Shown: piece by piece, positions 1 to 64,000 of the stretch
Position numbering within the stretch: the first letter of the stretch is position 1
Layout of the letters: the number at the start of each line of letters is the position of its first letter
Assembly: GCA_044356455.1 (NCBI GenBank)
Contig: JBIKWF010000006.1
Coordinates: forward strand, 1-64,000
Length of the DNA stretch: 64,000 nucleotides
Source of the DNA: Bdellovibrionota bacterium
GTDB lineage: Bacteria; Bdellovibrionota_C; UBA2361; JBGSMV01
Direction of reading: 5' to 3'
Made by a program: the position numbers and the translations under genes
Notes under the pieces: model-generated
Told to the model about the DNA's origin: nothing
The model's database searches: none
Seen by the model: the letters and a program-made list of their open reading frames with translations, nothing else

Positions 1-211
1 GCCACCACAGAGGATAATTGCAAATACGCATCTCAACATAGAATTTCAGCAGATACATTCTAAGGTGAAGAACAGCAAACACTCACAAGTTTACGCCCCA
101 CACTGTACTTCTAACCCGGCACCGAATCCAGCGGAGCGCATATTTGGTGGAGCGGTTGCTCTCCTTACGGCAAATTAGCAACTTTTCACGAAATTCATCG
201 ATAAGCTCAAC

Positions 212-745
212 ATGGAATCATTGACGTCTGATCAACTAGGTAATTTAGTCCTCTTAATTCGGGGGCGAAAAGTGATGTTGTCTATGCACTTAGCAGAGCT
301 TTACGAAGTTGAAGTTCGCGCCCTCACACAGGCTGTCAAAAGAAATCTAGACCACTTCCCCGAAGATTTTATGTTCCAATTGACCTCAGAGGAGGTCGAC
401 TCTTTAAGATCACAAAATGTGATCTTGAACATCGGCAAAAGAGGTCACAATATCAAATACTTGCCCTATGCATTCACGCAAGAAGGGATAGCAATGCTTT
501 CGAGCGTGCTGAAGAGTTCTCGAGCTGTCCTAGTGAATATTGCAATCATGCGGACCTTCGTGAGGCTGCGTGAACTGATGAGTTCTCATCACGAACTTGC
601 GCAAAAGATTGAGTCTCTCGAGCGGCGCTACGACGGCCAGTTCAAGGTGGTATTTAACAGTATTCGTAAATTGATTGATGCTCAACCAAAGGAACTGTTG
701 CGCGTGCCACCCTCTAAAGCAAAAATCGGCTTTGGCAGGGATTAG
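212..745 (+). CDS. ORF6N (KilA-N-like) domain DNA-binding protein
   Basis: IRGRKVML..LAELYEV...L.QAVKRN..FPEDFMFQL and PYAFTQEGIAMLSSVL are characteristic ORF6N motifs; ends in KIGF. Confidence 0.9.
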   Translation: MESLTSDQLGNLVLLIRGRKVMLSMHLAELYEVEVRALTQAVKRNLDHFPEDFMFQLTSEEVDSLRSQNVILNIGKRGHNIKYLPYAFTQEGIAMLSSVLKSSRAVLVNIAIMRTFVRLRELMSSHHELAQKIESLERRYDGQFKVVFNSIRKLIDAQPKELLRVPPSKAKIGFGRD

Positions 746-748
746 TAA

Positions 749-836
749 GGATAACAGTATGCATTCTAAACGACGCGCCCGAGTCCTCAAGGACTAAGGC
801 AGGACTGTATTCGCGTCTGTTTAGAATATGTTGAAC
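749..836 (-). mobile_element. Degenerate attC-like recombination site
   Basis: On the minus strand it starts with GTTCAAC (RYYYAAC). Imperfect palindrome ATTCTAAAC[A]GACGCG / CGCGTCGTTTAGAAT, ending in GTTATCC. Spacer lengths are non-canonical. Confidence 0.5.
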
Positions 837-1237
837 GAATCGGGACTGCCAGAGAAGCCGTATTTGCGCGCGACTTGGCTCTATGGAGAAAGTAAATGGA
901 CTGCCACTTCGATAAGCGGCAACTAACTGAGTTCACTTGGGGCCGCTCTCCACACGGTACATCTATCGATACACCGCCGCGCACGAATGCCTCACTATTC
1001 AGCCTGCCGGCCCAAGTGCGTAGGAGTGTACCTCTGTTACCAACGAGTTCAAGAAAAGAGTTTCTCGAATATCCGGACCCGCAGTGGCTCTCGGCACCAT
1101 GCCGCGATGGGAACCTTCGCTGCACTACGCAAGCCATTGATTCTTTCTATTGGAGCAGTGAGCAAATCAAAGAACATCACGCCGAATAGATCCGGTCGCG
1201 CTCGACCCTCTTTACCTCCGCGCTTCAGCGCTGACTC

Positions 1238-1308
1238 GTTCAACGGCGTAAGCCACCGGCACGAATCCACTCGGCGGTCGTGTCGTCCGGTGGGCTTGAT
1301 TATTAGCT
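1238..1308 (-). mobile_element. attC site (integron cassette recombination site)
   Basis: Minus strand AGCTAAT-AATCA-AGC[C]CACCGG[A]C...GCCGGTGGCT-TACGCC-GTTGAAC. It has canonical spacers, both extrahelical bases and a GTTRRRY core; the upstream gene's stop codon lies in R''. R'' reads AAT instead of AAC. Confidence 0.75.
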
Positions 1309-1797
1309 GGCTAATAACTCCAATTCAGCCGCGAGATGGGCTGCTGCACCAGCGACCGCACTAGCCCGCAGAAGGCCTTCGCTGACTCCGAAACCGGAAA
1401 GGTCAAGTCTCCGAGCCCCAGGCAACTCGGGTATTGACTCTCCCCCGGCACGTACCTCTTGAAAATTTGGCGTTCCCATTTCAATATTCGGAATTACATT
1501 AAGCAAGGTACCCGCAACATACTCTGCGAGTATTAATGGGCTCTTTCGCTTATCCGCTGGTGACTTTTCAGAGTGAATACCCGGAGTGATACCGAATTCA
1601 CGGATTGCGTCCGCAGCCTTCGACAATGGAGTCACGAAGTGATGTGCTTGTTCTCGTGGCGATTTATCATAAGCAATTAGGATTCTTAGAAGCGAAATAC
1701 AGGCATCCCGCAGCTGAATCGTTTTAGGATTCGGATCATTTCTGAAATAATCCAATCCCGGTCGATACTTGTCTGTTGGTTGAGCATGTTGTGCCAT
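1303..1797 (-). CDS. Hypothetical protein, probable gene-cassette ORF
   Basis: ATG at 1797 is preceded by GGGAG; TAA stop lies inside the attC R'' site; AT-richer than the core genes. Confidence 0.6.
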   Translation of the reverse strand: MAQHAQPTDKYRPGLDYFRNDPNPKTIQLRDACISLLRILIAYDKSPREQAHHFVTPLSKAADAIREFGITPGIHSEKSPADKRKSPLILAEYVAGTLLNVIPNIEMGTPNFQEVRAGGESIPELPGARRLDLSGFGVSEGLLRASAVAGAAAHLAAELELLAS

Positions 1798-1912
1798 TCT
1801 TACACTCCCAGATAATCCATAGACTGTTATGCAACAGAGCAATTGAATGTACCTTCGATATTGCTCACCGATATTGCTCACAAAAAAAGTTACCGAAAAG
1901 GGTGTCTAAGAA

Positions 1913-2180
1913 GTATCCGTCCCTTAAGCCCCAGGCTTGGCAACAACTTTCCATTTGTTTGGGAGAGGCGTGGCAAGGTCAGGCTCTGTTCGTGCGTCAA
2001 GTCGTGGCAGTATATCATTGAAATACTGGTAGATGTTTACCTTGTTGAGCCTGCATAAGTAGATGAGAGAAAAGAAGATGGCAGCGCACATGGCTCCTTC
2101 GCGAGGGCCAGCAAACATCCAATTTTTCGGCCATGTGCGACAGGTCGCATCTGGTTCTCGATGAGGTTGTTGTCGAGAGC
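1913..2180 (-). pseudogene. IS66-family transposase (TnpC) 3' remnant with right end
   Basis: LDNNLIENQMRPVAHGRK, then a 1-nt frameshift to NWMFAGPREGA..AAIFFSLI..CRLN.VN.YQY..DILPRL. GTATCCGTCC at 1913 resembles an IS66 terminus. Confidence 0.85.
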
Positions 2181-2248
2181 AACAGCTGGAGGGACGCTCG
2201 TGGGTGGCACTAACGCCTCCACACCCGTTTCTCCGTACGACTTAACTG

Positions 2249-2659
2249 CTAAACACCTGTGGATGCCGGAATCTCCGTGCCTCTTACTATTTTCCTCACA
2301 AGAAAACTCAGAACTGCAGCGTATCCAATGAAAAGCGAGTAGGCAATAAAGAGTCCAGGTAGAGCACTCATATCGAAATTGCTGTTTCTCACCATTGGTA
2401 CGTAAAGAAACAAAGGAGATATAGCCGCCACGACAAGTATAGATATGGATTGAGACTTCAGAAACAGATGAACAGGTACCGAGAGAATAACCGCAGGAAT
2501 AGCCACAAAAAATCCAAAAAGAAAAGTACAGAGGCCTCCCATGACTACTAATAGGAAAATCGCGATCACGTACGCAAGCCTATCCAAGCATCTCGTTCTA
2601 GCCTTTCGATGCAATGCTATAGCGACAATTAGAAGAATCAGTAGAGGAATTAAGATCAT
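2249..2659 (-). CDS. Hypothetical multi-pass membrane protein
   Basis: 136-aa ORF that is almost entirely hydrophobic; AT-rich. Confidence 0.6.
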   Translation of the reverse strand: MILIPLLILLIVAIALHRKARTRCLDRLAYVIAIFLLVVMGGLCTFLFGFFVAIPAVILSVPVHLFLKSQSISILVVAAISPLFLYVPMVRNSNFDMSALPGLFIAYSLFIGYAAVLSFLVRKIVRGTEIPASTGV

Positions 2660-2680
2660 GGTTGGTGATTAAATGCGCGG

Positions 2681-3706
2681 CTAAAGAATGGTAATCGCAA
2701 ACCGCCCCTCAAACGTGCAAAGCGTCGCCTCTGCAACTTTTTCACCGTTGATAACCACCGCCACGGTATCGTTTGCCACCACCCCCGTATCCCAAAAGGC
2801 GCCGGACTGAGAGAGCTCTGCCATCTGCATGCCATCCATACGAAACACGGCAGCAGCAACTGAAAGGCGCGTAGTACCTTCAGGCAAAGAATTGGCGGGA
2901 AGAGGTCCTGGCACTACTTCAAACCCAAGACGACCCTGAATGTCACACAGACGCCCCGGCATCCACGGTTTCCCCGCAAAGCGAATAATAACTTGATCGG
3001 TGATTGGAACTTCAAGATCGACTACTGAGCCTGGCTTGAGGTAGTCGACAAGCATCGCAGGCGGAACGGCAAGCTGCGCAATCTCTAAGTGCACATCCCC
3101 TTCCCCTTCGTTAGCCCTCGAGCCAGAGCGAATTTGACGTCGCCAGAGGCTGTCGAGTCTTTCTACCAAGGATTTTCCGAGAGCAAGCCAAATCGCGCAG
3201 TTGCTACGCTGAACTTCAACGTTAATCTTAACCACTCCGGCAGGATCAATGGTGAACGCATCCTTTTCCGACTCAAAGCGCACGACGGAGGATTCAGGTC
3301 CACTCCATGAGGACTCAAGGCTCACCAAAAGGCGGCGCGCGAGATACTCGGCGACCACTCCTGAAGCTTCTGAACTCCCTCCGGGAACCACCGCCTCAAG
3401 AACAACACCTGCTGAAATATCATCGAGGAAGATACCCAAGGCCTCGTCATCAACACTGCAGTAGAACCCAGTCGCAAGTCCCTTCGGCAAGGACAGTGCC
3501 GGCTTCACTTCGAGCATTTTGAAATCAACGCCGAGTGAATGCGCGAGCGGGAGCCAGTGCGCAGGGAACGCGGGAAACCATTTTTCCGGTCTACAACGCA
3601 GGAAACCACGCGAAAGCTTTGCTTCCTGACTATCAACCTTCTTCAGCGACCGACGCGGATCCCACGTGGTGAGCGCTGGGGTTATTTCGTCACTACTCTC
3701 CTGCAT
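2681..3706 (-). CDS. SctQ/FliM-FliN-like C-ring (SpoA domain) protein
   Basis: Two C-terminal SpoA-like segments (LKPGSVVDL..GRLCDIQGRLGFEV; V.VVINGEKVAEATLCTFEGRFAITI); same operon as the SctJ-like gene. Confidence 0.75.
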   Translation of the reverse strand: MQESSDEITPALTTWDPRRSLKKVDSQEAKLSRGFLRCRPEKWFPAFPAHWLPLAHSLGVDFKMLEVKPALSLPKGLATGFYCSVDDEALGIFLDDISAGVVLEAVVPGGSSEASGVVAEYLARRLLVSLESSWSGPESSVVRFESEKDAFTIDPAGVVKINVEVQRSNCAIWLALGKSLVERLDSLWRRQIRSGSRANEGEGDVHLEIAQLAVPPAMLVDYLKPGSVVDLEVPITDQVIIRFAGKPWMPGRLCDIQGRLGFEVVPGPLPANSLPEGTTRLSVAAAVFRMDGMQMAELSQSGAFWDTGVVANDTVAVVINGEKVAEATLCTFEGRFAITIL

Positions 3707-4007
3707 GAGCTACTAGTTCCTCTTCCAATAAAGACTTACGTTCCTCGGCTCTCGCAACTTCTCGGGCCGCCTCTCCGCGCTCCTTGAGGCGCTTCTCAAG
3801 CTCCTCTCGCAGTTGCCGTCTGCGCGCATCTGCCTGCATCACTGCTCGGGCATGACCCGTGCGGACGGCTCGCCCAGGATCAAACTGGTCGAGCGAGAAC
3901 CTAATCCCCGTAATTACCTGGTCGATTCCTGCCAGCGCCGCTTCACGGCGTCTGAGCTCTTGAACGACCGACTGCAATTCGCGCTCGAGATCTTCTTTTT
4001 CACTCAC
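3693..4007 (-). CDS. Coiled-coil protein, SctO/FliJ-like
   Basis: 104-aa charged helical protein overlapping both neighbours in the T3SS-like operon. Confidence 0.5.
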   Translation of the reverse strand: MSEKEDLERELQSVVQELRRREAALAGIDQVITGIRFSLDQFDPGRAVRTGHARAVMQADARRRQLREELEKRLKERGEAAREVARAEERKSLLEEELVAHAGE

Positions 4008-4225
4008 CTCATTTCCTTCAGCGCATCTCTGAGAAGTGTTCCTACAAGCGGCATACGCAGCTCTGGCTCCACTCCTGCAAGATCAAGCGCCGCTCGCTTA
4101 AGCCCCTGACCATTCACTGAGTCATTCTCAAGATACATGCCCGCCTCACGCCCATCGAGAAGGACGGCTACTGCCACGAGGGCTCTTTGACGCGGGCTTA
4201 AACTTCGAAATCGCTGAGCATCCAT
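4004..4225 (-). CDS. Small FliG N-terminal-like / SctK-position protein
   Basis: LSPRQRALVAVAVLL resembles the FliG N-terminal helix; directly follows the SctJ-like gene with an ATGA/GTGA-type overlap downstream. Confidence 0.45.
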   Translation of the reverse strand: MDAQRFRSLSPRQRALVAVAVLLDGREAGMYLENDSVNGQGLKRAALDLAGVEPELRMPLVGTLLRDALKEMR

Positions 4226-4228
4226 AGA

Positions 4229-5158
4229 CTATGCACCCTCCTTAGGGGGCTCCGGGAGTTCTCGCTTGGTCCTTTCAGGCCGCCCTTGGGGCAGTCGCTT
4301 CTGAGACGAAAGTCCCTGACTCGGCGCCTGAGTAGCTACGCGGGCTGCCATAAGGGCATGACCTATGAGCACCCCGAAGCCAAATACGAGCACCACGCCA
4401 AGCAAGATTCCTCCCGCGAGACTATCGTATTCGTCATCAGGAACGCGCCAGAACCAAAGAAACTGAGTCAACGGCACCTTACGAATCGCGCCATAGAGAT
4501 CGCGCTCCAACCCCTGCGAAATAGCGACGACACCCGAACCTGGGCGTGAAGAGTTTGAATCTCCTTGGCCGCCGCCAGGGGCATCCAGATAGAGCTGCAC
4601 TTTAATCTGATCGGCGGAGATACCAGGCAGACCTTGAGCGAGCATTGATCGCACGTCTTCCTCTCGCACCGTGCTCCCCTGCCGTACTCGCACAATTCCA
4701 GAAACTCCCGCCTGGGCTGCCCCTCCAAAGAGCTCAGACGAGGCTGAATTAAGCCGCACCACCACACGCGCCTGACTTATTCCAGGGTGATTCTGAAGGG
4801 CTTCCTCAAGCTCCGCGGCAAGCGCTCTATCAATACGTAGCGCTTCTACCTCACGAGAATCAGGCATGAGACCACGCTGCGCCACCATCTCGCCAAAGGA
4901 ACTGCGCGGCGCCGAAGGAAGCCCTAGCTCATGAAGCAAGGCCATGCCTTCAGAGTAGGAAGAGCGGCGTACCTCGACACGGTACTTCCCTCTCCCTCCG
5001 GTCTCCTTCTCTACCACGGCGCTAATTCCGCGGCTCACGAGCTCCGCAACAATCTCCCCTGCTTGGTCCTGCGTGAGATCGTCGCGCAGCGTCACTGTGT
5101 TGCACCCACAAAGTGCAAGACACAGGAGAACAATCAGGAGGTAACGCAGAATTCGCAT
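4229..5158 (-). CDS. sctJ: SctJ/YscJ (FliF-like) inner-membrane ring lipoprotein
   Basis: Lipobox LCGC; L..DL.Q.QA.EI...L...GI.A; GLP.....FGEM....GL.P....E; AL..ELE..L...PGI.QARV; C-terminal transmembrane helix. Confidence 0.85.
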   Translation of the reverse strand: MRILRYLLIVLLCLALCGCNTVTLRDDLTQDQAGEIVAELVSRGISAVVEKETGGRGKYRVEVRRSSYSEGMALLHELGLPSAPRSSFGEMVAQRGLMPDSREVEALRIDRALAAELEEALQNHPGISQARVVVRLNSASSELFGGAAQAGVSGIVRVRQGSTVREEDVRSMLAQGLPGISADQIKVQLYLDAPGGGQGDSNSSRPGSGVVAISQGLERDLYGAIRKVPLTQFLWFWRVPDDEYDSLAGGILLGVVLVFGFGVLIGHALMAARVATQAPSQGLSSQKRLPQGRPERTKRELPEPPKEGA

Positions 5159-5184
5159 CGGGATATCCGTTTCCCTTTTTACGG

Positions 5185-6639
5185 TTATTTAGCTCCAGGA
5201 GCCGTAATGAGGCATACCATAAACTCAATTTCACCAAGGCGCAGCCAGTCACCATGCTCAATCTTCACCGCGTCGGTAACGCGCTGGAAACCTTCTTGTC
5301 CCTTGCGCTTAACCCACACGCCGCGATCGCTCATCAAGTCCTGAACTCTGAGCCCCTCTCCTACACCCACTGCGACGAGGGCATGAGGCGTCGAGATGGA
5401 AGGGTCATCCAGGACCACGTCATGCGGCTTTAAAGGCGAGCCAGTGAAGAAAAAGCGTCCCTCACGAAGCTCTGAGGCAGTCCCTCGAGGATCCGAGTAG
5501 CTTACAAGCCAACCAACAAGTCGGCCGGTATGCGCTTGAGCAAACTCAACATTGCCCTGGGATTCACGTCCCTGACGCTGATCCCCTTGGCGCTGCTCAC
5601 GAGGATGCTGTTCACGAGAGTGCTGTTCGCGGGCCTCGGGCCTGCGAGCGCCCTGAGAGGCAGCTGAAACTTGAGGAGAAGCGGTTGAGCGATCCGGTCG
5701 CTGATCGCCGCGAGCCTGTTGACCACGGCCTTCCTCTTGGCGAGAGGAGCTCTGCTGTGGAGATCTTCCCTGCTCGGAACGACCCTGCTCTTGGCGACTC
5801 TGTTCTTGGCGACCCTGCTCGGGTCGTCGCTGATCTTGGCGAGTCTCGGAGCGAGCGGCGCCTCCCGAGGGCGCACTATTTCCACGGCTCTGCCGATCAC
5901 GAGAAGCATTTTCACGCGGGCTTGGAACCTGAGTCCAACCACTTTCTTCACCCGCGGCACTTCCCGCTTTTGGCTCCTCTTCACGACCACGCCCGCTTCC
6001 GAACGAAAGGTTCGAAGGCTTGTTGGCCTTGCGCGGACCTGTCTCAATAATTACTCGAGGCTGAGCTTCCGCACTGCGCGGCTCCGTTGCTTTGGCCTCT
6101 GGAGCTACCGCAGTTGGTTCACGAGGCTTTTCAGCCGCGAGCGGCCGAGCCTCTTCGGCATGCGACGCGGAAGTACCGTTACCCGCAGGCTCCTCAGCAT
6201 CAATTTCTTGAATATAGGCACTGAGAGGATCATCATCTCGCTCTGACGCACTGGAAGAAGCAGCGCCAGAAAAGAGACCTGCCTCCGCCCCAGACGAGTC
6301 GGCCACAGGAGACTCAGCCGCAGAAGCTGCCTCAAGCAGGGGTTCCGTAGCACCCAACCCCTCAGACTCCGCCGATGCCTCAAGAGCACTTGCGCCCGTC
6401 TCGCCCGCCATCTCTTGGCGAATAAGACCGGCTGCTGCTGAAAGATCGCTACCTGAAACTGAGGTGGTTCTTTGCCGCACTCGTCCGCTCTTGGGAGAAT
6501 CACGCGGCGGTTCGTCAACCTTCTGCGCAGCGGCATCAAGAGTCGCCCCGCACATACGGCAACGAGTAGAAACAGCCGGGACAAGACTACGGCACGCTGG
6601 GCAACGAACAAATGTTAATTCAGTGCTATCGGTTGACAT
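5185..6639 (-). CDS. Zinc-ribbon + long disordered linker + C-terminal degenerate FHA domain protein
   Basis: N-terminal CPAC..CRMC; E/Q/R-rich repeats (EQGRS); LVGWLV...ISTPHA...DLMSDRGVWV...GDWLRLG. Confidence 0.8.
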   Translation of the reverse strand: MSTDSTELTFVRCPACRSLVPAVSTRCRMCGATLDAAAQKVDEPPRDSPKSGRVRQRTTSVSGSDLSAAAGLIRQEMAGETGASALEASAESEGLGATEPLLEAASAAESPVADSSGAEAGLFSGAASSSASERDDDPLSAYIQEIDAEEPAGNGTSASHAEEARPLAAEKPREPTAVAPEAKATEPRSAEAQPRVIIETGPRKANKPSNLSFGSGRGREEEPKAGSAAGEESGWTQVPSPRENASRDRQSRGNSAPSGGAARSETRQDQRRPEQGRQEQSRQEQGRSEQGRSPQQSSSRQEEGRGQQARGDQRPDRSTASPQVSAASQGARRPEAREQHSREQHPREQRQGDQRQGRESQGNVEFAQAHTGRLVGWLVSYSDPRGTASELREGRFFFTGSPLKPHDVVLDDPSISTPHALVAVGVGEGLRVQDLMSDRGVWVKRKGQEGFQRVTDAVKIEHGDWLRLGEIEFMVCLITAPGAK

Positions 6640-6787
6640 AACGTCACTCCACCATTTCCTAAAAAAACCTTCTCTACATAGGCACTAGAAGGCTTTGCTT
6701 CTTTTGCCTACAAACCTATTGCTTCTCAGATCCCTACTCAACTTGAACTTCTTACTACCTCGGGGAGACTCAAAATCCCTCTTTCCT

Positions 6788-8131
6788 CTACCGCACCATT
6801 CCCCAAATCAAACTAAACAGCACCCCCGTTAAGACCGCAAATATGGCAAACATAAGGACCGCAATGAGGCGCCCCACCACGGTAAGATTGCTGTAGTATT
6901 CAACCATGTACCCACCAAAGGACCCCTTACTTTCTGAGTCTTCAGGGGGGCGAATTCTACGAGCGCTTGACCCCTCATACTTACGCTCCCCAGGTGCCTC
7001 AGCGCTTTTGACCGCCCTCTCCCCTGCGGGAGGAGGTTGAAAGGTGAAAAGCGCGCCGGAAGAGGCTGCGAACTCGCGCTCCTGAGACTCGTTGAAGCAA
7101 ATTGCCACCGTCACTCCGCCACCGAAGTCGAATACACGCGGCGAGCCTGTAATCTGCATAATCTCGCCTTTGCGCAGGACACCCTGCTCATGTCCGGTTC
7201 CGTTGGTGCTCGTATCTTGAACGGTGAGAGCTCCCGTCTTGGACATGGCGATAGTGCAATGTCGGCGCGATACGTGAGGAGCTCCTAACCACATGTCACA
7301 TCCAGGATCACGGCCCACCACGAGTGACATACCAGGAGCGAGTGCCAGACGTGCGGGACGCGCCACCTCTGAGGCTGAAGTAACTGCCGGATAGCGCCGC
7401 TCTGCTGAGGGGGAGCGTTTCGCTGGATCGCTTGTCGGGGTGATCGCCTGCTCAAGCTGCTCATGCGCAGCAACTCCAATCAGAGTTACCTCGCGCCCCA
7501 GAATAATGGGAGTGCCAGGCTGCACATTCATGCGGCCCGATATCTGCTGATGATTGACGAATGTTCCGTTCGTAGATCCGAGGTCTTCAATCCAAAATTC
7601 TCCGCCCTCGTACCCAAGGCGCGCATGCTTCGCCGAGATATCTGCATTGTCGAGCCGGAGCGGGCACTGTTTTGAACGGCCAATAAAGAGAGGTTGATCC
7701 GGAACGAAAGATACCACCATCGGAGGGGCCCCGCGTACGACTACGGCAGGAAACACAGGCCCTACGGAGCTGCACGATTGCCGCAAGACTCGCACTCCTG
7801 CACGATCCGGAGGTTCTGTTTCGCGAAGGAGCAGATCAAAATCGAGCGCAGTTACATGCAAGCGCACCGAACCAAGATCAATATCGGCTTCACCATCATA
7901 GGTGCCCTCAAGTACTGCAGGAAGCGTGGACTCATCGCCTGAGGAAGTTGGCTTGCAACGAAATTTGCGCCCGAGATCGCGCACGAGCCGCAATTGGCAG
8001 CCGATCGCCTTCAGGTCCTCAACCACGACATGTGCGTAGTCAGAGGAACCCACCACCCCTTGCGGTCGGCGAATGAAGATCATCTCAGGCTGAGAGACTC
8101 CATCTTGGAAGCTAATCTCTAAGGCGAACAT
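6788..8131 (-). CDS. Multi-FHA domain membrane-anchored protein
   Basis: Two intact FHA motifs (IGRS..ISAKHA..STNGT; VGRD..VSRRHC..STNGT), a degenerate FHA-like N-terminus and a single C-terminal transmembrane helix. Confidence 0.85.
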   Translation of the reverse strand: MFALEISFQDGVSQPEMIFIRRPQGVVGSSDYAHVVVEDLKAIGCQLRLVRDLGRKFRCKPTSSGDESTLPAVLEGTYDGEADIDLGSVRLHVTALDFDLLLRETEPPDRAGVRVLRQSCSSVGPVFPAVVVRGAPPMVVSFVPDQPLFIGRSKQCPLRLDNADISAKHARLGYEGGEFWIEDLGSTNGTFVNHQQISGRMNVQPGTPIILGREVTLIGVAAHEQLEQAITPTSDPAKRSPSAERRYPAVTSASEVARPARLALAPGMSLVVGRDPGCDMWLGAPHVSRRHCTIAMSKTGALTVQDTSTNGTGHEQGVLRKGEIMQITGSPRVFDFGGGVTVAICFNESQEREFAASSGALFTFQPPPAGERAVKSAEAPGERKYEGSSARRIRPPEDSESKGSFGGYMVEYYSNLTVVGRLIAVLMFAIFAVLTGVLFSLIWGMVR

Positions 8132-8437
8132 TAACCCTCGGTCGAACTAAACCTTCGCAAACTTATCGTGTCGACTCTATCTATCGGACGAAAACCAATA
8201 AAACTACTTCCTTGACCATATTTTAGAGTGAAAAGAAAAAATTCCGATCCACGTATTTACTAAGACACCACGTTTCAGTAACGCCGTTTCACTAAGTTTG
8301 GCATCGCAAATAGAATCCTATCATCGTACATAGTGAATAGAACTGCAGCCCCAAGCGAAGATACTGCATTTGGCAAATGTGTTCACGCAGCACAGCTTGT
8401 CTTGGGTGGCTTGCCTGTTGCTTTGAGGAGCATCCCT

Positions 8438-8800
8438 GTGTCCAAAAAAATCTTAATTATCGACGACGATGTAACCGCCCTCGATATTGTTGACTTTCTC
8501 TTTGAGGACCAGGGCTTTGAAGTCGTACGCCGTGCGGACGGATTTGCGGCTCTCGAGTGCATTGAGAAGGAGCGCCCCGACGCGGTGCTGGTTGACTTGA
8601 TGATGCCCCGCATGAACGGACAAGAGACCGTACGCCATATTCGCGGCAAAGGTATCAAGGTTCCTATTGTTGCGTTTACCGCCCTGGATGATCCAGAAGT
8701 CCACAAAGAAGCACGCGAAGCTGGGTGTGATCTCGTGCTCACCAAGCCCTGCAAACCTGCCGTTCTCGTGAAGCATATCGAAGAGTTACTTGCGCAGTAA
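8438..8800 (+). CDS. Single-domain response regulator (CheY-like)
   Basis: KKILIIDDD...VDLMMP..NG...FTA...KP; GTG start preceded by GAGGAG. Confidence 0.9.
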   Translation: MSKKILIIDDDVTALDIVDFLFEDQGFEVVRRADGFAALECIEKERPDAVLVDLMMPRMNGQETVRHIRGKGIKVPIVAFTALDDPEVHKEAREAGCDLVLTKPCKPAVLVKHIEELLAQ

Positions 8801-8819
8801 CGCGCTGACTAATGCCGAG

Positions 8820-8949
8820 GGAACCCGTTAAAAACCCCCATTCTTAATAAACCTCTGCGTACCTCCGCGTCCTCTGTGGTGAATTTCTACATTAAAATTT
8901 CACCACAAAGGACACAGAGGTAAACAGAGGTGAATTCTTCAAAGATTCC
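8820..8949. mobile_element. Palindromic MITE, copy 1
   Basis: GGAACC...GATTCC ends; internal CCTCTGTGGTGAA / TTCACCACAAAGG hairpin; abuts the stop codon of the FHA gene. Confidence 0.8.
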
Positions 8950-9270
8950 CTAAGCTTCAAAGCGCAGGAAGAGCGCACCGACGTTAACCTCATCTCCTTC
9001 TTTCAAAGCGAGAGGCTTGCCGCGCTCCACGCGTACAGTTCGATTGAGAAAGGTACCATTGAGGCTACCGAGGTCTTCCACCGTAACAGCATTTCCCGAC
9101 ACTCGAATCATTGCGTGTTTGCGAGAAATTTTCGCCTCTGTATCTTCCGCTTCGAGATCTATCTCTGGAAATGCCGCATCCTCGGGGTCCCAGCGACCTA
9201 TCAGGTTGGTGCCTTCAACGAGTTCAAATTCCCTTCCCTTGGCACTCCCGTTCATAAGAACCAATCGCAT
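8950..9270 (-). CDS. Stand-alone FHA domain protein
   Basis: IGRW...ISRKHA...EDLGSLNGT; ATG at 9270 preceded by GGAGG. Confidence 0.9.
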   Translation of the reverse strand: MRLVLMNGSAKGREFELVEGTNLIGRWDPEDAAFPEIDLEAEDTEAKISRKHAMIRVSGNAVTVEDLGSLNGTFLNRTVRVERGKPLALKEGDEVNVGALFLRFEA

Positions 9271-10116
9271 GAATTCCTCCAGTAGAACGGCATTATATAA
9301 ATAATCGCCTCTTCCACCTAAGATTCGACACAATGCGGCAGAGACTATAGAGGAACTGAACCGAACCGGCGCGCTCAGAATCAAATAAGAAGGGGGAAAG
9401 TTAGGCTACCGCTGGTGAGCCAGGGGCCGCAAAGGCACCTCTCCTAGAATTTTACAACGCTTATGTGCTAGGATTTGTTATAAATTTACGTCCTCTGGTG
9501 GATTGCTTGGCTCAGAAAAGCGCTCTCCTCTGTAGGACCATTTTTAATGATTTACATTTTTACTGGGTCTGCGCGTAACCTTCTGCCTGAACTTTTTGGT
9601 CAGCCGCTTGGTTCCGCAAGACTTCTTTAGGCCACATCAGAAGCGACTGTTTCTGAGCTGGGCCGGACGTTTGATTTGTAAGGGATAGTGCATCGTGTCG
9701 ATGCCCACTAAAAACTTAAGAGCCTTAAAGGCACCATCTTCCCAAAGGGAGACGGTGAGTGAGAGCGCTCCTGCGTTTGAATCTTCTCATGGGTCCTCTT
9801 TAACGAGGAACCTGGGACGAATCGTGGGCGAAATTATCTGCCAAACTAGTAGCGGTACTCAGAATCACCTGGCTCGCACGCAAGATTCACGAGTGCTCAT
9901 AGTTAGCAGGGACGCGCGTTGCCTTACTTCCCTTACACGCAGCTCTCGCCCTGCGCGAGAACAAGCAGTTCCCTCTTTCGATGTCCCACCAAGGCATCCA
10001 AAGTCGCAACTCTTTAATCATTCGCGTCCGATACTGCCCATGAGCATGCGTTCACGCAGCATGCTGAGCTCAGCTTCACGCGCCTCTGAGTGGTCCAATC
10101 GTGGAGGAAAATCTCG

Positions 10117-11775
10117 ATGGATCGCCGCATGCTCATTAACGCCGTGCACTCTGAGGAGTGCCGGATTGCCATTGTCGAAGACAATGCTCTCGTAGAACTC
10201 GAAATCGAGTCAAACCTTGGGAAGAAGCTCAAGGGGAACATCTATAAAGCTAAAATTTCGCGCGTAGAGCCGAGTCTCCAAGCCGCCTTCATTGATATCG
10301 GCACCTCGCGTAACGGCTTTCTGCAGATTAACGATATCCATCCCTCATTCTTCAGGAATGCGCGGGGTGGACGTGGGGGCGCCTCTCAGGGCGGCCGACC
10401 TCGCATTCAAGAGGTCCTAGAGCCAGGGCAAGAGATTATCGTTCAAGTGGTAAAGGAAGAGCGTGAGATGAAGGGCGCAACCCTTACCACGTACCTTTCA
10501 CTTCCGGGACGCTATGTGGTGATTATGCCCGGCAGCGACCGCGGCGGAATTTCCCGCAAGATTAGCGATGGAGACCAGCGCAAGCGCCTTAAAAGTCTGG
10601 CGCAAGAACTCGAGATGCCCCTCGGGATTGGCATGATCGTAAGAACTGCCGGACTCGATCGGTCCCTCAGCGAGCTCTCACGCGATGTCTCCCTGCAGCT
10701 CAAAGTGTGGGAGCGCATTGTGAACGATGCTCAGAAGGCGCGCACTCCCACCTGCCTCTACGAAGAGAGTGACTTAGCAACCCGCGTCATTCGCGATTAC
10801 TTCACGCCTGAAGTGCGTGAAATTCTCATCGACGATCCAGACACGTTTGAGCGAGTGAAAGAGTTCGTGGGCCAAGTAATGCCGCGCTACCGCTCCCGCG
10901 TGAAGCTTTACAACGACGAACGCCCCCTGCTCTCCTACTTCAATGTCGAAGACCAAGTCACCGACACGATGAAGCGTGAGGTTAAGCTTAAATCTGGCGG
11001 CGCAATTGTCATTGATACCATTGAGGCCCTCGTCGCGGTCGATGTGAACTCCGGTAAAGCCACTGGCGCCGAGAACATTGAAGAAACCGCCTACCGCACC
11101 AACATGGAAGCCGCGGATGAAATTGCGCGGCAACTTCGCCTCCGCGACCTTGGTGGTCTGATTGTAGTCGACTTTATCGATATGATGGACCGGCGTCACA
11201 AGGCCGCCATCGAGCGCAAAATTCGCGAGGCGGTCAAGAACGACAAAGCTCGTATTGAGATTGGTCGTCTCTCTCGTTTTGGCTTGCTTGAAATGTCACG
11301 CCAAAGGCTAAGAGCCTCACTCAGCAGCCAAAGCCATCTTAAGTGCTCACACTGCCAAGGGATTGGACACGTTCGAAACCCTGAGCTTGTCGCGCTTGAG
11401 ATTCTAAGAAAAATCCAATCTGCAGTTTCCGCGGGACACCTCGCGCTGGTAAAGGCGCGCATGGCACCCGTGGCTGCGATGTTCATTCTCAATAATAAAA
11501 AGACTGAGCTGGTGAAGCTTGAACAAGCGCACCAAATGCGAATCTATATACTCGCCGACGGACGCATGAGCCCTGACGAATACGAGTTCGAGATAGAGGC
11601 TGCCGCAAAATCGGCGGAGATAACGCACGAAGCGCCGCCACCACCACTCCCCGCGGATGAGGACGGAGGCTCTTCCGAAGAGTCAGAAACTCCTGTGGCG
11701 GCGAGCGCCCCGAGCAGCGGGACTGCAGAGGCGGCGCCGCGCTCAACGCAAAGCTCTGAGCCTCAAGACTCGTAA
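10117..11775 (+). CDS. rne: Ribonuclease E/G
   Basis: GNIYKAKI.RVEPSLQAAF, DVNSG, IARQLRLRDLGGLIVVDFIDM, CxxC zinc link; ATG at 10117 follows GGAGG. Confidence 0.95.
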   Translation: MDRRMLINAVHSEECRIAIVEDNALVELEIESNLGKKLKGNIYKAKISRVEPSLQAAFIDIGTSRNGFLQINDIHPSFFRNARGGRGGASQGGRPRIQEVLEPGQEIIVQVVKEEREMKGATLTTYLSLPGRYVVIMPGSDRGGISRKISDGDQRKRLKSLAQELEMPLGIGMIVRTAGLDRSLSELSRDVSLQLKVWERIVNDAQKARTPTCLYEESDLATRVIRDYFTPEVREILIDDPDTFERVKEFVGQVMPRYRSRVKLYNDERPLLSYFNVEDQVTDTMKREVKLKSGGAIVIDTIEALVAVDVNSGKATGAENIEETAYRTNMEAADEIARQLRLRDLGGLIVVDFIDMMDRRHKAAIERKIREAVKNDKARIEIGRLSRFGLLEMSRQRLRASLSSQSHLKCSHCQGIGHVRNPELVALEILRKIQSAVSAGHLALVKARMAPVAAMFILNNKKTELVKLEQAHQMRIYILADGRMSPDEYEFEIEAAAKSAEITHEAPPPPLPADEDGGSSEESETPVAASAPSSGTAEAAPRSTQSSEPQDS

Positions 11776-11806
11776 TCGGTTATTGCAGGAAATCTTTAGG
11801 CAGAAT

Positions 11807-12406
11807 TTAGAGAGAAGAGCGCTGCGTCGTAGGCCGACTTGCGCGATTGCCTTGCTCGGCAGCAATCCGGGCAAAGCGCTCTCCAATCTCAGCGATCAAA
11901 GCATCGCTCAGCGGTGCTGCAATCAGCACCTGAAGGCGAATTCGACCAAACGGACCGAGCTTATCCACCTCTCCACGAGAAGTGCCCATCACGAGCGCAT
12001 CCTTTTGTTCATCGGAAAGGGCCGCGGTGAAAGCCGCAGAGCGCCTCCCGGCAATGGGGAGTATGCAGGGCCAGACTCGTTCTTTCGTAGAGCCCTCCAG
12101 GCACAGCGGCGCCCCCTCCCGCATCGGGAGCAGCTTGTCTGCGAATCGAAAATCAGCGTGAAGAGTTGCGATTTCAGCATCCATACGTGTGGCAAGTGAC
12201 TCTAGAACTGGAATCACCGAGGCGCGCCACCATCCTGCTCGCGAGGCATCAGAGCCATCACTGGTGCGGGGATAAACATCTCCCGCTGCTATGGAACACC
12301 ACTCCCCTTTCGCGGTGTAACTCACATGTGAACTCACAAACCCCTCCCTCGGCGCCACGAATATAGAAAGAAGAGCCAGCGTAGTAAGAAAGATTCGATT
12401 CCGCAC
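11807..12406 (-). CDS. Hypothetical exported protein
   Basis: GTG at 12406 follows AGAGGGA; hydrophobic N-terminus. The longer ORF-track start runs through MITE copy 2. Confidence 0.55.
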   Translation of the reverse strand: MRNRIFLTTLALLSIFVAPREGFVSSHVSYTAKGEWCSIAAGDVYPRTSDGSDASRAGWWRASVIPVLESLATRMDAEIATLHADFRFADKLLPMREGAPLCLEGSTKERVWPCILPIAGRRSAAFTAALSDEQKDALVMGTSRGEVDKLGPFGRIRLQVLIAAPLSDALIAEIGERFARIAAEQGNRASRPTTQRSSL

Positions 12407-12460
12407 ACTCCCTCTATACTTCTGCCTTGCCGGTGGAAAAAAGCAGCGATCCCCAACTAG

Positions 12461-12590
12461 GGAACCTCTGAAAAACTCACCTCTGTGTACCTCTGAGCCC
12501 TCTGTGGTAGAATTTTCATGAAGAAATTCACCACAGAGGACACGGAGGTACACAGAGGTGTCTTCAGAATGAAGGTTTTTCAGAGGTGCC
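12461..12590. mobile_element. Palindromic MITE, copy 2
   Basis: GGAACCTCTGAAAAAC ... GTTTTTCAGAGGTGCC terminal inverted repeats, 130 bp. Confidence 0.85.
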
Positions 12591-12594
12591 TTCC

Positions 12595-13671
12595 CTAGCC
12601 GGCAATGCAGAGAACTCGCATCTCTTTGAGGCTCTCGAGAATTTTCCCCACCCCTCGCACCACGCAGCTTAAAGGATCGTGAGCGCGGTGAAACCGGATA
12701 TGAGTCTCTTGCTCAAGGCGCTGGGCCAGCCCTTTAAGAAGCGAGCCGCCTCCTGCCAAGTAAATCCCACGTGCGGCAATATCATGCGCCACTTCGGGTC
12801 CCGTCTGCTCGAGTGCGGTATGAACAGAGGCGATAATTGCAGAGATAGGCTCTTCAAGCGCTTCGCGTACGAAATGATCGTTTATCTCCAAACTCTTGGG
12901 TCGCCCGGTCTGAAGATCTCGACCAAACACCGTCGCGGAGCGTGCCTGCCCGAAAGGAGCTGCAGATCCGATAAGGAGCTTCACCCTCTCAGCTTCAAAA
13001 ATCCCAACTTGGAGCCCCAGAGATCGCTGAAGATGGCGCTGAATAGCTTCGTCCATCTCATCCCCTGCCACTCGTATCGAGTGTGAATAGAGCGTAGAAT
13101 TCATGCTAATCACCGCCACGTCGGTGGTGCCGCCGCCGATATCGACAACCATGTTGCCGAAAGGCTTATCAACCGGAAGATCAAGGCCAAGGGCTGCCGC
13201 CATCGGCTCCTCCACGAGATGCACTTCGCCGCATCCCGAGGCAAGGGCCGCATCAATTACGGCGCGCTTTTCAACCTGGGTAATCTCGGGCGGTACTCCT
13301 ATTACGATGCGAGGTCTTCTGATTGACCAGCCATGTTGCACCTGTGCAAGCATGTGCTTGATCATAAGCGTGGTGATTGCAAAATCGGCAATTACCCCGT
13401 CCTTCATGGGACGTACGCAACGAACTGCCTGAGAAGTTTTCCCAAACATACGCTTCGCATCAACACCCACGGCCAGCGGCTTACCAGAATGCTCTTCGAT
13501 AGCGACCATGGAGGGCTCATTCACCACCACCCCATAACCACGCAGATAAATGAGCGTATTTGCTGTCCCAAGATCCATGGCGAGATCGCTCGCGGACCAG
13601 AGCGAACGAATGCGCTGCAATATGCCTGCATCTTGCAGACCTGCAGGAAGACTAAGCCCTACGGTAGCCAT
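12595..13671 (-). CDS. mreB: MreB-family actin homologue (orphan paralogue, no mreC/mreD nearby)
   Basis: DLGTANT, RPMKDGVIADF, EEPMAAALG, VDIGGGTTD, LAGGGSLL. Confidence 0.92.
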   Translation of the reverse strand: MATVGLSLPAGLQDAGILQRIRSLWSASDLAMDLGTANTLIYLRGYGVVVNEPSMVAIEEHSGKPLAVGVDAKRMFGKTSQAVRCVRPMKDGVIADFAITTLMIKHMLAQVQHGWSIRRPRIVIGVPPEITQVEKRAVIDAALASGCGEVHLVEEPMAAALGLDLPVDKPFGNMVVDIGGGTTDVAVISMNSTLYSHSIRVAGDEMDEAIQRHLQRSLGLQVGIFEAERVKLLIGSAAPFGQARSATVFGRDLQTGRPKSLEINDHFVREALEEPISAIIASVHTALEQTGPEVAHDIAARGIYLAGGGSLLKGLAQRLEQETHIRFHRAHDPLSCVVRGVGKILESLKEMRVLCIAG

Positions 13672-15229
13672 ATCCTACTTCCCTTTCGAGGCGTAGAACC
13701 GCAGACGATGTGTTCGCCCCTGCCCCCGCCTGAGAACTTGTACCCACCGCTCCGCCCATAGATCCTGCGGCAGATCCCGCTGAAGATCCTCTCGCCTGCG
13801 CTAGCGAACTCCTAAGCTCAGCGGGTTCCATGCTCGTGAGCTGCACCAGCTCTTCAACCGTCGCAGTCTTACGGCGCTTATCACGCCCCCCCGCTTTTAC
13901 AAACTCAAACTGCAGCGCTTCGACACTCGCGGAACCGGAACGCGAAAGATGATGCGCAGAAACCGCTCGAATTCGGCTCTCATAGAAAGAAATCATCATA
14001 TTATCGAGCGCAATGACGATATCGCCGTTGGCAAGTCGCACACAGGGAAAGTGCGGAGGTAAAATCTGCTGCACGATTCGATACACCTGCTCAACGGCAG
14101 TTAAGGCCGCGCTCGTACCCGAAGTTCTCTCGAGCTCATGAAAATTCGTGGGCACAATCCGCGTTATCTCGAGCGATTGAATGCCCACTGAGCGAGAAAG
14201 CTCAGAGGCTCGCCTGAGGAAAGAATGCCATGCCACATCAGGGTGAGCCCGCCCCTGCTGCTCAACCAGTAGTCCCACGGTACTACTTACCTCACGCGCA
14301 AGGTCCTCCAGGAGCTTTCCCTGCAGCTTAGAAAAGGCAAATGACTTCTTACTATCGCAGGCAAGCACTCCCGTGAGGTGCTCCTGCTCGGCGCCCGAGG
14401 AGGCCAACATGCCGTAGGTATCATCGAGACGGATGGGGATACCTATGAAGCTCTTGAGTTGCTGATCGGAGGAGTAAATGCCTAACGTGCGGCTATCGAG
14501 TTCAAAGGGTGAGACGTGAATAGACCGCGCGTGTTTCGCTACCCAACCCACAAGACCATTGCCGCGAGACACCTGGCTGTGAGGAATGACTTCCGGACAT
14601 AGGGAGTGGAAACCCGCCAGGACCATAGTATCCGGTACGCCCTCTGGACCCACGAGGCTTGGATCGAGAGCTGCAATTACGCTGGCGTGAAAAAAAACAA
14701 AGCAGCTATGGGCATCAGCGAGATTCGCCCCGAAGCGCGCCAGTCGACAAAGATCGGCGTAGCCACGCTGAGAAGGAGTACCTGAAAGGGGATTGGTAGA
14801 GGACGCAGCTTGAAAATGAGGCGCTGAAAAAGCTGCGCGGTTTTCAAAAAGTGCAGAGTCTTTGCTTGGAGCAGCGTCTTCTCTTGGAGCAGCATCTTCT
14901 CTTGGAGCAAAGCCAGGACTTCGAGATGCAGGGCCACTCGCGCGCGCAGCAGCGGAACTTGCCGCGGGAGCTTCGAGGCGAGATTTCAACTCTTGCTTGG
15001 CATTCGAAGCGTGGGGAGAAGCAGCGCTGCGGGTGTTCCCGCCAAAGGCCCCCACTCCCGTGGTAACAGAGGTGCGAGAAACAGGACTGCCTATGGGGGT
15101 GCTCCGCGGTGAATTACCCGCTTCCGCCAAGAGGCGCTCTCTCGCAGCAGCATCTTTGCTCATGAAATTCTCTTTGTCGTCGCCCTTAGAGGGTCCCTCG
15201 AGAGGCGCTACGACTTTATTGAAACCCAA
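13652..15229 (-). CDS. GAF domain protein with degenerate GGDEF-like C-terminal domain
   Basis: GNGLVGWVAK...KSFIGIPI...GVLACDSK (GAF); RLANGDIVIAL where GGDEF is expected; overlaps the mreB start; disordered N-terminus. Confidence 0.75.
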   Translation of the reverse strand: MGFNKVVAPLEGPSKGDDKENFMSKDAAARERLLAEAGNSPRSTPIGSPVSRTSVTTGVGAFGGNTRSAASPHASNAKQELKSRLEAPAASSAAARASGPASRSPGFAPREDAAPREDAAPSKDSALFENRAAFSAPHFQAASSTNPLSGTPSQRGYADLCRLARFGANLADAHSCFVFFHASVIAALDPSLVGPEGVPDTMVLAGFHSLCPEVIPHSQVSRGNGLVGWVAKHARSIHVSPFELDSRTLGIYSSDQQLKSFIGIPIRLDDTYGMLASSGAEQEHLTGVLACDSKKSFAFSKLQGKLLEDLAREVSSTVGLLVEQQGRAHPDVAWHSFLRRASELSRSVGIQSLEITRIVPTNFHELERTSGTSAALTAVEQVYRIVQQILPPHFPCVRLANGDIVIALDNMMISFYESRIRAVSAHHLSRSGSASVEALQFEFVKAGGRDKRRKTATVEELVQLTSMEPAELRSSLAQARGSSAGSAAGSMGGAVGTSSQAGAGANTSSAVLRLEREVGYGYRRA

Positions 15230-15441
15230 TAAAACAGGTGCTCAATAAAAAACGTAACAGAGTGAAGGACTTCCGACAATGTGCTTTCTTTTAATCCGCT
15301 CTCGCGGAGAGATAGGAACCCGAGAGGAACTAGTCCTTCACGCGCGGGAGGGGGACGCGGAAATCCAGACCTATGGCTTGGGCGATCCTGACGTCACTGC
15401 ATTGAGGCAAGGCTAGAAACTTGCGCGCAAATAAACTCCGA

Positions 15442-15801
15442 TTACCGGCTACGCACTGGCGCAAAGCTGCAGGAAACGCAAAACCCTTCTTCATGCATGC
15501 GGCCAAGGCGCTTAAGACCAAGCTCATAGGTCTCACTCACACCAAGCTGCTGGAACACCTCAAGCATGAGGTTTTCAACGACAGGCCGAGTGACCGCATC
15601 AAGGGAGGTCGAAATATCGAACTGGTCGATGCGAGCAAGGTTGTCTCCTTCTCGGACAAAGATAGTAATCCCAAGGGGAGAGCCGCGGTGCAAGGCACGA
15701 CGCAGTTTTACACGCCGAGAAGAGTTTGCGCCTGTGGCAAACTCAAAGCCCTGAGGCATGGAATGAGAACCACTATTATTGGCAAGACGAACTGCTGACA
15801 T
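15442..15801 (-). CDS. Hypothetical protein
   Basis: ATG preceded by a G-rich RBS-like stretch; 119 aa, same strand as both neighbours. Confidence 0.5.
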   Translation of the reverse strand: MSAVRLANNSGSHSMPQGFEFATGANSSRRVKLRRALHRGSPLGITIFVREGDNLARIDQFDISTSLDAVTRPVVENLMLEVFQQLGVSETYELGLKRLGRMHEEGFCVSCSFAPVRSR

Positions 15802-15910
15802 ACCACCCCCCGGAGGAAATCGCTCAAAAACGTAAGATCAAGGGTTGTTATGAAACGCCGCGGGGTTCGTGTGTGCCCTAGCTAGGGAAGCTAGAATACT
15901 TGTTCCTAGG

Positions 15911-17506
15911 TTAGGCATTCCGATTAGCGGGTGAATGATGCATAAAATTCAGTGCCTTAAGTCTATTTTGGCAAATACCCCTCGCCCTAAGGCCGACAAG
16001 AATCGCGACCAATCCAAGTATCAGGGCCCCCTCCCAAGGACCGCATTCGACATACACCCCAGGGAGGCGCGCGCACTGCACCACCAGTTCACGAAGAAGA
16101 GTGAGCGCGTGCGCTACGACATCTAGGAGGAAGCCCGGCCGATCCAGGCCCCCTGCGCTAAGAACAAGCGCACCCCCACCGACTAGTGTACCTGAGACAC
16201 TGAGCACAGGAGCAAGCGCAGGATTAAGCAAAAGCCCCCCAAGGGAGACAGCTCCGAACCAAACTGCCGCGAGCGCGAGGGGAATGAGAGTTGCCCAGAA
16301 AGACACACTCAAGAACGTTTCCACCTTCCCCTTGCCTCCTTCCGCCCCTAACGCAATGCCCGCAAGAGCCCCATACGTGAGCTGCACTCCCGGCTCAAAG
16401 AGGGCACCGGGATAAAGCAGCAGAAGAATACAAAGTGAACCAAGAATAGACGTCCAAAGAGAACTCGATCGTTCAGAAAGCCTCCCGGCTACCACAAGAA
16501 CCATCGCAATCGCTGCGCGCAAACTTGAACTATCAAAACCTACCAGCGCGACAAAAGCCGTGGTGAAAAGAAAAGATGCAAGAGCTGGCAGACGCACCCA
16601 CCAAGCACCACGAAGGCCACTCAAACGCAGCACTACTCGCATCGCCCCAAAGAGGAGCGCATAGACTAGTGATACCTGATACCCCGACAGCACAAGGAGA
16701 TGCGACAACCCAGCCGCTCGAAACCCCGCTTCGGTTCGAAGGCTTAAAGAATCATGCTCACCAAGAGTAAGCGCGAGCACGAGCCCAGCTCTTTCGTGAT
16801 TTCCAAGCACCGCAATGGCCTGATCCTTTATTCTTTCGCGCACGCGCTCAAAAAATCCAGGAACTCCGCGCGCAAGCCGCGCAGCGTAACGCACGCGGCA
16901 CTCACCCGAAACTCCATGCCGGAGCAAAGTAGCCTCGTAACTAAACGGGTTCGAATTCCATGACACTGGCTGCACATGGGCGAGAAAAACAAAGGTGTCT
17001 CCACGCACCATGCCATCTACTTCGCGCCAGGGAAGGTCCACGGCGCGGCACCGAAGGATTCGGGACCGAAGAAGAGACTCACCCTCGGAAAATTCGCGCA
17101 GTACCTGAACCTCGAACTGGACACCACCTGGAACTCGGCGACGGGGGCCCTCCACGATCTCCCCAGCAAAACGCCTTTCACCTGGGACCAAGGGCTCAGA
17201 TAAACCGGCCACAAGAAGTCCTAAACTGAGACACCCAGCAGCGACGCCAAGAACAAACGGAGCGCCCAGTGCTGACCGAGACCACCTACTGAAGAAGCAA
17301 ATCACTACGGCAAGTCCCACATAAGCAAATCCGAGCCAAGCCAGCATCTGCCCTACTACTAGTCCCAAAGTGACGGGGACAAGGGGGCAAGACGCACGTA
17401 CCCGAGCGAACGCGCGCCTCGAAACTGACGTTCGAATTCCAGCAAGAAAAGAAAAATGAATCATGCGAGATTGCACCATGCGATACGAGAGAAACGCCCC
17501 CCACAC
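15911..17506 (-). CDS. comEC: ComEC/Rec2 competence membrane protein (no metallo-beta-lactamase domain)
   Basis: AGLSHLLVLSG, S..RA, PG.QLTY; multiple transmembrane helices; start uncertain. Confidence 0.85.
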   Translation of the reverse strand: MWGAFLSYRMVQSRMIHFSFLAGIRTSVSRRAFARVRASCPLVPVTLGLVVGQMLAWLGFAYVGLAVVICFFSRWSRSALGAPFVLGVAAGCLSLGLLVAGLSEPLVPGERRFAGEIVEGPRRRVPGGVQFEVQVLREFSEGESLLRSRILRCRAVDLPWREVDGMVRGDTFVFLAHVQPVSWNSNPFSYEATLLRHGVSGECRVRYAARLARGVPGFFERVRERIKDQAIAVLGNHERAGLVLALTLGEHDSLSLRTEAGFRAAGLSHLLVLSGYQVSLVYALLFGAMRVVLRLSGLRGAWWVRLPALASFLFTTAFVALVGFDSSSLRAAIAMVLVVAGRLSERSSSLWTSILGSLCILLLLYPGALFEPGVQLTYGALAGIALGAEGGKGKVETFLSVSFWATLIPLALAAVWFGAVSLGGLLLNPALAPVLSVSGTLVGGGALVLSAGGLDRPGFLLDVVAHALTLLRELVVQCARLPGVYVECGPWEGALILGLVAILVGLRARGICQNRLKALNFMHHSPANRNA

Positions 17507-17898
17507 TATCGAGGCTGATGCAGGAATGTTTCGTCTTAGGGCAAATCTTATTTCGCTAGCAATTTCGGCAGCTTAAGCCGAGAGCCTCGGTGATTCGCTT
17601 ATGCGCAAGAGTGTTCTCCCGATGAAATCGCTGTGCTAGGATCCAGCGGTAAGACTCTTCAGAGAGCTCCTACATTATTTCCCAGAGCGGCAGCACCGCT
17701 TTGGGCCCCCCACTGCGATAGCGTTCTAAACAGATTGGGGGGTGGTGTGTTGCTGGAGGCATAGGAGCCGACAGCAATCGGAACGTAACATTGAATAAAC
17801 GCGAAAGGGCTTTCCCAACTCACGCCTCGAATAACACCGAACATCGGTAAAAAGAGACCGGAGGGAAGGACAACTTTTCACGCACAAGGAGACCCAGC

Positions 17899-19236
17899 AT
17901 GGGCCAGGCCGCAAAAAAGGTTGAAACATCTTCTATGACGAGCAAATTTACCGACTACAAAGTAAAAGACATCGGTCTTGCTGAATGGGGCCGTAAGGAA
18001 ATCACCATCGCCGAGAAGGAAATGCCAGGACTTATGGCTCTCCGCGAAGAATACGGCGCCTCGAGGCCTCTAAAGGGCGCGCGCATCGCCGGGTGTCTCC
18101 ACATGACCACGCAAACCGCGGTCCTTATCGAGACGCTCATCGTTCTCGGCGCTGAGGTTCGTTGGTCAAGCTGCAATATTTACTCGACTCAGGACGAAGC
18201 AGCGGCTGCCATCGCGGCTGCCGGAATTCCCGTATTTGCGTGGAAGGGTGAGACTCTTGAAGAGTACGATTGGTGTATCGAGCAGACCCTGAAATTCGGC
18301 GACAAGAATCTCAATATGATTCTTGATGACGGCGGCGACCTCACGATGCTGATCCATAACAAGTATCCTGAAATGCTTAAGGACTGCTTCGGAATTTCCG
18401 AGGAAACCACCACCGGGGTGCACCGCCTGTATCAAATGATGGCAGAAGGAAAGCTCAAGCTCCCTGCTTTCAATGTGAACGACTCCGTCACCAAGTCAAA
18501 GTTCGACAACCTCTACGGCTGCCGCGAATCTCTCGCAGACGGCCTCAAGCGCGCCACAGGCGTCATGCTTGCTGGTAAGGTAGTCGTCGTTGCTGGTTAC
18601 GGCGACGTAGGTAAGGGCTGCGCTCATTCGATGTCGAGCTACGGTGCTCGAGTACTCATCACCGAGATTGACCCTATCTGCGCGCTTCAGGCATCGATGG
18701 AAGGCTACCAAGTGGTGACCATGGAGCAGGCTGCTCCTATTGCTGACATCTTCGTTACCGCTACTGGCAACGTCGACATCATCAACGAGAAGCACTTCAC
18801 GGCGATGAAGGACCAGGCAATTCTTTGCAATATCGGACACTTCGATAATGAGATCGACATCTCGTGGCTCGAGAAGAACTGCAAGGAAGAGTTCAATATC
18901 AAGCCTCAGGTCGATAAGTTTGTGATGAAGTCAGGTCGTGAGCTCATCGTCCTGGCACGTGGTCGATTGGTCAACCTTGGCTGCGCGAGTGGTCATCCGA
19001 GCTTCGTCATGTCGAGCTCTTTCACCAACCAAACCTTGGCTCAAATTGAGCTCTTCACCAAGAAGGGTCAGTACAAGGTGGGAGTCCACACCTTGCCTAA
19101 GGTCCTGGATGAAAAGGTGGCTCGTTTGCACCTTGGAAAGCTTGGCGTAAATCTTACTGAGCTCAGCAAGAAGCAGGCTGACTACCTTGGTATCAAGGTT
19201 GAAGGTCCCTTCAAGCCCGAGCACTATCGTTACTAG
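17899..19236 (+). CDS. ahcY: S-adenosylhomocysteine hydrolase
   Basis: [48 protein letters not shown], ends in HYRY. Confidence 0.98.
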
Positions 19237-19309
19237 TGCTATCGCTCCCGGCACCTTCGGATCGCTCGCATGGTAGCGATAGAAGAAGCGGAGAGCATGG
19301 TAAAAAAGA

Positions 19310-19345
19310 GGCGGAGTCAGGTGAAAACCTGGCTCCGCTTTTTTT
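19310..19345 (+). terminator. Rho-independent terminator after ahcY
   Basis: GGCGGAGTCAGGT-GAAA-ACCTGGCTCCGCT followed by a T-run. Confidence 0.85.
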
Positions 19346-19620
19346 ACTGGGGCTCGTGTTCATAAGACCGCGAGATGCGCCATAGCCAAAGCTAGGAGTG
19401 TGTCCCGTGGAAACAAAAATCTTCGGTATGGACAAAATCCGTAGATGAGCTGCCCCTGCCACCTCAACTTGTAGCGGCAAGAATTTTAGCCGGAACAGAC
19501 TCTAAGCGAAGCCGTCTCGGTTCATTCTGAAACTGCATTCGAAAAATAATCGCTCCGTAAGTGACAGGTTCTGTGATATTGAATTAACAAGTGATCGAGT
19601 TGGGTAGATGGGAATGGCGC

Positions 19621-20412
19621 CGCAGTCCAAGCGAATCCCCTTGAAATGCGCCTTTTAAGGGCTTTTTAGGGGACTCTCTTGGATTGCGACGACCGAGCGT
19701 AAATGGTTGCTTGGTTATATTAACTTGATCTCTCTCTCCTCCCTTGCCCCGGAACCGACAGGTTCCCGGGGTGAGTTGACTCCTCTCATGTCATGCACGG
19801 GTCCGGCGACGTCTCTACGGTAGCGACGTCAGTGGGACTCATACGGCGGGACTCAACCGGCGGGACTCAAACCGCAAGGGGCTACGACCCTTTCGTCTGG
19901 CTCCCTCCGGACCCGTGCATGATTTTTGTATTTATTCTGTAAACTTGCCCCCTCTCTCTCTTGGCGACTGGCAACATGCTGGTCGCCAAGGATTCTCCCT
20001 CTCTCCGGCACGGCAGACCTCGCGGGGTCTGCTGTGCTTTTGGCTCACCGGAATCCGTCCCGAACCCTCGGTGACGGTGGGCCAGTTTTGGGAACTGCGG
20101 AATAGAAATTAGTTTGCGACGCTGAACGCACGTCGCTTACAAAATCCTATTCTGTGGTCTCTCAGGTGTGATTGGACGATCATGTGCGGTAGGCGTTATG
20201 GTGTTGAGCAGACTTGAGGTGAGAAACACTCCCCTCCTCCCTGCACTCACCTTGCAGCGCTCCACGTGATGCCAGGTGATGCTTACTTCCCCGTGGTGCC
20301 CTCCGGCCACGAAAGCGTCACTTACCGCGCCTGCTCCTAGAGGTTCTCTGGTTTTCCTCAACCGGTTTTCCTTTAGGTCGCTCGGTCGTCCAATCACGCT
20401 TTTATTTTTCTT
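19621..20412 (+). ncRNA. Candidate large structured ncRNA or sRNA array (unknown family)
   Basis: At least nine stems, including 16-17 bp long-range stems, with G-U pairs on the + strand; U-tracts follow the long stems; no credible ORF. Confidence 0.6.
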
Positions 20413-20500
20413 AGAAAGAATTGGTTTATCAAAACAACCACTAAGACCACAGAGACCACAAAGAAAGGAGAATACTCCACTTGCCTCAGGGCATTTCTAA

Positions 20501-20649
20501 GGAACCTCTAAAAACCTTCATTCTTAAGACACCTCTGTGTACCTCTGAGTCCTCTGTGGTGAAATTTTCATGAAGAAATTCACCACAGAGGACACAGAGG
20601 TACACAGAGGTACACAGAGGTACACAGAGGTAAATTTTTCAGAGGTTCC
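20501..20649. mobile_element. Palindromic MITE, copy 3 (internal 10-bp unit expanded)
   Basis: Terminal inverted repeats; CTAA duplicated on both sides; four ACACAGAGG units. Confidence 0.88.
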
Positions 20650-20680
20650 CTAAGTTTGCCTCAGATATTCCAAGGGAATC

Positions 20681-21610
20681 TTAGCGAGGCGGGCTTGAGG
20701 TCGCCTCGAAATAACTTTGCTCAAGGCTTCTCTGACTCTCGACTCCCAGAACTCCAACCTTGTGCCTAAAAAGCCAAAAGAGCACGCGGCTATTAACCTC
20801 GGGGATTTGAAATTCGCCAGGGTTGAACTGCACAAACAAGAGCCGTGCCTCCGGGCGGGTGAACCTGAACTCGGGAAAATGTCCCTCAAGCTCCTGCAAA
20901 TCAAGATTTCCCTCATCAAGGCGAAACGTAATACGCGAACTTTGCGCGAGGAGCGACTTGATGGGTCCTTCACGCACCACCTGCCCATGGTCTACCATCA
21001 CGACATAATCACACATGAGCTGGAGCTGGCTTAAATCGTGGGAACTAATCACAAGCGTCGTGGTTCCCCTCAGACTATCAACACAGTTCCTAAAGGCCAT
21101 CACCATCTTGGGATCGAGCCCCTGGGTCGGTTCATCAAGTAGTACTACGGGGGGATTCCCCACCAACGCCTGTGCCACGCCTAAGCGCACGCGCATGCCG
21201 TGAGAAAGCGTAGCAACTAAATCCGAAGCTCGGTCTTCAAGCGCGACAAGCTTTAAAACCCGGCGCACCTCCTCCCACACTTCGCGTCCGCTGAGGCCCG
21301 CAAGCTTGGCAAAGAGAACCAAGTGCCGCTCGACGGATCGGTTTTCAAAATACATCACGTCCTGTGGGAGTACCCCTACAATCCCTCCCTGCGCTCGAAA
21401 TTGCGCAAGGGGCATGCCCTCTACTTCGATCGTCCCCGAATTGGGTTTAAAAAATCCGCCTATAAGCGAAAAGGTTGTCGTTTTACCCGCCCCATTCGAA
21501 CCAACAAAGGCAGCAATTGAAAGCTTAGGGATGGAAAAAGAAATCCCACGCAAGGCCTCACGCTTTCCGAAGCGCTTCACGAGGCCCGTGACACGCAGCG
21601 CCGCTTCCAT
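20681..21610 (-). CDS. ABC-2 type transporter ATP-binding protein
   Basis: GSNGAGKTT, LSHGMR, LLDEPTQGLD, SSH. Confidence 0.93.
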   Translation of the reverse strand: MEAALRVTGLVKRFGKREALRGISFSIPKLSIAAFVGSNGAGKTTTFSLIGGFFKPNSGTIEVEGMPLAQFRAQGGIVGVLPQDVMYFENRSVERHLVLFAKLAGLSGREVWEEVRRVLKLVALEDRASDLVATLSHGMRVRLGVAQALVGNPPVVLLDEPTQGLDPKMVMAFRNCVDSLRGTTTLVISSHDLSQLQLMCDYVVMVDHGQVVREGPIKSLLAQSSRITFRLDEGNLDLQELEGHFPEFRFTRPEARLLFVQFNPGEFQIPEVNSRVLFWLFRHKVGVLGVESQRSLEQSYFEATSSPPR

Positions 21611-22486
21611 TTACAGAGCCCTCCGCAGGAAGAGCGAAAGGCCCCCCACGCATGAAATTGCGGTCCATACGAGCATCCCCACTACGGAACGCCATTCGTG
21701 TCCAAATACCGGGGCAACGAGGCCCGTTGAAATGGGGGACCAAAAAGGAGACGCCCAAGGAGCAATAAAGAGCATACCAATAAAGGCAATCCATAGCAGA
21801 TGAAGCCGAACCACCGCATTCATCGGTTTTGCGCTCCAGCAAGAAACAAACTGCGTGCTTGCCACAAGAAAGAGCAGAAAGGCCACGAGCACCATGGCAT
21901 TAAGGGCCATCGGACGAGCATAGAGGGCCATGCTGAAAAAGGGGTCGCGTGCCGCCGAGACCACAATAAGAGCCACAACCGTAATGGCGTAGAGGATTAG
22001 ATAGAGAATGAAATGCGCCAGTAACTTAGAAAAATAGTAGGCAAGCCGAGACGTGCGAAGAAGCAAGAATCGAAGCGTTCCCCGATACACATCGATAGCA
22101 ACCATGTCGCAGCTGACAAGCGCGACTAGAGTTGGGAACCAGAGAAGAAATAGCAGCTGGGAGATTACCACCGATGACGGCCAGCCTCCGAGCTCACCAA
22201 TAATACGTGCGAGTTCTCCGAAGCCGTTTTCGTTCGCCCAATCAAGCGCTTGATTTCTTGCGCCGGCATCATTTCGGAAGAAGCCGATGCTGGGCCTGAG
22301 CCGCTCCTCAACATAGACCAGCCCAAGAACGACAAATCCAATTACCCAGACATAGGCAAACAGCGAAAGCATTGCTCGCTTACGCATGACAAGATCGCGC
22401 AGTTCTTCCTGAGTCAAAATGAAAACGTGGCGTACGAAACGGTGCAATCTCACTACCATGCCGCGAACCTTTGCCCCATTGCTCAC
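21611..22486 (-). CDS. ABC-2 type transporter permease
   Basis: RGTLRFLLLRTSR...SK motif; about six transmembrane helices; adjacent to the ATPase. Confidence 0.85.
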   Translation of the reverse strand: MSNGAKVRGMVVRLHRFVRHVFILTQEELRDLVMRKRAMLSLFAYVWVIGFVVLGLVYVEERLRPSIGFFRNDAGARNQALDWANENGFGELARIIGELGGWPSSVVISQLLFLLWFPTLVALVSCDMVAIDVYRGTLRFLLLRTSRLAYYFSKLLAHFILYLILYAITVVALIVVSAARDPFFSMALYARPMALNAMVLVAFLLFLVASTQFVSCWSAKPMNAVVRLHLLWIAFIGMLFIAPWASPFWSPISTGLVAPVFGHEWRSVVGMLVWTAISCVGGLSLFLRRAL

Positions 22487-22574
22487 TCAAGCCCAACCAA
22501 ATTGAATGCCGGTTAGTGCCTTGAATAGTGGATCTCGTTTTTCGGAAAAGAACCTTGAAGATGACTGCGCATGG

Positions 22575-22988
22575 CTAGTGGATAATTACCGGATATAGCA
22601 AATCAAAACGTGGGATAGCCACCTCAAAGAAACTTCCCTCAGCGGATCGGAAGGTATAGGAACCTTGCATCGATCCATAAGGCTCATGAATCACGGCCCC
22701 GCTCGTATAGGTAAATTTTTGTCCCTTGGCGAGAGTTGGCTGTTTTCCGACAACCCCGGGCCCGACTACTTCAGCAAGCTGCTTTTCACCTGAAAAGATA
22801 ATCCAGTGCCGCTCCATAAGCTGAGCCGTATCACTTCCTAGATTCTCTAGGGTGATGGTGTAGGAAAAGGCATACACATTCTTGGCAGGGTCGGATTCCT
22901 CGACTAAGGCCGAAGGAACTGCAGAGACCCGAATATCGCGGGTCACCTGGGAATACCCCATGCCGGCCGGATTTGGAGTTGTTGACAT
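22575..22988 (-). CDS. apaG: ApaG protein
   Basis: YAFSYTITLEN, QLMERHWII, V.GPGVVG.QP, YTSG, GSMQGSY. Confidence 0.95.
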   Translation of the reverse strand: MSTTPNPAGMGYSQVTRDIRVSAVPSALVEESDPAKNVYAFSYTITLENLGSDTAQLMERHWIIFSGEKQLAEVVGPGVVGKQPTLAKGQKFTYTSGAVIHEPYGSMQGSYTFRSAEGSFFEVAIPRFDLLYPVIIH

Positions 22989-23326
22989 ATCTGGCGGCTC
23001 CCCTTGGCATCAATGCAAAAATAGCCTGATAACCTGACTTTCTAGGATGTTGGGCTGTGAGGCAAGTGTTCTCTTTCGGCTGAGGCCCTTCGCGGACCTT
23101 GTAAGGGCGAATTTTGGTCGAACGGCGAGCCGAACGCCCCTTTTCAGCACTTTAAGGCACACAATTAGCACTAAGTTATTGCAATGACGGGCCCATCCCT
23201 TGGATCTCAGCACAAAGGTTTGCTATAGAGTCCTGCACGATGGCTAAGCTTAGGTTAGCCCCTGAAGCCCACCCCCCTGCCAAAGGGTCGTAAGGCAGCT
23301 TGTATCGGTAGTAGTCGTTTTCAATT

Positions 23327-23402
<76 letters not shown>

Positions 23403-23403
23403 T

Positions 23404-23661
23404 ATTTCCCGCTCGGCGCTCTGCCCAGGGACTCCGCCCCTCGCTTCGCTAATCGCTCGCACACCCCGTCCTCTTCGCTGGGCTTCGCCCTTCGAAGCTT
23501 TATTTACTTTGGCGACCCCATGCATTTCCCGCTCGGCGCTCTGCCCAGGGACTCCGCCCCTCGCTTCGCTAATCGCTCGCACACCCCGTCCTCTTCGCTG
23601 GGCTTCGCCCTTCGAAGCTTTATTTACTTTGACGACCCCATGCATTTCCCGCTCGGCGCTC
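23404..23661 (+). repeat. tRNA-linked tandem repeat, 120 bp x 2 plus a partial third copy
   Basis: 23404-23523 and 23524-23643 differ by one base; ATTTCCCGCTCGGCGCTC restarts at 23644. Confidence 0.95.
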
Positions 23662-23709
23662 CGGTCCCCTTGCCCTTGGGACTCGAGCCCCGTCGAATCG
23701 AGACCGATT

Positions 23710-23737
23710 GGTAGGGCGCCATGTCCTCATGGCGCCG
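23710..23737 (+). repeat. GTAG-type REP element
   Basis: GGTAG-GGCGCCAT-GTCCTC-ATGGCGCC-G hairpin, same family as 24161 and 58112. Confidence 0.7.
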
Positions 23738-23783
23738 AAGATCCTTCGACCTGCGTCCATGCCCCTCCCCTGCCGCCACCAGA

Positions 23784-23901
23784 AGAACCTCTATATTCCA
23801 TTTTTTCTCTCTGTACTTTCGGTGCCCTCTCTGATCTATCAGCACTTTAATCATCTACTTGAGGACACAGAGTTCACAGAGAATGTCTTTTCAGAGACTC
23901 C
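23784..23901. mobile_element. Degenerate MITE, subtype B (copy 4)
   Basis: AGAACCTCT...TTTTCAGAGACTCC followed by CTAA; GAGGACACAGAG core; resembles the reverse complement of copy 8. Confidence 0.6.
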
Positions 23902-23967
23902 CTAAGGAAACTTTCCCCCGAAATCTCCGATTACTGACTTCGTCTAGTATTTAGTAGGAGATAATTT

Positions 23968-24165
23968 ATGGCATTTGCAACCCCTAAGGCCCTCGCGATA
24001 CTCGAGGTGCCATTTAAGGAAAAGGACGAAGCAAAACAACTTGGTGCGTGGTGGGACCCCACCATAAAGAAATGGTTTGTTCCGCTGGGACGCGACGTAG
24101 ATCTCTTTAAAAAATGGATTCCTGAGGAGGAAACGGACTCTCAAGAAAGAACAGGAAATAGGTAG
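23968..24165 (+). CDS. DUF5710 domain protein
   Basis: L.VPF.EKDEAK.LGA.WD...KKWFVP......F.KW; AGGAG RBS. Confidence 0.85.
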   Translation: MAFATPKALAILEVPFKEKDEAKQLGAWWDPTIKKWFVPLGRDVDLFKKWIPEEETDSQERTGNR

Positions 24166-24225
24166 GGCGCGCCGTCCTCGGCGTGCCGGATATTTTGCGG
24201 CGCCCTGAGGACAGGGCGCCCTACC
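24161..24225. repeat. REPIN-like inverted pair of GTAG REPs
   Basis: GGTAGGGCGC...GCGCCCTACC lying between two convergent genes. Confidence 0.75.
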
Positions 24226-25243
24226 TGGCACGAAACACGGCCGCTCCCCAGGTGAACCCACCTCCAAAAGCCGCACTGAGAATCACTTGCCCAGGTTGGA
24301 TGCGACCAGTTTCATAGGCTTTGGTAATACCAATGGGAATAGTCGCGGCAGTCGTATTTCCAAAAGTTTGGATGGTACTCACTACTTGCTCATCTTTAAG
24401 CCCAAGGTGCCCTGCAACCGCAGAATTAATTCTAAGATTAGCCTGATGTGGAATAAAAAGACTTACCTCTGAAGTGCTGATTCCAAGGCGCTTAAGAAGG
24501 GAAAGAGATACTTCGGTCATCGATCGCACCGCACTTTCAAAAACTTTGCGCCCATTCATGCGCGGGAAAAGCTTCCCTTCCAAAAACAAGTCCTCTGTGA
24601 CCCGTGTCGGAAAATGCGCGCTACCCGGATGTTCGCACCACAACTCTTTCACATGTGCTCCATCAGAGTGAAGCTCAGAACCAAGAATTTCAAGCGAGCC
24701 CTCATGGTTGGATGCCTCGCTCATCGAAACCAGGCAGCTCCCCGCACCATCCCCGAAGAGCACCGCCAGATCTCTTCCTCGGGTAGAAACATCGAGACCC
24801 GTAGAATGAACCTCTGCTCCCACCACGAGAACATTTCGGTATTTCCCGGACAGAACCAAGCTTTCGGCAAGCTCAATGCTGTACAAGAACCCCGTGCATT
24901 GATTGCGCACATCAAACGCCGGAACCTTGGAAAGGCCAAGTTTATGTTGAACTGAGACGCCAATCCCAGGGAACGAGAAGTCTGGAGAAAGCGTCGCGGC
25001 AATAACCGCATCCACTGCTTCAAGTGAAGTACCTCGCAGCGTCTGCCGTGCCGAGGCCACCGCAAGATCGCTCGTCGTCGTTGGTGCATCTACCCAATAA
25101 CGAGTCTTAATTCCTGAACGCTGCGTAATCCATTCATCGCTCGTATCCATTACCGTGGACAATTCTTGATTGGTCACGCAACGAGGCGGGACATACATGG
25201 CAAATGAATGGGCACAGGCGCGCATTGCAGAATCTGGCGGCAT
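24221..25243 (-). CDS. fabH: 3-oxoacyl-ACP synthase III
   Basis: DTSDEWI.QRSGI, NQCTGF, FGDGAG, PHQANLRI, GNTTAATIP, AFGGGFTWG. Confidence 0.95.
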   Translation of the reverse strand: MPPDSAMRACAHSFAMYVPPRCVTNQELSTVMDTSDEWITQRSGIKTRYWVDAPTTTSDLAVASARQTLRGTSLEAVDAVIAATLSPDFSFPGIGVSVQHKLGLSKVPAFDVRNQCTGFLYSIELAESLVLSGKYRNVLVVGAEVHSTGLDVSTRGRDLAVLFGDGAGSCLVSMSEASNHEGSLEILGSELHSDGAHVKELWCEHPGSAHFPTRVTEDLFLEGKLFPRMNGRKVFESAVRSMTEVSLSLLKRLGISTSEVSLFIPHQANLRINSAVAGHLGLKDEQVVSTIQTFGNTTAATIPIGITKAYETGRIQPGQVILSAAFGGGFTWGAAVFRAR

Positions 25244-25532
25244 AGAGGCTCAACCGTTTCTCGAGACAATTACAGGCACGAATCCTGCCTCGGGGCTTCC
25301 AGAAAATGGAGATTCCCTCAACCACGAATAATGCACCCTCTCGCCCCAGAACGTGAAACTTTTCGAGTGCCCGTTCTTAGGCTAACCAGCTGATCCTGCT
25401 CAGCAAACCAAACTCCCAAGGCGGCGACTAGATTTGATTGGGAGCACTTCCCCTTCCCCCGGCGAAATGAGGTCAGTGCGAGGGGCCCACATCTTAAGTG
25501 GGAATTTCCTCTCTCAACGAGGCGAGGTCACT

Positions 25533-25859
25533 ATGAAAGAACATCGATGTCCGAAGTGTGGAAGCGAATCTCACATCCAGGAACACCTTACGGTGCTTGT
25601 CGGAATCGAAGACTGGCCTACGGCTACTCTTTTTACTGCCGTGGTGGTTGTGATGGGTAACTTCCTGGCAGTTCAATCTCAAGCAGTTGCGGTTGCAATA
25701 CTGATTGCAATTGCGCCCCTTTTTCTAAACTTTTTCAAAAAGTATTACTGCGATGCGTGTGAAATTGATTTCCGAGAAAACGAGGAAGAGATCAAAGGGA
25801 CGGCTTCAGGTGCGATAAAGCCCTCCGAGATAAAGCAACTACGCCCTCCGAAGCTTTAA
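25533..25859 (+). CDS. Small zinc-ribbon membrane protein (CPKC...two TM...CDAC)
   Basis: Two CxxC pairs flanking a hydrophobic hairpin; GAGG before the ATG. Confidence 0.65.
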   Translation: MKEHRCPKCGSESHIQEHLTVLVGIEDWPTATLFTAVVVVMGNFLAVQSQAVAVAILIAIAPLFLNFFKKYYCDACEIDFRENEEEIKGTASGAIKPSEIKQLRPPKL

Positions 25860-25870
25860 TCAAGAAATGA

Positions 25871-26203
25871 CTACTTAATCGCCTCTCCACCAGAAGCGAG
25901 GCACACAGAATCCACCGAGAAGGATGAGGTAAGATAACCTCCGAGAAGCGCATGAAACACGTTTTCTGGCTTCTGTGATGTTCTCACTTTAAGAAGTCGC
26001 TGCGATGGGCACAGCGAGGTTGCATCAAGATTCTCACGTGTGGGAACTAGACCAAACAAGAAGTAATTTAGTGTGCGCTCATCACTTTCCGTAGCTCCTG
26101 AGCGCTCTGCAATTCGGTAGCTAATTCTATAACAAGAAGTAAGAGCAACCAGGCTAAGCAGGAGCATTCCGGCTTTAAGAGTTCGAAAGATTAACGTGCG
26201 CAT
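25871..26203 (-). CDS. Bor/Iss-like lipoprotein
   Basis: Lipobox LTSC; YFLFGL, D...LCP, C-terminal V..VC. Confidence 0.7.
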   Translation of the reverse strand: MRTLIFRTLKAGMLLLSLVALTSCYRISYRIAERSGATESDERTLNYFLFGLVPTRENLDATSLCPSQRLLKVRTSQKPENVFHALLGGYLTSSFSVDSVCLASGGEAIK

Positions 26204-26514
26204 TCGACCACCACGGTTCGAGGAGCGTAAATTCCAAGTGTTCCAAGAGTAAACAAAAGATCGAGCGGGCTTATCATATCGCCAAATGAGGCAGTACCCC
26301 GTGGGCAGCGCTTGGTGAGATCTACGTCATGGTCTCCAATGAGGCCGAGGACATAGAAGTCCTGCCGCTCTTCAATTCTCGTTCCTACGCTTCTATCCTT
26401 ACCAATCACAACGCGGTGACACCCGGTAAGGAGCGTTCCCGAAAGAAGCGCCAGCGTCAGCACCGCTACGATAGAGGATGGCAGAAAACGCCGTGGGGCC
26501 CGAAAATTCAGCAT
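26191..26514 (-). CDS. Bor/Iss-like lipoprotein
   Basis: Lipobox LTGC; FYVLGL, VD...RCP.G, TLGIYAPRTV.VEC. Confidence 0.8.
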   Translation of the reverse strand: MLNFRAPRRFLPSSIVAVLTLALLSGTLLTGCHRVVIGKDRSVGTRIEERQDFYVLGLIGDHDVDLTKRCPRGTASFGDMISPLDLLFTLGTLGIYAPRTVVVECAR

Positions 26515-26632
26515 AGTAGAGTTTGAATTCTGCGAAGGATTACTAGAGATAATCACCCGAAAAGCTTAACGAATCCGTAGCCTCTCAGCAACGGAGTATT
26601 CTCAAGGATAAAGACATTAGTGGCGCCATTTA

Positions 26633-26660
26633 TCAAGAAAGCTGTTTTACAGGTCGATCA
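26633..26660 (+). promoter_or_regulatory. Possible sigma-28 promoter
   Basis: TCAAG-N15-GTCGATCA upstream of the FlgM-like gene; spacer one base longer than typical. Confidence 0.4.
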
Positions 26661-26709
26661 CCTATTCAGGACGGGGAAGCCCTCCAGCATTGAAGGGAGA
26701 TAGAGAACC

Positions 26710-26919
26710 ATGGCCGATGAAAATTCAAATCCAGAGTCGAAACCCCGCAAGCGCGGGTTGACCTCAGTGATGCTTGGCTGGCTTGCCGAGCGTGTACGGC
26801 GAGCTGAGAATATAAAACTTCAGATCGAATCAGGTACCTATCAGGTAGATTCGGAGAAGATTGCAGCTTCGCTTGTTACCCCGCCTGCAGGATCCACAAA
26901 TGGCTCGGGGCATAAATAA
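26710..26919 (+). CDS. Minimal FlgM-like anti-sigma-28 factor
   Basis: R.ENIK.QI.SGTY.VDSEKIA is the FlgM C-terminal signature. Confidence 0.75.
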   Translation: MADENSNPESKPRKRGLTSVMLGWLAERVRRAENIKLQIESGTYQVDSEKIAASLVTPPAGSTNGSGHK

Positions 26920-26941
26920 GGAAGCTCTTAGGAAGTGCCCG

Positions 26942-27370
26942 CTACTGCAAAAGCGCGAGCGCATTCGTCGACGAAGTTAGCTCTCGAATAAGAGTAAGCA
27001 GGACATCGTGATGAAACGGCTTCCTAAGTACAGGGAATGCCGGGAAGCGCTCTTTCGCCAACTTGACGACTGCTTCGGGAAGGGCCGTCATTGCGATCAC
27101 TGGAACGCCCTCAAAAACCCAAGCCAGCTCTTCAATAGACTGAAGCCCCACCTCGTAAGAATACTTGTACTTGAAGAATTGATTAGAGAGCGTGAAGGGC
27201 ATCTCGAGATCGCTCAAGATCAAATCGGGAGCGCCCCCCTCGGAGCGAAGAGTCTTAAAGGCATCGTCCGGGCATCTCGCAGAAATGACATCGAACCCCT
27301 CATCAAGAAGCATGGTGGCGAGGAATTCGCGAAATTCTTTGTGATCTTCGATTAGGAGAACTGTTTTCAT
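26942..27370 (-). CDS. Single-domain response regulator
   Basis: VLLIEDH, ILSDLEMP, AMTA, KPF. Confidence 0.88.
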   Translation of the reverse strand: MKTVLLIEDHKEFREFLATMLLDEGFDVISARCPDDAFKTLRSEGGAPDLILSDLEMPFTLSNQFFKYKYSYEVGLQSIEELAWVFEGVPVIAMTALPEAVVKLAKERFPAFPVLRKPFHHDVLLTLIRELTSSTNALALLQ

Positions 27371-27548
27371 ATGACCTAGCGATGAGATCGGCAGATCTCG
27401 CATGCAGCTAGACCAAAAATTTAGCCTCTCTTACGATGCGAAAAACAGATGAGTATCAGTAAGATAGGCACTGGGGTCGATGATTAGAACAGTGAGCTAC
27501 GCTGAACAAAGCAGAGCAAATTAGCCACGGCGAAACAAGTTACCGCCT

Positions 27549-28100
27549 CTAATCCCGATTTAACTTCTCAGTCGAAGAGCCGCTACTTCGAGCTGAACGC
27601 AACTTTTCCATAAGCGTGCGAAGCTCATGAGGAGAGGGAGCCCCCTTGAGGATCATCTCAACGCCTTCCGTTGCGGAGGTGCCAATTGAAACATCACCAA
27701 AATCACAAAAACGACCGAAGAGCGATTGGTCGATGCGAATCTCCCGAATATCGGAGTAATCAATCACAGGAACAGTATAAGACATCGAAAGCTTACCTTG
27801 ATGGTGTTCAATAACGTTAGCTTTCACTACAACCCGGTCATCAAAGTGCCGCCGCACCATTTCTAAGAATACCAAAAGGGGAAGAAAAGATACGAGCCTG
27901 AGCCATAAGGCGGGAGAACCTTCCACCGGCACGTACTTCGCATTGAGGATAACGACGAGGACAAGCAAGCCTAGAAATACACCAATGATATCGATCGATG
28001 AGAGCTTTGCTCGATGAAACGAGACAATTACCTCATCGTCGGGAAGTCGGCCTTCCGAGATAAGGGCAAGAACTGCATCTGGGTCAGGGTAGGTAGCCAT
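27549..28100 (-). CDS. Bacterial PH-domain (bPH_2-like) membrane protein
   Basis: Two TM helices followed by I.YSDI.EI.I.QS.FGR...FGDV.I.T.A. Confidence 0.75.
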   Translation of the reverse strand: MATYPDPDAVLALISEGRLPDDEVIVSFHRAKLSSIDIIGVFLGLLVLVVILNAKYVPVEGSPALWLRLVSFLPLLVFLEMVRRHFDDRVVVKANVIEHHQGKLSMSYTVPVIDYSDIREIRIDQSLFGRFCDFGDVSIGTSATEGVEMILKGAPSPHELRTLMEKLRSARSSGSSTEKLNRD

Positions 28101-28155
28101 TTGCTGATTTCTCTACCACGTTGTCGGAAGTTACTAAATCTCCTACCCTAAGCCC

Positions 28156-28398
28156 ATGATACGGCAGATTTTGCTAGCTTTTGTCCTGACCCTTCTCTTC
28201 CTGTTATCTGGCTGCAGCAGCTCAGCCTTGGGCGCACGCTTTACCTGCCTTGAATGGAAGGCTCAGGGGCTGATGTTTTCAACTCTCGACAGCTGCACAA
28301 AGTGTATGCAAGCCCACGGCCCCGCCAGCCTAGAGCAAGTACAGGGCTGTGCCCTTGGAATGGATGCCTCAGTGCTACTTGACCTCCCCAACAGCTAA
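28156..28398 (+). CDS. Small cysteine-rich lipoprotein
   Basis: Lipobox LSGC. Confidence 0.6.
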   Translation: MIRQILLAFVLTLLFLLSGCSSSALGARFTCLEWKAQGLMFSTLDSCTKCMQAHGPASLEQVQGCALGMDASVLLDLPNS

Positions 28399-28527
28399 GG
28401 AACCTCTGAAAAACTCACCTCCGTGACCTCCGCGCCCTCTGTGGTTAAATTTTCATGAAGAAATTCACCACAGAGGAAACGGAGGTGCACAGAGGTGTAT
28501 TAAGATTGGAGGTTTTTCAGAAGCTCC
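28399..28527. mobile_element. Palindromic MITE, copy 5
   Basis: CTAA duplicated at 28395-28398 and 28528-28531; each duplicate overlaps the stop codon of a flanking convergent gene. Confidence 0.9.
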
Positions 28528-29091
28528 CTAAGAAGCCTCTCCGGTGTGAATCAGGCAAAGCGAATTGATACAAAAGCGCTTCCCTGAGGGAGGAGGGCCA
28601 TCGTCGAAAACATGCCCCAAATGCGCTCCGCAGCGCGCACAAAGCACCTCAGTCCGAACCATTCCATGCGAGGTGTCCGTCCTTAGCTCAAGCACACCAT
28701 CCTTGGTTGCCTTGGTAAAGCTTGGCCAACCAGTCCCAGACTCAAACTTACTGTCTGAAGAAAACAAAAGCTGGCCACAACACGCACAAACGAACGTGCC
28801 GCTCTCCTTAAACATGCAGTACTTGCCGCTGAACGGTCTCTCAGTACCGGCACCACGGCACACTTTGTACTGTTCAGGGGAAAGCACTTGCTGCCAATAC
28901 TCCGGGCCCTTGGATTTCCAGTCCACGGTATCCGGGTCTACTTCCAGAAGGTGTTTAGGAAGAGCTGCCCTTGCGGCGCTCCCCTCTTTCGCCTTTTCCG
29001 CGTGCAGTAAATTTCCCGAGGCCCATTTCCCTAAGGCCATAACTGATCCCCCAACGGCTAATGTAATTAAAGAACGGCGGTTAAAAATCAA
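28528..29091 (-). CDS. msrB: Peptide-methionine (R)-sulfoxide reductase with Tat-like signal
   Basis: GTERPFSG, KFESGTGWPSF, HLGHVFDDGP, RFCINS; N-terminal NRRSLI plus hydrophobic stretch. Confidence 0.95.
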   Translation of the reverse strand: MIFNRRSLITLAVGGSVMALGKWASGNLLHAEKAKEGSAARAALPKHLLEVDPDTVDWKSKGPEYWQQVLSPEQYKVCRGAGTERPFSGKYCMFKESGTFVCACCGQLLFSSDSKFESGTGWPSFTKATKDGVLELRTDTSHGMVRTEVLCARCGAHLGHVFDDGPPPSGKRFCINSLCLIHTGEAS

Positions 29092-29476
29092 AGTAAGTAC
29101 TCCTGTACCATTTTCTCCGAATTAGTCGCCTGAATCACGAATATGTTTCACGCATGCCAAAGCAAAAGCGATGAAATATTAAGGAGTTACATTCTTACGC
29201 CAAGCGGCTCATTTGACCAGCGCCCTTAAGGCCGGTACTCTAAACCCCAGTCGCTTGAGAAATCTCCGCCCTGGGTACCTAGATATCGCAGGTGCGGTGG
29301 TTTCCCCTGCTGGGCGATGTGAGATGCTAGCAGAACTTCTGGTTAGCGGTAACTTGTATGCGGTAACTGGCAGGTGAATTTCCTCACTGGCGTCGGGTTA
29401 CCTTTAATTTAAGCACCTCTCTACAGGTGATACTCTCGGAAGATACAATTCCTCCCAGTACCCTCGCAAAATTACT

Positions 29477-31066
29477 ATGACTGAATCACTCGTTGCGGAG
29501 ACCGCACCAGCCTCTCCCGAAATTCTTCCCACCGGAACCCCTCCTCAAGCTCCAAGCCCCGTTTCGTTTCGAGACCTCACGGACGATGCCGCGGTGCTCG
29601 CGGCTCTTGATGCCGTAGGTTTTACTAAAGCAACTCCGGTACAAGCCTCTTCGCTACCGCTCGCGCTGAAAGGGCGTGACCTCATGTTGCAGGCGAAAAC
29701 CGGTAGCGGAAAGACTCTCACCTTTGTCTTACCCATGCTTTCACTCCTCGCGTCGACCACCAACGCGAGCGAAACGGTCGCTCTGATTCTTACTCCGACT
29801 CGCGAGCTTGCTTCTCAAATCTGCGTGGTCATTCGTTCTCTCACTAAAAATGTCGAGCCCGTACTCGTCATTGGAGGCATGAGTATTGGCGGCCAAATTC
29901 GTGAACTTGCGAATGATAGACGAATTGTGGTGGGCACCCCGGGACGCATTCTCGATCTATTGCGCCAGAAGGAGATTTCATTCCGAACCGCCAAGTTCTT
30001 TGCGGTCGATGAAGTCGACGAAATGTTCTCCATGGATTTTGCCGAAGATGTCCGCGCGATTCTCTCAAGACTTCCCGCTGAGCGTCAGGGTATTTTTGTA
30101 AGTGCCACCATCTCGCCCAAAGTTGAGATGCTCGCAAACAACTTCCTAACGAACCCGGAAAAGATTGTCATTTCAACCCCTGGCGAAGCGTTGCCCCCGG
30201 TTGAGCACTTGTATTACGAGGTTAAGGGCGAAGTTACCGCAAAGGCTAATGCGCTTTGCGATATCATCGAAACCTACAGCCCACGATCTGCCATTATTTT
30301 CTGCAATACAAAGTCTGATACAGAACTCGTTCAGGCCTTTCTTGCTCGGAGAGGGTATGACGCCGAGTTTCTCAATTCCGACCTCAATCAACGTCAACGC
30401 GATCATATCATGACCATGATGCGTGAGGGCAAATTGAGACTCCTCGTCGGAACCGATTTAGCCGCGCGCGGTCTCGACATCGCAGAGCTCGATCTGGTTG
30501 TAAACTACGCACTTCCTGATCAACCTGAAGTCTACGTTCACCGGACTGGAAGAACAGGGCGAGCAGGACGAAGTGGACGAGCAATAAGTTTAATCGGCCC
30601 GCAAGATTTTATGGCCTGGGTTCAAATACGGCGTGTAGCAATTATGGAAATTACCAAACAAGAACTTCCAACCGAAGAAGAAATAACAACCGCCCGCGTC
30701 TCGCATCTTCATAGTCTGCTTCGCGAGCAGGCCGGAGCACTGCAGCCTAAGGACCTGCAACTCGCTACCAAATTCCTCAAGGATGCGGGAGTTGAGGCGC
30801 CTACCGAAGATTTGACCGCGCTCGTCGGAAAACTTTGCACGTTTTTTATTGAGCAAAGTGCATCCACTCACCGCAAAAAGATGGACGCCGCCAGACCTGC
30901 CGGAGCTGAGCAGGATGCAAATGAAGGGCACTCACAGGGGCGTGATGATGGCGCTCGGCGCCACGGCAGTTCTGACAGACAAGGCCCTTCGCGCTCGCGC
31001 GGCTCCGACAGAGGCAATTCTCGCAGCGGGGGAAGAGGCGGTGGATACGGGGACAGGCGCAGATAG
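29477..31066 (+). CDS. DEAD-box RNA helicase (DeaD/CsdA-like, DEVD variant)
   Basis: [40 protein letters not shown]-rich tail. Confidence 0.93.
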
Positions 31067-31161
31067 TCCGGTTCAATTGCGGCTTCCAGGCCGAACACCA
31101 CTTCCGCCCTCGAACCCATTGGAAAGAAACGACCGAACTTCACGAGTCCCTTAAAGATAAA

Positions 31162-31326
31162 ATGTCCGCAGCAAGTGCAATTCTTCTTTCCGGAATAGCC
31201 GGTCTCGTGACGGGAGCAATGTTGATGGCAGCGGGAGAGTATGTCTCAGTCCAGTCGCAAGCGGACACTGAGAATGCAGATCTCTCGCGCGAGCGCAAAG
31301 AACTAAGGACAACCTTGCTGCGCTGA
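31162..31326 (+). pseudogene. Internal fragment of a VIT1/CCC1 family transporter
   Basis: Translates as [43 protein letters not shown], the VIT signature; the rest of the gene is absent. Confidence 0.8.
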
Positions 31327-31697
31327 AGGCATCAAGACTAGTGGCCTCTGCAAAGCATCGATACGTACTCCGAGCAATTGAAACTGGTTCCCGAAACGCC
31401 GTGACGAGCTTCAGTTATCGTCCCCTTCTGGAGCTTGAGCTGTTCATAAGTAGATCAACTCGTCAGGCGAACTCCTTCCTGTTGAGTAATTCTGCGCAAC
31501 TTCTCCTTCACTCGCTACGCAAAACTGCGATGAATCAGGTCAAATGTTACCGACCGAGTTAGTTCCCGTTCCCAGTTAATACTCTGTGAGGAATTGGCAA
31601 AAGGCTTGCTACGTCAAGCGTTGGGATGTCTACGAATCTTGCAGGGTGCCGCAGTGAATTTCAGCGACTCGTAAGATTCGTAGTTCCCTAGGGAGGC

Positions 31698-34316
31698 ATG
31701 ATGGGCATCTTAAACTTCACCACTCGATTTCTCTTCGTCATTGCCTCGGCGTTCAGCCGGATAAGAGGAAAACTTGCTTTTTCTTCTCTGCTCCTTTTTG
31801 CCCTCTCTACAACGGCGAGTGCTCAACCAAGAATTTCATTCACCCTCGACTCAAGCTCACTCCATCATGTTCATCTCTTCAGCCTTCGCGGTGGATATGC
31901 ATGCCTGGTGAGGCGTCCCGCTCAGCGAGCCAACCTGTTTGGCAGACTATCCCCTCCTCGCCTCGAAGTTGGCGCTCGCTTTAGACAAGTAGTGCAGCTC
32001 TCGAGCGCAAGCAAGACCGCCAAGAGGATTCGTGCTGCAAGGAAAGCTTGCCAAGCTATGAGCCGCTCTCCGTCGACACCGACTCCGACTCCGACTCCGA
32101 CTCCGACTCCGACAAAAACAGCCTCCCCAACTCCGACACAAGGATCAACTCCAATCCCAGCCCCCCCGCCTCCCGTGGCTATTTCTCACGTCGGCGACGC
32201 ACCATCGACCGTTCTCGCCGGAAGCGCTCTTACCATACACGCTGAACTTCTCGACGAATCGGGTACTCGAACGCGCTTCCAGCCTGCGATCAGCACCGCT
32301 CTTGAGGTATTTGACAATGCTGGGATTCGCCTATCTTCGTCTCAACGCCAAGTAACTGATGGGCACACCAAGTTCACCCTTAATGCTCCGCAGCATAGCG
32401 GAAGGTACCTCTTAAGACTCTCCTCCCGATCGCCCGACCTACTCCTCGAAACGGCTCTGGTGGTAAACCCCTTGCCCCTCCAGCGGATCATCGTAGCGGA
32501 CGCTCTTGTTAGGTCCGTAGCCCTTCACGTGCCCTTTGAGGTTCAAGTGAGGGCTGAGGACCGCTACGGGAACCTAGTTACGGATGACATGCTTCGAATT
32601 CGTGTCGGCTCCGGCGATGCTCTCCTTGAGGGAGAGACCAGCGCCACACTTCATAACGGTAGTGCCGTTTTTCAAGGACTTAGATTCATCAAAGGTAGCG
32701 AGGCCCATCTTGTCATTGAGAATGCAGATCGCTCAGTCTCAACGAACGTCCCGCCTCTTACCATCGTATCGGGACATACGACCGCATTAGCCTGGGACCC
32801 TCTGCCTACTGCTCCCCTGGGCAACTTGGCTCCCTGGTATCGACTACGTGAATGGACGAGCACGACCAATCCCCTTGCCTGCCAGACAAGTGCCTTCGAT
32901 GCCGCCATTAAAGTGCGAGCTCAGGCGGCCAAGTTGCACACTGAGCAAATGCCCGAGGGCTTCCGAACTATTCTCTTTTTCTGGGAAATGACCCCAAGCT
33001 GGGAGGACCCGCGTGATACGGTACGAAACGCAGCAGGTGAGGTTCAGGGCTTTCGGGACGCTCACGGAACGTTTCGGCCTTACCTTAGCCCGTGGTGGGA
33101 CAACGGGGCACTCGAGTCTCGCTGCCGTGTGGTGAAGTTCCTCGATGAGTTTCATCGACTTGGGGGAGTCCTTGATTACGCTATCTTGGACACCGAGCGC
33201 TCCATGAGTAATTGGCACATGGATCTATTGGCAAGCGAACGTTACGGGGCGAACACCAGCCAGGTTTCCTCTCAGGTGGCCGAAGATCTCCGGCTTGCCT
33301 ACTACGCCGCCATGGAGGCCGATCCGCGCATGGACCAGGTCGACTCGACTTCGTTTGGGTTCACCGACCTACGCCCCCTTCGAACCCAACTTAGTCAGGG
33401 CAGTCTCACGCAGCATGTCGCTCGTTGGAATTCGAGTGCCGTTCGTGACGGGCCACACCGCAACGCCTATCTGCAGTGGAATCAACTCATGCAGCAGCGT
33501 GCCACACGCTATAAGAATTTCGCCCTCTTTGAGCCACTTCGGGCGCGCTATCCAAACATTAAGTTGAGTGAATACGAGTCGTACCTCTCGATGCCGGAAC
33601 ACAACCTTCCTGACAGCAACGGCCATCAGGTTTCACTCTTTTCTGGCCCTGATCAAGAGGTAGTGGGAAACCTGCAGACAAAACCGCTCTACGGGGTACT
33701 CCGTGACTATGTCTTTTTCAACGTGCGCACCCCGCGTCTCATCTATCAAGGGACACCTTTTAATGCCATTCGTCTGAACCTGAACCATGTTCGAAGCGCA
33801 ACCTTGACGCGTCCCGACATACCCTTTCAGCCCTGGTTTGCTTACCGAAGCTTTGGCTCGCAGCCCGCGGTTGACGCTTGTGCCAACTGCCGACTTGATG
33901 ACAGCGATTACTACTTCGAGCTCGTCTATCACACCCTCCTCACCAGCACCGCCCCACCGCTCTTTTGGAACCCGGTCGGACTATCCACTGCCCCCGATGT
34001 TGAGGTCATGAGCGAGCTTCTGGTCGAGTATGATCGTGTCGCACGCCACTCAGTGAATCGAGAGCCAGCAGTGACAGACCTGATTGGTTGGGAGAAAGAT
34101 TATGCTCTTAGCGCCGAGGAAACAGACTACGGGACGATCTATCGCTATACGCCGAAACTGGAGGAGAGTGCCTCGATAGACACTCTAATTGAGTCCTACG
34201 AACCTGCCACACTCCGAACTCCCTCAGGCGAGCGTCTTCATTTCCCTCGCGGTCGCGTTGAACGCGATGCTCTTTCAGGGAAAGGAGCGTGGATTGTTGA
34301 GCGTCGCTACGACTGA
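31698..34316 (+). CDS. Large secreted protein (PT linker, Ig-like repeats, unknown C-terminal domain)
   Basis: GGAGG RBS; signal peptide ending ASA-Q; (PT)n linker; V.AEDRYGN Ig-like motif. Confidence 0.75.
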   Translation: MMGILNFTTRFLFVIASAFSRIRGKLAFSSLLLFALSTTASAQPRISFTLDSSSLHHVHLFSLRGGYACLVRRPAQRANLFGRLSPPRLEVGARFRQVVQLSSASKTAKRIRAARKACQAMSRSPSTPTPTPTPTPTPTKTASPTPTQGSTPIPAPPPPVAISHVGDAPSTVLAGSALTIHAELLDESGTRTRFQPAISTALEVFDNAGIRLSSSQRQVTDGHTKFTLNAPQHSGRYLLRLSSRSPDLLLETALVVNPLPLQRIIVADALVRSVALHVPFEVQVRAEDRYGNLVTDDMLRIRVGSGDALLEGETSATLHNGSAVFQGLRFIKGSEAHLVIENADRSVSTNVPPLTIVSGHTTALAWDPLPTAPLGNLAPWYRLREWTSTTNPLACQTSAFDAAIKVRAQAAKLHTEQMPEGFRTILFFWEMTPSWEDPRDTVRNAAGEVQGFRDAHGTFRPYLSPWWDNGALESRCRVVKFLDEFHRLGGVLDYAILDTERSMSNWHMDLLASERYGANTSQVSSQVAEDLRLAYYAAMEADPRMDQVDSTSFGFTDLRPLRTQLSQGSLTQHVARWNSSAVRDGPHRNAYLQWNQLMQQRATRYKNFALFEPLRARYPNIKLSEYESYLSMPEHNLPDSNGHQVSLFSGPDQEVVGNLQTKPLYGVLRDYVFFNVRTPRLIYQGTPFNAIRLNLNHVRSATLTRPDIPFQPWFAYRSFGSQPAVDACANCRLDDSDYYFELVYHTLLTSTAPPLFWNPVGLSTAPDVEVMSELLVEYDRVARHSVNREPAVTDLIGWEKDYALSAEETDYGTIYRYTPKLEESASIDTLIESYEPATLRTPSGERLHFPRGRVERDALSGKGAWIVERRYD

Positions 34317-34981
34317 TCTGCGCGAAGGCTACTGGTGATTTATGGCGCAACCCGATCTTAAGCCCTTCTTACTCAGGGGTCTCAAACGCTTGTCGGTAAG
34401 GTGGCAAGAAATAGGTATCTAACTCTACATGAATCGCTTCAAATCGCTTCGCACGATCGACGTTAAGGAGTACGGTGCGATGGCCACCTACGCAGCGCCC
34501 TGTCATAATTTTCTTGAGACTCGACAAAGCTGGAGGCGACGCTCATCAACGAGCGTTGCGGGCTGGACGCCATCAGGTCGCCGTCCCTTATATCGGAGAA
34601 TACACGCAAAAGCTTTGCGCGTAGTCTCCCAGGGATTTCTATGTGCTCATGAGCCTAGCGAGAGTACCTATCCTTTATCTGTTGGAATTTCTCCCCCGGC
34701 GCGACTCTCACCGCTGGAGTCGGGGCCTTGTCGGGGGGCTTGGGGAATGTCGTGAAAAGGGTCGCCACAATCGTTATTTAACCCACGCTGGGCAAGCCAA
34801 TCTGCGTGAGAAATAGTCTCACGAAGTTGCGGGGCTATCTGCGGCAAGGTAGGAGGGCCAAGACCATCTGGTCGCTCTTCTCTGTTTTTCGCTACGGATT
34901 CATCTGGGCTGCAAGCACTCATATAAGCACACAGTGGAAAAGTGATGGTGTTAAAGGCTACTTTCCATCCTTCTCTTTTAA

Positions 34982-35611
34982 CTACGGTAACGCTCTCTCC
35001 GCCTGAGAAACAAGACAGCGTAGCCGAATGAGCACCTCATCTGCCGCAGCATGAAGAAGAATCAACGGCTGCGCACGAATCCAACGAACTGCAGCGTTGG
35101 CAAACCTAAGGCCTTCTAAGGAAGCTAATTCCCCTCTCTCCGACTTAAGAACTGATAGCAGATCGCTGAGGTGGCTTAGTTTCTGTGGCACTGACTCGAG
35201 CTCAAAAAGCTGCTTACTGAGAGTGCATATCGTGAATTCCAGCTCTACTCTGTCAGCTCGCAAGGGATTAGCCCCCCGATTAATCGCAGCTTCAAGATCC
35301 GAGAGCACTTTTTGAGCCTCGACAAGGGCGCTCTGCTCTGCGTCTTTAGTCAAATCTCCCTCGGAGTTAAAACTCAAAACGGATAAGTCTGACGCTGTGG
35401 TCATTGGCCCAAAGCATACCGTCTTCTTTTGCGCGTCGCTAATGATCTGGACGAGACCCTGAGAGCTGTGGTGAATGGTCAACGATCGACCTGCAGGGCA
35501 GCGTAGGTGTATCGCTTGTTCACCTGAGGGACTGCCATGGTGCTCAGCCAAGCGCATCATCGTTTCTGAGATGGGCTTGGAGTGCGCACGTAGTTTAGTC
35601 GGCGATAGCAT
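34982..35611 (-). CDS. Hypothetical protein
   Basis: 209-aa ORF in a same-strand run; start uncertain. Confidence 0.55.
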   Translation of the reverse strand: MLSPTKLRAHSKPISETMMRLAEHHGSPSGEQAIHLRCPAGRSLTIHHSSQGLVQIISDAQKKTVCFGPMTTASDLSVLSFNSEGDLTKDAEQSALVEAQKVLSDLEAAINRGANPLRADRVELEFTICTLSKQLFELESVPQKLSHLSDLLSVLKSERGELASLEGLRFANAAVRWIRAQPLILLHAAADEVLIRLRCLVSQAERALP

Positions 35612-35735
35612 ACAATCAGCGGAACGCTTTTTAGGCCTCGATTGTGCGTGGCGAGTGTTCGCGTTTCAATCCCGACGTTTTAGGGGGCTGCCTCATGTCC
35701 AATTGTTACCGAGTCCCTGACAGCTTAGGATCGCT

Positions 35736-37145
35736 TTAGAAATCCCACCGAAGCAATTTTTTGGTTCGATCATCGTCGGCTGTTTGCAGAACTCCAAGAA
35801 GCTCCCCGAGATCTCCCACATTTACAGCCAGTTGGACGACTGCTTCAACCTTCCCCCAAAAGCCCCCAAGTTTCCAGAGGCTGCGTATGAACGATGCCCG
35901 AGCGTCTAGCGGTATGAAGTCTCCTTGCGTCCGTGCTTTACGCACTACCTCGCTCATGAGATTCAAGTCTGTCCGGTCACCGAATTCTGACAAATAGAGC
36001 AGGGCCAGAAATTGGGAATCGTGCTGAGCCCCGATAAGCTTACGAAGAAGAGTGAGGCCCTCCATTCGTTGATTGGGTTCCCTTGTAATGTGTCCAACTT
36101 TGCAAAGTAGGAGTTCGACCAGTCGATGAGGTAATTGTTCACTGAGTAGGCACTCACGAATTTGGGGGAGCGTGGATGCGTCAAGGCTTTTTAGGTGGCT
36201 CAGTGCTTGCTTGTGCTTGTAGGAACTCCAACTGTTCGAAAAACAGGGCATCCGAGAAAATGCCTCAACTCTTACGAGAGAGGCAAATTCTCTTGCTACT
36301 TCACGCACCATTTCACATTTGCTCGCCGGAACAAATACTACCAGATTGCAAGGTTGCACCGGAGAAATGGCGCATTCAAGCGATACTGCCCCTTTCTCCA
36401 TCATACGCCATGAGAACCCCTCATGCGGAGCCACCCCATATATCACGGGGAATGGGTTGCGAATTAGCTGTTGCTCAGTTGCAGAGAGCGTTGGCCACGT
36501 TCTCTGCCGCTCTGTTTCGATATACTGGCGAAGCTGTTCGAACGGCAGCTGCGAAGGGTCTGAGAAAAGCGTCGCCTCTTGCTTGGAAGACTTGATAACA
36601 TTCGGTTGATCACGAGCTGGTTGCCATGCCTTCTCAGTCAAATTCGCAAGAGCATACTCGATCGCCCCTTCGGGGCGCTCTTGCCACACAGCAGACACCA
36701 AGTGGTTATTGACTCCACGGTCTGGTACCAGCCCGAATTCTAGCTCTCCACCGAAGGGCACTGAGCGGGAACGAAGCAACTGGCCACTTGGCTGCAGCCC
36801 TGCACGCAATACTCCCGCGAGACTCGCCGAGCCTGAGCCGTGGTAGCAGATAAGAGGGGCATCATCCGGAACTTTCTCACCTGCGCCGGGGTTGTCGCGC
36901 TTTAATCCGCTCAAAACGAGCAGACTAAGATCGAAATCTGCTTGCTGCGTAGTTGAGGTTAGTCGCGAGCCACGATGGTCGCGTCCCTGTTCTGGCATAG
37001 ATTGGTGATTGTTGCTTAACACGTGCTCGTTATGACGATGTAACGGGCAGGCGGTGCCCGATAATCCGATTACGACATGCCTCAAAGCAATGTTACCAAA
37101 GAGCAGTTGCTTAAGCTGTTGAAGCCTCTCCCTTCCAGATATCAA
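35736..37145 (-). CDS. Hypothetical protein with ADP-ribosyltransferase-like YHG motif and helical C-terminus
   Basis: ICYHGSGSASLAGVLRAGLQP ... AIEYA; the real start may be ATG 36998. Confidence 0.55.
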   Translation of the reverse strand: MISGRERLQQLKQLLFGNIALRHVVIGLSGTACPLHRHNEHVLSNNHQSMPEQGRDHRGSRLTSTTQQADFDLSLLVLSGLKRDNPGAGEKVPDDAPLICYHGSGSASLAGVLRAGLQPSGQLLRSRSVPFGGELEFGLVPDRGVNNHLVSAVWQERPEGAIEYALANLTEKAWQPARDQPNVIKSSKQEATLFSDPSQLPFEQLRQYIETERQRTWPTLSATEQQLIRNPFPVIYGVAPHEGFSWRMMEKGAVSLECAISPVQPCNLVVFVPASKCEMVREVAREFASLVRVEAFSRMPCFSNSWSSYKHKQALSHLKSLDASTLPQIRECLLSEQLPHRLVELLLCKVGHITREPNQRMEGLTLLRKLIGAQHDSQFLALLYLSEFGDRTDLNLMSEVVRKARTQGDFIPLDARASFIRSLWKLGGFWGKVEAVVQLAVNVGDLGELLGVLQTADDDRTKKLLRWDF

Positions 37146-37198
37146 AGATTTACAACAATCAGAGCCACGGAACGGAGTGCCGCCGGTGTGCTAAGCCG

Positions 37199-38326
37199 TT
37201 ATCTAGCCCCTCCAAAAAGTCGCTCGCCATGAGTACTGGGGACGAAAGACTCCTCAGGCAGTCTTATTTCAGAGGGCGGCTTAGAGTCATAAACAATCAC
37301 CGCCAGGGAATCTGCGGGCCGGAGCTGAAGATAGCCCTTGCTCACCTCCTCAAGGTTCTCTAGCGGCCCTGCGGTCACCACCACGATGGGATGCTGCTTC
37401 GCCACACTCAGCAGATTATGAACGACAGCCTTGAGAGCATTTCCCACAAACGGAGCATCAAGAAAGAACTTGTTCGCTCCACTGAGATCAGCAAAACGAG
37501 GATCCTCGCTGCTGAACGAAGTTCGGCGAATGCTTAAGGCTTTACACCTTGCGCGGGACTCATCAGCGAGGCCTGAATCATACTCATACCCCCGCACCAT
37601 CTTTGCCACGCTCAAGACCGCTGCAAGAGCCACAAAATCCCCCACTCCACTACCCAATTGAACAAGGACATCCTTTCTCGACAGTTCAAGGGCACCCAGG
37701 GCTCGCATGCTCGTGTGAACAGGCGTGCGGCAGACCTCCTGAAAACCATGCGGAACTGGAAGCGAGTTCCTAGGCTTTCGGGGAAGTTCGAAAACTTGCT
37801 CGGCTAGCACATCTGCCGAGCGCAGCCAAGGGATTGTGCCCTCTTGATTTCGTAGCGTCTTATGGAGAGCCGCCGCAAAGAGGGCGCCCCCGGAAGCAAG
37901 TCCAGCCTTAAGGGGCGCAACTTCGCGTTCCATCTCTAGGGCCGCTCCGTTCGCAATCGCTCCCATAGCAGCCGCCACTACAGAAAAGCGCTTCGCGAAC
38001 TGAGGCGCAATAATCCTATCATCGACGGCTTCACTGGCTCTCGAAAGCGCCCCAAGAATAGAATCCTTTTCAAAAAGCGAGCGTCTCGTAAGAGATTGTT
38101 GACCAAGGAAGCTTACTCCTTCCTCAAGCTTAGTCAGAGCGGCCTCCTGCTCAGGGGCGAGAAAGGAATTGTCGAAATCTGTGGCTGCTGACTCAAGAGA
38201 GGAAAGAACTGTCTCAAGCGAACAAGCCTGAAGCTCTCTATCTCTGCGGCCATGAACAGAGTGTTTCAGATCAGAATGCCTGGATGCCTTTTCTAACCTC
38301 GCGTGATTTCGTGCGACCTGTGTCAT
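37199..38326 (-). CDS. DOT1-like class I SAM-dependent methyltransferase
   Basis: L.L...DVLVQLGSGVG...A......RGYEY...DLSGANKFFLDAPF; long N-terminal extension. Confidence 0.65.
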   Translation of the reverse strand: MTQVARNHARLEKASRHSDLKHSVHGRRDRELQACSLETVLSSLESAATDFDNSFLAPEQEAALTKLEEGVSFLGQQSLTRRSLFEKDSILGALSRASEAVDDRIIAPQFAKRFSVVAAAMGAIANGAALEMEREVAPLKAGLASGGALFAAALHKTLRNQEGTIPWLRSADVLAEQVFELPRKPRNSLPVPHGFQEVCRTPVHTSMRALGALELSRKDVLVQLGSGVGDFVALAAVLSVAKMVRGYEYDSGLADESRARCKALSIRRTSFSSEDPRFADLSGANKFFLDAPFVGNALKAVVHNLLSVAKQHPIVVVTAGPLENLEEVSKGYLQLRPADSLAVIVYDSKPPSEIRLPEESFVPSTHGERLFGGAR

Positions 38327-38409
38327 TTTGCCTTTAACGCCATGAATGCGTGGAACTGACCCCGAGTATACCGAGCGTCAGGAGTAGGTTAGCGAAGCGC
38401 ACGTCCCAA

Positions 38410-39405
38410 TCAAGCGCCAGTGTCCGAAATAGGACAAAAGGCGCCCTTCTCCCGCAAGAACTGCAAGATTCGTTCGTCCTGCCATCTTGGAAATCTGCGC
38501 GAGAACTGCGCAAAGGCGACATGTCCGCCATAATCTGAGAGCTCAAGCCACACTCTCTGCAAATCGCGCACCTCGTTCACTGGGTGGCATGCCGGCCCAA
38601 GAAAGGGATCGTCGCGAGAATTGAGGATTAGCGTGGGCACGGTTATGCCGCTTAGAAACTGAGCAGCTGAACACTTTTGATAGTAGTCCTGGGCACACTT
38701 AAAGCCATGCAGCGGAGCAATATATTCTTCATCACACTGCCTAATGGTCTTGCAAAGCCGTAGACGCGAAGTAGCGATGAGCGCAGGATACTTTTGGTGT
38801 TTTAGCTTAATCCTGCGGTGGATATGAGAGACAATATGCCTGGAATAGAGGTAATTTCCCGGAGCTTCCATTTTTAAAGAGGCAGCCTCAAGGTTACAGG
38901 GCGCAGAAACTGCCACCGCGGCTGAGACTGAAGGCCGCGATCCATGCCGAGCTTCCCCAAGGTACTTGAGGACAAGATTAGCACCCAAGCTGAAACCCAC
39001 GAGCGCGGTGGAAGAATAGACTCCCTTGGATCGCACGCATTGAAGCACCGTCTCAAGGTCCTCCGTAGCTCCGCTATGATAAAGCCTACTAGTGCAATTT
39101 GGCTCTCCACTGCAACCACGGCAGTTCCAGGCAAGCACGTCGAGCCCCGCTTCCGTCGCACGCTCTGCAAGAGAGCACACGTAGGGGCTACGAGAGCTCC
39201 CCACTATTCCATGGCAGATAACAAGCAGTGATTCAGATCCTCTCCTCACCCAATCAAGATCGAGAAAGTCCTCGTCGGGAGTGCGTATTCTTTCTCTCGA
39301 ATAGGCAGGTATTCCTGCTGGGGCATATGCCCCCCAAAGGGTGTTCACATGCGCATTTCGCAGCAGCAAAGAGGCACGATAGGAGGGAGATAGTACAAGG
39401 GGCAC
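38410..39405 (-). CDS. YheT-family alpha/beta hydrolase
   Basis: TPD.DFLDLDW, HG..GSS..Y, GFSLG, DDPF, GGHV. Confidence 0.9.
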   Translation of the reverse strand: MPLVLSPSYRASLLLRNAHVNTLWGAYAPAGIPAYSRERIRTPDEDFLDLDWVRRGSESLLVICHGIVGSSRSPYVCSLAERATEAGLDVLAWNCRGCSGEPNCTSRLYHSGATEDLETVLQCVRSKGVYSSTALVGFSLGANLVLKYLGEARHGSRPSVSAAVAVSAPCNLEAASLKMEAPGNYLYSRHIVSHIHRRIKLKHQKYPALIATSRLRLCKTIRQCDEEYIAPLHGFKCAQDYYQKCSAAQFLSGITVPTLILNSRDDPFLGPACHPVNEVRDLQRVWLELSDYGGHVAFAQFSRRFPRWQDERILQFLREKGAFCPISDTGA

Positions 39406-39522
39406 AGGACCTCGTTCTCACACAGTCCTGCAGCTTCAGGCAGGCATCCATTTCCAGTACCCCAGCATAGTTTCACTCCCACAAGTATTGCGCTATCCTC
39501 TCCTAGGGCTCTGGGGGGAACA

Positions 39523-39924
39523 TTGATGTCTCTGCGCACTCTTTTCATTATTCTTGCGGTTGTCTACTTCATTTCTCCGTTCGATCTCATTCCTGATCGA
39601 TTTGGCTGGCTTTCTAGAATTGATGACTTCGCGGTGATGCTCTACCTGTGGTGGAAGTATAATAAGATTGCCAGTCACAAGGCGTCAGGAGCTGAAACAG
39701 AAAAGGCAAAGCCCCACGCTGAGACTCCCCCAGTTCCTAGATCTCCGGAGGAGGTTCTCAATATTCAAAAGGGAGCGACACAGGACGAAATTGAATCAAG
39801 TTACCGGAGGCTCATGAGCCAATACCACCCCGACAAGGTTACCCACCTTGGGCCGGATCTTCAGAAGCTCGCGCATGAGAAAACAATTGAAATTCAAAGA
39901 GCGTACGAAGAGCTTACTCGTTAA
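39523..39924 (+). CDS. DUF1232 + DnaJ domain protein
   Basis: YFISPFDLIPD..G....DD; J-domain YHPDK...I..AY. Confidence 0.88.
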   Translation: MMSLRTLFIILAVVYFISPFDLIPDRFGWLSRIDDFAVMLYLWWKYNKIASHKASGAETEKAKPHAETPPVPRSPEEVLNIQKGATQDEIESSYRRLMSQYHPDKVTHLGPDLQKLAHEKTIEIQRAYEELTR

Positions 39925-39965
39925 GTAACATCTGAGAGCGGCACCCCTTTGCCCGCACTCAAGAG

Positions 39966-41600
39966 TCATTCAGATTTTGCCAAACGCGCTGATGAAGTTG
40001 GACAAGTTTGAATCACATCAAAATGTTTTTGAAAGAGAGAAAGAGGCATAATGAGAGCTGCTTCCTCGAAGCGAGGGTTGTCGCCATGCGGATTGGCGAT
40101 AATAACTGAGCCCTCTCCCTCGGCTGAAACACTATAGCCAAGCACTGCATAGGCATGAGAAGTCACGAGTCCCGCCTCATTTACCTTGCAGCTCTCCCCT
40201 CGGTGCGCCGTGCTTGCCACGACCGCAATACGGGCACCGGGTTCAAATGCGCTTATGAGCACACGTTCCATCGGCTGGGTAGCTGCAGACTGGCCTGCAC
40301 GATAGTCATAACGGGTAGCTTTATTACCAGTAATTAACTCAAGTGAATGCTCTGCCCAACCTCCACCTCCAATATACTGAGCGGGAAGCATGAGAACTTG
40401 ATCGTCATAACTACCGAGGTGGTGCGCGCCCTCGCGCTGGACGTAAAGCCCCGCAGCCTTTTCAAGGATAGGAACCCAGGAGTATTGTGGGCTAGCCGCT
40501 TTTGCAAAAAGCGCGCGCTCAACATCAGTGGGAAGTTCCAAAACGATGGCATTGTTCGGGTCACCAGGGAATTGCACCGTAAACTTTCCGTCCCCAGATG
40601 AAGTTATAATGTTGCGCAGCAGTTCCGGGTCAACGCTACTTAGCGAGAGAAGCGATGCAAGAAAGTAGCAATTACCTGTGCGCCCTTGCTGGACTGCCTC
40701 GGGGACAATTGCAAAGTTTTCAGGCCGTATAGCTTCCCAGGCTGAATTACTGAGCCGCTCAGAGACGGCTCGATGAGAACCTGAAATTGCCGAGGTCATC
40801 GAGAGGTAAGCAGATTTTGGACCATGCGCTTCGATGATTGTGGATGAATAATAGAGGAGATCATCCTTGGTAATTCCGACGCGTTCCTCTGGCAGCTCGT
40901 TCGTGTTAGTGGCTCGGATATCAGAATATGAGGCCTTGATCACTCGAGCGACTTCGGCCACTTGAGGATCGATGCTCCCCGTTGCGCGTTGCACTTCCGC
41001 ACGGTCAAGCGCCAAGTCCCCGTTTTGGTCAATGCTCTCGAATCCCTTTTCATTTAGGAGGAATCGTCTCGCCTCTTTCACACTTTCGACTTCCACGGCG
41101 ACTTTGCCTAGTTGTCTGTTAAATCCTTTTAGATCTCCTCGCGATATCTCCCATTCCCGAAGCAGTCCGTCTCCTAAATCAACGGTCGTCGTAACGATGC
41201 CAGGGTAGGCACTCACAAGGGAGGCAGCGAGCTGCGACTCGTTCGGCAACAGGTCCACACGGTTCGCAAAAGTGGCCACTTCCTCTTGGCCAATAAAACT
41301 ATCCTTGTTGGTATCTAGGCTATCAAATCTCTCAAGTGCAAGATTGATGACCCCGGATGGCGTAAGCTGAACTATTGGCGGGGGATGTGCACGCTGGTCA
41401 GAGGCCTCAGCACGCGGAGTAGGGATCAGGGCCTGTGGAACGAGAGCTGCCGCGGCAAGGTGCCTAAGCCATCCTCGACCAAAGCTACCTGACAGAGGAG
41501 ACGCTGGGGCATGATCGCTTGGGCTTTGCAGCCGACTGCTTACTGACTTCTCATCACCAGTAGAACTAGACCTATGGTCCTGATTCTTCTTAATTTCCAT
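39966..41600 (-). CDS. Calpain-like (peptidase C2) cysteine protease with EF-hand motifs
   Basis: QGRTGNCYFLASL, WVPILEKA, HAYAVL, IANPHG; EF loops DTNKDSFIGQEE and DQNGDLALDRAE. Confidence 0.85.
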   Translation of the reverse strand: MEIKKNQDHRSSSTGDEKSVSSRLQSPSDHAPASPLSGSFGRGWLRHLAAAALVPQALIPTPRAEASDQRAHPPPIVQLTPSGVINLALERFDSLDTNKDSFIGQEEVATFANRVDLLPNESQLAASLVSAYPGIVTTTVDLGDGLLREWEISRGDLKGFNRQLGKVAVEVESVKEARRFLLNEKGFESIDQNGDLALDRAEVQRATGSIDPQVAEVARVIKASYSDIRATNTNELPEERVGITKDDLLYYSSTIIEAHGPKSAYLSMTSAISGSHRAVSERLSNSAWEAIRPENFAIVPEAVQQGRTGNCYFLASLLSLSSVDPELLRNIITSSGDGKFTVQFPGDPNNAIVLELPTDVERALFAKAASPQYSWVPILEKAAGLYVQREGAHHLGSYDDQVLMLPAQYIGGGGWAEHSLELITGNKATRYDYRAGQSAATQPMERVLISAFEPGARIAVVASTAHRGESCKVNEAGLVTSHAYAVLGYSVSAEGEGSVIIANPHGDNPRFEEAALIMPLSLFQKHFDVIQTCPTSSARLAKSE

Positions 41601-41650
41601 ACCCCACCCTTCATCTCTGTTATGGGTGCGGAAGCCTCCAGGTTGCCTAA

Positions 41651-41780
41651 GGAACCTCTGAAAAACTTACCTCTGTGTACCCCTGTGTCCTCTGTGGTGA
41701 AATTTTCATCAAGGAATTCACTACAGAGGACACGAAGGTACACAGAGGTTTAGTAAGACTCGGGGTTTTTCAGAGGTTCC
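41651..41780. mobile_element. Palindromic MITE, copy 6
   Basis: Perfect 16-bp terminal inverted repeat GGAACCTCTGAAAAAC; CTAA duplication. Confidence 0.92.
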
Positions 41781-41927
41781 CTAAACCCTACGAACCACTC
41801 ACCTCCTTAAAATGATTGATTTTCTGCTTAACCTCGCAGGTACTCACTTCTGAATCCTCTGAAATATGAGGGAGTTCAATAACCTCAAACCTATGCTAAC
41901 TTCATCACTGAGTAGCGCTGAAGTTAA

Positions 41928-43973
41928 GTGATGCTTAGAGACGGCCCCAATCTCAAGGCTCTTGATCAATCTGGCCCTTTTGCCGGAGAGCAGCCGTCAC
42001 GGCGCAATGAAGGCATACTCACTTCTCATGCAAGCACCCAGAGAGCGAGTACCCAGGTCCAACAAGCTCCTGAATATCTCCGAGAGCTTAGAACCCCCAC
42101 CCCTACGACTTCTCGGCTTATACTCGATCCGAGCTCAGGCCTTTCAGATCAGCGCATACGTCACTTTGAAAAGCTGCTGCCCGACTGGGTTTCAGAAATT
42201 ACCCTCTCAAGACGCAGCATTGGTCCCAAGCGAAGAGATCGGCCTCCTACCCGAAGTGCACGCCCCCCGTCCTCTCACTCTTGCCTTATTGCAGCGATAC
42301 GCCTGAATCGTAGACCTCCCGTTGGAGCGGTCCAGGAATTGCAGCTCGCTCTCTACTCTGAGCTTGGTGAATGGCCATTTCGGCATGTCATAAGTGACTT
42401 TCCGCATGCGAATACTCCGACCCCGGCTCACAAGAATCGGGACACACAGCTTCGCAGGGAAGTCCTTCGAACGCTTCCAGTAGGAAACGAGCTTGTGCAC
42501 CTGGAAGAATTTATCCTCTCGTCAAAGGGGGCAAACGTACGTTTCTTAGTCGCAAAGATATTTTCTCTCTCTGCGCCCGCGCTTTCCGAATGGAAGCGAA
42601 GTTTCGAGCAGGATCACGGCCTACTCGTACTCATAGATTCAGAGAACGCCCCTCCTTCTTGGGTAGACGCTCTTCGGAGGGCAGCCGGAGCGAGCGGATT
42701 TTTACGCCCCGAGGCCTTCCCTCGCCTCGTTAACCGACTACTTGCACCTTCGTCCCTACCCAGTTCCGTTTCTGACCATCGTCCGCGCACGCCACGCACG
42801 CGTGTGGATCTTACGACTCGCAACTGGTTTCGAGTCGATTCGAAAGAATGCCTGATCGCGGAGGACATTCTAGATATTCGCAGCCTCCCGAATGGACACA
42901 CCGAATTGCTCGTAGGTGTAGTCGACATAGTCTCGCCAGGACGCCCCGCGGATATACCCAACCGACGCTGGAGATCTTTCATCGTGGGTGAAGAGCGTAA
43001 TGCCCTTGTGTCGAGATTCGAGTTCGACCGCGAGTACAATCTTTGTGGGTTCTCTACCCAGCTTGCACGGGTCAAGGCGCATCTCAAATTCACTCTTTCC
43101 GACCTGGGCAAACTGCTGCGCAGTAATTCAAAAGACCCATTCGTTAAAAATCTGCGCAGGCTAGATTCAATAGCAGCGCAACTTGGGAACCGCCGGCTAA
43201 GGTATGACGGCTTTGTCGAAGTCTCCCTTGGCGGTTCTCCTGGGAAACTTGTATTTGAGCCAATGGTGCTTTTTAACTCCGCCAATACTCACTGGCTACG
43301 GAGCAACAAAGTGCCGCTCTTGTATCGCGTGCCACAACGCGTTTCGATTGCAGAGCGCAGAGACCTGCACGCCGAATTGGTAAAGAAGAATTTTTCGGCC
43401 CAAGCTCTTGAAAGACCCGATCCCCTACGCACGCTACTTTTGCTCCAGCAACTGGACAGAGCAGGTGAGAGCACATTATGCCACAGAATCCTCGACGGGT
43501 ACGTGCGAAGCACTCGGTATAGTACCGAAGATGATTCCCACCCCGGGTTTGCAAGCCCCTATACTGGATTCAAACCAAAAGGCGGAAGTGGGTTTAACCA
43601 ACTGCAGTTGGTCAGATTTCTTTCCGGCACCAAGCCACTTGATGAGCCTACCCTGCGCGCTCAATTTGTGTCCCTTCAAGGGCGAGGTCCCCTCGTCGCC
43701 TACTCACGCACCGATCAGGAAGCCCTTACGAGCTTGGCAAAACTCTTTCAGAATCCAAAGGAAGCGACTCTTGCCACTGTCATAAGCACCAACCCTTACT
43801 CTCAGCCAAAAGAAAGGCCCCATCTTACCATTCGTGTTGAAGGATGGGACCGACTTGCGCTGATGCAGTGCCGTGCAAAAGCCCACGCTGAATATTTGCC
43901 GGGCATGCAGATATACGTCCGCGCTACCGGATTTGATGCAAGAAAGATGTGCCCTGTCTTTGAGATCGCGTAG
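41928..43973 (+). CDS. Degenerate RNase II/R (RNB) domain protein
   Basis: RVDLT..WFRVD...EDILDI..L.NG..ELLVGVVD; M.LFN; PLLYRV; YST...HPG....YTGF; OB-like C-terminus. Confidence 0.6.
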   Translation: MMLRDGPNLKALDQSGPFAGEQPSRRNEGILTSHASTQRASTQVQQAPEYLRELRTPTPTTSRLILDPSSGLSDQRIRHFEKLLPDWVSEITLSRRSIGPKRRDRPPTRSARPPSSHSCLIAAIRLNRRPPVGAVQELQLALYSELGEWPFRHVISDFPHANTPTPAHKNRDTQLRREVLRTLPVGNELVHLEEFILSSKGANVRFLVAKIFSLSAPALSEWKRSFEQDHGLLVLIDSENAPPSWVDALRRAAGASGFLRPEAFPRLVNRLLAPSSLPSSVSDHRPRTPRTRVDLTTRNWFRVDSKECLIAEDILDIRSLPNGHTELLVGVVDIVSPGRPADIPNRRWRSFIVGEERNALVSRFEFDREYNLCGFSTQLARVKAHLKFTLSDLGKLLRSNSKDPFVKNLRRLDSIAAQLGNRRLRYDGFVEVSLGGSPGKLVFEPMVLFNSANTHWLRSNKVPLLYRVPQRVSIAERRDLHAELVKKNFSAQALERPDPLRTLLLLQQLDRAGESTLCHRILDGYVRSTRYSTEDDSHPGFASPYTGFKPKGGSGFNQLQLVRFLSGTKPLDEPTLRAQFVSLQGRGPLVAYSRTDQEALTSLAKLFQNPKEATLATVISTNPYSQPKERPHLTIRVEGWDRLALMQCRAKAHAEYLPGMQIYVRATGFDARKMCPVFEIA

Positions 43974-43974
43974 G

Positions 43975-45003
43975 TTAGAAATCGGTACTATTGGACCGGC
44001 TTACCAAGTCGTTATAGTTTTTAACAACTTCCGCGGGGTGTCCCTTAACTAGCTCTGGGCTTGAGGCCGAGAAGAACTCAGTATTAAAATCTCGGTTCTC
44101 TTTCTTGCGGCGCAGAAGCTCTTTTGCTGATTTCTGAAAATTCTGCAGGGCGCTAAAGAGAAAAACATATCCGCTAACCTTTGAAATCTCTTGCGGATGC
44201 GCCGTGCTATATTCATCAAGCGCACCTACTGAACTATTGTAATTCGCGAGCACTGCTCCATACGACTCGGTGTCAAGCTCCTTTAGTTTGCTGACACTTG
44301 CTTCTTTGACCAACTTTTTCGCATCGAACATTACCTTTTCGGCCAAGTAGCGCAGCCGTGCGCTCTCATCGCCCGCGAGCCTCTCAAGTCTTCGGCTCGT
44401 AAGTTCGTCGTTCAAGCTACCTATCTTTTTACCAAGAACCTTGTTGGCCTGCTCAAATTTCGAGAAGGCAGCGAGAAGTGGCTGATGCATCTTCTTACCT
44501 TCAGCCATCCCATCGTCTTTATAGTCCTCTTGGTCGTAATAGGTATCCGCTTTTTTTAGCAGCGGCACGATCTCTTGGAGCGCCTGTAAATAATGCTCGC
44601 CTGCTGATTCAAGCTCTGAAGCAGCAGGAGACATCCCCCGAGCTGCCTCAACTGACCTTGTGCAAGTATCCGCATCGGTCGTGTAGAGGCCGTAAATATT
44701 CTTCTCTTTGCCGGTAGGCCCCCGAGCCTCATCTGCCCAACTCAGGTATCGTCTCTTGCTATCAAGAACCCGGTTCGTTGCTGAATTGAAACAGGTAACG
44801 TACTGACTGAGCTTTCTGCTCAGGGCGGCATCATCACTCGATTTATCCGATCGTCCTTCGGCATAGACTGGCCCCGCAAGCATGGTTACTGCAAGCACGG
44901 TTCCAATAAGCAAAAATTTGGCAAAGCCAAGAATGATACTCCTGCAAGGTGAGGGCTTAACTGGCATTAGAAACTCCACGCTAAGAATAGTTGCTGACGA
45001 CAA
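43975..45003 (-). CDS. YiiG (DUF3829) family exported protein
   Basis: KL..Y..CFN, YY.QEDYKDD....GK..H, YN.LV...N. Confidence 0.8.
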   Translation of the reverse strand: MSSATILSVEFLMPVKPSPCRSIILGFAKFLLIGTVLAVTMLAGPVYAEGRSDKSSDDAALSRKLSQYVTCFNSATNRVLDSKRRYLSWADEARGPTGKEKNIYGLYTTDADTCTRSVEAARGMSPAASELESAGEHYLQALQEIVPLLKKADTYYDQEDYKDDGMAEGKKMHQPLLAAFSKFEQANKVLGKKIGSLNDELTSRRLERLAGDESARLRYLAEKVMFDAKKLVKEASVSKLKELDTESYGAVLANYNSSVGALDEYSTAHPQEISKVSGYVFLFSALQNFQKSAKELLRRKKENRDFNTEFFSASSPELVKGHPAEVVKNYNDLVSRSNSTDF

Positions 45004-45052
45004 CTATAAAACTACAACCCATAGCCGAATTCGCACAATCAAGGATAAAAAG

Positions 45053-45616
45053 TCACTCGACTAGAATCTTTCGACGAACTCGAGCAGTGGCAGCGAGGTC
45101 AGACCCGGCTTCGGTAACGCGCACATCAAGAATCCAAAGCCCCGAGGCAAGAAGGAGCTGAGGCGCTACATAAGCTCCCGGGCCCCGCGCTTCGAGCGCG
45201 ACTTTTCGGTCTAATCTGCTATCTCCTGGGCGCATAGCATAGAGGTCGATGGCTTGGTTTGAGACTGGAGCGCCATCCTTGCTTGTGATCGTAAGCGCCA
45301 ACTCTTTTCCAGAGGTGGCCTGAAACTCAAGGGTCCAGCCGCGCTCGGCAAAGCGAGATTCCTCTTCAATTACTTCCTGATACTTGAGACCGTCTTCGTA
45401 GGCATTCCCCTTAAGAAGCTCCGAGGGCGAAGAATTCGCAATGAGATAGAGCGCGATCCCACCGATAAAAAGTAAGATAAAAATTGAGATTATCGCGTAG
45501 GGCCAGGGAGAGCGGCTTCCGCTCCCTGAAGCTCTATTCTCTGAAGCACCATTCTCTGAACCACTTCGCTCAGAACTCTCCATACCAGAAACCCTCGTTG
45601 CAGAAACACTATCCAT
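45053..45616 (-). CDS. ccoH: FixH/CcoH protein
   Basis: WPY + TM helix, Y..GL.YQ..I, RP.D.R.D, G.W; lies in the cco cluster. Confidence 0.85.
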   Translation of the reverse strand: MDSVSATRVSGMESSERSGSENGASENRASGSGSRSPWPYAIISIFILLFIGGIALYLIANSSPSELLKGNAYEDGLKYQEVIEEESRFAERGWTLEFQATSGKELALTITSKDGAPVSNQAIDLYAMRPGDSRLDRKVALEARGPGAYVAPQLLLASGLWILDVRVTEAGSDLAATARVRRKILVE

Positions 45617-45618
45617 CT

Positions 45619-47172
45619 CTATTTTTCCTCGGTTTGAGGGCCAAGCAACGTAATTGCAGCGGTTTTAGTTGACCCGTCTGATGCTTTAAGCTCGATATGA
45701 GCATGACCAATCCCTGAGGGCAACGCAGCTTGAGGAAACATCACAAAAAGCGGAAGTGTTTTCTCCTCCCCTGGCCCAACGGGATATGGGCTCTGAGGGA
45801 CCGTAAGGGTTCCTTGTGAAAACCCAAGCAGCTTGGCTTCGTAAGTTTCAGTCTTCTTAGACTTATTGCCGATACGGGCGTGCAGGTGATTTACAATCAT
45901 ACCATGCTCAAGCGCGGAGAATGGTACATCTGCACCGCCGCGCACGACTTTAAAATCAGTCAATGAGCGAGAACTAAGCAGCGCAATAAACGAGATTCCT
46001 AACGCCAAAAGAAAACCAGCGTAAACCACTACCCGCGGCCTAACCCACGTGAGCCCCTCTCTGCGAAGTAAGTTTCTCTCGCTATCATATCGAATAAGAC
46101 CAGGCGCACGTCCAACCTTCTCCATGACTGAGTCGCAGGCATCGATGCATTGGCTACACTGAATACACTCAAGCTGCAGCCCATTTCGAATGTCTATTCC
46201 TGTAGGACAGACCCTCACGCACAGTCCGCAATCTATGCAGTCCCCTGTTGTTTCTGCGCTATTCTGCTTTCCTCTTGGCTCTCCTCTCACCGGGTCATAG
46301 CCAACGATGAGTGAATTCGAATCAAGCAGTACAGACTGAAAACGCGCATAGGGACAAAGCACGGTGCAGAACTGCTCACGGAACCAGCCGAACTCAAAAA
46401 GCAGCACCGCCATGAGCACTAATGTAAGAGCAAACGGGAAGAAGTTCTGCTCCGGAGAATGCTGCATCATTCCGATTAAGTTATCCCTACCCCAGAAATA
46501 GGCGAGGGCTGTGCTTGCGAGAAGCCAGGCAACTACTGCATAGAGTGTCCACTTCAGGCCTTTCTTGAGTACCCACTCACTGGAAAATGGCTTTGAATCC
46601 AGTCGCAGGCGCTGTGCCGGTCCACCCTCAATGAAGCGCTCAATAGGCCGGAAAACGAACTCCAAGAAGACCGTCTGAGGGCACGCCCATCCGCACCACA
46701 TTCGGCCAAGAAGAGCCGAAGCAAGAAACATAGTGAGCGCGAGGCCAGCGATGATAATAAAAAGAAGGACCGTATCAGTGGGATAGAAAGTAGTTCCAAA
46801 GAAGGTGAATTTGCGCTCCATGATGCTGAGCAGCACAGCCTGGTCCCCATGCACAGTAACCCAAGGGAGGCCAAGATATATAAGAAGCAGCGCGCAGACG
46901 ACGAGCACCCTTCTCTGGAACAGACGCCCTTTCACCAGGGCATTATATACCCAGTGGCGCTTTCCATCCTTCCCGATGGTGTAAAGTGTCTCGCGAAAAT
47001 CAAAATCGGTCGGAGACGGCGAACTCTGTTTCTTTGAGCTGTTAATTGAGACCGCAGTCTTATTTTTACAGCCACCGCTTCCACACGAGCCGTCTCCCTT
47101 GCAGCCCAGAGAAGAGGGGTGCTGAGAGGATGAGCTCGAAGAAGCGTGTTTTACGTCATGACCATCGCACAT
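45619..47172 (-). CDS. ccoG: cbb3 oxidase accessory 4Fe-4S protein CcoG/FixG
   Basis: GRMWCGWACPQTV, CPYARFQ, CIDCGLCVRVCPTGIDIR, CIQC..CIDAC. Start set at ATG 47172 because the longer ORF runs through a MITE. Confidence 0.93.
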   Translation of the reverse strand: MCDGHDVKHASSSSSSQHPSSLGCKGDGSCGSGGCKNKTAVSINSSKKQSSPSPTDFDFRETLYTIGKDGKRHWVYNALVKGRLFQRRVLVVCALLLIYLGLPWVTVHGDQAVLLSIMERKFTFFGTTFYPTDTVLLFIIIAGLALTMFLASALLGRMWCGWACPQTVFLEFVFRPIERFIEGGPAQRLRLDSKPFSSEWVLKKGLKWTLYAVVAWLLASTALAYFWGRDNLIGMMQHSPEQNFFPFALTLVLMAVLLFEFGWFREQFCTVLCPYARFQSVLLDSNSLIVGYDPVRGEPRGKQNSAETTGDCIDCGLCVRVCPTGIDIRNGLQLECIQCSQCIDACDSVMEKVGRAPGLIRYDSERNLLRREGLTWVRPRVVVYAGFLLALGISFIALLSSRSLTDFKVVRGGADVPFSALEHGMIVNHLHARIGNKSKKTETYEAKLLGFSQGTLTVPQSPYPVGPGEEKTLPLFVMFPQAALPSGIGHAHIELKASDGSTKTAAITLLGPQTEEK

Positions 47173-47258
47173 AAAAGGTCCCTCGCGAAGTTGCCGCGCT
47201 ACGTTCGCGACAGTCACCGCAATAAACTTGTCCCCCCCTCTTTGGAGCCTTAGCTTAG

Positions 47259-47380
47259 GGAACCTCTGGAAAACCTCTATTCTTAATACACCTCTGTGTA
47301 CCTCTGAGCCCTCTGTGGTGAATTTCTTAACGAAAATTTCGCCATAGAGGGCCCACAGTGGGTTATTCAGAGTAGACTCC
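47259..47380. mobile_element. Palindromic MITE, copy 7
   Basis: GGAACCTCTGGAAAAC left end, degenerate right end, TTAG duplicated; lies between ccoP and ccoG. Confidence 0.8.
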
Positions 47381-47426
47381 TTAGGCACCCACCAAAGAGC
47401 GAGATTATAAATGCCAGAGCGCCCTA

Positions 47427-48005
47427 CTACGCTGCAGGTGGGCCCTCGGGCGCTTTGCCTGGAACATTGGTATTACGAATTGACCAAACGAAAGAAAGCA
47501 CGTCACTTATTTGATCAGCAGGCAAAAGCTCCTTCCACGCCAACATGCCCTTGGCAGGAACACCAACCTCAATCACCGTCTTTATCTCAGTGACCTTTCC
47601 ACCATGAATCCACTGAGCATCGGTTAAATTCGGCCCTACAAGCCCCTCCCCCTTGGTGCCGTGACAAACCATGCACTTTTCGGCGTAGACCTTTGCGCCC
47701 CTTTCTACCCGTGAAAGGTCAGACACCAAAGCGAGCAAGGACTCTTCCGTCATGGGAGCACCGCCCTGCATTTTCGCCGCATATTGGCTGCGAATTTCTT
47801 CAAGTTCCTTCATATCAACCGCGAGTTCTTCGCTTGGCTGAAGGCCAGGACCAAAATGATAATAGCCCACGTAAATCGGAGCGATAATGATGGTGATGTA
47901 GAATAGCCATAGCCACCAACGTGGGAGATCGTTGTCATACTCCTCAATTCCGTCGTAGTAGCTCTCAAGTAACTGGTCTTCTTTTTTATTCTCGCTCATA
48001 ACCAT
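47427..48005 (-). CDS. ccoP: cbb3 oxidase subunit III (short, monoheme)
   Basis: YDGIEEYDN.LP.WW, one CxxCH, GPNLTD..WIHG. Confidence 0.93.
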   Translation of the reverse strand: MVMSENKKEDQLLESYYDGIEEYDNDLPRWWLWLFYITIIIAPIYVGYYHFGPGLQPSEELAVDMKELEEIRSQYAAKMQGGAPMTEESLLALVSDLSRVERGAKVYAEKCMVCHGTKGEGLVGPNLTDAQWIHGGKVTEIKTVIEVGVPAKGMLAWKELLPADQISDVLSFVWSIRNTNVPGKAPEGPPAA

Positions 48006-48070
48006 TCCTTTTTTGAAGGGAGCTCTTGAAGGAAGCCCTCAAAAGAAGCCTCGCCCTTCATCAAGTCGCC

Positions 48071-48235
48071 TCAATCATTCTTTTCATTTAGCGGCAGCTG
48101 CGAAGCCTCCTCGTAAGCTCGTCGCCGCGCGGGCCAATACACCCAGGCAACTACCGCAACAAAAAACACAAGGAAGAAGACAAGAGCAAATTGAGCCCAT
48201 ACGGGATCAACGAGCCCCTGTATAAACCTACCCAT
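48071..48235 (-). CDS. ccoQ: cbb3 oxidase subunit CcoQ (absent from the ORF track)
   Basis: Translates as [54 protein letters not shown]; lies between ccoNO and ccoP. Confidence 0.85.
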
Positions 48236-50435
48236 TTGATCCTCCCCCTACTCCTTGAGCAACTTGCTGCGAGGCACCCGACTTAATGTCGGTGCCAAGG
48301 CGCTGCATATAGGCAATAAGCGCAATAATTTCCATGCCACTCTTGCCCTTCGCATCGCTCATCCCCTGGGCGCTGAGACCATCGGCTATGGCTTGAGCTT
48401 GGGTCTCAAGGTCAGCTACCGCATTCTTGATTTGCTCATCGCTATAAGGAACTCCAAGCAACTTCATGGCAGCAAGCTTTGAGGAGGTAAGCGAAGTGCT
48501 CAGCTCGTTCTCATAGAGCCATGGATACGCGGGCATAATGGAACCAGGACTCGTGGAACGAGGATCCATCATATGTCTCCAGTGCCACAGGTCTGGGTAC
48601 TTGCGACCTACACGGTGTAGATCAGGCCCTGTACGCTTCGAGCCGAACTGGAACGGATGGTCATACACAAACTCACCTGGCTTCGAATACTCCCCGTAGC
48701 GCACGAGCTCATCTCTAAAGGGCCTTACCATCTGCGAGTGACAGTTATAACAGCCTTCTCGGAGATAGAGATCGCGGCCCTCAAGCTCGAGCGCCGTATA
48801 AGGATGGACCGAAGCAATTGAGGGAACATTACTCTGCACGGCCACCATAGGCACGATTTCGACAATTCCTCCCACGAGAACTGCAAGCATCGTGAGTACC
48901 GAGAAGAGCACTGGCCGAGCTTCAAGGTTATGATGGAAGGTATTGAGCCAGCCACGATTCCCGCCGGTAGCATTGGGACTCTTCGTTTGCTGGATTGCAC
49001 GCGGAACTTCAACCGCAACGTCAGAGAGAGAATGTCCCGCCGCCTTGGAGGCCTGAATCGTCTTGGCGACGTTATAGACCATCAAGAAAAGCCCCATAAC
49101 GTAGAGCGTTCCTCCGAAGAGGCGAATCCAGTAGAAGGGAATAAGCTGCGTAACGGTTTCGATAAACTCGGGATATTTAAGGAGGCCTTCAGGAGTGAAC
49201 GCGCGCCACATAAGACCTTGAGTAATCCCACCGGTCCACATGGAGGTCATGTAAATTACAATTCCAAGTGTGCCCATCCAGAGGTGCGCCGCCATGAGCT
49301 TCTTGCTCCAGACAGGAACCTTCCAGAGTTGTGGAAGAAGCCAGTAGAACATTCCAAAAGTAAGGAAGCCGTTCCACCCAAGCGCACCACCGTGCACATG
49401 TCCGATGGTCCAGTCCGTGTAGTGAGAGAGAGCATTAACACTCTTAATTGACATCATCGGCCCCTCAAAGGTCGACATGCCGTAGAAAGTGATACCCACT
49501 ACGAAAAACTTGAGAATCGGGTCATCACGAAGCTTATCCCACGCTCCGCGAAGCGTAAGGAGGCCGTTAATCATACCACCCCACGAGGGAGCGATGAGCA
49601 TTATGGAGAAGAGCGCTCCCGTGGTCTGTGCCCAATCAGGCAGCGAAGTGTTGAGAAGGTGATGGGGACCTGCCCAGATATAGAGGAAAATGAGGGACCA
49701 GAAATGGATAATCGAAAGGCGATATGAATATACGGGCCGCCCAGCTGCCTTAGGCATGAAATAATACATGAGACCTAGGAACGGCGTCGTGAGGAAGAAG
49801 GCTACAGCATTGTGGCCATACCACCACTGAACGAGAGCGTCCTGAACTCCTGCAAATACCGGATAGCTCTTAAAGAGCGCCACGGGAAGCGCCAAGGAGT
49901 TTACGATGTGAAGCATGGCCACGGTAAGAATCGTGGCGATATAGAACCAAATCGAAACATATATATGCTTCTCGCGGCGCTTAATGATCGTACCGAAAAG
50001 ATTGGCACCAAAAACCACCCACACTAATGCGATGGCGATATCAATCGGCCACTCAAGCTCGGCGTATTCCTTGCCAACAGTAATTCCGAGAGCCAGGGTA
50101 ACCGCAGCTGATACGATAATGAGCTGCCATCCCCAGAAGTGGATCTTGCTGAGAAGGTCTGAAAACATCCTAGCGCGCAGAAGTCTCTGAGCTGAGTAGT
50201 AAACCGCGGCGAATATGGCGTTACCAGCGAAAGCGAAAATTACCGCATTGGTATGTATTGGCCTTAAGCGGCCAAAGGTGAGGAAGGAAATCCCCATGTT
50301 AAGCGGCCAATACGCGAGCTGGGCCGCAATAATAACCCCCACCAACATGCCCACTACGCCCCACACTATAGAGGCCAAAAGGAACATGCGGACTGACTTA
50401 TCGTCGTATCGAATGGTTTCAGTTTGTGCGTTCAT
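48228..50435 (-). CDS. ccoN: Fused cbb3 oxidase subunits I and II (CcoN-CcoO)
   Basis: [28 protein letters not shown]; then [22 protein letters not shown]. Confidence 0.97.
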
Positions 50436-50731
50436 GACTAATCTTGAATGTTATACTCAAGTTAACTTACTGATCTGACTAGATTTTTTTATCATGGCTT
50501 ATAACCCCCGTGAAGGGGCCAGAGTGAATAATCTTTGAAATAAGGAGCACGAACCGCCTCCTCAGGCGTCAAAGCAAGAAAAAATGCGCAGTATTTTCCT
50601 CATAGAACTGAGCAAAAGAGTCCGACCTAAAAAATCAGATGTGCGACAGGAGTTCATCCAGCAGCAGCAACAGGATGCCTTTCTATGGGATGTGCCCCGA
50701 AAGAAGATTTACACTTATTCGGGGCAGACAC

Positions 50732-51436
50732 TTACGGCGTGCAGAGAACTTGACTGCGACCAGAGTGCCCCTCGTGCAGAAAAGGCATTCCGAATACATG
50801 CCCTGAGAGCGCGGCTAAACCAGCGAGAAGAACCAAGGCAGCAGAGATGCGAGGGATTACCGCTCGAACCTGAGCAGAGGCCAGGTGAGCAAAAAGTCCG
50901 ACAGAGGTAAGAGCCGGAAGCGATCCAAGCCAAAAAGCAGCCATACTCCCTGCCCCCCACCACATGCTCGAACTTGCTACTGCGACAGCGACAAACCCAT
51001 ATAGCCAGCCACAGGGAAGCAGCCCAGTGCCAAGCCCAAGAAAAAGAGCACGCCATTCGACAGACTGACGCCCCGACTGCATAAGAAAACGCGAGGGAGC
51101 TCCAAGGACTCCATACACACGAGGGCCAAAAAGCTGCTTTATTCTGCCTGGTCCGAGAAGCGCAAAGAGTCCCCAAACGGTGAGCAGAGTACCCATGATC
51201 ATTGGGGCAAGCGCTCGAACCCCAAGCGGCTCAGCGATTAGATTCACTCGTTCGCCAAGCGCGCCCGCCAAGGCACCAATCACCACATAAGAGAGTAAGC
51301 GCCCTAGATGATACGCGAAATGCGCTCGGTGCGGCTTACTAGTCAGACCGGAATACGCGAGGACCACCCCACCACACATCGCTGCACAGTGCATGCTACC
51401 AAGCAGACTCGCTATAAATATGGCCATGAAGGACAT
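50732..51436 (-). CDS. DsbD_2 / TauE-like membrane protein of cco clusters
   Basis: GSMHCAAMCGG, YHLGR..SY, GLLPCGWLY. Confidence 0.88.
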   Translation of the reverse strand: MSFMAIFIASLLGSMHCAAMCGGVVLAYSGLTSKPHRAHFAYHLGRLLSYVVIGALAGALGERVNLIAEPLGVRALAPMIMGTLLTVWGLFALLGPGRIKQLFGPRVYGVLGAPSRFLMQSGRQSVEWRALFLGLGTGLLPCGWLYGFVAVAVASSSMWWGAGSMAAFWLGSLPALTSVGLFAHLASAQVRAVIPRISAALVLLAGLAALSGHVFGMPFLHEGHSGRSQVLCTP

Positions 51437-51556
51437 GTAGCTGCCTTACGACATGCTCACGAGGAGCACAGAAAGAAGTATTCCTTAGCACGAGGACTTT
51501 GCAACCTCTGTTAGTTACCGTTATGTTGGCCTCATCGTAATAATTGTTCAACTCTC

Positions 51557-54037
51557 ATGACGTCATCGGTTGCTCTTGCTATCCCTCAAGAAGCCCTTCA
51601 AGGCGCCTGCGCACACTGTGGAGGCCCAGTGTACCTTTCTCTGGAGCAGGAGGGAAAAGCATTTTGCTGCCCAGGCTGCGCAGTTACTTTTCGAACCTTG
51701 CACGAACTTGGCCTGGCCAATTACTACTCGCTGAGAAGTGCTGCGGGCACCCCTGGAAAAAAGGTAGCATCTGCCCAAGTTGACTCCTCTCTCTTTGACT
51801 CAAAGTCATTTTGGGAGGCTCACGTAAGGACTAGCTCCCCCGATCGTTTGAGCGTGCGCCTTCTCCTCGCGGGGGTACACTGCGTAGGCTGCGTCTGGGT
51901 GCTTGAGCAGCTTCCTGCCCTCTGCAAAGGAGTCCTCCGCTCGGAACTCGCCTTCTCCGAAGGTGTTCTTAGTATCGATTTTAGTCCTGCCGAAACGAAA
52001 CTCTCAGAGGTAGCAGAGAAACTGCTCCTGCTAGGATACGCCCCCTCTCCCTACAGTGCGGCCGAGCGCCGAGCTCTCGAGGAGCGGGAGCAGCGCGACT
52101 TTCTGGTGCGCATTGGAGTAGCGGGATTCGGCTTCATGAATACGATGCTGATCGCAGTCTCCCTCTACCAAGGTTACTTTTCTGGCATCGATCCCGGAGT
52201 CCGAACCTTTCTGCATTGGGCTTCGCTCATCATCGCCTTCCCTGTCATTCTATTCTCGGCAAAACCGTTCTTTCAGAGCTTTGTCTCTTCGATGGTAGCG
52301 CGCCAGCTTCATATGGACGTGCCTATCGCGGCTGGGATCACCGTGACCATGCTTTATAGCATGTGGAATACCTTTACTGGCGCCGACCGCGTGTATTTCG
52401 ACTCCGTGTGCGCGCTCGTCTTTTTGCTTCTTCTTGGCCGCTATGGACAACAGCAAGCGCTTTTGAAAGCGAGGCAATCTACCGCGAGTAAAGTAGCGTT
52501 ACTCCCGCTTTCTGCATCGGTGCGGCGGGAGGGCAAGGACCTCTCAATTCCTCTCGTCGAAATTCGTAGCACCGATACCGTGCTCATTTCCGCTGGCAGC
52601 CGCGTCCCCGTAGATGGGCTCATCGCCAAAGGAGCCTCTTCTTTCAACACGTCAGTGATGACAGGAGAGCCCTTGCCTCGCTCATTCAAGGAAGGCGAGG
52701 AGGTATTTGCGGGTTATCTAAACTTAGAATCTCCGATTGAGCTCCGTCCTCTTGAGGGGGATCAAACCTCTCGACTCACCAAACTCCTTGCGATGCTCGA
52801 CGAAGGCGCGCTCCAAAAATCTCCTCTCGTAGAAAGTGCGCAGCGCATGCTCGGAAGCTTTGTAGCCGTGTTGTTGGTGCTTGCGGCGGGGACATTCATC
52901 TATTGGATCCCGCATGGATTCCAGAATGCTTTGGACGCTACTGTCTCACTACTGGTCATATGCTGCCCCTGTGCATTGGCTCTTGCAACGCCGCTTGCTC
53001 TTGCGACCGGCGTGCGCCGCGCCGCTGCGGAAGGGATTCTCATCAGGAAAGCAGAAGTCATAGAGCGAACCGCTCGCGTGAAAACCGTTTATTTTGATAA
53101 AACAGGAACTCTCACTCAAGGTACCTTCACTGTCACTGCGTGTTCATTTTTAGAACATCCAGGAGTTACCAAAGAGAGCGCTCTTCGCATAGCAGCAGAG
53201 CTTGCTGAAGTAGGCTCTGCCCATCCTCTTTCCCGTGCCATCCTCGAGTTTTGTAACAAACAAGCTCCTCAGCCCTCGAAAGCCACGTTTCTCGAAGATA
53301 TTGCATGGCGCACAGGACTGGGCGTTGAGGGCCTGCAACCCGAGCGAGGCAACTGGCGCCTTGGCAGCGTGGCCTTCGCGCTCGCCGCGCCGAAGGACCA
53401 CTTACACTCGGCCCTATCGACGGTTTTCCTGAGCTGTGAGGGCTCGCCAATCCTACGTTTCGAACTAGAAGATGTGATAGCGCCCGCGAGCGCTCCGACC
53501 CTTGCACACCTTCGCAGCAAGGGCATACAGGTACGAATGCTCTCAGGCGATCACTCTGAAACGGTAGCCGCACTCGGCTGCGCGCTTGGATTTTCAAAGA
53601 GTGACAGCCTCGGCGAATGTTCCCCTGAAGACAAGCAGCGCACGCTTGAAAACGAAGGCACCGGCGCCATGATGGTCGGTGATGGAGTAAATGATGCCAC
53701 GGCTCTCGCCGCCGCCGATGTCGGTGTTGCGGTGCACGGGGACGCGCTGCGATGCTTTGAAAGTGCCGATGTGGCGCTCATTGACCGAGACCTCCGTGCA
53801 ATCCCAGACCTTCTGGAGGGAGCGAAGAGAACCGTACGAGTGGTGCGCGAGAACCTCGCGCTTTCACTTGTCTATAATGTAGTCGGTGCCGTTGCCGCAA
53901 TTGCAGGCAAGGTGGATCCGCTCGTTGCCGCGCTTCTTATGCCGCTCTCTTCTTTAACCGTGCTTGCCAATTCGCAGTTTTCACGTACCTTTCGACCCGC
54001 CGAAGAGAAACCGCTCGCGAGAGCTCAGAAAGAGTAG
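51557..54037 (+). CDS. ccoI: Cu-translocating P1B ATPase CcoI/FixI
   Basis: CAHCG..FCCPGC, CxxC, TGE, CPCAL, DKTGT, GDGVND. Confidence 0.93.
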   Translation: MTSSVALAIPQEALQGACAHCGGPVYLSLEQEGKAFCCPGCAVTFRTLHELGLANYYSLRSAAGTPGKKVASAQVDSSLFDSKSFWEAHVRTSSPDRLSVRLLLAGVHCVGCVWVLEQLPALCKGVLRSELAFSEGVLSIDFSPAETKLSEVAEKLLLLGYAPSPYSAAERRALEEREQRDFLVRIGVAGFGFMNTMLIAVSLYQGYFSGIDPGVRTFLHWASLIIAFPVILFSAKPFFQSFVSSMVARQLHMDVPIAAGITVTMLYSMWNTFTGADRVYFDSVCALVFLLLLGRYGQQQALLKARQSTASKVALLPLSASVRREGKDLSIPLVEIRSTDTVLISAGSRVPVDGLIAKGASSFNTSVMTGEPLPRSFKEGEEVFAGYLNLESPIELRPLEGDQTSRLTKLLAMLDEGALQKSPLVESAQRMLGSFVAVLLVLAAGTFIYWIPHGFQNALDATVSLLVICCPCALALATPLALATGVRRAAAEGILIRKAEVIERTARVKTVYFDKTGTLTQGTFTVTACSFLEHPGVTKESALRIAAELAEVGSAHPLSRAILEFCNKQAPQPSKATFLEDIAWRTGLGVEGLQPERGNWRLGSVAFALAAPKDHLHSALSTVFLSCEGSPILRFELEDVIAPASAPTLAHLRSKGIQVRMLSGDHSETVAALGCALGFSKSDSLGECSPEDKQRTLENEGTGAMMVGDGVNDATALAAADVGVAVHGDALRCFESADVALIDRDLRAIPDLLEGAKRTVRVVRENLALSLVYNVVGAVAAIAGKVDPLVAALLMPLSSLTVLANSQFSRTFRPAEEKPLARAQKE

Positions 54038-54039
54038 TT

Positions 54040-54243
54040 ATGGGAATTATTATTGTTCTCTTGCCACTTTCCGTGCTGCTGGGTTTCACCGGACTCATGG
54101 CCTACCTTTGGTCAGTTCGCTCAGGGCAGTTTAAGGATCTCGACACGCCGGCAATGCGCATTTTGCTCGATGGGGAAAAGCAAGCCTCTGGACAAATCGA
54201 AGAGACTTCTCAGAAGGCGAAGACCGATACGCATGCCCAATGA
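54040..54243 (+). CDS. ccoS: cbb3 oxidase assembly protein CcoS
   Basis: LLP.S......WSVRSGQF.DL..PA.RIL.D. Confidence 0.93.
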   Translation: MGIIIVLLPLSVLLGFTGLMAYLWSVRSGQFKDLDTPAMRILLDGEKQASGQIEETSQKAKTDTHAQ

Positions 54244-54390
54244 ATGTGCCCCCAACGGGGAACTTACCTTTGAGAAGCTCCCCTCCACGTCCTTCCTATA
54301 AAACTACACTATAGGTCCTAACCGTCATGTCTCACAGGATCCCTGACGGGTCCGTGAGACTGCGTTGGAAATCCGCCTTCCAGGCGTTAG

Positions 54391-54440
54391 TTAGCCGCGA
54401 TTGCTCACTGCCCGTATGGGCTGTGAGCAATCGCGGCTAA
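54391..54440. terminator. Long hairpin after ccoS (possible terminator)
   Basis: TTAGCCGCGATTGCTCAC / GTGAGCAATCGCGGCTAA perfect 18-bp stem. Confidence 0.55.
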
Positions 54441-54480
54441 AAGCTTTTGGTAGAGTTCGGAAGGGAGGTGCTCCCTTTCC

Positions 54481-55914
54481 ATGTTTTCTGTGCCATGCCA
54501 GAAAGCACGTATGCCTACGAAAAAAAATCTCTCCTTCCTAAGTCGATTGCTTTTTGGATTCTCGCTCCCCGTGAATCAAGGCACCTACGTGGTAAGTGGA
54601 TTCGCTCTCATGGCCCTCAAATTTAGCGTGGAATGGCTAGTCGCGAATCTCTACTTCTCTAAGCCCTTTCCGCTTCAGGCATTTTTATTGCCGGCATTCT
54701 CAGTAAAGGAACACTATCTCGGTGCCGCTTCAACCTCTTTTCTCTTCTTTCAGATTCTCTGGAGCCTGCCCTTCATGTGGATTGGGGTCAGCATGTCTGT
54801 CCGGAGAGCGGTAGACGCCGGGCAATCAGCACTAGGGGGACTGCTTTTTCTCTGCCCAGGATTAAATTACCTAATAATCCTTCTCTACTCGCTTTTGCCC
54901 TCCTCGTCGTCAGAGCTCTCCCAGGGCTATCAGCATACAGGAAGAACAAATGTGGAGCTCTCACCTCATGGAAAAGCGAGATTACTGGCGATGCTCACCG
55001 CAATTGTCGCGGGTGGGATCATCTGCCTCCCCGTCGTGTTTCTCAGCACCAGCCCCCAATCTGCCTACTCAAGCGCTCTCTTTCTTGGACTACCGACCAT
55101 TATGGGAAGCGTTGCGTCTTGGATGTGGAACCGGGACTACAAGCGCAGTATGGGAAGCTCGACCTCTGTAGCGGTGAGCGCGGTGCTTCTTGGCAGTGCC
55201 TTCGTCTTGCTCTTCGCCATCGAAGGATTGTTATGCATGATCATGGCTGCGCCTTTTGCGGCTATAGGCGCCGTGCTCGGAGCACCACTTGGACGTTACC
55301 TTGCCCAGACGATGCGCTCCCGAGATGGCGTCGCGATAAGGTGTTGCGGAGTCGTGGCGCTCCTTCTCGTTGCAAGCCCGCTTGAGAAACAGCTCGCCGA
55401 GTCTACGGCTCTCCGAGAAGTTACTACTGAGATAGTAGTATCTGCCCCGCCCTCTGCGGTTTGGAAGCACGTGGTGGAATTTTCCGAAATTGCGCCGCCT
55501 ACGCAACTTCTATTTCGAAGTGGCATTGCCTACCCGATTCGCGCGCGCATTGATGGTACTGGTGTTGGAGCAATTCGCCATTGTGAGTTTTCGACCGGCG
55601 CATTTGTGGAGCCCATTACGGTTTGGGAGCCCCCTTACAAACTTGGATTTTCTGTGACCTCTCAGCCACCAACCATGACTGAGCTATCGCTCTACCGAAA
55701 CCTTGAGCCCCGGCACCTTCGTGAAACCTTCGTGAGCCATCGAGGCCAGTTTGAATTAATTCCTATCGAGAATGGCACGCGTACCCTGCTTAAAGGCACC
55801 ACGTGGTACAGCTTAGCCATGTCACCACAGGCATACTGGATACTTTGGACAGATTTTTTCATTCATGAGATTCATGGAAGGGTCCTTGAGCACATCAAGC
55901 TCTCAGCCGAATAG
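54481..55914 (+). CDS. DUF805-like membrane domain + SRPBCC (polyketide cyclase-like) fusion
   Basis: SMSVRR..DAG; IEGLLC..MAAP; FRSGIAYP....I.G.GVGA.R.C.FSTG.F.EPIT.W. Confidence 0.78.
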   Translation: MFSVPCQKARMPTKKNLSFLSRLLFGFSLPVNQGTYVVSGFALMALKFSVEWLVANLYFSKPFPLQAFLLPAFSVKEHYLGAASTSFLFFQILWSLPFMWIGVSMSVRRAVDAGQSALGGLLFLCPGLNYLIILLYSLLPSSSSELSQGYQHTGRTNVELSPHGKARLLAMLTAIVAGGIICLPVVFLSTSPQSAYSSALFLGLPTIMGSVASWMWNRDYKRSMGSSTSVAVSAVLLGSAFVLLFAIEGLLCMIMAAPFAAIGAVLGAPLGRYLAQTMRSRDGVAIRCCGVVALLLVASPLEKQLAESTALREVTTEIVVSAPPSAVWKHVVEFSEIAPPTQLLFRSGIAYPIRARIDGTGVGAIRHCEFSTGAFVEPITVWEPPYKLGFSVTSQPPTMTELSLYRNLEPRHLRETFVSHRGQFELIPIENGTRTLLKGTTWYSLAMSPQAYWILWTDFFIHEIHGRVLEHIKLSAE

Positions 55915-55926
55915 CCTTAAATTCTC

Positions 55927-56349
55927 TCAAAGTAGCAACTTTTCCCGCAAGAACTCCGCCAGCTCTCGCTCCTTGGGATTAAGATATCCATCTGCTTGGG
56001 CGACCTTGAGGATCATATCAAAGAGATGCTCTTTCTGGGCGGTATCAAAATGTCGATTTACCTCCCCGATAAATCGATCAAGGTGCTTACCCTCGTGAGC
56101 TAAGAAGGCTCCTACCTCTGAGAGTTCCGCGGTCTCTTCGTCAATCGCATGAAACTCGATATCGAGTTCTCTAATAATCTCTTCAAATTCGAAGTGATTG
56201 ATCGCCCCGTCAGCTTCTGCCATCTGATAGAGCAAAACTGCGACGCAAGTTTTTAGGCGCTTATCAGACGGCACTCCATGAAAATCAACTTCAAGAAACG
56301 TTTTGGCCGTCGCTAGATCTCGGTATCGACTATACATAGAAAGCTCCAA
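55927..56349 (-). CDS. TerB-family protein
   Basis: A.ADG.I...E ... VA.ADG....E pattern. Confidence 0.8.
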   Translation of the reverse strand: MELSMYSRYRDLATAKTFLEVDFHGVPSDKRLKTCVAVLLYQMAEADGAINHFEFEEIIRELDIEFHAIDEETAELSEVGAFLAHEGKHLDRFIGEVNRHFDTAQKEHLFDMILKVAQADGYLNPKERELAEFLREKLLL

Positions 56350-57136
56350 TGGACTCGCCCACCCGTACTACCGAAGATGCGGTTACGCACAGCGCTAATT
56401 GTAGCGCTGCAAATTGGAAACCTATAGCAATTTCTAAGAGCCCTACGGGTCGGTATTCAGATCTTATAGTTGAACTTACCGTTCTTGATTGATTGTACCT
56501 CTGCTACCGAGAGAAAGTATCAAACGACTTGCGACAAGTGCGAGAGAGGTCCTTATGGTGCTCGAATAAGCACGCAAGGGAAAATGTATTAGGGCCTGAT
56601 GAGGAACGTTAGCTTACGCCTCAAGCTTAGTGAGCTCCCCGCGAATGAAAGGAGCTAGAGTCCCGTAGAGCAAATTCACTACGCACTCCTTCCAAGATAA
56701 GAATTCAGACTATGAAGTACCCGATAGCTCTGCCAGGCGAGCCACGACGAAGAATGACGACGTGCTAGCCCTCTAGGCAGGGTGTGGGTCGCCTCACCTC
56801 AGGGGAGAAGACACGAGGCATCGGCAGGTCCAAAAGGATCTCTGAGCCATACCGAGAGGCTCCAAACTGTACTCAGCTAAACAAATCGAGCCTCCCACCG
56901 ACTTAGACACTGGGCACAGGCAAAGCCAGCAAAAAAACAAACACCGTACCAAACCTACCCTCCTGCTATTTTCCTCTCACCCAAATAGAGCTACCGTTCA
57001 TGCGCACTCACTGCAATCTAGGAGTCTGCCCATTATCACCAACGCAAATTTTGGTGGAGATTACCTTGGGGCAGATATCTAACGCCCATCCTGCACCTTG
57101 GTGTGGCGGGCAGCAGCGAATGTATAGCTAAGAGCG

Positions 57137-57940
57137 ATGACCGAGGAGACACTCATGAGCAAAACCAATTCCCGCATTCTGAAGCATCAAGCTCCAGCCT
57201 GCGAGGACGCGGGACAAGTTAAACTTGGGCGACGTGAGTTTATTGGTTCCTCCGCAGCACTCATAGCACTCGCAACAACTTTATCACCTTTTAATGAGGC
57301 AACTATTTGTATGGCAAACGCAGCACCTTTTACTCTTCCAGCTCTTCCCTACGCACCAGAAGCACTGGAGCCAACAATTGATACAGAGACCATGAAAATT
57401 CATCATGGCAAACACCACCAGGCGTATGTTGATAAGCTAAACGAACAAGCCGCTAAACTCCCCGAGCTCGGCGATATGCCCCTTGAGCGTATGATGGCTC
57501 AAATTTCTAAGTATCCCGCTCCCGTGCGTAATAATGGTGGCGGCCATTTCAACCACTCCCTTTTTTGGAATCTGATGGCACCCGCAGGGAAAGGGGGCGC
57601 CCCTTCTAAGGCCCTCAGCGACAAGATTACGAGTGATCTAGGCGGCGTTGATGCGATGAAAGAAGCGCTAAACAATGCAGCCATCGCGCGGTTTGGATCG
57701 GGCTGGGGCTGGCTCATCGTTACCGCTGACAAGAAGCTTGCAATCACGTCAACTCCGAATCAAGACAATCCCCTTATGGACGTAGCTGAGACAAAGGGTA
57801 CGCCTATTATCGGAATCGATGTATGGGAACACGCCTACTACCTCAAATACCAGAACAAGCGCGCGGACTACCTAAAGAGTTGGTGGGCGGTCGCGAATTG
57901 GAACGAGATTAATCAGCGTTTCGAGCAAGCATCAAAGTAA
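57137..57940 (+). CDS. sodA: Mn/Fe superoxide dismutase, possibly with a Tat signal
   Basis: HHGKHHQAY, NNGGGHFNH, FGSGW, NQD.P, DVWEHAYY; GRREFI plus hydrophobic stretch before the mature domain (alternative start 57310). Confidence 0.92.
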   Translation: MTEETLMSKTNSRILKHQAPACEDAGQVKLGRREFIGSSAALIALATTLSPFNEATICMANAAPFTLPALPYAPEALEPTIDTETMKIHHGKHHQAYVDKLNEQAAKLPELGDMPLERMMAQISKYPAPVRNNGGGHFNHSLFWNLMAPAGKGGAPSKALSDKITSDLGGVDAMKEALNNAAIARFGSGWGWLIVTADKKLAITSTPNQDNPLMDVAETKGTPIIGIDVWEHAYYLKYQNKRADYLKSWWAVANWNEINQRFEQASK

Positions 57941-57964
57941 TATTAGTTGGTTTTGTTCAAGAGA

Positions 57965-58008
57965 GAGGGGCTGCAACAGGAGGCTGTTGCAGCCCCTCGT
58001 TTTGTTTT
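57965..58008 (+). terminator. Rho-independent terminator after the SOD gene
   Basis: GAGGGGCTGCAACAG-GAGG-CTGTTGCAGCCCCTC followed by GTTTTGTTTT. Confidence 0.88.
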
Positions 58009-58066
58009 GAAGTAGCGCTCTTCACGTTAAGGAAGAGAGAAAGGTACGCGGGGTCGAAAGATCACA

Positions 58067-58247
58067 CGGCGCTTTGAGGACGGCGCGCCCCACCGAGTGG
58101 TGTGGCATCTCGGTAGGGCGCCGCGTCCTCGCGGTGCCGCAAGATCTCTCGCCCCGGCACGTGACAGGTATTTTTTCCACCTCGCTGATTGCCTAATCGC
58201 GACTCCATCATAGACGCCCCGTGAAATTTGATTCGGCACACCCTACC
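58067..58247. repeat. Cluster of GTAG-type REP elements
   Basis: GAGGACGGCGCGCCCCACC (inverted), GGTAGGGCGCCGCGTCCTCGCGGTGCCG at 58112, partial CCCTACC at 58241. Confidence 0.65.
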
Positions 58248-58250
58248 TAG

Positions 58251-58378
58251 GGAATCTCTGAACAAGTCCGCTCAGTGAGCTCTGTGTCCTCTGTGGTTGA
58301 TTTAAATTGTTGAAAAACCACAGAGGACACAGAGCTCACTGAGAGAAAAAATAAAATAGCGATGTTTTTAGAGGTTAC
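58251..58378. mobile_element. Palindromic MITE, subtype B (copy 8)
   Basis: GGAATCTCTGAA...TTTTTAGAGGTTAC; CTAG duplicated; CTCAGTGAGCTCTGTGTCCTCTGTGGTT perfect inverted repeat inside. Confidence 0.82.
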
Positions 58379-58383
58379 CTAGA

Positions 58384-59313
58384 CTAATCCTCTCCTTCCG
58401 ACAGCAAATCAGCACCCAAAGCCGCATAAGCAATTACCAAAAGGTCTGCCACCAGAAGGTGCAAAAGCTTGATCAGCACGGGCCCGCCGACCAAAAGAGT
58501 TATGAGGCCAAGAGCCAGCTGCCCAAACACAATATTACGCACTAACCGCGCCCGCCGGGCGAGCGACGCGCCCGCATAGTTACTCATAACGAGATTTGTA
58601 AGCCAATAAAGATATGACGCGGCAATGAGGGATAGCATGGGGTGAAAAATGCGCAGCCTAATGAGAAGTGGCGACTCACGCGAGAAATCTGCCTCAAGAC
58701 CCGCAAGAAGCGACTCCGTAGGATGGAGCATATTCGCCAAGGCGGCGACGACCCCTAGCATTCCAGATACCGCAAGAAGGACAAATCCCAACGCAAGCAA
58801 CCCCCTCCACGCTCCGACTCGAGACAAGGAAAGATTTCGCTCGCGCGCAGCAAAAAAAACGGTGCACGCTTGCGCAGAGAGTAGCAGGAACGTATTGACC
58901 AAATGCGCGCCTAGAGAAACCACGCGGGCATAAGAGGTGCTCTGGTCTACCCAGCCGTAGAGGACAAGAATCGCCCCTAAAAGCGCCTCCGTGATCATCA
59001 AAACGAACGCGGCAAACGCGCAACTCCTCGCCAGATGACCTGGAGCGAATATTCTCCTTGCAAAAAATACGACCAACGCTGACAGAAGAAAGACGACGCC
59101 TGACGTTAAGCGGTGGAGAAACTCAATAACAATCTCCATTCCGACGAACTGAGGAACGAGAACTCCCTTACATAAGGGCCAACTCTCTCCGCAGCCATCT
59201 CCCGAACCGCTAAGCCGAGTAAACGCGCCCCAAAGCACGACCAGCACAGTGAGACGCACGGTCCAGACTGCAAGTGAAACAAACTGTGTCTTTGAAAGAG
59301 AGGGCTTATTCAC
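58384..59313 (-). CDS. ctaA: Heme A synthase (COX15/CtaA)
   Basis: GAFTR..GSG.GC..SWPLC, IEFLHR, EALLG, RIFHP, LLHL. Confidence 0.88.
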   Translation of the reverse strand: MNKPSLSKTQFVSLAVWTVRLTVLVVLWGAFTRLSGSGDGCGESWPLCKGVLVPQFVGMEIVIEFLHRLTSGVVFLLSALVVFFARRIFAPGHLARSCAFAAFVLMITEALLGAILVLYGWVDQSTSYARVVSLGAHLVNTFLLLSAQACTVFFAARERNLSLSRVGAWRGLLALGFVLLAVSGMLGVVAALANMLHPTESLLAGLEADFSRESPLLIRLRIFHPMLSLIAASYLYWLTNLVMSNYAGASLARRARLVRNIVFGQLALGLITLLVGGPVLIKLLHLLVADLLVIAYAALGADLLSEGED

Positions 59314-59364
59314 CAGAGAAGTGTAGCCCTAAGCGTGGTTTAGAATCCAGATCTCACGCTCCTG

Positions 59365-59472
59365 GGCACCGCCTATGAAACTCACTTCTGTGCGCCTCAG
59401 AGTCCTCCGAGGTGAATTTCTTCATGAAAATTTCACCTCGGAGAACACGGAGGTCAGTTTTTCAGAGTCTCC
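59365..59472. mobile_element. Degenerate MITE, copy 9
   Basis: Central CTCCGAGGTGAA...TTCACCTCGGAG; right end TTTTTCAGAGTCTCC followed by TTAG, which contains the stop of the dockerin gene. Confidence 0.72.
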
Positions 59473-60207
59473 TTAGGAAGCCTTGCTCTCCTCTAGAGAG
59501 CTTACCAAGGATCCTGTGGGGTAGGCGCCTGGCTTTTCAGTAGGCTTCTCAACGGCCCCCTCATTCCCCTGTTGGCTCGAACGCTTGAAGGCTTCGTTCA
59601 ATAATTTCAAATCACTCTCATCCACTATCCCGTTCTTATCGAGATCTCCGGCGCTATCATCTGTTCCAAACTTACCAAGCAGAATCGCTAAATCAGCTCC
59701 ATCAACGCCCGAGTTGCCGTCGAGATCTCCAAAGGTCCCCTTCTTCTCTTCGGGAACTCCAGGAGCATTCTTCTCTGTTGAACGTTTAAAGGCTTCGTTT
59801 AGAAGCTTCAGATCGCTCTCGTCTACCTTTCCGTTCTTATCAAGATCGCCTGCGCTATCTTCGGTTCCGAATTTCCCCAGAAGAATTCCAAGGTCGGCGC
59901 CATCAACTGTTGAATTTCCGTCCAAGTCTCCGAAGACCCCCTCTCTCTCTTTTGTGACTTCTGGCTTGCTGGAATTGCCACCGCTCACTCCAAGAGTAGG
60001 ATCTTGCTCGCTTACAAGTCGCCTGCGGCGGTCATAGGTAGGTTTCGCTTCTTCGCTAAGGCGAATTCTTACAGGGTCTGATTTGGTTTCAGCTTCTGAC
60101 CCAATCTTTGACTCGAGCCGCTTTGAAATACCCTCCGAAGTGAGCTTTGCCTCGGTAGTACGCTCTCGCAGACGCGCAAATGGTGAATTGCTGAGTTCTA
60201 TTTTCAT
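59473..60207 (-). CDS. Protein with two dockerin-like (GDLD.N..VD..DL) modules and no Sec signal
   Basis: Duplicated GDLDGNS.VDGADL.ILLGKFGT.DSAGDLDKNG.VDESDLKLL; ATG 60207 follows GGGAGGG. Confidence 0.8.
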   Translation of the reverse strand: MKIELSNSPFARLRERTTEAKLTSEGISKRLESKIGSEAETKSDPVRIRLSEEAKPTYDRRRRLVSEQDPTLGVSGGNSSKPEVTKEREGVFGDLDGNSTVDGADLGILLGKFGTEDSAGDLDKNGKVDESDLKLLNEAFKRSTEKNAPGVPEEKKGTFGDLDGNSGVDGADLAILLGKFGTDDSAGDLDKNGIVDESDLKLLNEAFKRSSQQGNEGAVEKPTEKPGAYPTGSLVSSLEESKAS

Positions 60208-60285
60208 TCGGGTTCCCTCCCAAAGTAGTTTATTCCGTGAGATAGCCTCCGGTGGGCGACGGCGGCAGCGCTCCTTGCAAATGTG

Positions 60286-60312
60286 GTAACGACACATTTT
60301 AGATGACCTTGA
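60286..60312 (-). promoter_or_regulatory. Possible sigma-28 promoter
   Basis: TCAAG-N14-GTCGTTAC about 80 nt upstream of the dockerin-like gene. Confidence 0.45.
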
Positions 60313-60384
60313 GACCTCTTTGGGCTCACCAAAGCAAGTGACTCAATTTACTGACCTTTTTTATTGAGAGGACGGGTGGGGATT

Positions 60385-62295
60385 TTAGGCAAAGCAGCCC
60401 CTAATGCGCGGGGATAAGGTAATGGTCACATCAACGCTGAGATGTCTTATGTAGAGATTCGCGACTAAGTTCCCATCGACTTCCTGTGAGGAAACTGGGA
60501 GATTTTCAAAGATAGGGGGCAATTTCTCAGGCAGATCACCCCGCCTTCGGATTGCCGAAAGGAGGCGATCAGCGAACTTCATTCTTTCCGCTTTTTCGGC
60601 AGGTGACGGACCCTCTTCTTCCAACTCAGGCCACTCAATATTTATCTCCATACGATCGGGATACAAAATTTCCGATTCAATAAGACCCGCGTTGGTGATG
60701 GTTGGGTCTTCTACTTCAAAATCAGGACTAGTATCGTACTCTTCCAAGGGATCTATCGGCTCATCGGAAGTTGGTTTGCCCTCATCGACTAAGGATTCCT
60801 CTTCTCCACTAAGGTCGGGGAAATCTGCGGCAACACCATAAAGTCTTAGAATCGGCCCGCCTCCACCTTTGGGAAGAATCTCAAGGTAGCGACTCAACTG
60901 CGCTTCCTGACCTGCATTTGAGACAAGAGTGGTTCCATGTTCAATCTTCCTCGAACCCTTAGCGCCAAGCACAAGCAGCGCTTCCTCGGAAAGCTCATCT
61001 CCCCGCAGAAGAAATCCGGCGATGTTAAGGCTGATTTTCTCGCTCTCTGAGACTCCAAAAACTGAGAGCGTCTTTTCAATATGCCTTGCGCGGGCGGCCT
61101 GGACTCTAAGGCCTAGAAGCTCAGCACTATCACGTCTCAAGTATTCTGATTCTCGCTCAGCCTTAATTCTCATCAGCAGATCATAATCTGCTTGAAGGGC
61201 ATCAAGCGTCGTCTTAGGACCAACCGGGATCAGTAAGTCAGAGATTTCAATGAACGCCAGTTCTATTCCACTGTCAGGAGCATCAAAAACCTGCCTCGCC
61301 TCCTGAAGGAGTCCTTCGAGTTCTTCCCGCGTCCTGCCCTCAAGATCGAGGCTGGCGACCTCACAATGTCCGAATAGCTTCTTAAGAATGCTGATACGGT
61401 TGGATTCCAGCTCCTCAATCGAGCGAGTAATACAATACGAGAGCAGATCTGGCCGAGCGGCAAGGTGCTCATCGTATAGATTAGATAAGGCACTCGGTTT
61501 TTCTGGCCCAAGATGAACCCAGATCTTGCCCTCAAGCAGCTCTATCCTGCTTCCCTGAGAGATTCCCTTTCGAGGCACCTCGAGATCTAAATGTAGATCC
61601 TCTTGCGCCTCAAAGAGCACCTCAGTTACCGCGCCCAGTTCTTCCCACCTGTCAGGCTCAGATTTCAAGTGACGGGCAAGCTCCTCCTCCCAGACCAGTC
61701 TCACCTCGAAAAGATTTTCACTGTCTCCAATCGAGCACAAGATTCGCAGAGGAACAGAACTCGAATTAGCTCCAAATCTAAATCCCTGACGAGTAATGAG
61801 TAAGTCTCTCCCGGAAGTAACGACCGCTGAAGCGCAGTACGCGGAAAGACTGATATCGGGCGCACATGGGTAGCTAAGCAGCACCTCGACTGGGTCGAGG
61901 GCTTCGCGCTTTTGGAGTTCCGAAAGAGTCCCATCAATAAGATTTCTCAGCTGCTCTGCATGCTCATCACTCAACTCGCCATGCTCCTGGGTCCCATACT
62001 GCAGGGCAGCATAAATTATGTTGATTGCCTCAATCTGGCTGCATGCCTCGAAGAGAACCTCATGCAAGGCAAAAGAGGCAGGTGAAAGCGCGAGGTTGGG
62101 ATCCAGCTTATTCTGGCGTGGGGCCTGCCCATTCCTTGGAAGCGAAGTCCCGGAATCAGCGGAGGAGCGGCTCTCAGGTGCGGAACCATCTTTTGACGCA
62201 GGAGTATCCCTAGGAGAAGGCTCCGACGATTCTTCTGGATTCACTACAACCACCAGATCCAAGACGACAAATGGGAGGAGAATCCCTACCGCCAC
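60385..62295 (-). CDS. Large acidic hypothetical protein
   Basis: 636-aa ORF with an S/P-rich disordered N-terminal region; start uncertain. Confidence 0.65.
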   Translation of the reverse strand: MAVGILLPFVVLDLVVVVNPEESSEPSPRDTPASKDGSAPESRSSADSGTSLPRNGQAPRQNKLDPNLALSPASFALHEVLFEACSQIEAINIIYAALQYGTQEHGELSDEHAEQLRNLIDGTLSELQKREALDPVEVLLSYPCAPDISLSAYCASAVVTSGRDLLITRQGFRFGANSSSVPLRILCSIGDSENLFEVRLVWEEELARHLKSEPDRWEELGAVTEVLFEAQEDLHLDLEVPRKGISQGSRIELLEGKIWVHLGPEKPSALSNLYDEHLAARPDLLSYCITRSIEELESNRISILKKLFGHCEVASLDLEGRTREELEGLLQEARQVFDAPDSGIELAFIEISDLLIPVGPKTTLDALQADYDLLMRIKAERESEYLRRDSAELLGLRVQAARARHIEKTLSVFGVSESEKISLNIAGFLLRGDELSEEALLVLGAKGSRKIEHGTTLVSNAGQEAQLSRYLEILPKGGGGPILRLYGVAADFPDLSGEEESLVDEGKPTSDEPIDPLEEYDTSPDFEVEDPTITNAGLIESEILYPDRMEINIEWPELEEEGPSPAEKAERMKFADRLLSAIRRRGDLPEKLPPIFENLPVSSQEVDGNLVANLYIRHLSVDVTITLSPRIRGCFA

Positions 62296-62444
62296 GCGGC
62301 ATATTAGTCAAAGAATTATGAAGAATCTGTAGCGAGGAGACTTTTAGAAAAGCCCCTGCCCCCACCTGAATTCAGGCCCCGCCCCAGGCTGGAACATGTG
62401 CGGTTTGCTACGGCCCCCTCTTTTGTGCATAATTCCAATGATCT

Positions 62445-62945
62445 ATGGAAGCGCGCGTTAGGTCAATGCAAATAGAAGATCTCCCGTCAGTGCTAGGAGT
62501 TCAATCTTCCTGCTATTTTGAGGTTGAGCCTGAGTCCGAGGCGTCACTCAGGGCGAAACTCCTCGCTTCCCCAACCACCTGCTTTATCGCTGAGCATAAG
62601 GGAAAAGTAGTCGGATACTTGATTGCAGTCCCCTCACGATTTGAGAGCCCGCCAGAATTTGACGCGCCCTACTACGATGTACCCCCTTACCCGAATGCCC
62701 TTTATCTTCATGACTTGGCCGTGGCTCCCGAGGGACGCGGCTCGGGTGCGGGAAAGATGCTCGTGACAGAGTTTATAAGCCGTTTTCGCGCATCCGAACT
62801 CCCCCGCGCCTGTCTGATTGCTATTCAAGACTCAGCCTCGTATTGGGAGCGCTATGGGTTTCATATTGTTATGCCCTCCGAATCCCCTCAGGCGAAGATT
62901 GAAAGCTACGGAAACAATGCCAAGTACATGGAGCTGCTACAATGA
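62445..62945 (+). CDS. GNAT family N-acetyltransferase
   Basis: LYLHDLAVAP..RGSG.G, YW..YGF. Confidence 0.9.
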   Translation: MEARVRSMQIEDLPSVLGVQSSCYFEVEPESEASLRAKLLASPTTCFIAEHKGKVVGYLIAVPSRFESPPEFDAPYYDVPPYPNALYLHDLAVAPEGRGSGAGKMLVTEFISRFRASELPRACLIAIQDSASYWERYGFHIVMPSESPQAKIESYGNNAKYMELLQ

Positions 62946-64000
62946 AACTTCTCTGCTCGGTTCTCCTTTCGTTGCTTCTTCTCACTGCCACCCCTGCCCC
63001 AGCCGAGACGCCCCCCGCGAAACAAATGGTCATAGGAGTGCCCACGCTTCTTTCAGGCGACTGGGCTGAACTTGGTGGAAATATTGAAAAGACTATACGA
63101 ACGTACCAGAAGCACTATCTGCGGCATCCGGTAGAGTTTACGTTCGAAGACGCAAAAATATCTGGGATTGATGGGCTCAAGGCCTATCAAAATTTGATAA
63201 ATGTCAAACATGTTGATCTGCTCATTGGGGCGACTTCTTCTAATGGTACGATGGCAGGAGCTCCTCTCATCAACAGCTCGCGCACGCTTATGATTTCACC
63301 CGTTACCGGCGGAAGTAACGTGGATAATGCCGGGGAATGGATCTTTCGGCTGGGAAATAGCGATGTGCTAAACGGGAAACTCCAGGCAGAAATCTTGAAA
63401 AAGCGCGGGCTTAACAAAGTCGCGGTTCTCACAGAAGAAACAGAGTACACACTCGACATTGCCAAAGTATTTGAAGCTGCGTTTCGTGAGGGAGGTGGGG
63501 AGATATCTTACTCCAACACTTTTCAGCCAAGCACCACTGACTTTCGTTCTCAGCTCACGCTTCTACTAAGGTCCAAACCTGCTGCCATCTTCATTCCCAC
63601 TCAGACGGGAAGTGCGCTTGCGCTTATTCTCAATCAGCTCTCACAACTGGGCACCTTTGATGGAGAGATTCACACCACCTTCACTGCGGCAGACAACCCT
63701 GACGCGAATGCCCTCGCGCGAGGAAAGTTCAAAGGACTCCATTATCTTGCGCCCGCATACGCCAAAGATCATCCGCGACTTAAAGAATTCCTTGAGTTCT
63801 ATAGAAGTGAGCACAAACGGGAACCTCTTATTTTGTTTCACAGCGCCGCCGTGATTGATGCCCTAGACATTCTTCAAGCCTTTCTCGATAAGGCCGGTCA
63901 CTATAATTCCGACAAATTTCGCACCCACCTCCTTACGAGCGTGAAGAATTATTCTGGGCTCCTTGGCCATTTCTCATTCGACGAAGCGGGGAATGCAAAC
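62942..64000 (+). CDS. Branched-chain amino acid ABC substrate-binding protein (LivJ-like), runs off the window end
   Basis: ATG overlaps the GNAT stop; signal peptide, IG....LSG..A..G, EWIFR, TDFRSQL, G..G.FSFD..G; open to the end of the window. Confidence 0.85.
   Translation, partial: MKLLCSVLLSLLLLTATPAPAETPPAKQMVIGVPTLLSGDWAELGGNIEKTIRTYQKHYLRHPVEFTFEDAKISGIDGLKAYQNLINVKHVDLLIGATSSNGTMAGAPLINSSRTLMISPVTGGSNVDNAGEWIFRLGNSDVLNGKLQAEILKKRGLNKVAVLTEETEYTLDIAKVFEAAFREGGGEISYSNTFQPSTTDFRSQLTLLLRSKPAAIFIPTQTGSALALILNQLSQLGTFDGEIHTTFTAADNPDANALARGKFKGLHYLAPAYAKDHPRLKEFLEFYRSEHKREPLILFHSAAVIDALDILQAFLDKAGHYNSDKFRTHLLTSVKNYSGLLGHFSFDEAGNAN

Follow-up and report, generated by a model that had tools for sequence, protein, structure and literature searches.

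The four genes considered here, for an SctJ-type ring protein, a 73-aa protein, an SctO-like coiled coil, and an SctQ-type C-ring protein, lie in a 64-kb stretch of DNA (the window) and are the middle of a split cluster of ~25 kb in which the motor genes of a Tad pilus run into the export gate of a nonflagellar type III secretion system (T3SS). Our favored explanation, with moderate confidence, is that they belong to a needle-less and secretin-less export platform, clustered with Tad genes, that likely works with the pilus in delivering proteins where the cell touches another cell.

Results

A reading made from the sequence alone had described four tightly coupled genes, and the four minus-strand ORFs (Table 1) do follow one another closely, with intergenic gaps of 3, -4, and -14 bases. 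Its assignment of a ring lipoprotein and a double-SpoA C-ring protein likewise holds. The 309-aa protein matches YscJ_FliF (PF01514) above cut-off (E 2.8e-14), scores 90 bits with the SctJ model TIGR02544 (under the cut-off of 162), and carries a lipobox cysteine, Cys19, that has no exception among 30 aligned orthologs. The SctJ profile matches the Nitratidesulfovibrio SctJ at 94 bits, and the FliF of the same genome is a distinct gene of 548 aa. The 341-aa protein matches FliMN_C (PF01052) over two stretches, and its predicted model (pLDDT 86) aligns with two structures, 4gc8 for the FliM middle domain (157 aligned; Z 13.2, rmsd 3.3) and 4yxb for FliM-SpoA::FliN (131 aligned; Z 12.9, rmsd 3.1).

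Table 1. Type III-related genes and the neighboring transposase remnant, in window positions
Feature	Position	Strand	Basis
SctJ-type inner-membrane ring lipoprotein, 309 aa	4229..5158	-	PF01514, TIGR02544, lipobox
73-aa protein, predicted four-helix, without known family, in the SctK/FliG gene position	4004..4225	-	synteny, model
Shortened SctO/FliJ-like coiled coil, 104 aa	3693..4007	-	position, second-order counterparts
SctQ-type C-ring protein, 341 aa: FliM-middle-like domain and two SpoA domains	2681..3706	-	PF01052, model
Zinc-ribbon and FHA protein, conserved first neighbor of SctJ	5185..6639	-	FHA E 1e-6
Double-FHA protein with C-terminal hydrophobic segment	6788..8131	-	two FHA stretches E 2.4e-30, synteny
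IS66 transposase remnant	1924..2222	-	PF03050 E 0.001, PF13817 E 0.0001, both below cut-off

Among the 29 best-scoring SctJ loci of relatives, all have the 73-aa gene and SctQ downstream of SctJ, 28 have the upstream zinc-ribbon/FHA gene, and the coiled-coil gene was matched at 15; since it is kept across these loci, the four-gene arrangement is not due to chance. The 104-aa coiled coil itself matches no family. Genes of ~160 aa that occupy the same position in a second order of the phylum match FliJ (PF02050) in eight of nine cases, one of the eight above cut-off (41.7 bits), and give a YscO-like match in three of nine, while a profile of the window-side coiled coil finds four second-order counterparts weakly (17–19 bits).

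The sequence-only reading had called the 73-aa protein FliG-like. The gene position fits, between sctJ and sctO/sctQ, where SctK or FliG would be encoded, but sequence and fold lend the claim no support. A Pfam scan of 28 members gave no family, a PDB sequence search no match, and the ESM Atlas no usable match; the profile did not match the Nitratidesulfovibrio SctK. The predicted model has a pLDDT of 95, and Foldseek returned nothing at E<=0.001 (the FliG C-terminal structure 1qc7 ranked 42, with E 8.5) and VIA-align a best Z of 5.1 with an unrelated fold, a small helical fold being poorly tested by any of these sequence and fold searches. By its gene position, the protein would be an adaptor.

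The operon in the window comprises at least five genes with the zinc-ribbon/FHA gene, which ends 26 bases upstream of sctJ, and, with the double-FHA gene added, probably six. In the unbroken clusters of relatives, the double-FHA gene comes after that for a pseudokinase; its product, whose hydrophobic tail was read from the translation, may take the place of SctD's cytoplasmic part. At the other end, the IS66 remnant lies ~0.5 kb beyond the cut separating the operon from sctR-S-T-U, and a genome of the same genus (G001) retains sctR directly after sctQ.

The operon is not the minimal system that it had first been taken for: SctRSTU, SctV, and an SctL-SctN pair sit elsewhere in the genome, which thus holds the core SctJ, Q, R, S, T, U, and V together with an unlinked SctN/SctL ATPase, and the remaining pieces of the cluster are on contigs C184 and C95. 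Unbroken, the cluster runs phosphatase, FHA, kinase, CpaE, Flp, CpaB, CpaF, TadB, TadC, and SctV, followed by the pseudokinase, two FHA genes, SctJ, the 73-aa gene, SctO, SctQ, and SctR/S/T/U. It is contiguous from the Tad motor to sctU in five genomes (G005, G042, G047, G053, and G056) and from the motor to sctQ in nine; most genomes of the window's order have it split in two or three. tadC directly precedes the sctV of this system at 21 of 21 informative loci, that of the window's own genome included (two further tadC-sctV loci, cut by contig ends, are outside the 21), and sctR comes next after sctQ in 20 of the 26 relatives examined. With the SctQ profile, an ortholog was found in 91 of the phylum's 96 genomes but in 0 of the 201 Myxococcota sampled. 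Co-location is a surer sign of shared regulation than of physical union. A literature search found no description of this Tad-T3SS cluster.

The Tad/Kil components CpaF, TadB, TadC, CpaB, Flp, and TadE/TadG are present. CpaF retains its Walker A motif, the Flp pilin gene lies between cpaE and cpaB (27.9 bits, below the cut-off of 32.2), and several TadE/TadG sets are scattered through the window's own genome. In 14 of 14 cases, the kinase-like gene after sctV has none of the motifs HRD, DFG, and VAxK, and the TPR gene at the cluster end resembles several type III chaperone-like TPRs. An 85-aa/TPR pair was considered as YscX/YscY and rejected, the 85-aa protein having no match to AscX. The same genome also carries a second Tad motor (on C19) and a second, paralogous type III system, where FliO is located; the pairings could therefore differ.

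The state of the gate bears on an alternative in which the type III parts export nothing and the ring, C-ring, and SctV serve as a scaffold or sensor, positioning and activating the Tad pilus via the kinase, pseudokinase, and FHA proteins. Consistent with this, conservation is far higher for SctQ and the 73-aa protein than for the gate (among 15 aligned, SctQ identity is 49–74%, and SctR branches are long). The SctU of the Tad-linked system is truncated to 202–275 aa, with no NPTH motif and no cytoplasmic switch domain in 16 of 16; SctT, also truncated, is ~200 aa in the window's order, has no Pfam match there, and was recognized by position (Pfam matched only two of five second-order orthologs tried); and SctO is short or absent. 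Two genomes (G049 and G060) lack sctRSTU after sctQ, yet keep the Tad, pseudokinase, FHA, sctJ, 73-aa, and sctQ genes; one family (f27) has lost or degraded the SctV of the Tad-linked system; and the cluster has no needle- or rod-like substrate gene. However, in both orders most genomes retain all five gate genes, and a full-length SctO and two SctL-SctN pairs persist in the second order. We think it unlikely that the type III parts are only a scaffold or sensor.

ATPase genes bear on the same question. The unbroken clusters contain none, and no gene lies between sctQ and sctR. The window's own genome has a single stand-alone SctL-SctN pair; in the second order, three FliI/SctN genes occur in 16 of 23 genomes, and both nonflagellar SctL-SctN pairs stand alone. 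Two genomes, G024 and G035, are devoid of any type III ATPase, as a scaffold would allow, but flagellar export, too, can run without its ATPase. The co-loss pattern is contradictory: in G042, both SctV types occur with one ATPase, f27 has lost the SctV of the Tad-linked system and kept three ATPases, and G060, where sctRSTU is gone from this system, retains FliI and one very divergent ATPase copy. The label "ATPase-independent" was therefore dropped.

Genome-wide searches for SctV, SctR, SctU, ATPase, and secretin placed none of them in the window, in agreement with the sequence-only reading, which had also reported no needle gene there. The needle family PF09392 was found in 0 of 5 genomes, the window's own included, and a weak likeness to rod or needle proteins is confined to the second system. 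Secretins number two or fewer per genome in 64 of 65 genomes, the two of the window's own genome lie in gsp and pilMNOPQ neighborhoods, and a third is absent even from the 3-contig G047 and the 5-contig G017. Neither SctC nor a Tad secretin (RcpA/CpaC/KilC; PF13629, 0 of 5 above cut-off) was found, in searches that could miss a very divergent pore. With no SctC and no needle family match in the genome, a canonical injectisome elsewhere does not account for the four genes, and the earlier description of a divergent, split system, neither flagellum nor injectisome, stands; what it missed is the Tad partner, whose motor lies outside the window.

These parts matter to a second alternative, in which the Tad pilus and the type III platform share regulation yet are distinct machines, serving attachment to a host (e.g., a protist) or life on or in one, or envelope building, rather than the killing of bacteria. 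Genomes as small as 1.5–1.9 Mb retain the system, and the chlamydial system is also accompanied by pseudokinase and FHA genes. Furthermore, published accounts, as far as they go, describe one myxobacterial T3SS, the second of M. xanthus, as dispensable for killing (PMC12403147, PMC10469934), and a needle-less system therefore need not be predatory. Conversely, the needle and secretin searches found nothing that would deliver proteins into eukaryotic cells, and the FHA genes and the multiple sets of TadE/TadG have their counterparts in the Kil system. We consider this alternative improbable.

In the SctV tree, the SctV of this system lies outside the FlhA clade (100/100) and outside the injectisome clade, also when this takes in the myxobacterial sequences (100/99); the set included Archangium and other Myxococcota in place of M. 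xanthus, their short locus being only presumed to be among them. Forcing five SctV1 and six Myxococcota rows into one clade was rejected (AU test, p=0.004), and SctR, too, is apart from the myxobacterial SctR. The relationship to the myxobacterial T3SS* proposed from the sequence thus fails as family membership; nor did we find the genes to be ordinary members of the FliF/FliM clades, with SctV outside FlhA and the flagellar set of the genome separate. That they are stray flagellar paralogs, or an ordinary injectisome scattered over the assembly, is very hard to credit and already contradicted: the middle domain of the SctQ model is FliM-like, the positional SctO scores higher with FliJ than with YscO, and the assembly is in 216 contigs and 93% complete, but the genome carries its own flagellar FliF, FliM, FliN, FlhA, and FliI, SctV is placed as above, the system is kept in genomes without FlhA (G022, G024, G035, G042, G046, and G056), and the two assemblies of few contigs likewise hold no third secretin.

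The SctV of this system is possibly the earliest nonflagellar branch. The SctV tree supports this placement and SctR does not replicate it, both SctR paralogs joining the injectisomes at 86/85 in a tree whose outgroup is two FliP rows only; the root is unsettled, and the ATPase tree (FastTree) is open to long-branch attraction. A broader proposal, tentative and on balance doubtful, is that the nonflagellar T3SS lineage of the phylum predates the split between myxobacterial systems and injectisomes and was duplicated early, with one copy fused to Tad, the pilus replacing the needle, and neither half having its own outer-membrane pore; it would then be an intermediate on the way from flagellum to injectisome.

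Discussion

In the export platform that we favor, the pilus motor and the type III gate likely act as a single machine that attacks or grips other cells. The four genes would supply the ring, the C-ring, and likely the adaptor and stalk: SctJ would surround the SctR/S/T/U(N-terminal)/V gate, and the 73-aa protein would link the ring to SctQ, like SctK or FliG. Export across the inner membrane would be driven by the proton motive force, with help from the unlinked SctL-SctN pair. Since the system has neither a needle substrate nor the switch domain of SctU, there would be no needle-length switch, and cargo would reach the periplasm, from which it would pass to the Flp pilus and its TadE/TadG tips. 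Local assembly would be triggered by phosphorylation that the FHA proteins read, and the outer membrane would be crossed via PilQ or GspD, as a borrowed secretin, or via an unknown pore. By analogy with Kil and T3SS* of Myxococcus, predation on bacteria would be the likeliest use.

The presence of a Tad motor, a type III gate, and a phospho-switch in one ancestral cluster makes their coupling testable, with the pseudokinase, the two FHA proteins, the 73-aa protein, and the 85-aa/TPR pair as candidate connectors. It bears on how cargo leaves the Myxococcus T3SS* and how T3SS* connects to the Kil pilus. The FliM-like SctQ and an SctV branch that is separate and possibly the earliest are relevant to the origin of injectisomes from flagella. 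For a widespread, uncultured phylum, the system also suggests a way of life that depends on contact.

Comparison with Known Systems

Flagellar export and rotor proteins differ from this system in that its SctV is outside the FlhA clade, its ring protein is short, and it is kept without FlhA. With canonical injectisomes (Ysc, SPI-1, Hrp2, Rhizobiales, Desulfovibrio, and chlamydial), it shares homologs of SctJ, SctO, SctQ, and SctRSTUV, the usual J-(K)-O-Q-R-S-T-U order, and a TPR chaperone-like gene in last place; unlike them, it lacks SctC, a needle, a full SctD, and the switch domain of SctU, and its SctV forms a separate clade. The Caulobacter-type Tad/Cpa pilus has the same CpaE, Flp, CpaB, CpaF, TadB, TadC, and TadE/TadG, whereas here the RcpA/CpaC secretin was not found and a type III gate follows on from the motor genes.

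Abby and Rocha (2012) placed the Myxo "short" and "long" nonflagellar T3SSs as the earliest branch (PMC3459982); in that source, as far as its account goes, these loci are read as flagellum-injectisome intermediates and occur only in Cystobacterineae. Like them, the present system is secretin-less, vertically inherited, and conserved in order. As described there, however, both loci include an ATPase; ours belongs to another phylum, and its SctV splits off before the clade of those systems and the injectisomes.

The closest functional parallel is the needle-less T3SS* of M. xanthus (MXAN_2434-2464), which works with the Tad-like Kil pilus (PMC12075869, PMC10433427, PMC8460266); according to the available account, Kil recruits T3SS* at prey contact, and the tips may carry T3SS* effectors (PMC12075869). 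From these descriptions, T3SS* and Kil occupy separate loci, whereas here Tad motor and gate form one ancestral cluster. T3SS* carries SctN/SctL, SctD, SctI, and FliO, whereas here the ATPase is unlinked and FliO is absent from the cluster; Kil comes with a secretin of its own, KilC, and an ATPase fused to FHA, whereas here no Tad secretin was found and CpaF has no Pfam FHA match. Moreover, SctU here lacks the cytoplasmic domain, and neither SctV nor SctR groups with the myxobacterial proteins. Nevertheless, as described for M. xanthus, an inner-membrane ring, a C-ring, and an export gate occur without secretin or needle, in a genome that also has a Tad motor with a Flp pilin, minor pilins in several sets, and numerous FHA proteins. 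By this analogy, the system would work like the Kil/T3SS* pair of Myxococcus without being a member of that family.

The window operon and its neighbors

A sequence-only reading had proposed four tightly coupled open reading frames (ORFs) as a minimal type III-like operon, and all four were recovered on the minus strand, with spacings of 3, -4, and -14 bases between successive ORFs. The first encodes a lipoprotein of the SctJ type, which passes the PF01514 cut-off and scores 90 bits, below cut-off, with TIGR02544. In the last, SctQ, a domain search found two SpoA stretches, and its structure model (pLDDT 86) contains a FliM-middle/CheC-like domain (Z 13.2) and tandem SpoA domains (Z 12.9). A family search returned no match for the 73-aa or the coiled-coil ORF. 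The 73-aa protein, modeled as a confident four-helix fold, matched nothing in the searches made; from its gene position, we infer an SctK/FliG role.

A search of 40 relatives yielded SctJ loci, of which we consider the 29 with the highest scores. Downstream of sctJ, all 29 have both the 73-aa gene and sctQ; a zinc-ribbon/FHA gene lay upstream in 28, and the coiled-coil gene was matched in 15. Positional orthologues of the coiled coil matched FliJ in 8/9 cases (one above cut-off), and it is by way of these sequences that the window protein is classed as SctO/FliJ-like. In many members of the window's order, the genes at 8333-11775 flank the start of the operon and mark the older of its rearrangements.

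Type III and Tad features in the window and on other contigs (C) of its own genome
Feature	Location	Remarks
sctJ	window 4229-5158, minus	SctJ-type lipoprotein
73-aa gene	window 4004-4225, minus	
Coiled-coil gene	window 3693-4007, minus	SctO-like
sctQ	window 2681-3706, minus	
FHA gene	window 5185-6639	directly upstream of sctJ; member of operon unit
FHA gene	window 6788-8131	upstream; member of operon unit
Response regulator, single-FHA, RNase E/G-like genes	window 8333-11775	
ORF6N-domain gene (PF10543)	window 212-745	typical of mobile DNA; close to IS66 remnant
System A	C95	sctR, S, T, N-terminal sctU, 85-aa gene, TPR gene
System A	C184	phosphatase, FHA, kinase, cpaE, Flp pilin, cpaB, cpaF, tadB, tadC, sctV, pseudokinase
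System B (L025)	C7:16096-21970	sigma factor, sctJ, sctQ, 108-aa gene, sctV, TPR lipoprotein
System B (L027)	C127:33689-43376	131-aa rod-like gene, coiled coil, fliO, sctR, S, T, sctU, separate sctU C-terminal gene; adjoined by gene similar to window ORF6N gene
Stand-alone sctL-sctN pair (L029)	C112:41217-43193	only such pair in genome
Flagellum	C110, C16	
Second Tad motor cluster	C19:3480-11863	
Second Flp pilin	C174:14886-15017	
TadE/TadG minor-pilin sets	C203, C62, C82, C169, C122	several sets

A Tad-linked type III cluster

The window's own assembly (216 contigs, 93% complete) holds three FHIPEP, three FliP/SctR, and three FliF/SctJ genes and two type III ATPases; one type III set is the flagellum, and the remainder forms two non-flagellar systems, A and B. 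For synteny, relatives' stretches were picked non-randomly, for assembly quality and spread. Directly 5' of sctV stood tadC at 21/21 informative loci, own genome counted, and two further loci were truncated where the contig stops. The gene next after sctQ was sctR in 20/26 relatives. The stretch from Tad motor to sctQ was a single co-oriented run in nine genomes, and that from Tad motor to sctU was contiguous in five (G005, G042, G047, G053, and G056), of which G047 consists of three contigs only. This synteny joins the window, C95, and C184 pieces as one system A. The window genes are almost certainly a piece of a Tad-linked cluster. The same-genus genome G001 keeps sctR behind sctQ, which makes the break at that point a recent one; an IS66 remnant lies ~0.5 kb beyond it. 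The break between the pseudokinase and the double-FHA gene is common to most of the window's order.

At the cluster end, 3' of the TPR gene, a conserved, oppositely oriented pair of sigma-70-like genes occurs in both orders (loci L091, L093, L105, L110, L120, L142, L157, L159, and L160). Natural partial losses were seen in G049 (L148), G060 (L150), and family f27; SctV is degraded or sctRSTU are missing, and the Tad, pseudokinase, and FHA genes are kept.

Components and possible function

The own genome has two secretins, the ones assigned by context, which belong to gsp and pilMNOPQ neighborhoods, and no Tad secretin was found there. Secretins numbered at most two per genome in 64/65 genomes; the remaining genome showed one further match, located where a contig ends. 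In the five genomes searched for each, neither an RcpA N-terminal domain above cut-off nor a needle-family match was detected. Type III ATPases number at most two per genome in the window's order and three in 16/23 genomes from the rest of the class, where two stand-alone sctL-sctN pairs exist. These pairs (L029 and L254-L272) are of two types in the second order and of one in the window's order; of the two types, the one that evolves faster is that with which the own pair clusters. Neither a type III ATPase nor such a pair was found in G024 (97% complete) or G035 (94%), where the SctQ match spans the N-terminal domain only. The system A SctU lacks the cytoplasmic domain in 16/16 cases, and the kinase-like gene 3' of sctV lacks catalytic motifs in 14/14. 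In system B, which has its own sigma factor, FliO, and rod- or needle-like small genes, sctU stops at the cleavage-motif position, and the C-terminal part is a gene of its own.

In the M. xanthus model, as outlined in PMC12075869, PMC10433427, and PMC8460266, the Tad-like pilus Kil recruits the needle-less T3SS*, and tips may carry T3SS* effectors. By analogy, the SctJ ring of system A would hold an SctRSTUV gate, with a C-ring formed by SctQ and linked through the 73-aa protein. Export would cross the inner membrane only. Lacking both a needle substrate and a switch domain, the platform would pass its cargo to the co-encoded Flp pilus and tip pilins, and kinase, phosphatase, pseudokinase, and FHA proteins would time assembly at contact. 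We somewhat favor this phospho-timed handover, copied from the M. xanthus model. That the type III parts are instead a non-exporting scaffold seems unlikely, and a non-predatory host or envelope role is given the same low probability.

Spread and phylogeny

Every one of 41 genomes from the window's order had SctJ matches, usually two paralogues, and the SctQ profile matched 91/96 genomes (at least 85% complete) across the whole phylum, in which a single class and at least two orders are seen. With up to 10 candidates scored per large genome, this profile matched 0/201 genomes sampled from the Archangium phylum and 0/65 from a second phylum, whose genomes are small and encode a T3SS of their own. 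A tight clade of uncultured small-genome bacteria (one phylum, 65 genomes) has a myxobacteria-like T3SS with sigma factor, SctJ, TPR, and FHA genes (L202, L209, L212, L215, L219, L223, L229, and L251). Within up to 10 kb around 80 outside sctV loci, Tad, pseudokinase, and 73-aa genes were found at none. Homologues are labeled as Oligoflexia, Bdellovibrionales, Deltaproteobacteria, Dadabacteria, or Proteobacteria bacterium; the class may be UBA2361, which PMC13200544 puts with the basal Bdellovibrionota.

SctV trees were built with FastTree (123 rows) and IQ-TREE LG+C20 (29 rows drawn from those, 587 columns, with the long-branching G049, G060, and Priestia sequences excluded), using references from plasmid records, a profile-library search, and named genomes; in the trees, Archangium and other Myxococcota took the place of M. 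xanthus itself. Both trees recovered an FlhA clade (100/100) and one clade of myxobacterial-like, chlamydial, and injectisome sequences (100/99), with systems A (100/98) and B (100/99) outside both and sisters with weak support (82/61). A clade of system A SctV with six Myxococcota rows was rejected (p 0.004). In the SctR tree (26 rows, 200 columns, outgroup of two rows), A and B were again sisters (91/87) and distinct from the myxobacterial sequences, but the pair joined injectisomes at 86/85. A separate lineage with an old duplication is thus supported by both genes, an earliest-branch position by SctV, with long branches as a risk.

Relation to known systems

Myxo systems without a secretin and with an ATPase were found in Cystobacterineae only, according to Abby and Rocha (PMC3459982). 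No description of this Tad-T3SS cluster was found in the literature searched, mostly outside subscription journals, and supplements of Tad or T3SS surveys may list its genes. System B shares several features with the long T3SS* loci of myxobacteria, but in SctV its relationship is with system A.

Follow-up and report, generated by a model that had tools for sequence, protein, structure and literature searches.

We identified a probable, uncatalogued large structured RNA in a gene-free stretch of about 800 bases (19621-20412) that lies between ahcY (17899-19236, plus strand) and a convergent ABC ATPase gene (20681-21610, minus strand) of an uncultured lake member of the Bdellovibrionota. Positions are those of the window, the whole 64,000-nucleotide stretch of DNA that was analysed, and the genome that holds it, G000, is 93% complete. 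The evidence supports a plus-strand RNA as the best reading of this locus, and comparison between genomes indicates that it is a real, uncatalogued family of long structured RNAs, with three lineages known. Its strand, ends and abundance, as well as mRNAs as its partners, we infer. It is highly probable that a functional RNA of one kind or another is encoded here. More specifically, we hypothesize, with a probability of roughly 0.4, that one plus-strand RNA of approximately 790 nt acts on Shine-Dalgarno sites in the manner of RNAIII and the cuckoo RNAs.

Folding of positions 19615-20415 yielded -366.7 kcal/mol, with z-scores of -14.7 on the plus strand and -5.75 on the minus strand against 20 dinucleotide shuffles per strand. 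An earlier sequence-only reading had proposed such shuffles as a check on its candidate, and the plus strand lies far beyond them. Every stem listed in that reading was found where it had been placed: 19791-19806/19907-19922 consists of 16/16 Watson-Crick pairs followed by TTTTTG, 20165-20181/20384-20400 has 14 Watson-Crick and three G-U pairs ahead of a T-tract, the inner stems 20216-23/20246-53 and 20275-84/20313-22 pair with one G-U each, and the loop of the GNRA-capped hairpin at 19747-19771 is GACA. The same reading saw no tmRNA, RNase P, SRP, 6S or group II intron signature and no credible ORF, and we came to the same view. Rfam 15 models returned only chance-level matches inside 19621-20412 (E of at least 2.9), only tRNA-Thr in the whole 64-kb window at gathering score, and no family match, nor 6S at E 1, in homologs L053, L003 and L080. 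No ORF of at least 15 codons is kept between lineages at the locus, with frames differing even between L053 and L080. The lack of an Rfam match, the fold beyond shuffles and the presence in RNA libraries described below thus bear out the proposal of an uncatalogued large structured RNA. Two features had escaped the sequence-only reading, namely a pairing of the 5' and 3' arms (19682-19699/20379-20395) and the repeated C/U tracts. The parts of the RNA are collected in Table 1.

Table 1. Parts of the candidate RNA and of its flanks in the window, with the look-alike locus of genome G042 in the last line.
Feature	Position	Strand	Basis or remark
AT-rich upstream block, common to L053/L080, not seen in G001, single copy in G000; possible upstream promoter element	19538..19551	+	alignment
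TGGGTAGA, invariant across the three lineages and directly 5' of hairpin A; probable -10 promoter element	19601..19608	+	conservation
Leader hairpin A, whose 3' strand supplies the first half of the 5' arm	19621..19688	+	-39.5, -29.8 and -23.0 kcal/mol in G000, L053 and G001
5' arm with invariant 18-mer; stem B with the 3' arm (12 bp + 5 bp, one bulge)	19681..19699	+	conservation, folding
First C/U tract, recurring GATCTCTCTC motif; predicted mostly unpaired (0.75)	19725..19745	+	folding prediction
Module hairpin, GNRA (GACA) loop	19747..19771	+	folding
Module closed by perfect 16-bp stem; three GGGACTC repeats, missing in L053	19791..19922	+	alignment, pairing
Variable middle; C/U tracts 19948-19962 (0.35 unpaired) and 19993-20006 (0.46), predicted partly unpaired	19948..20155	+	folding
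Middle hairpins	19960-19990, 20007-20038, 20041-20084, 20097-20155	+	pairing
Internal arm; stem C with the 3' arm; changes jointly with the 3' arm in G001	20165..20181	+	pairing, comparison
3' domain, alignable to L053/L080; pyrimidine loops 20229-20242 (holds CCTCCTCCC), 20286-20292, 20352-20359	20182..20378	+	alignment, consensus fold
3' arm, invariant CGCTCGGTCG, common to stems B and C; then T-tract, likely the 3' end	20379..20412	+	pairing, conservation
G042 look-alike	L214:1020-2110 (G042:C1:1799630-1800720)	minus	downstream of 136-aa orphan ORF

Fold strength alone is little proof for this locus, because multi-copy hairpin families of G000 fold as well or better. When the 131 long intergenic stretches of the genome are ranked by GC-corrected energy, the locus is not among the first ten, and seven of those ten are multi-copy hairpin repeats with 66-177 copies. 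The stretch 19621-20412 is itself single-copy in G000, with one blastn match for its whole length and no module repeated elsewhere. Upstream, a GGGTAGA resembling the TGGGTAGA block also occurs 3' of a TTGATT box ahead of one tRNA-Leu gene; no FliA or sigma-54 promoter pattern was seen at the locus by eye. Beyond 20400 the DNA is a lineage-specific repeat.

The surroundings contain several repeat families. Straight after the T-tract, 20416-20495 belongs to a dispersed family found in 138 bins, and at the matching position L053 and L080 carry an unrelated 12-nt tandem repeat. Just downstream, 20498-20652 is a long inverted repeat of 10-nt units from another dispersed, MITE/REP-like family, with matches of at least 100 nt in 179 genome bins (350 bins overall) and a further copy at 12478-12592. 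A third G000 family of about 75 copies (e.g. G000:C79:3009-3408, C12:37894-38293 and C84:23473-23872) is built from perfect hairpins, five or six per array in a constant order, and folds strand-symmetrically with z of -11 to -18. Two other intergenic stretches of this genome, G000:C134:9098-9500 and C184:16615-17015, are structured, single-copy and strongly strand-biased, one lying between rplL and rpoB and one behind a short pilin-like ORF. Within the window, tRNA-Thr(CGT) and then GC-rich tandem repeats occupy 23327-23700.

Homologs of the RNA were recovered by short invariant blocks. A blastn search of 61 related genomes found a 28-nt match in G001, of the same genus as G000, at a locus that is also gene-free and converges on the same ABC ATPase, with arms 695 nt apart as compared to 694 in G000. 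An exact 18-mer scan of metagenomes returned 52 loci, three of which (L053, L074 and L080) are intergenic homologs with the complementary 3' arm present; they constitute one lineage, L074 and L080 being identical across the RNA, with arms 513-524 nt apart and the same ABC gene adjoining wherever the contig reaches. A scan of GTDB added one homolog among 32 loci, L151, from a Bdellovibrionota MAG. The upstream neighbour is not fixed, as ahcY lies 4 kb off in G001 and is missing from L053. The RNA is about 800, 775 and 610 nt long in the three lineages, with interiors that diverge and vary in length, and plus-strand folding z-scores are -14.7 in G000, -8.2 in L053 and -5.3 in G001. The sequence-only reading had advised collecting homologs from the neighbourhood of ahcY and the ABC genes and analysing their covariation; homologs beside the ABC gene were indeed found, but covariation among three sequences of the 3' domain did not reach significance (equalled in 53 of 500 shuffles), and one helix was one column out of register in that test, which lowered the count for that helix.

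Wider searches returned no further member. A 13-mer pattern occurred in 16 of 91 genomes of the order, of which only G000 and G001 had it in an intergenic position and followed by a 3' arm some 695 nt away, and a 16-mer with one mismatch occurred in 14 of 124 genomes of the class, with the other 12 matches in ORFs. A model, R1, matched in four of the 91 order genomes, the two extra matches being inside ORFs, and matched nothing near ahcY or the ABC match in three genomes of the family. The 3' domain gave only short, chance-level blastn matches; viral scans gave no homolog among 3 and 12 loci, phage searches no match, and plasmid searches one chance-level match. A match in G060 was rejected as a homolog, being inside an ORF. 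By these sequence searches the family was not detected outside one genus-level group, and as the similarity between G000 and G001 is confined to short blocks, the lack of further members reflects a detection limit as much as range.

Part of the stretch is contained in 12 freshwater metatranscriptome runs from six studies, with a share of at least 0.25 in eight of them. Contigs were aligned on 17500-23500 for 4 of 12 lake metatranscriptome runs, from three studies; they attest presence only and say nothing of strand, level, ends or RNA versus DNA template. Contigs 100% identical to the window cover 20059-20391 (X1), 20058-20392 (X2) and 20066-20371 (X4), without the 5' half, while a 712-nt contig of a related strain (X8; 29 other letters and four gaps) covers 19640-20326, its unaligned letters not being at the start side. 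The ABC genes and the gap at 19309-19509 have almost no contig cover. Contigs of two studies share ends (20058/20059 and 20391/20392) with no overhang, which hints weakly that the RNA ends near 20400 and that a 340-nt piece exists. Where the sequence-only reading had left the choice between one large RNA and an array of small ones, a long transcript is favoured and independent small RNAs are disfavoured, because the ends are complementary in three lineages and one contig runs across 19640-20326; the transcript may later be processed into pieces.

Several observations point to the plus strand. G-U pairs predicted at P>0.9 number 19, 15, 18 and 17 on the plus strand of four homologs, as compared to 7, 4, 4 and 4 on the minus strand, and the excess on the plus strand that the sequence-only reading had noticed, though not absolute, was mostly right (24 versus 10 over eight separately folded elements). 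The consensus of the 3' domain scores -82.8 on the plus strand with a favourable covariation term versus -58.2 on the minus strand with an unfavourable one. Moreover, conserved promoter-like blocks stand at the plus 5' end and a T-tract follows the plus 3' end. Folding z-scores favour plus in L053 (-8.2 versus -6.1) and minus in G001 (-8.66 on the minus strand, -5.34 on the plus). Among 26 substitutions listed for X8, an incomplete list with some differences hidden or near the contig end, 11 fall at unpaired places; of 13 pairs affected, three stay paired on the plus strand, five only on the minus strand and five on neither. A single sigma-70-like site was found on the minus strand (20432-20404), as compared to 0.8 expected.

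A common feature of the three lineages is that the ends of the RNA are complementary and have alternative partners: the 3' arm can form stem B by pairing with the 5' arm, or stem C by pairing with an internal arm, and leader hairpin A can mask the 5' arm. Isolated duplex energies for B and C are -31.6 and -29.4 kcal/mol in G000, -29.6 and -29.6 in L053, and -29.7 and -36.4 in G001. G001 has altered versions of both the 3' arm and the internal arm that still pair, and its unchanged 5' arm pairs with two bulges. Full-length prediction gives A+C in G000, L053 and L080 (P 1.0) and mostly B in G001 (0.81). With the leader removed, P(B) rises from 0 to 0.40 in G000, 0.54 in L053 and 1.0 in L080, and is 1.0 in G001; the predicted balance is sensitive to the ends chosen, slightly different ones giving 0.19 in G000 and 0.01 in L053. 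Stem C is predicted to form fully in the 3' piece alone. According to these predictions, hairpin A would mask the 5' arm in the growing chain and stem C would close the 3' domain ahead of the T-tract; after removal or opening of the leader, the 5' arm could capture the 3' arm, stem C would open, and all modules would be tied into one multiloop. Such a switch from A+C to B might set the stability of the RNA, its processing or the exposure of the 3' loops. It is a prediction that would serve a regulator of ribosome-binding sites, a sponge or a precursor alike.

The second recurring feature is the pyrimidine character of the linkers. C/U words number 62 in G000 and 43, 43 and 45 in the other three homolog sequences (shuffled means 27, 23, 22 and 26), while purine words number 5-14 and purine tracts are nearly absent, none of at least 8 nt occurring on the plus strand in G000. 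Of all non-coding 600-nt windows in G000, two tie for the highest C/U score, and the locus is the only structured one of the two. Four of the G000 tracts are predicted to be unpaired at 0.75-0.81 and three others at 0.35-0.54, and the loops of the 3' domain in L053 and L080 at 0.79-1.0. The U-rich run and C/U tract after the 5' arm are kept in three lineages. Because the hairpins diverge freely and the linkers stay rich in C and U, the most plausible division of labour is that the linkers do the work and the hairpins space them. The stems adjoining the C/U tracts are not conserved, so that seeds could not extend into a conserved target pairing, which suits a protein sponge at least equally.

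Other contigs of the host carry tmRNA (C79), RNase P (C107), an SRP S-domain match (C121; 44 bits, below the large-SRP cut-off) and a 16S rRNA that ends in the standard anti-Shine-Dalgarno sequence; AAGGAG is the commonest upstream hexamer. We also identified two CsrA genes (C163:2555-2707 and C107:2754-2903), two RRM genes and one Rho gene, with no Csr-type small RNA identified in G000 and no match to Hfq in this 93% complete genome. 6S RNA (RF00013) was found neither in G000 nor in any of the 91 order genomes, by a search that detected it in 4 of 14 controls; no 6S-like signal lies upstream of a ygfA-like gene (G000 C146:26087-26449), and a scan for rod-shaped 6S-like folds on contigs through C38 gave nothing convincing.

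We hypothesize that the GC-rich hairpins, as predicted, hold the repeated C/U motifs single-stranded, and that the exposed motifs might pair with the purine-rich ribosome-binding sites of many mRNAs without Hfq. The lack of Hfq would fit this style of regulation by unpaired C-rich motifs. Pairing of such motifs with ribosome-binding sites has been described for RNAIII, RsaE and the cuckoo RNAs (PMC3053349, PMC4615179). When 3731 crude gene starts were screened for duplexes, no conserved target stood out. One candidate was pilC, the invariant 12-mer being the exact complement of the last pilC codons in G000 and a second patch falling on the ribosome-binding site of the next gene (-37.9 kcal/mol); it was rejected, as the 12-mer occurs in only one of 30 pilC ends (that of G000) and the own arm of G001, which has the RNA, scores -21.4. 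With the pilC site lost in G001, no mRNA target was found. The gene after pilC (L177:3248-5308; G000:C154:16148-18208) is of separate note: it encodes a PilS-like membrane part, PAS, a sigma-54 activator and a Fis-type HTH, joined in a single protein without a kinase or receiver match; it is thus a one-component fusion of PilS and PilR, and a pilin gene lies downstream of it.

A look-alike of the RNA was found in G042, a member of another family of the order, as a 550-nt structured stretch (z of -7.5, other strand -5.5) with GATCTCTC twice and with C/U linkers. A 12-nt match to the promoter-like block of L053 lies 589 nt upstream with the orphan ORF in between, and the locus is not syntenic and is without arms. 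This was the only look-alike among the places examined in motif scans (21 of 21 and 71 of 105), the low-z loci L282 and L295 lying in long ORFs. The element had no match in other genomes of the order, no counterpart at its locus in 29 others and no Rfam family, and its 136-aa ORF had no Pfam or convincing Atlas match. It may be a distant member of the family or a convergent element.

RRM domains prefer CU repeats, and the architecture of CsrB is the model for the most credible of the alternatives, though still one we hold to be unlikely: a sponge for a pyrimidine-binding protein (RRM, Rho or S1), the C/U counterpart of CsrB, with GAUCUCUCUC-type motifs as its sites and the switch between A+C and B controlling release or decay. 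The repeated motif, the variable module number, the freely diverging stems, the RRM and Rho genes of G000 and the lack of a conserved mRNA target all agree with a sponge, but from module to module the motifs vary more than is usual for the site of one protein, and the literature on RRM sponges that was surveyed is eukaryotic only. A sponge on the opposite strand, CsrB-like and binding CsrA through single-stranded GGAG/GAGAG tracts, is very improbable: the two CsrA genes, the ANGGA counts (6/5/4/4 on the minus strand versus 1/0/1/2 on the plus), the better minus-strand z of G001, the sigma-70-like site and the slight lean of the X8 substitutions towards minus are set against G-U counts, consensus energy, promoter-like blocks and a T-tract that all belong to the plus strand. 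In a broader version, to which we would give no better odds than to the pyrimidine sponge, these RNAs would be a new class of modular C/U scaffolds, abundant long ncRNAs of uncultured Bdellovibrionota that titrate a pyrimidine-binding protein or the Shine-Dalgarno-dependent translation machinery; leader cleavage would clamp the 5' and 3' ends in a conserved two-state switch, the RNA might regulate life phase in a lineage where neither 6S RNA nor Hfq is detected, and the look-alike of G042 would point to a larger family that sequence searches do not see.

The shared contig ends 20058/20059 and 20392/20391 hint weakly at a precursor from which several small RNAs are cut, for example a stable 3' fragment of some 340 nt and individual C/U-hairpin modules, as in tandem sRNA arrays. 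The U-rich linkers after several modules and the formation of stem C in the 3' piece alone would fit such cutting; we nevertheless find it improbable, as an array has no need of complementary ends, one contig spans 19640-20326 and the modules are not copies of each other. Even slighter is the chance of a passive remnant, whether of a decayed hairpin-repeat, of a mobile-element array or of a type I toxin-antitoxin system, that is passively transcribed. Pairing of 5' and 3' ends with a metastable leader resembles type I toxin mRNAs, G000 contains many multi-copy hairpin arrays whose folds equal or surpass that of the locus, and the G042 look-alike occupies a non-syntenic position downstream of an orphan ORF. 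The locus is, on the other side, single-copy, with invariant blocks and kept pairings in three lineages, a strand asymmetry unlike repeats, no conserved ORF, no purine tract of at least 8 nt on the plus strand of G000 and no phage match. Least probable of all is a 6S identity for the 236-nt 3' domain, which would then be a far-diverged 6S RNA that is freed from the long precursor and binds sigma-70 RNA polymerase. Its size and closed ends, its presence in RNA libraries and the 6S gap in G000, in the order and at ygfA would suit this origin. A 6S RNA is expected to be an unbranched rod with a large central two-sided bubble; the 3' domain is instead predicted to be a branched junction in all lineages, without such a bubble, gives no 6S score even at E 10, and was detected in one genus-level group only, even though no genome of the order yields 6S. 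On balance we retain the preferred reading of a single plus-strand RNA that would act on Shine-Dalgarno sites.

Among known systems, RNAIII of S. aureus is similarly a long multi-hairpin RNA with long-range helices closing its domains and C-rich motifs in loops or accessible strands that match ribosome-binding sites (PMC3053349). In our RNA the C-rich motifs are predicted to be mostly or partly unpaired. It differs from RNAIII in lacking sequence or Rfam similarity, a conserved ORF like hld and the agr locus, as well as in its length of about 600-800 nt, its variable module number and its three-way alternative end pairing. With the cuckoo RNAs RSs0680/CcsR and ar14 (PMC4615179) it has in common modular hairpins, variable stems and an anti-Shine-Dalgarno-like pyrimidine motif, including one exact copy of CCUCCUCCC at 20233. 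Cuckoo RNAs comprise 2-4 short adjacent hairpins with the motif in each loop and no multiloop; our RNA is longer, multibranched and end-paired, has its motifs mostly between hairpins, and belongs to a non-alphaproteobacterial host. Among the Bdellovibrionota, merRNA (445 nt) and APsRNA6 (655 nt) of B. bacteriovorus are likewise stand-alone, lineage-restricted long ncRNAs without a conserved ORF (PMC3627812). The c-di-GMP riboswitch that merRNA contains has no match here. GOLLD, ROOL and OLE are of comparable size, several hundred to more than 800 nt, and some GOLLD RNAs share the freshwater source (PMC12286853); our RNA has no Rfam match, had no viral homolog in the scans, is chromosomal and not beside a prophage or tRNA island, and is modular and fast-diverging where those RNAs are ornate and conserved. 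No description of this RNA was seen in the surveyed literature on Bdellovibrio 6S and merRNA, Bdellovibrionota ncRNA and novel large structured RNAs (including bioRxiv 10.1101/2025.05.17.654431), a survey that most subscription papers and the supplements of large screens lie outside.

Unlike REP, REPIN and MITE elements, which are strand-symmetric palindromes present in many copies, this locus is single-copy and strand-asymmetric, and unlike at type I toxin mRNAs, a conserved small hydrophobic ORF with a Shine-Dalgarno sequence was not found. CsrB/RsmZ sponges combine a repeated single-stranded motif with variable length and poor sequence conservation; the plus-strand repeats here are C/U rather than GGA, and the many GGA motifs of those sponges do not appear on that strand. 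To our knowledge, bacterial ncRNAs of 600-800 nt are few, most of them being phage-borne ornate RNAs or lineage-specific regulators. Our RNA comes from a lineage with 6S undetectable in 91 genomes and no Hfq found in G000, and thereby offers a testable handle on RNA regulation in uncultured Bdellovibrionota. It would also be an example of an RNA family that covariance models built from sequence would miss: a chromosomal, non-Rfam RNA whose grammar, an end-pairing switch with repeated C/U linkers, persists despite the turnover of its sequence inside a single genus.
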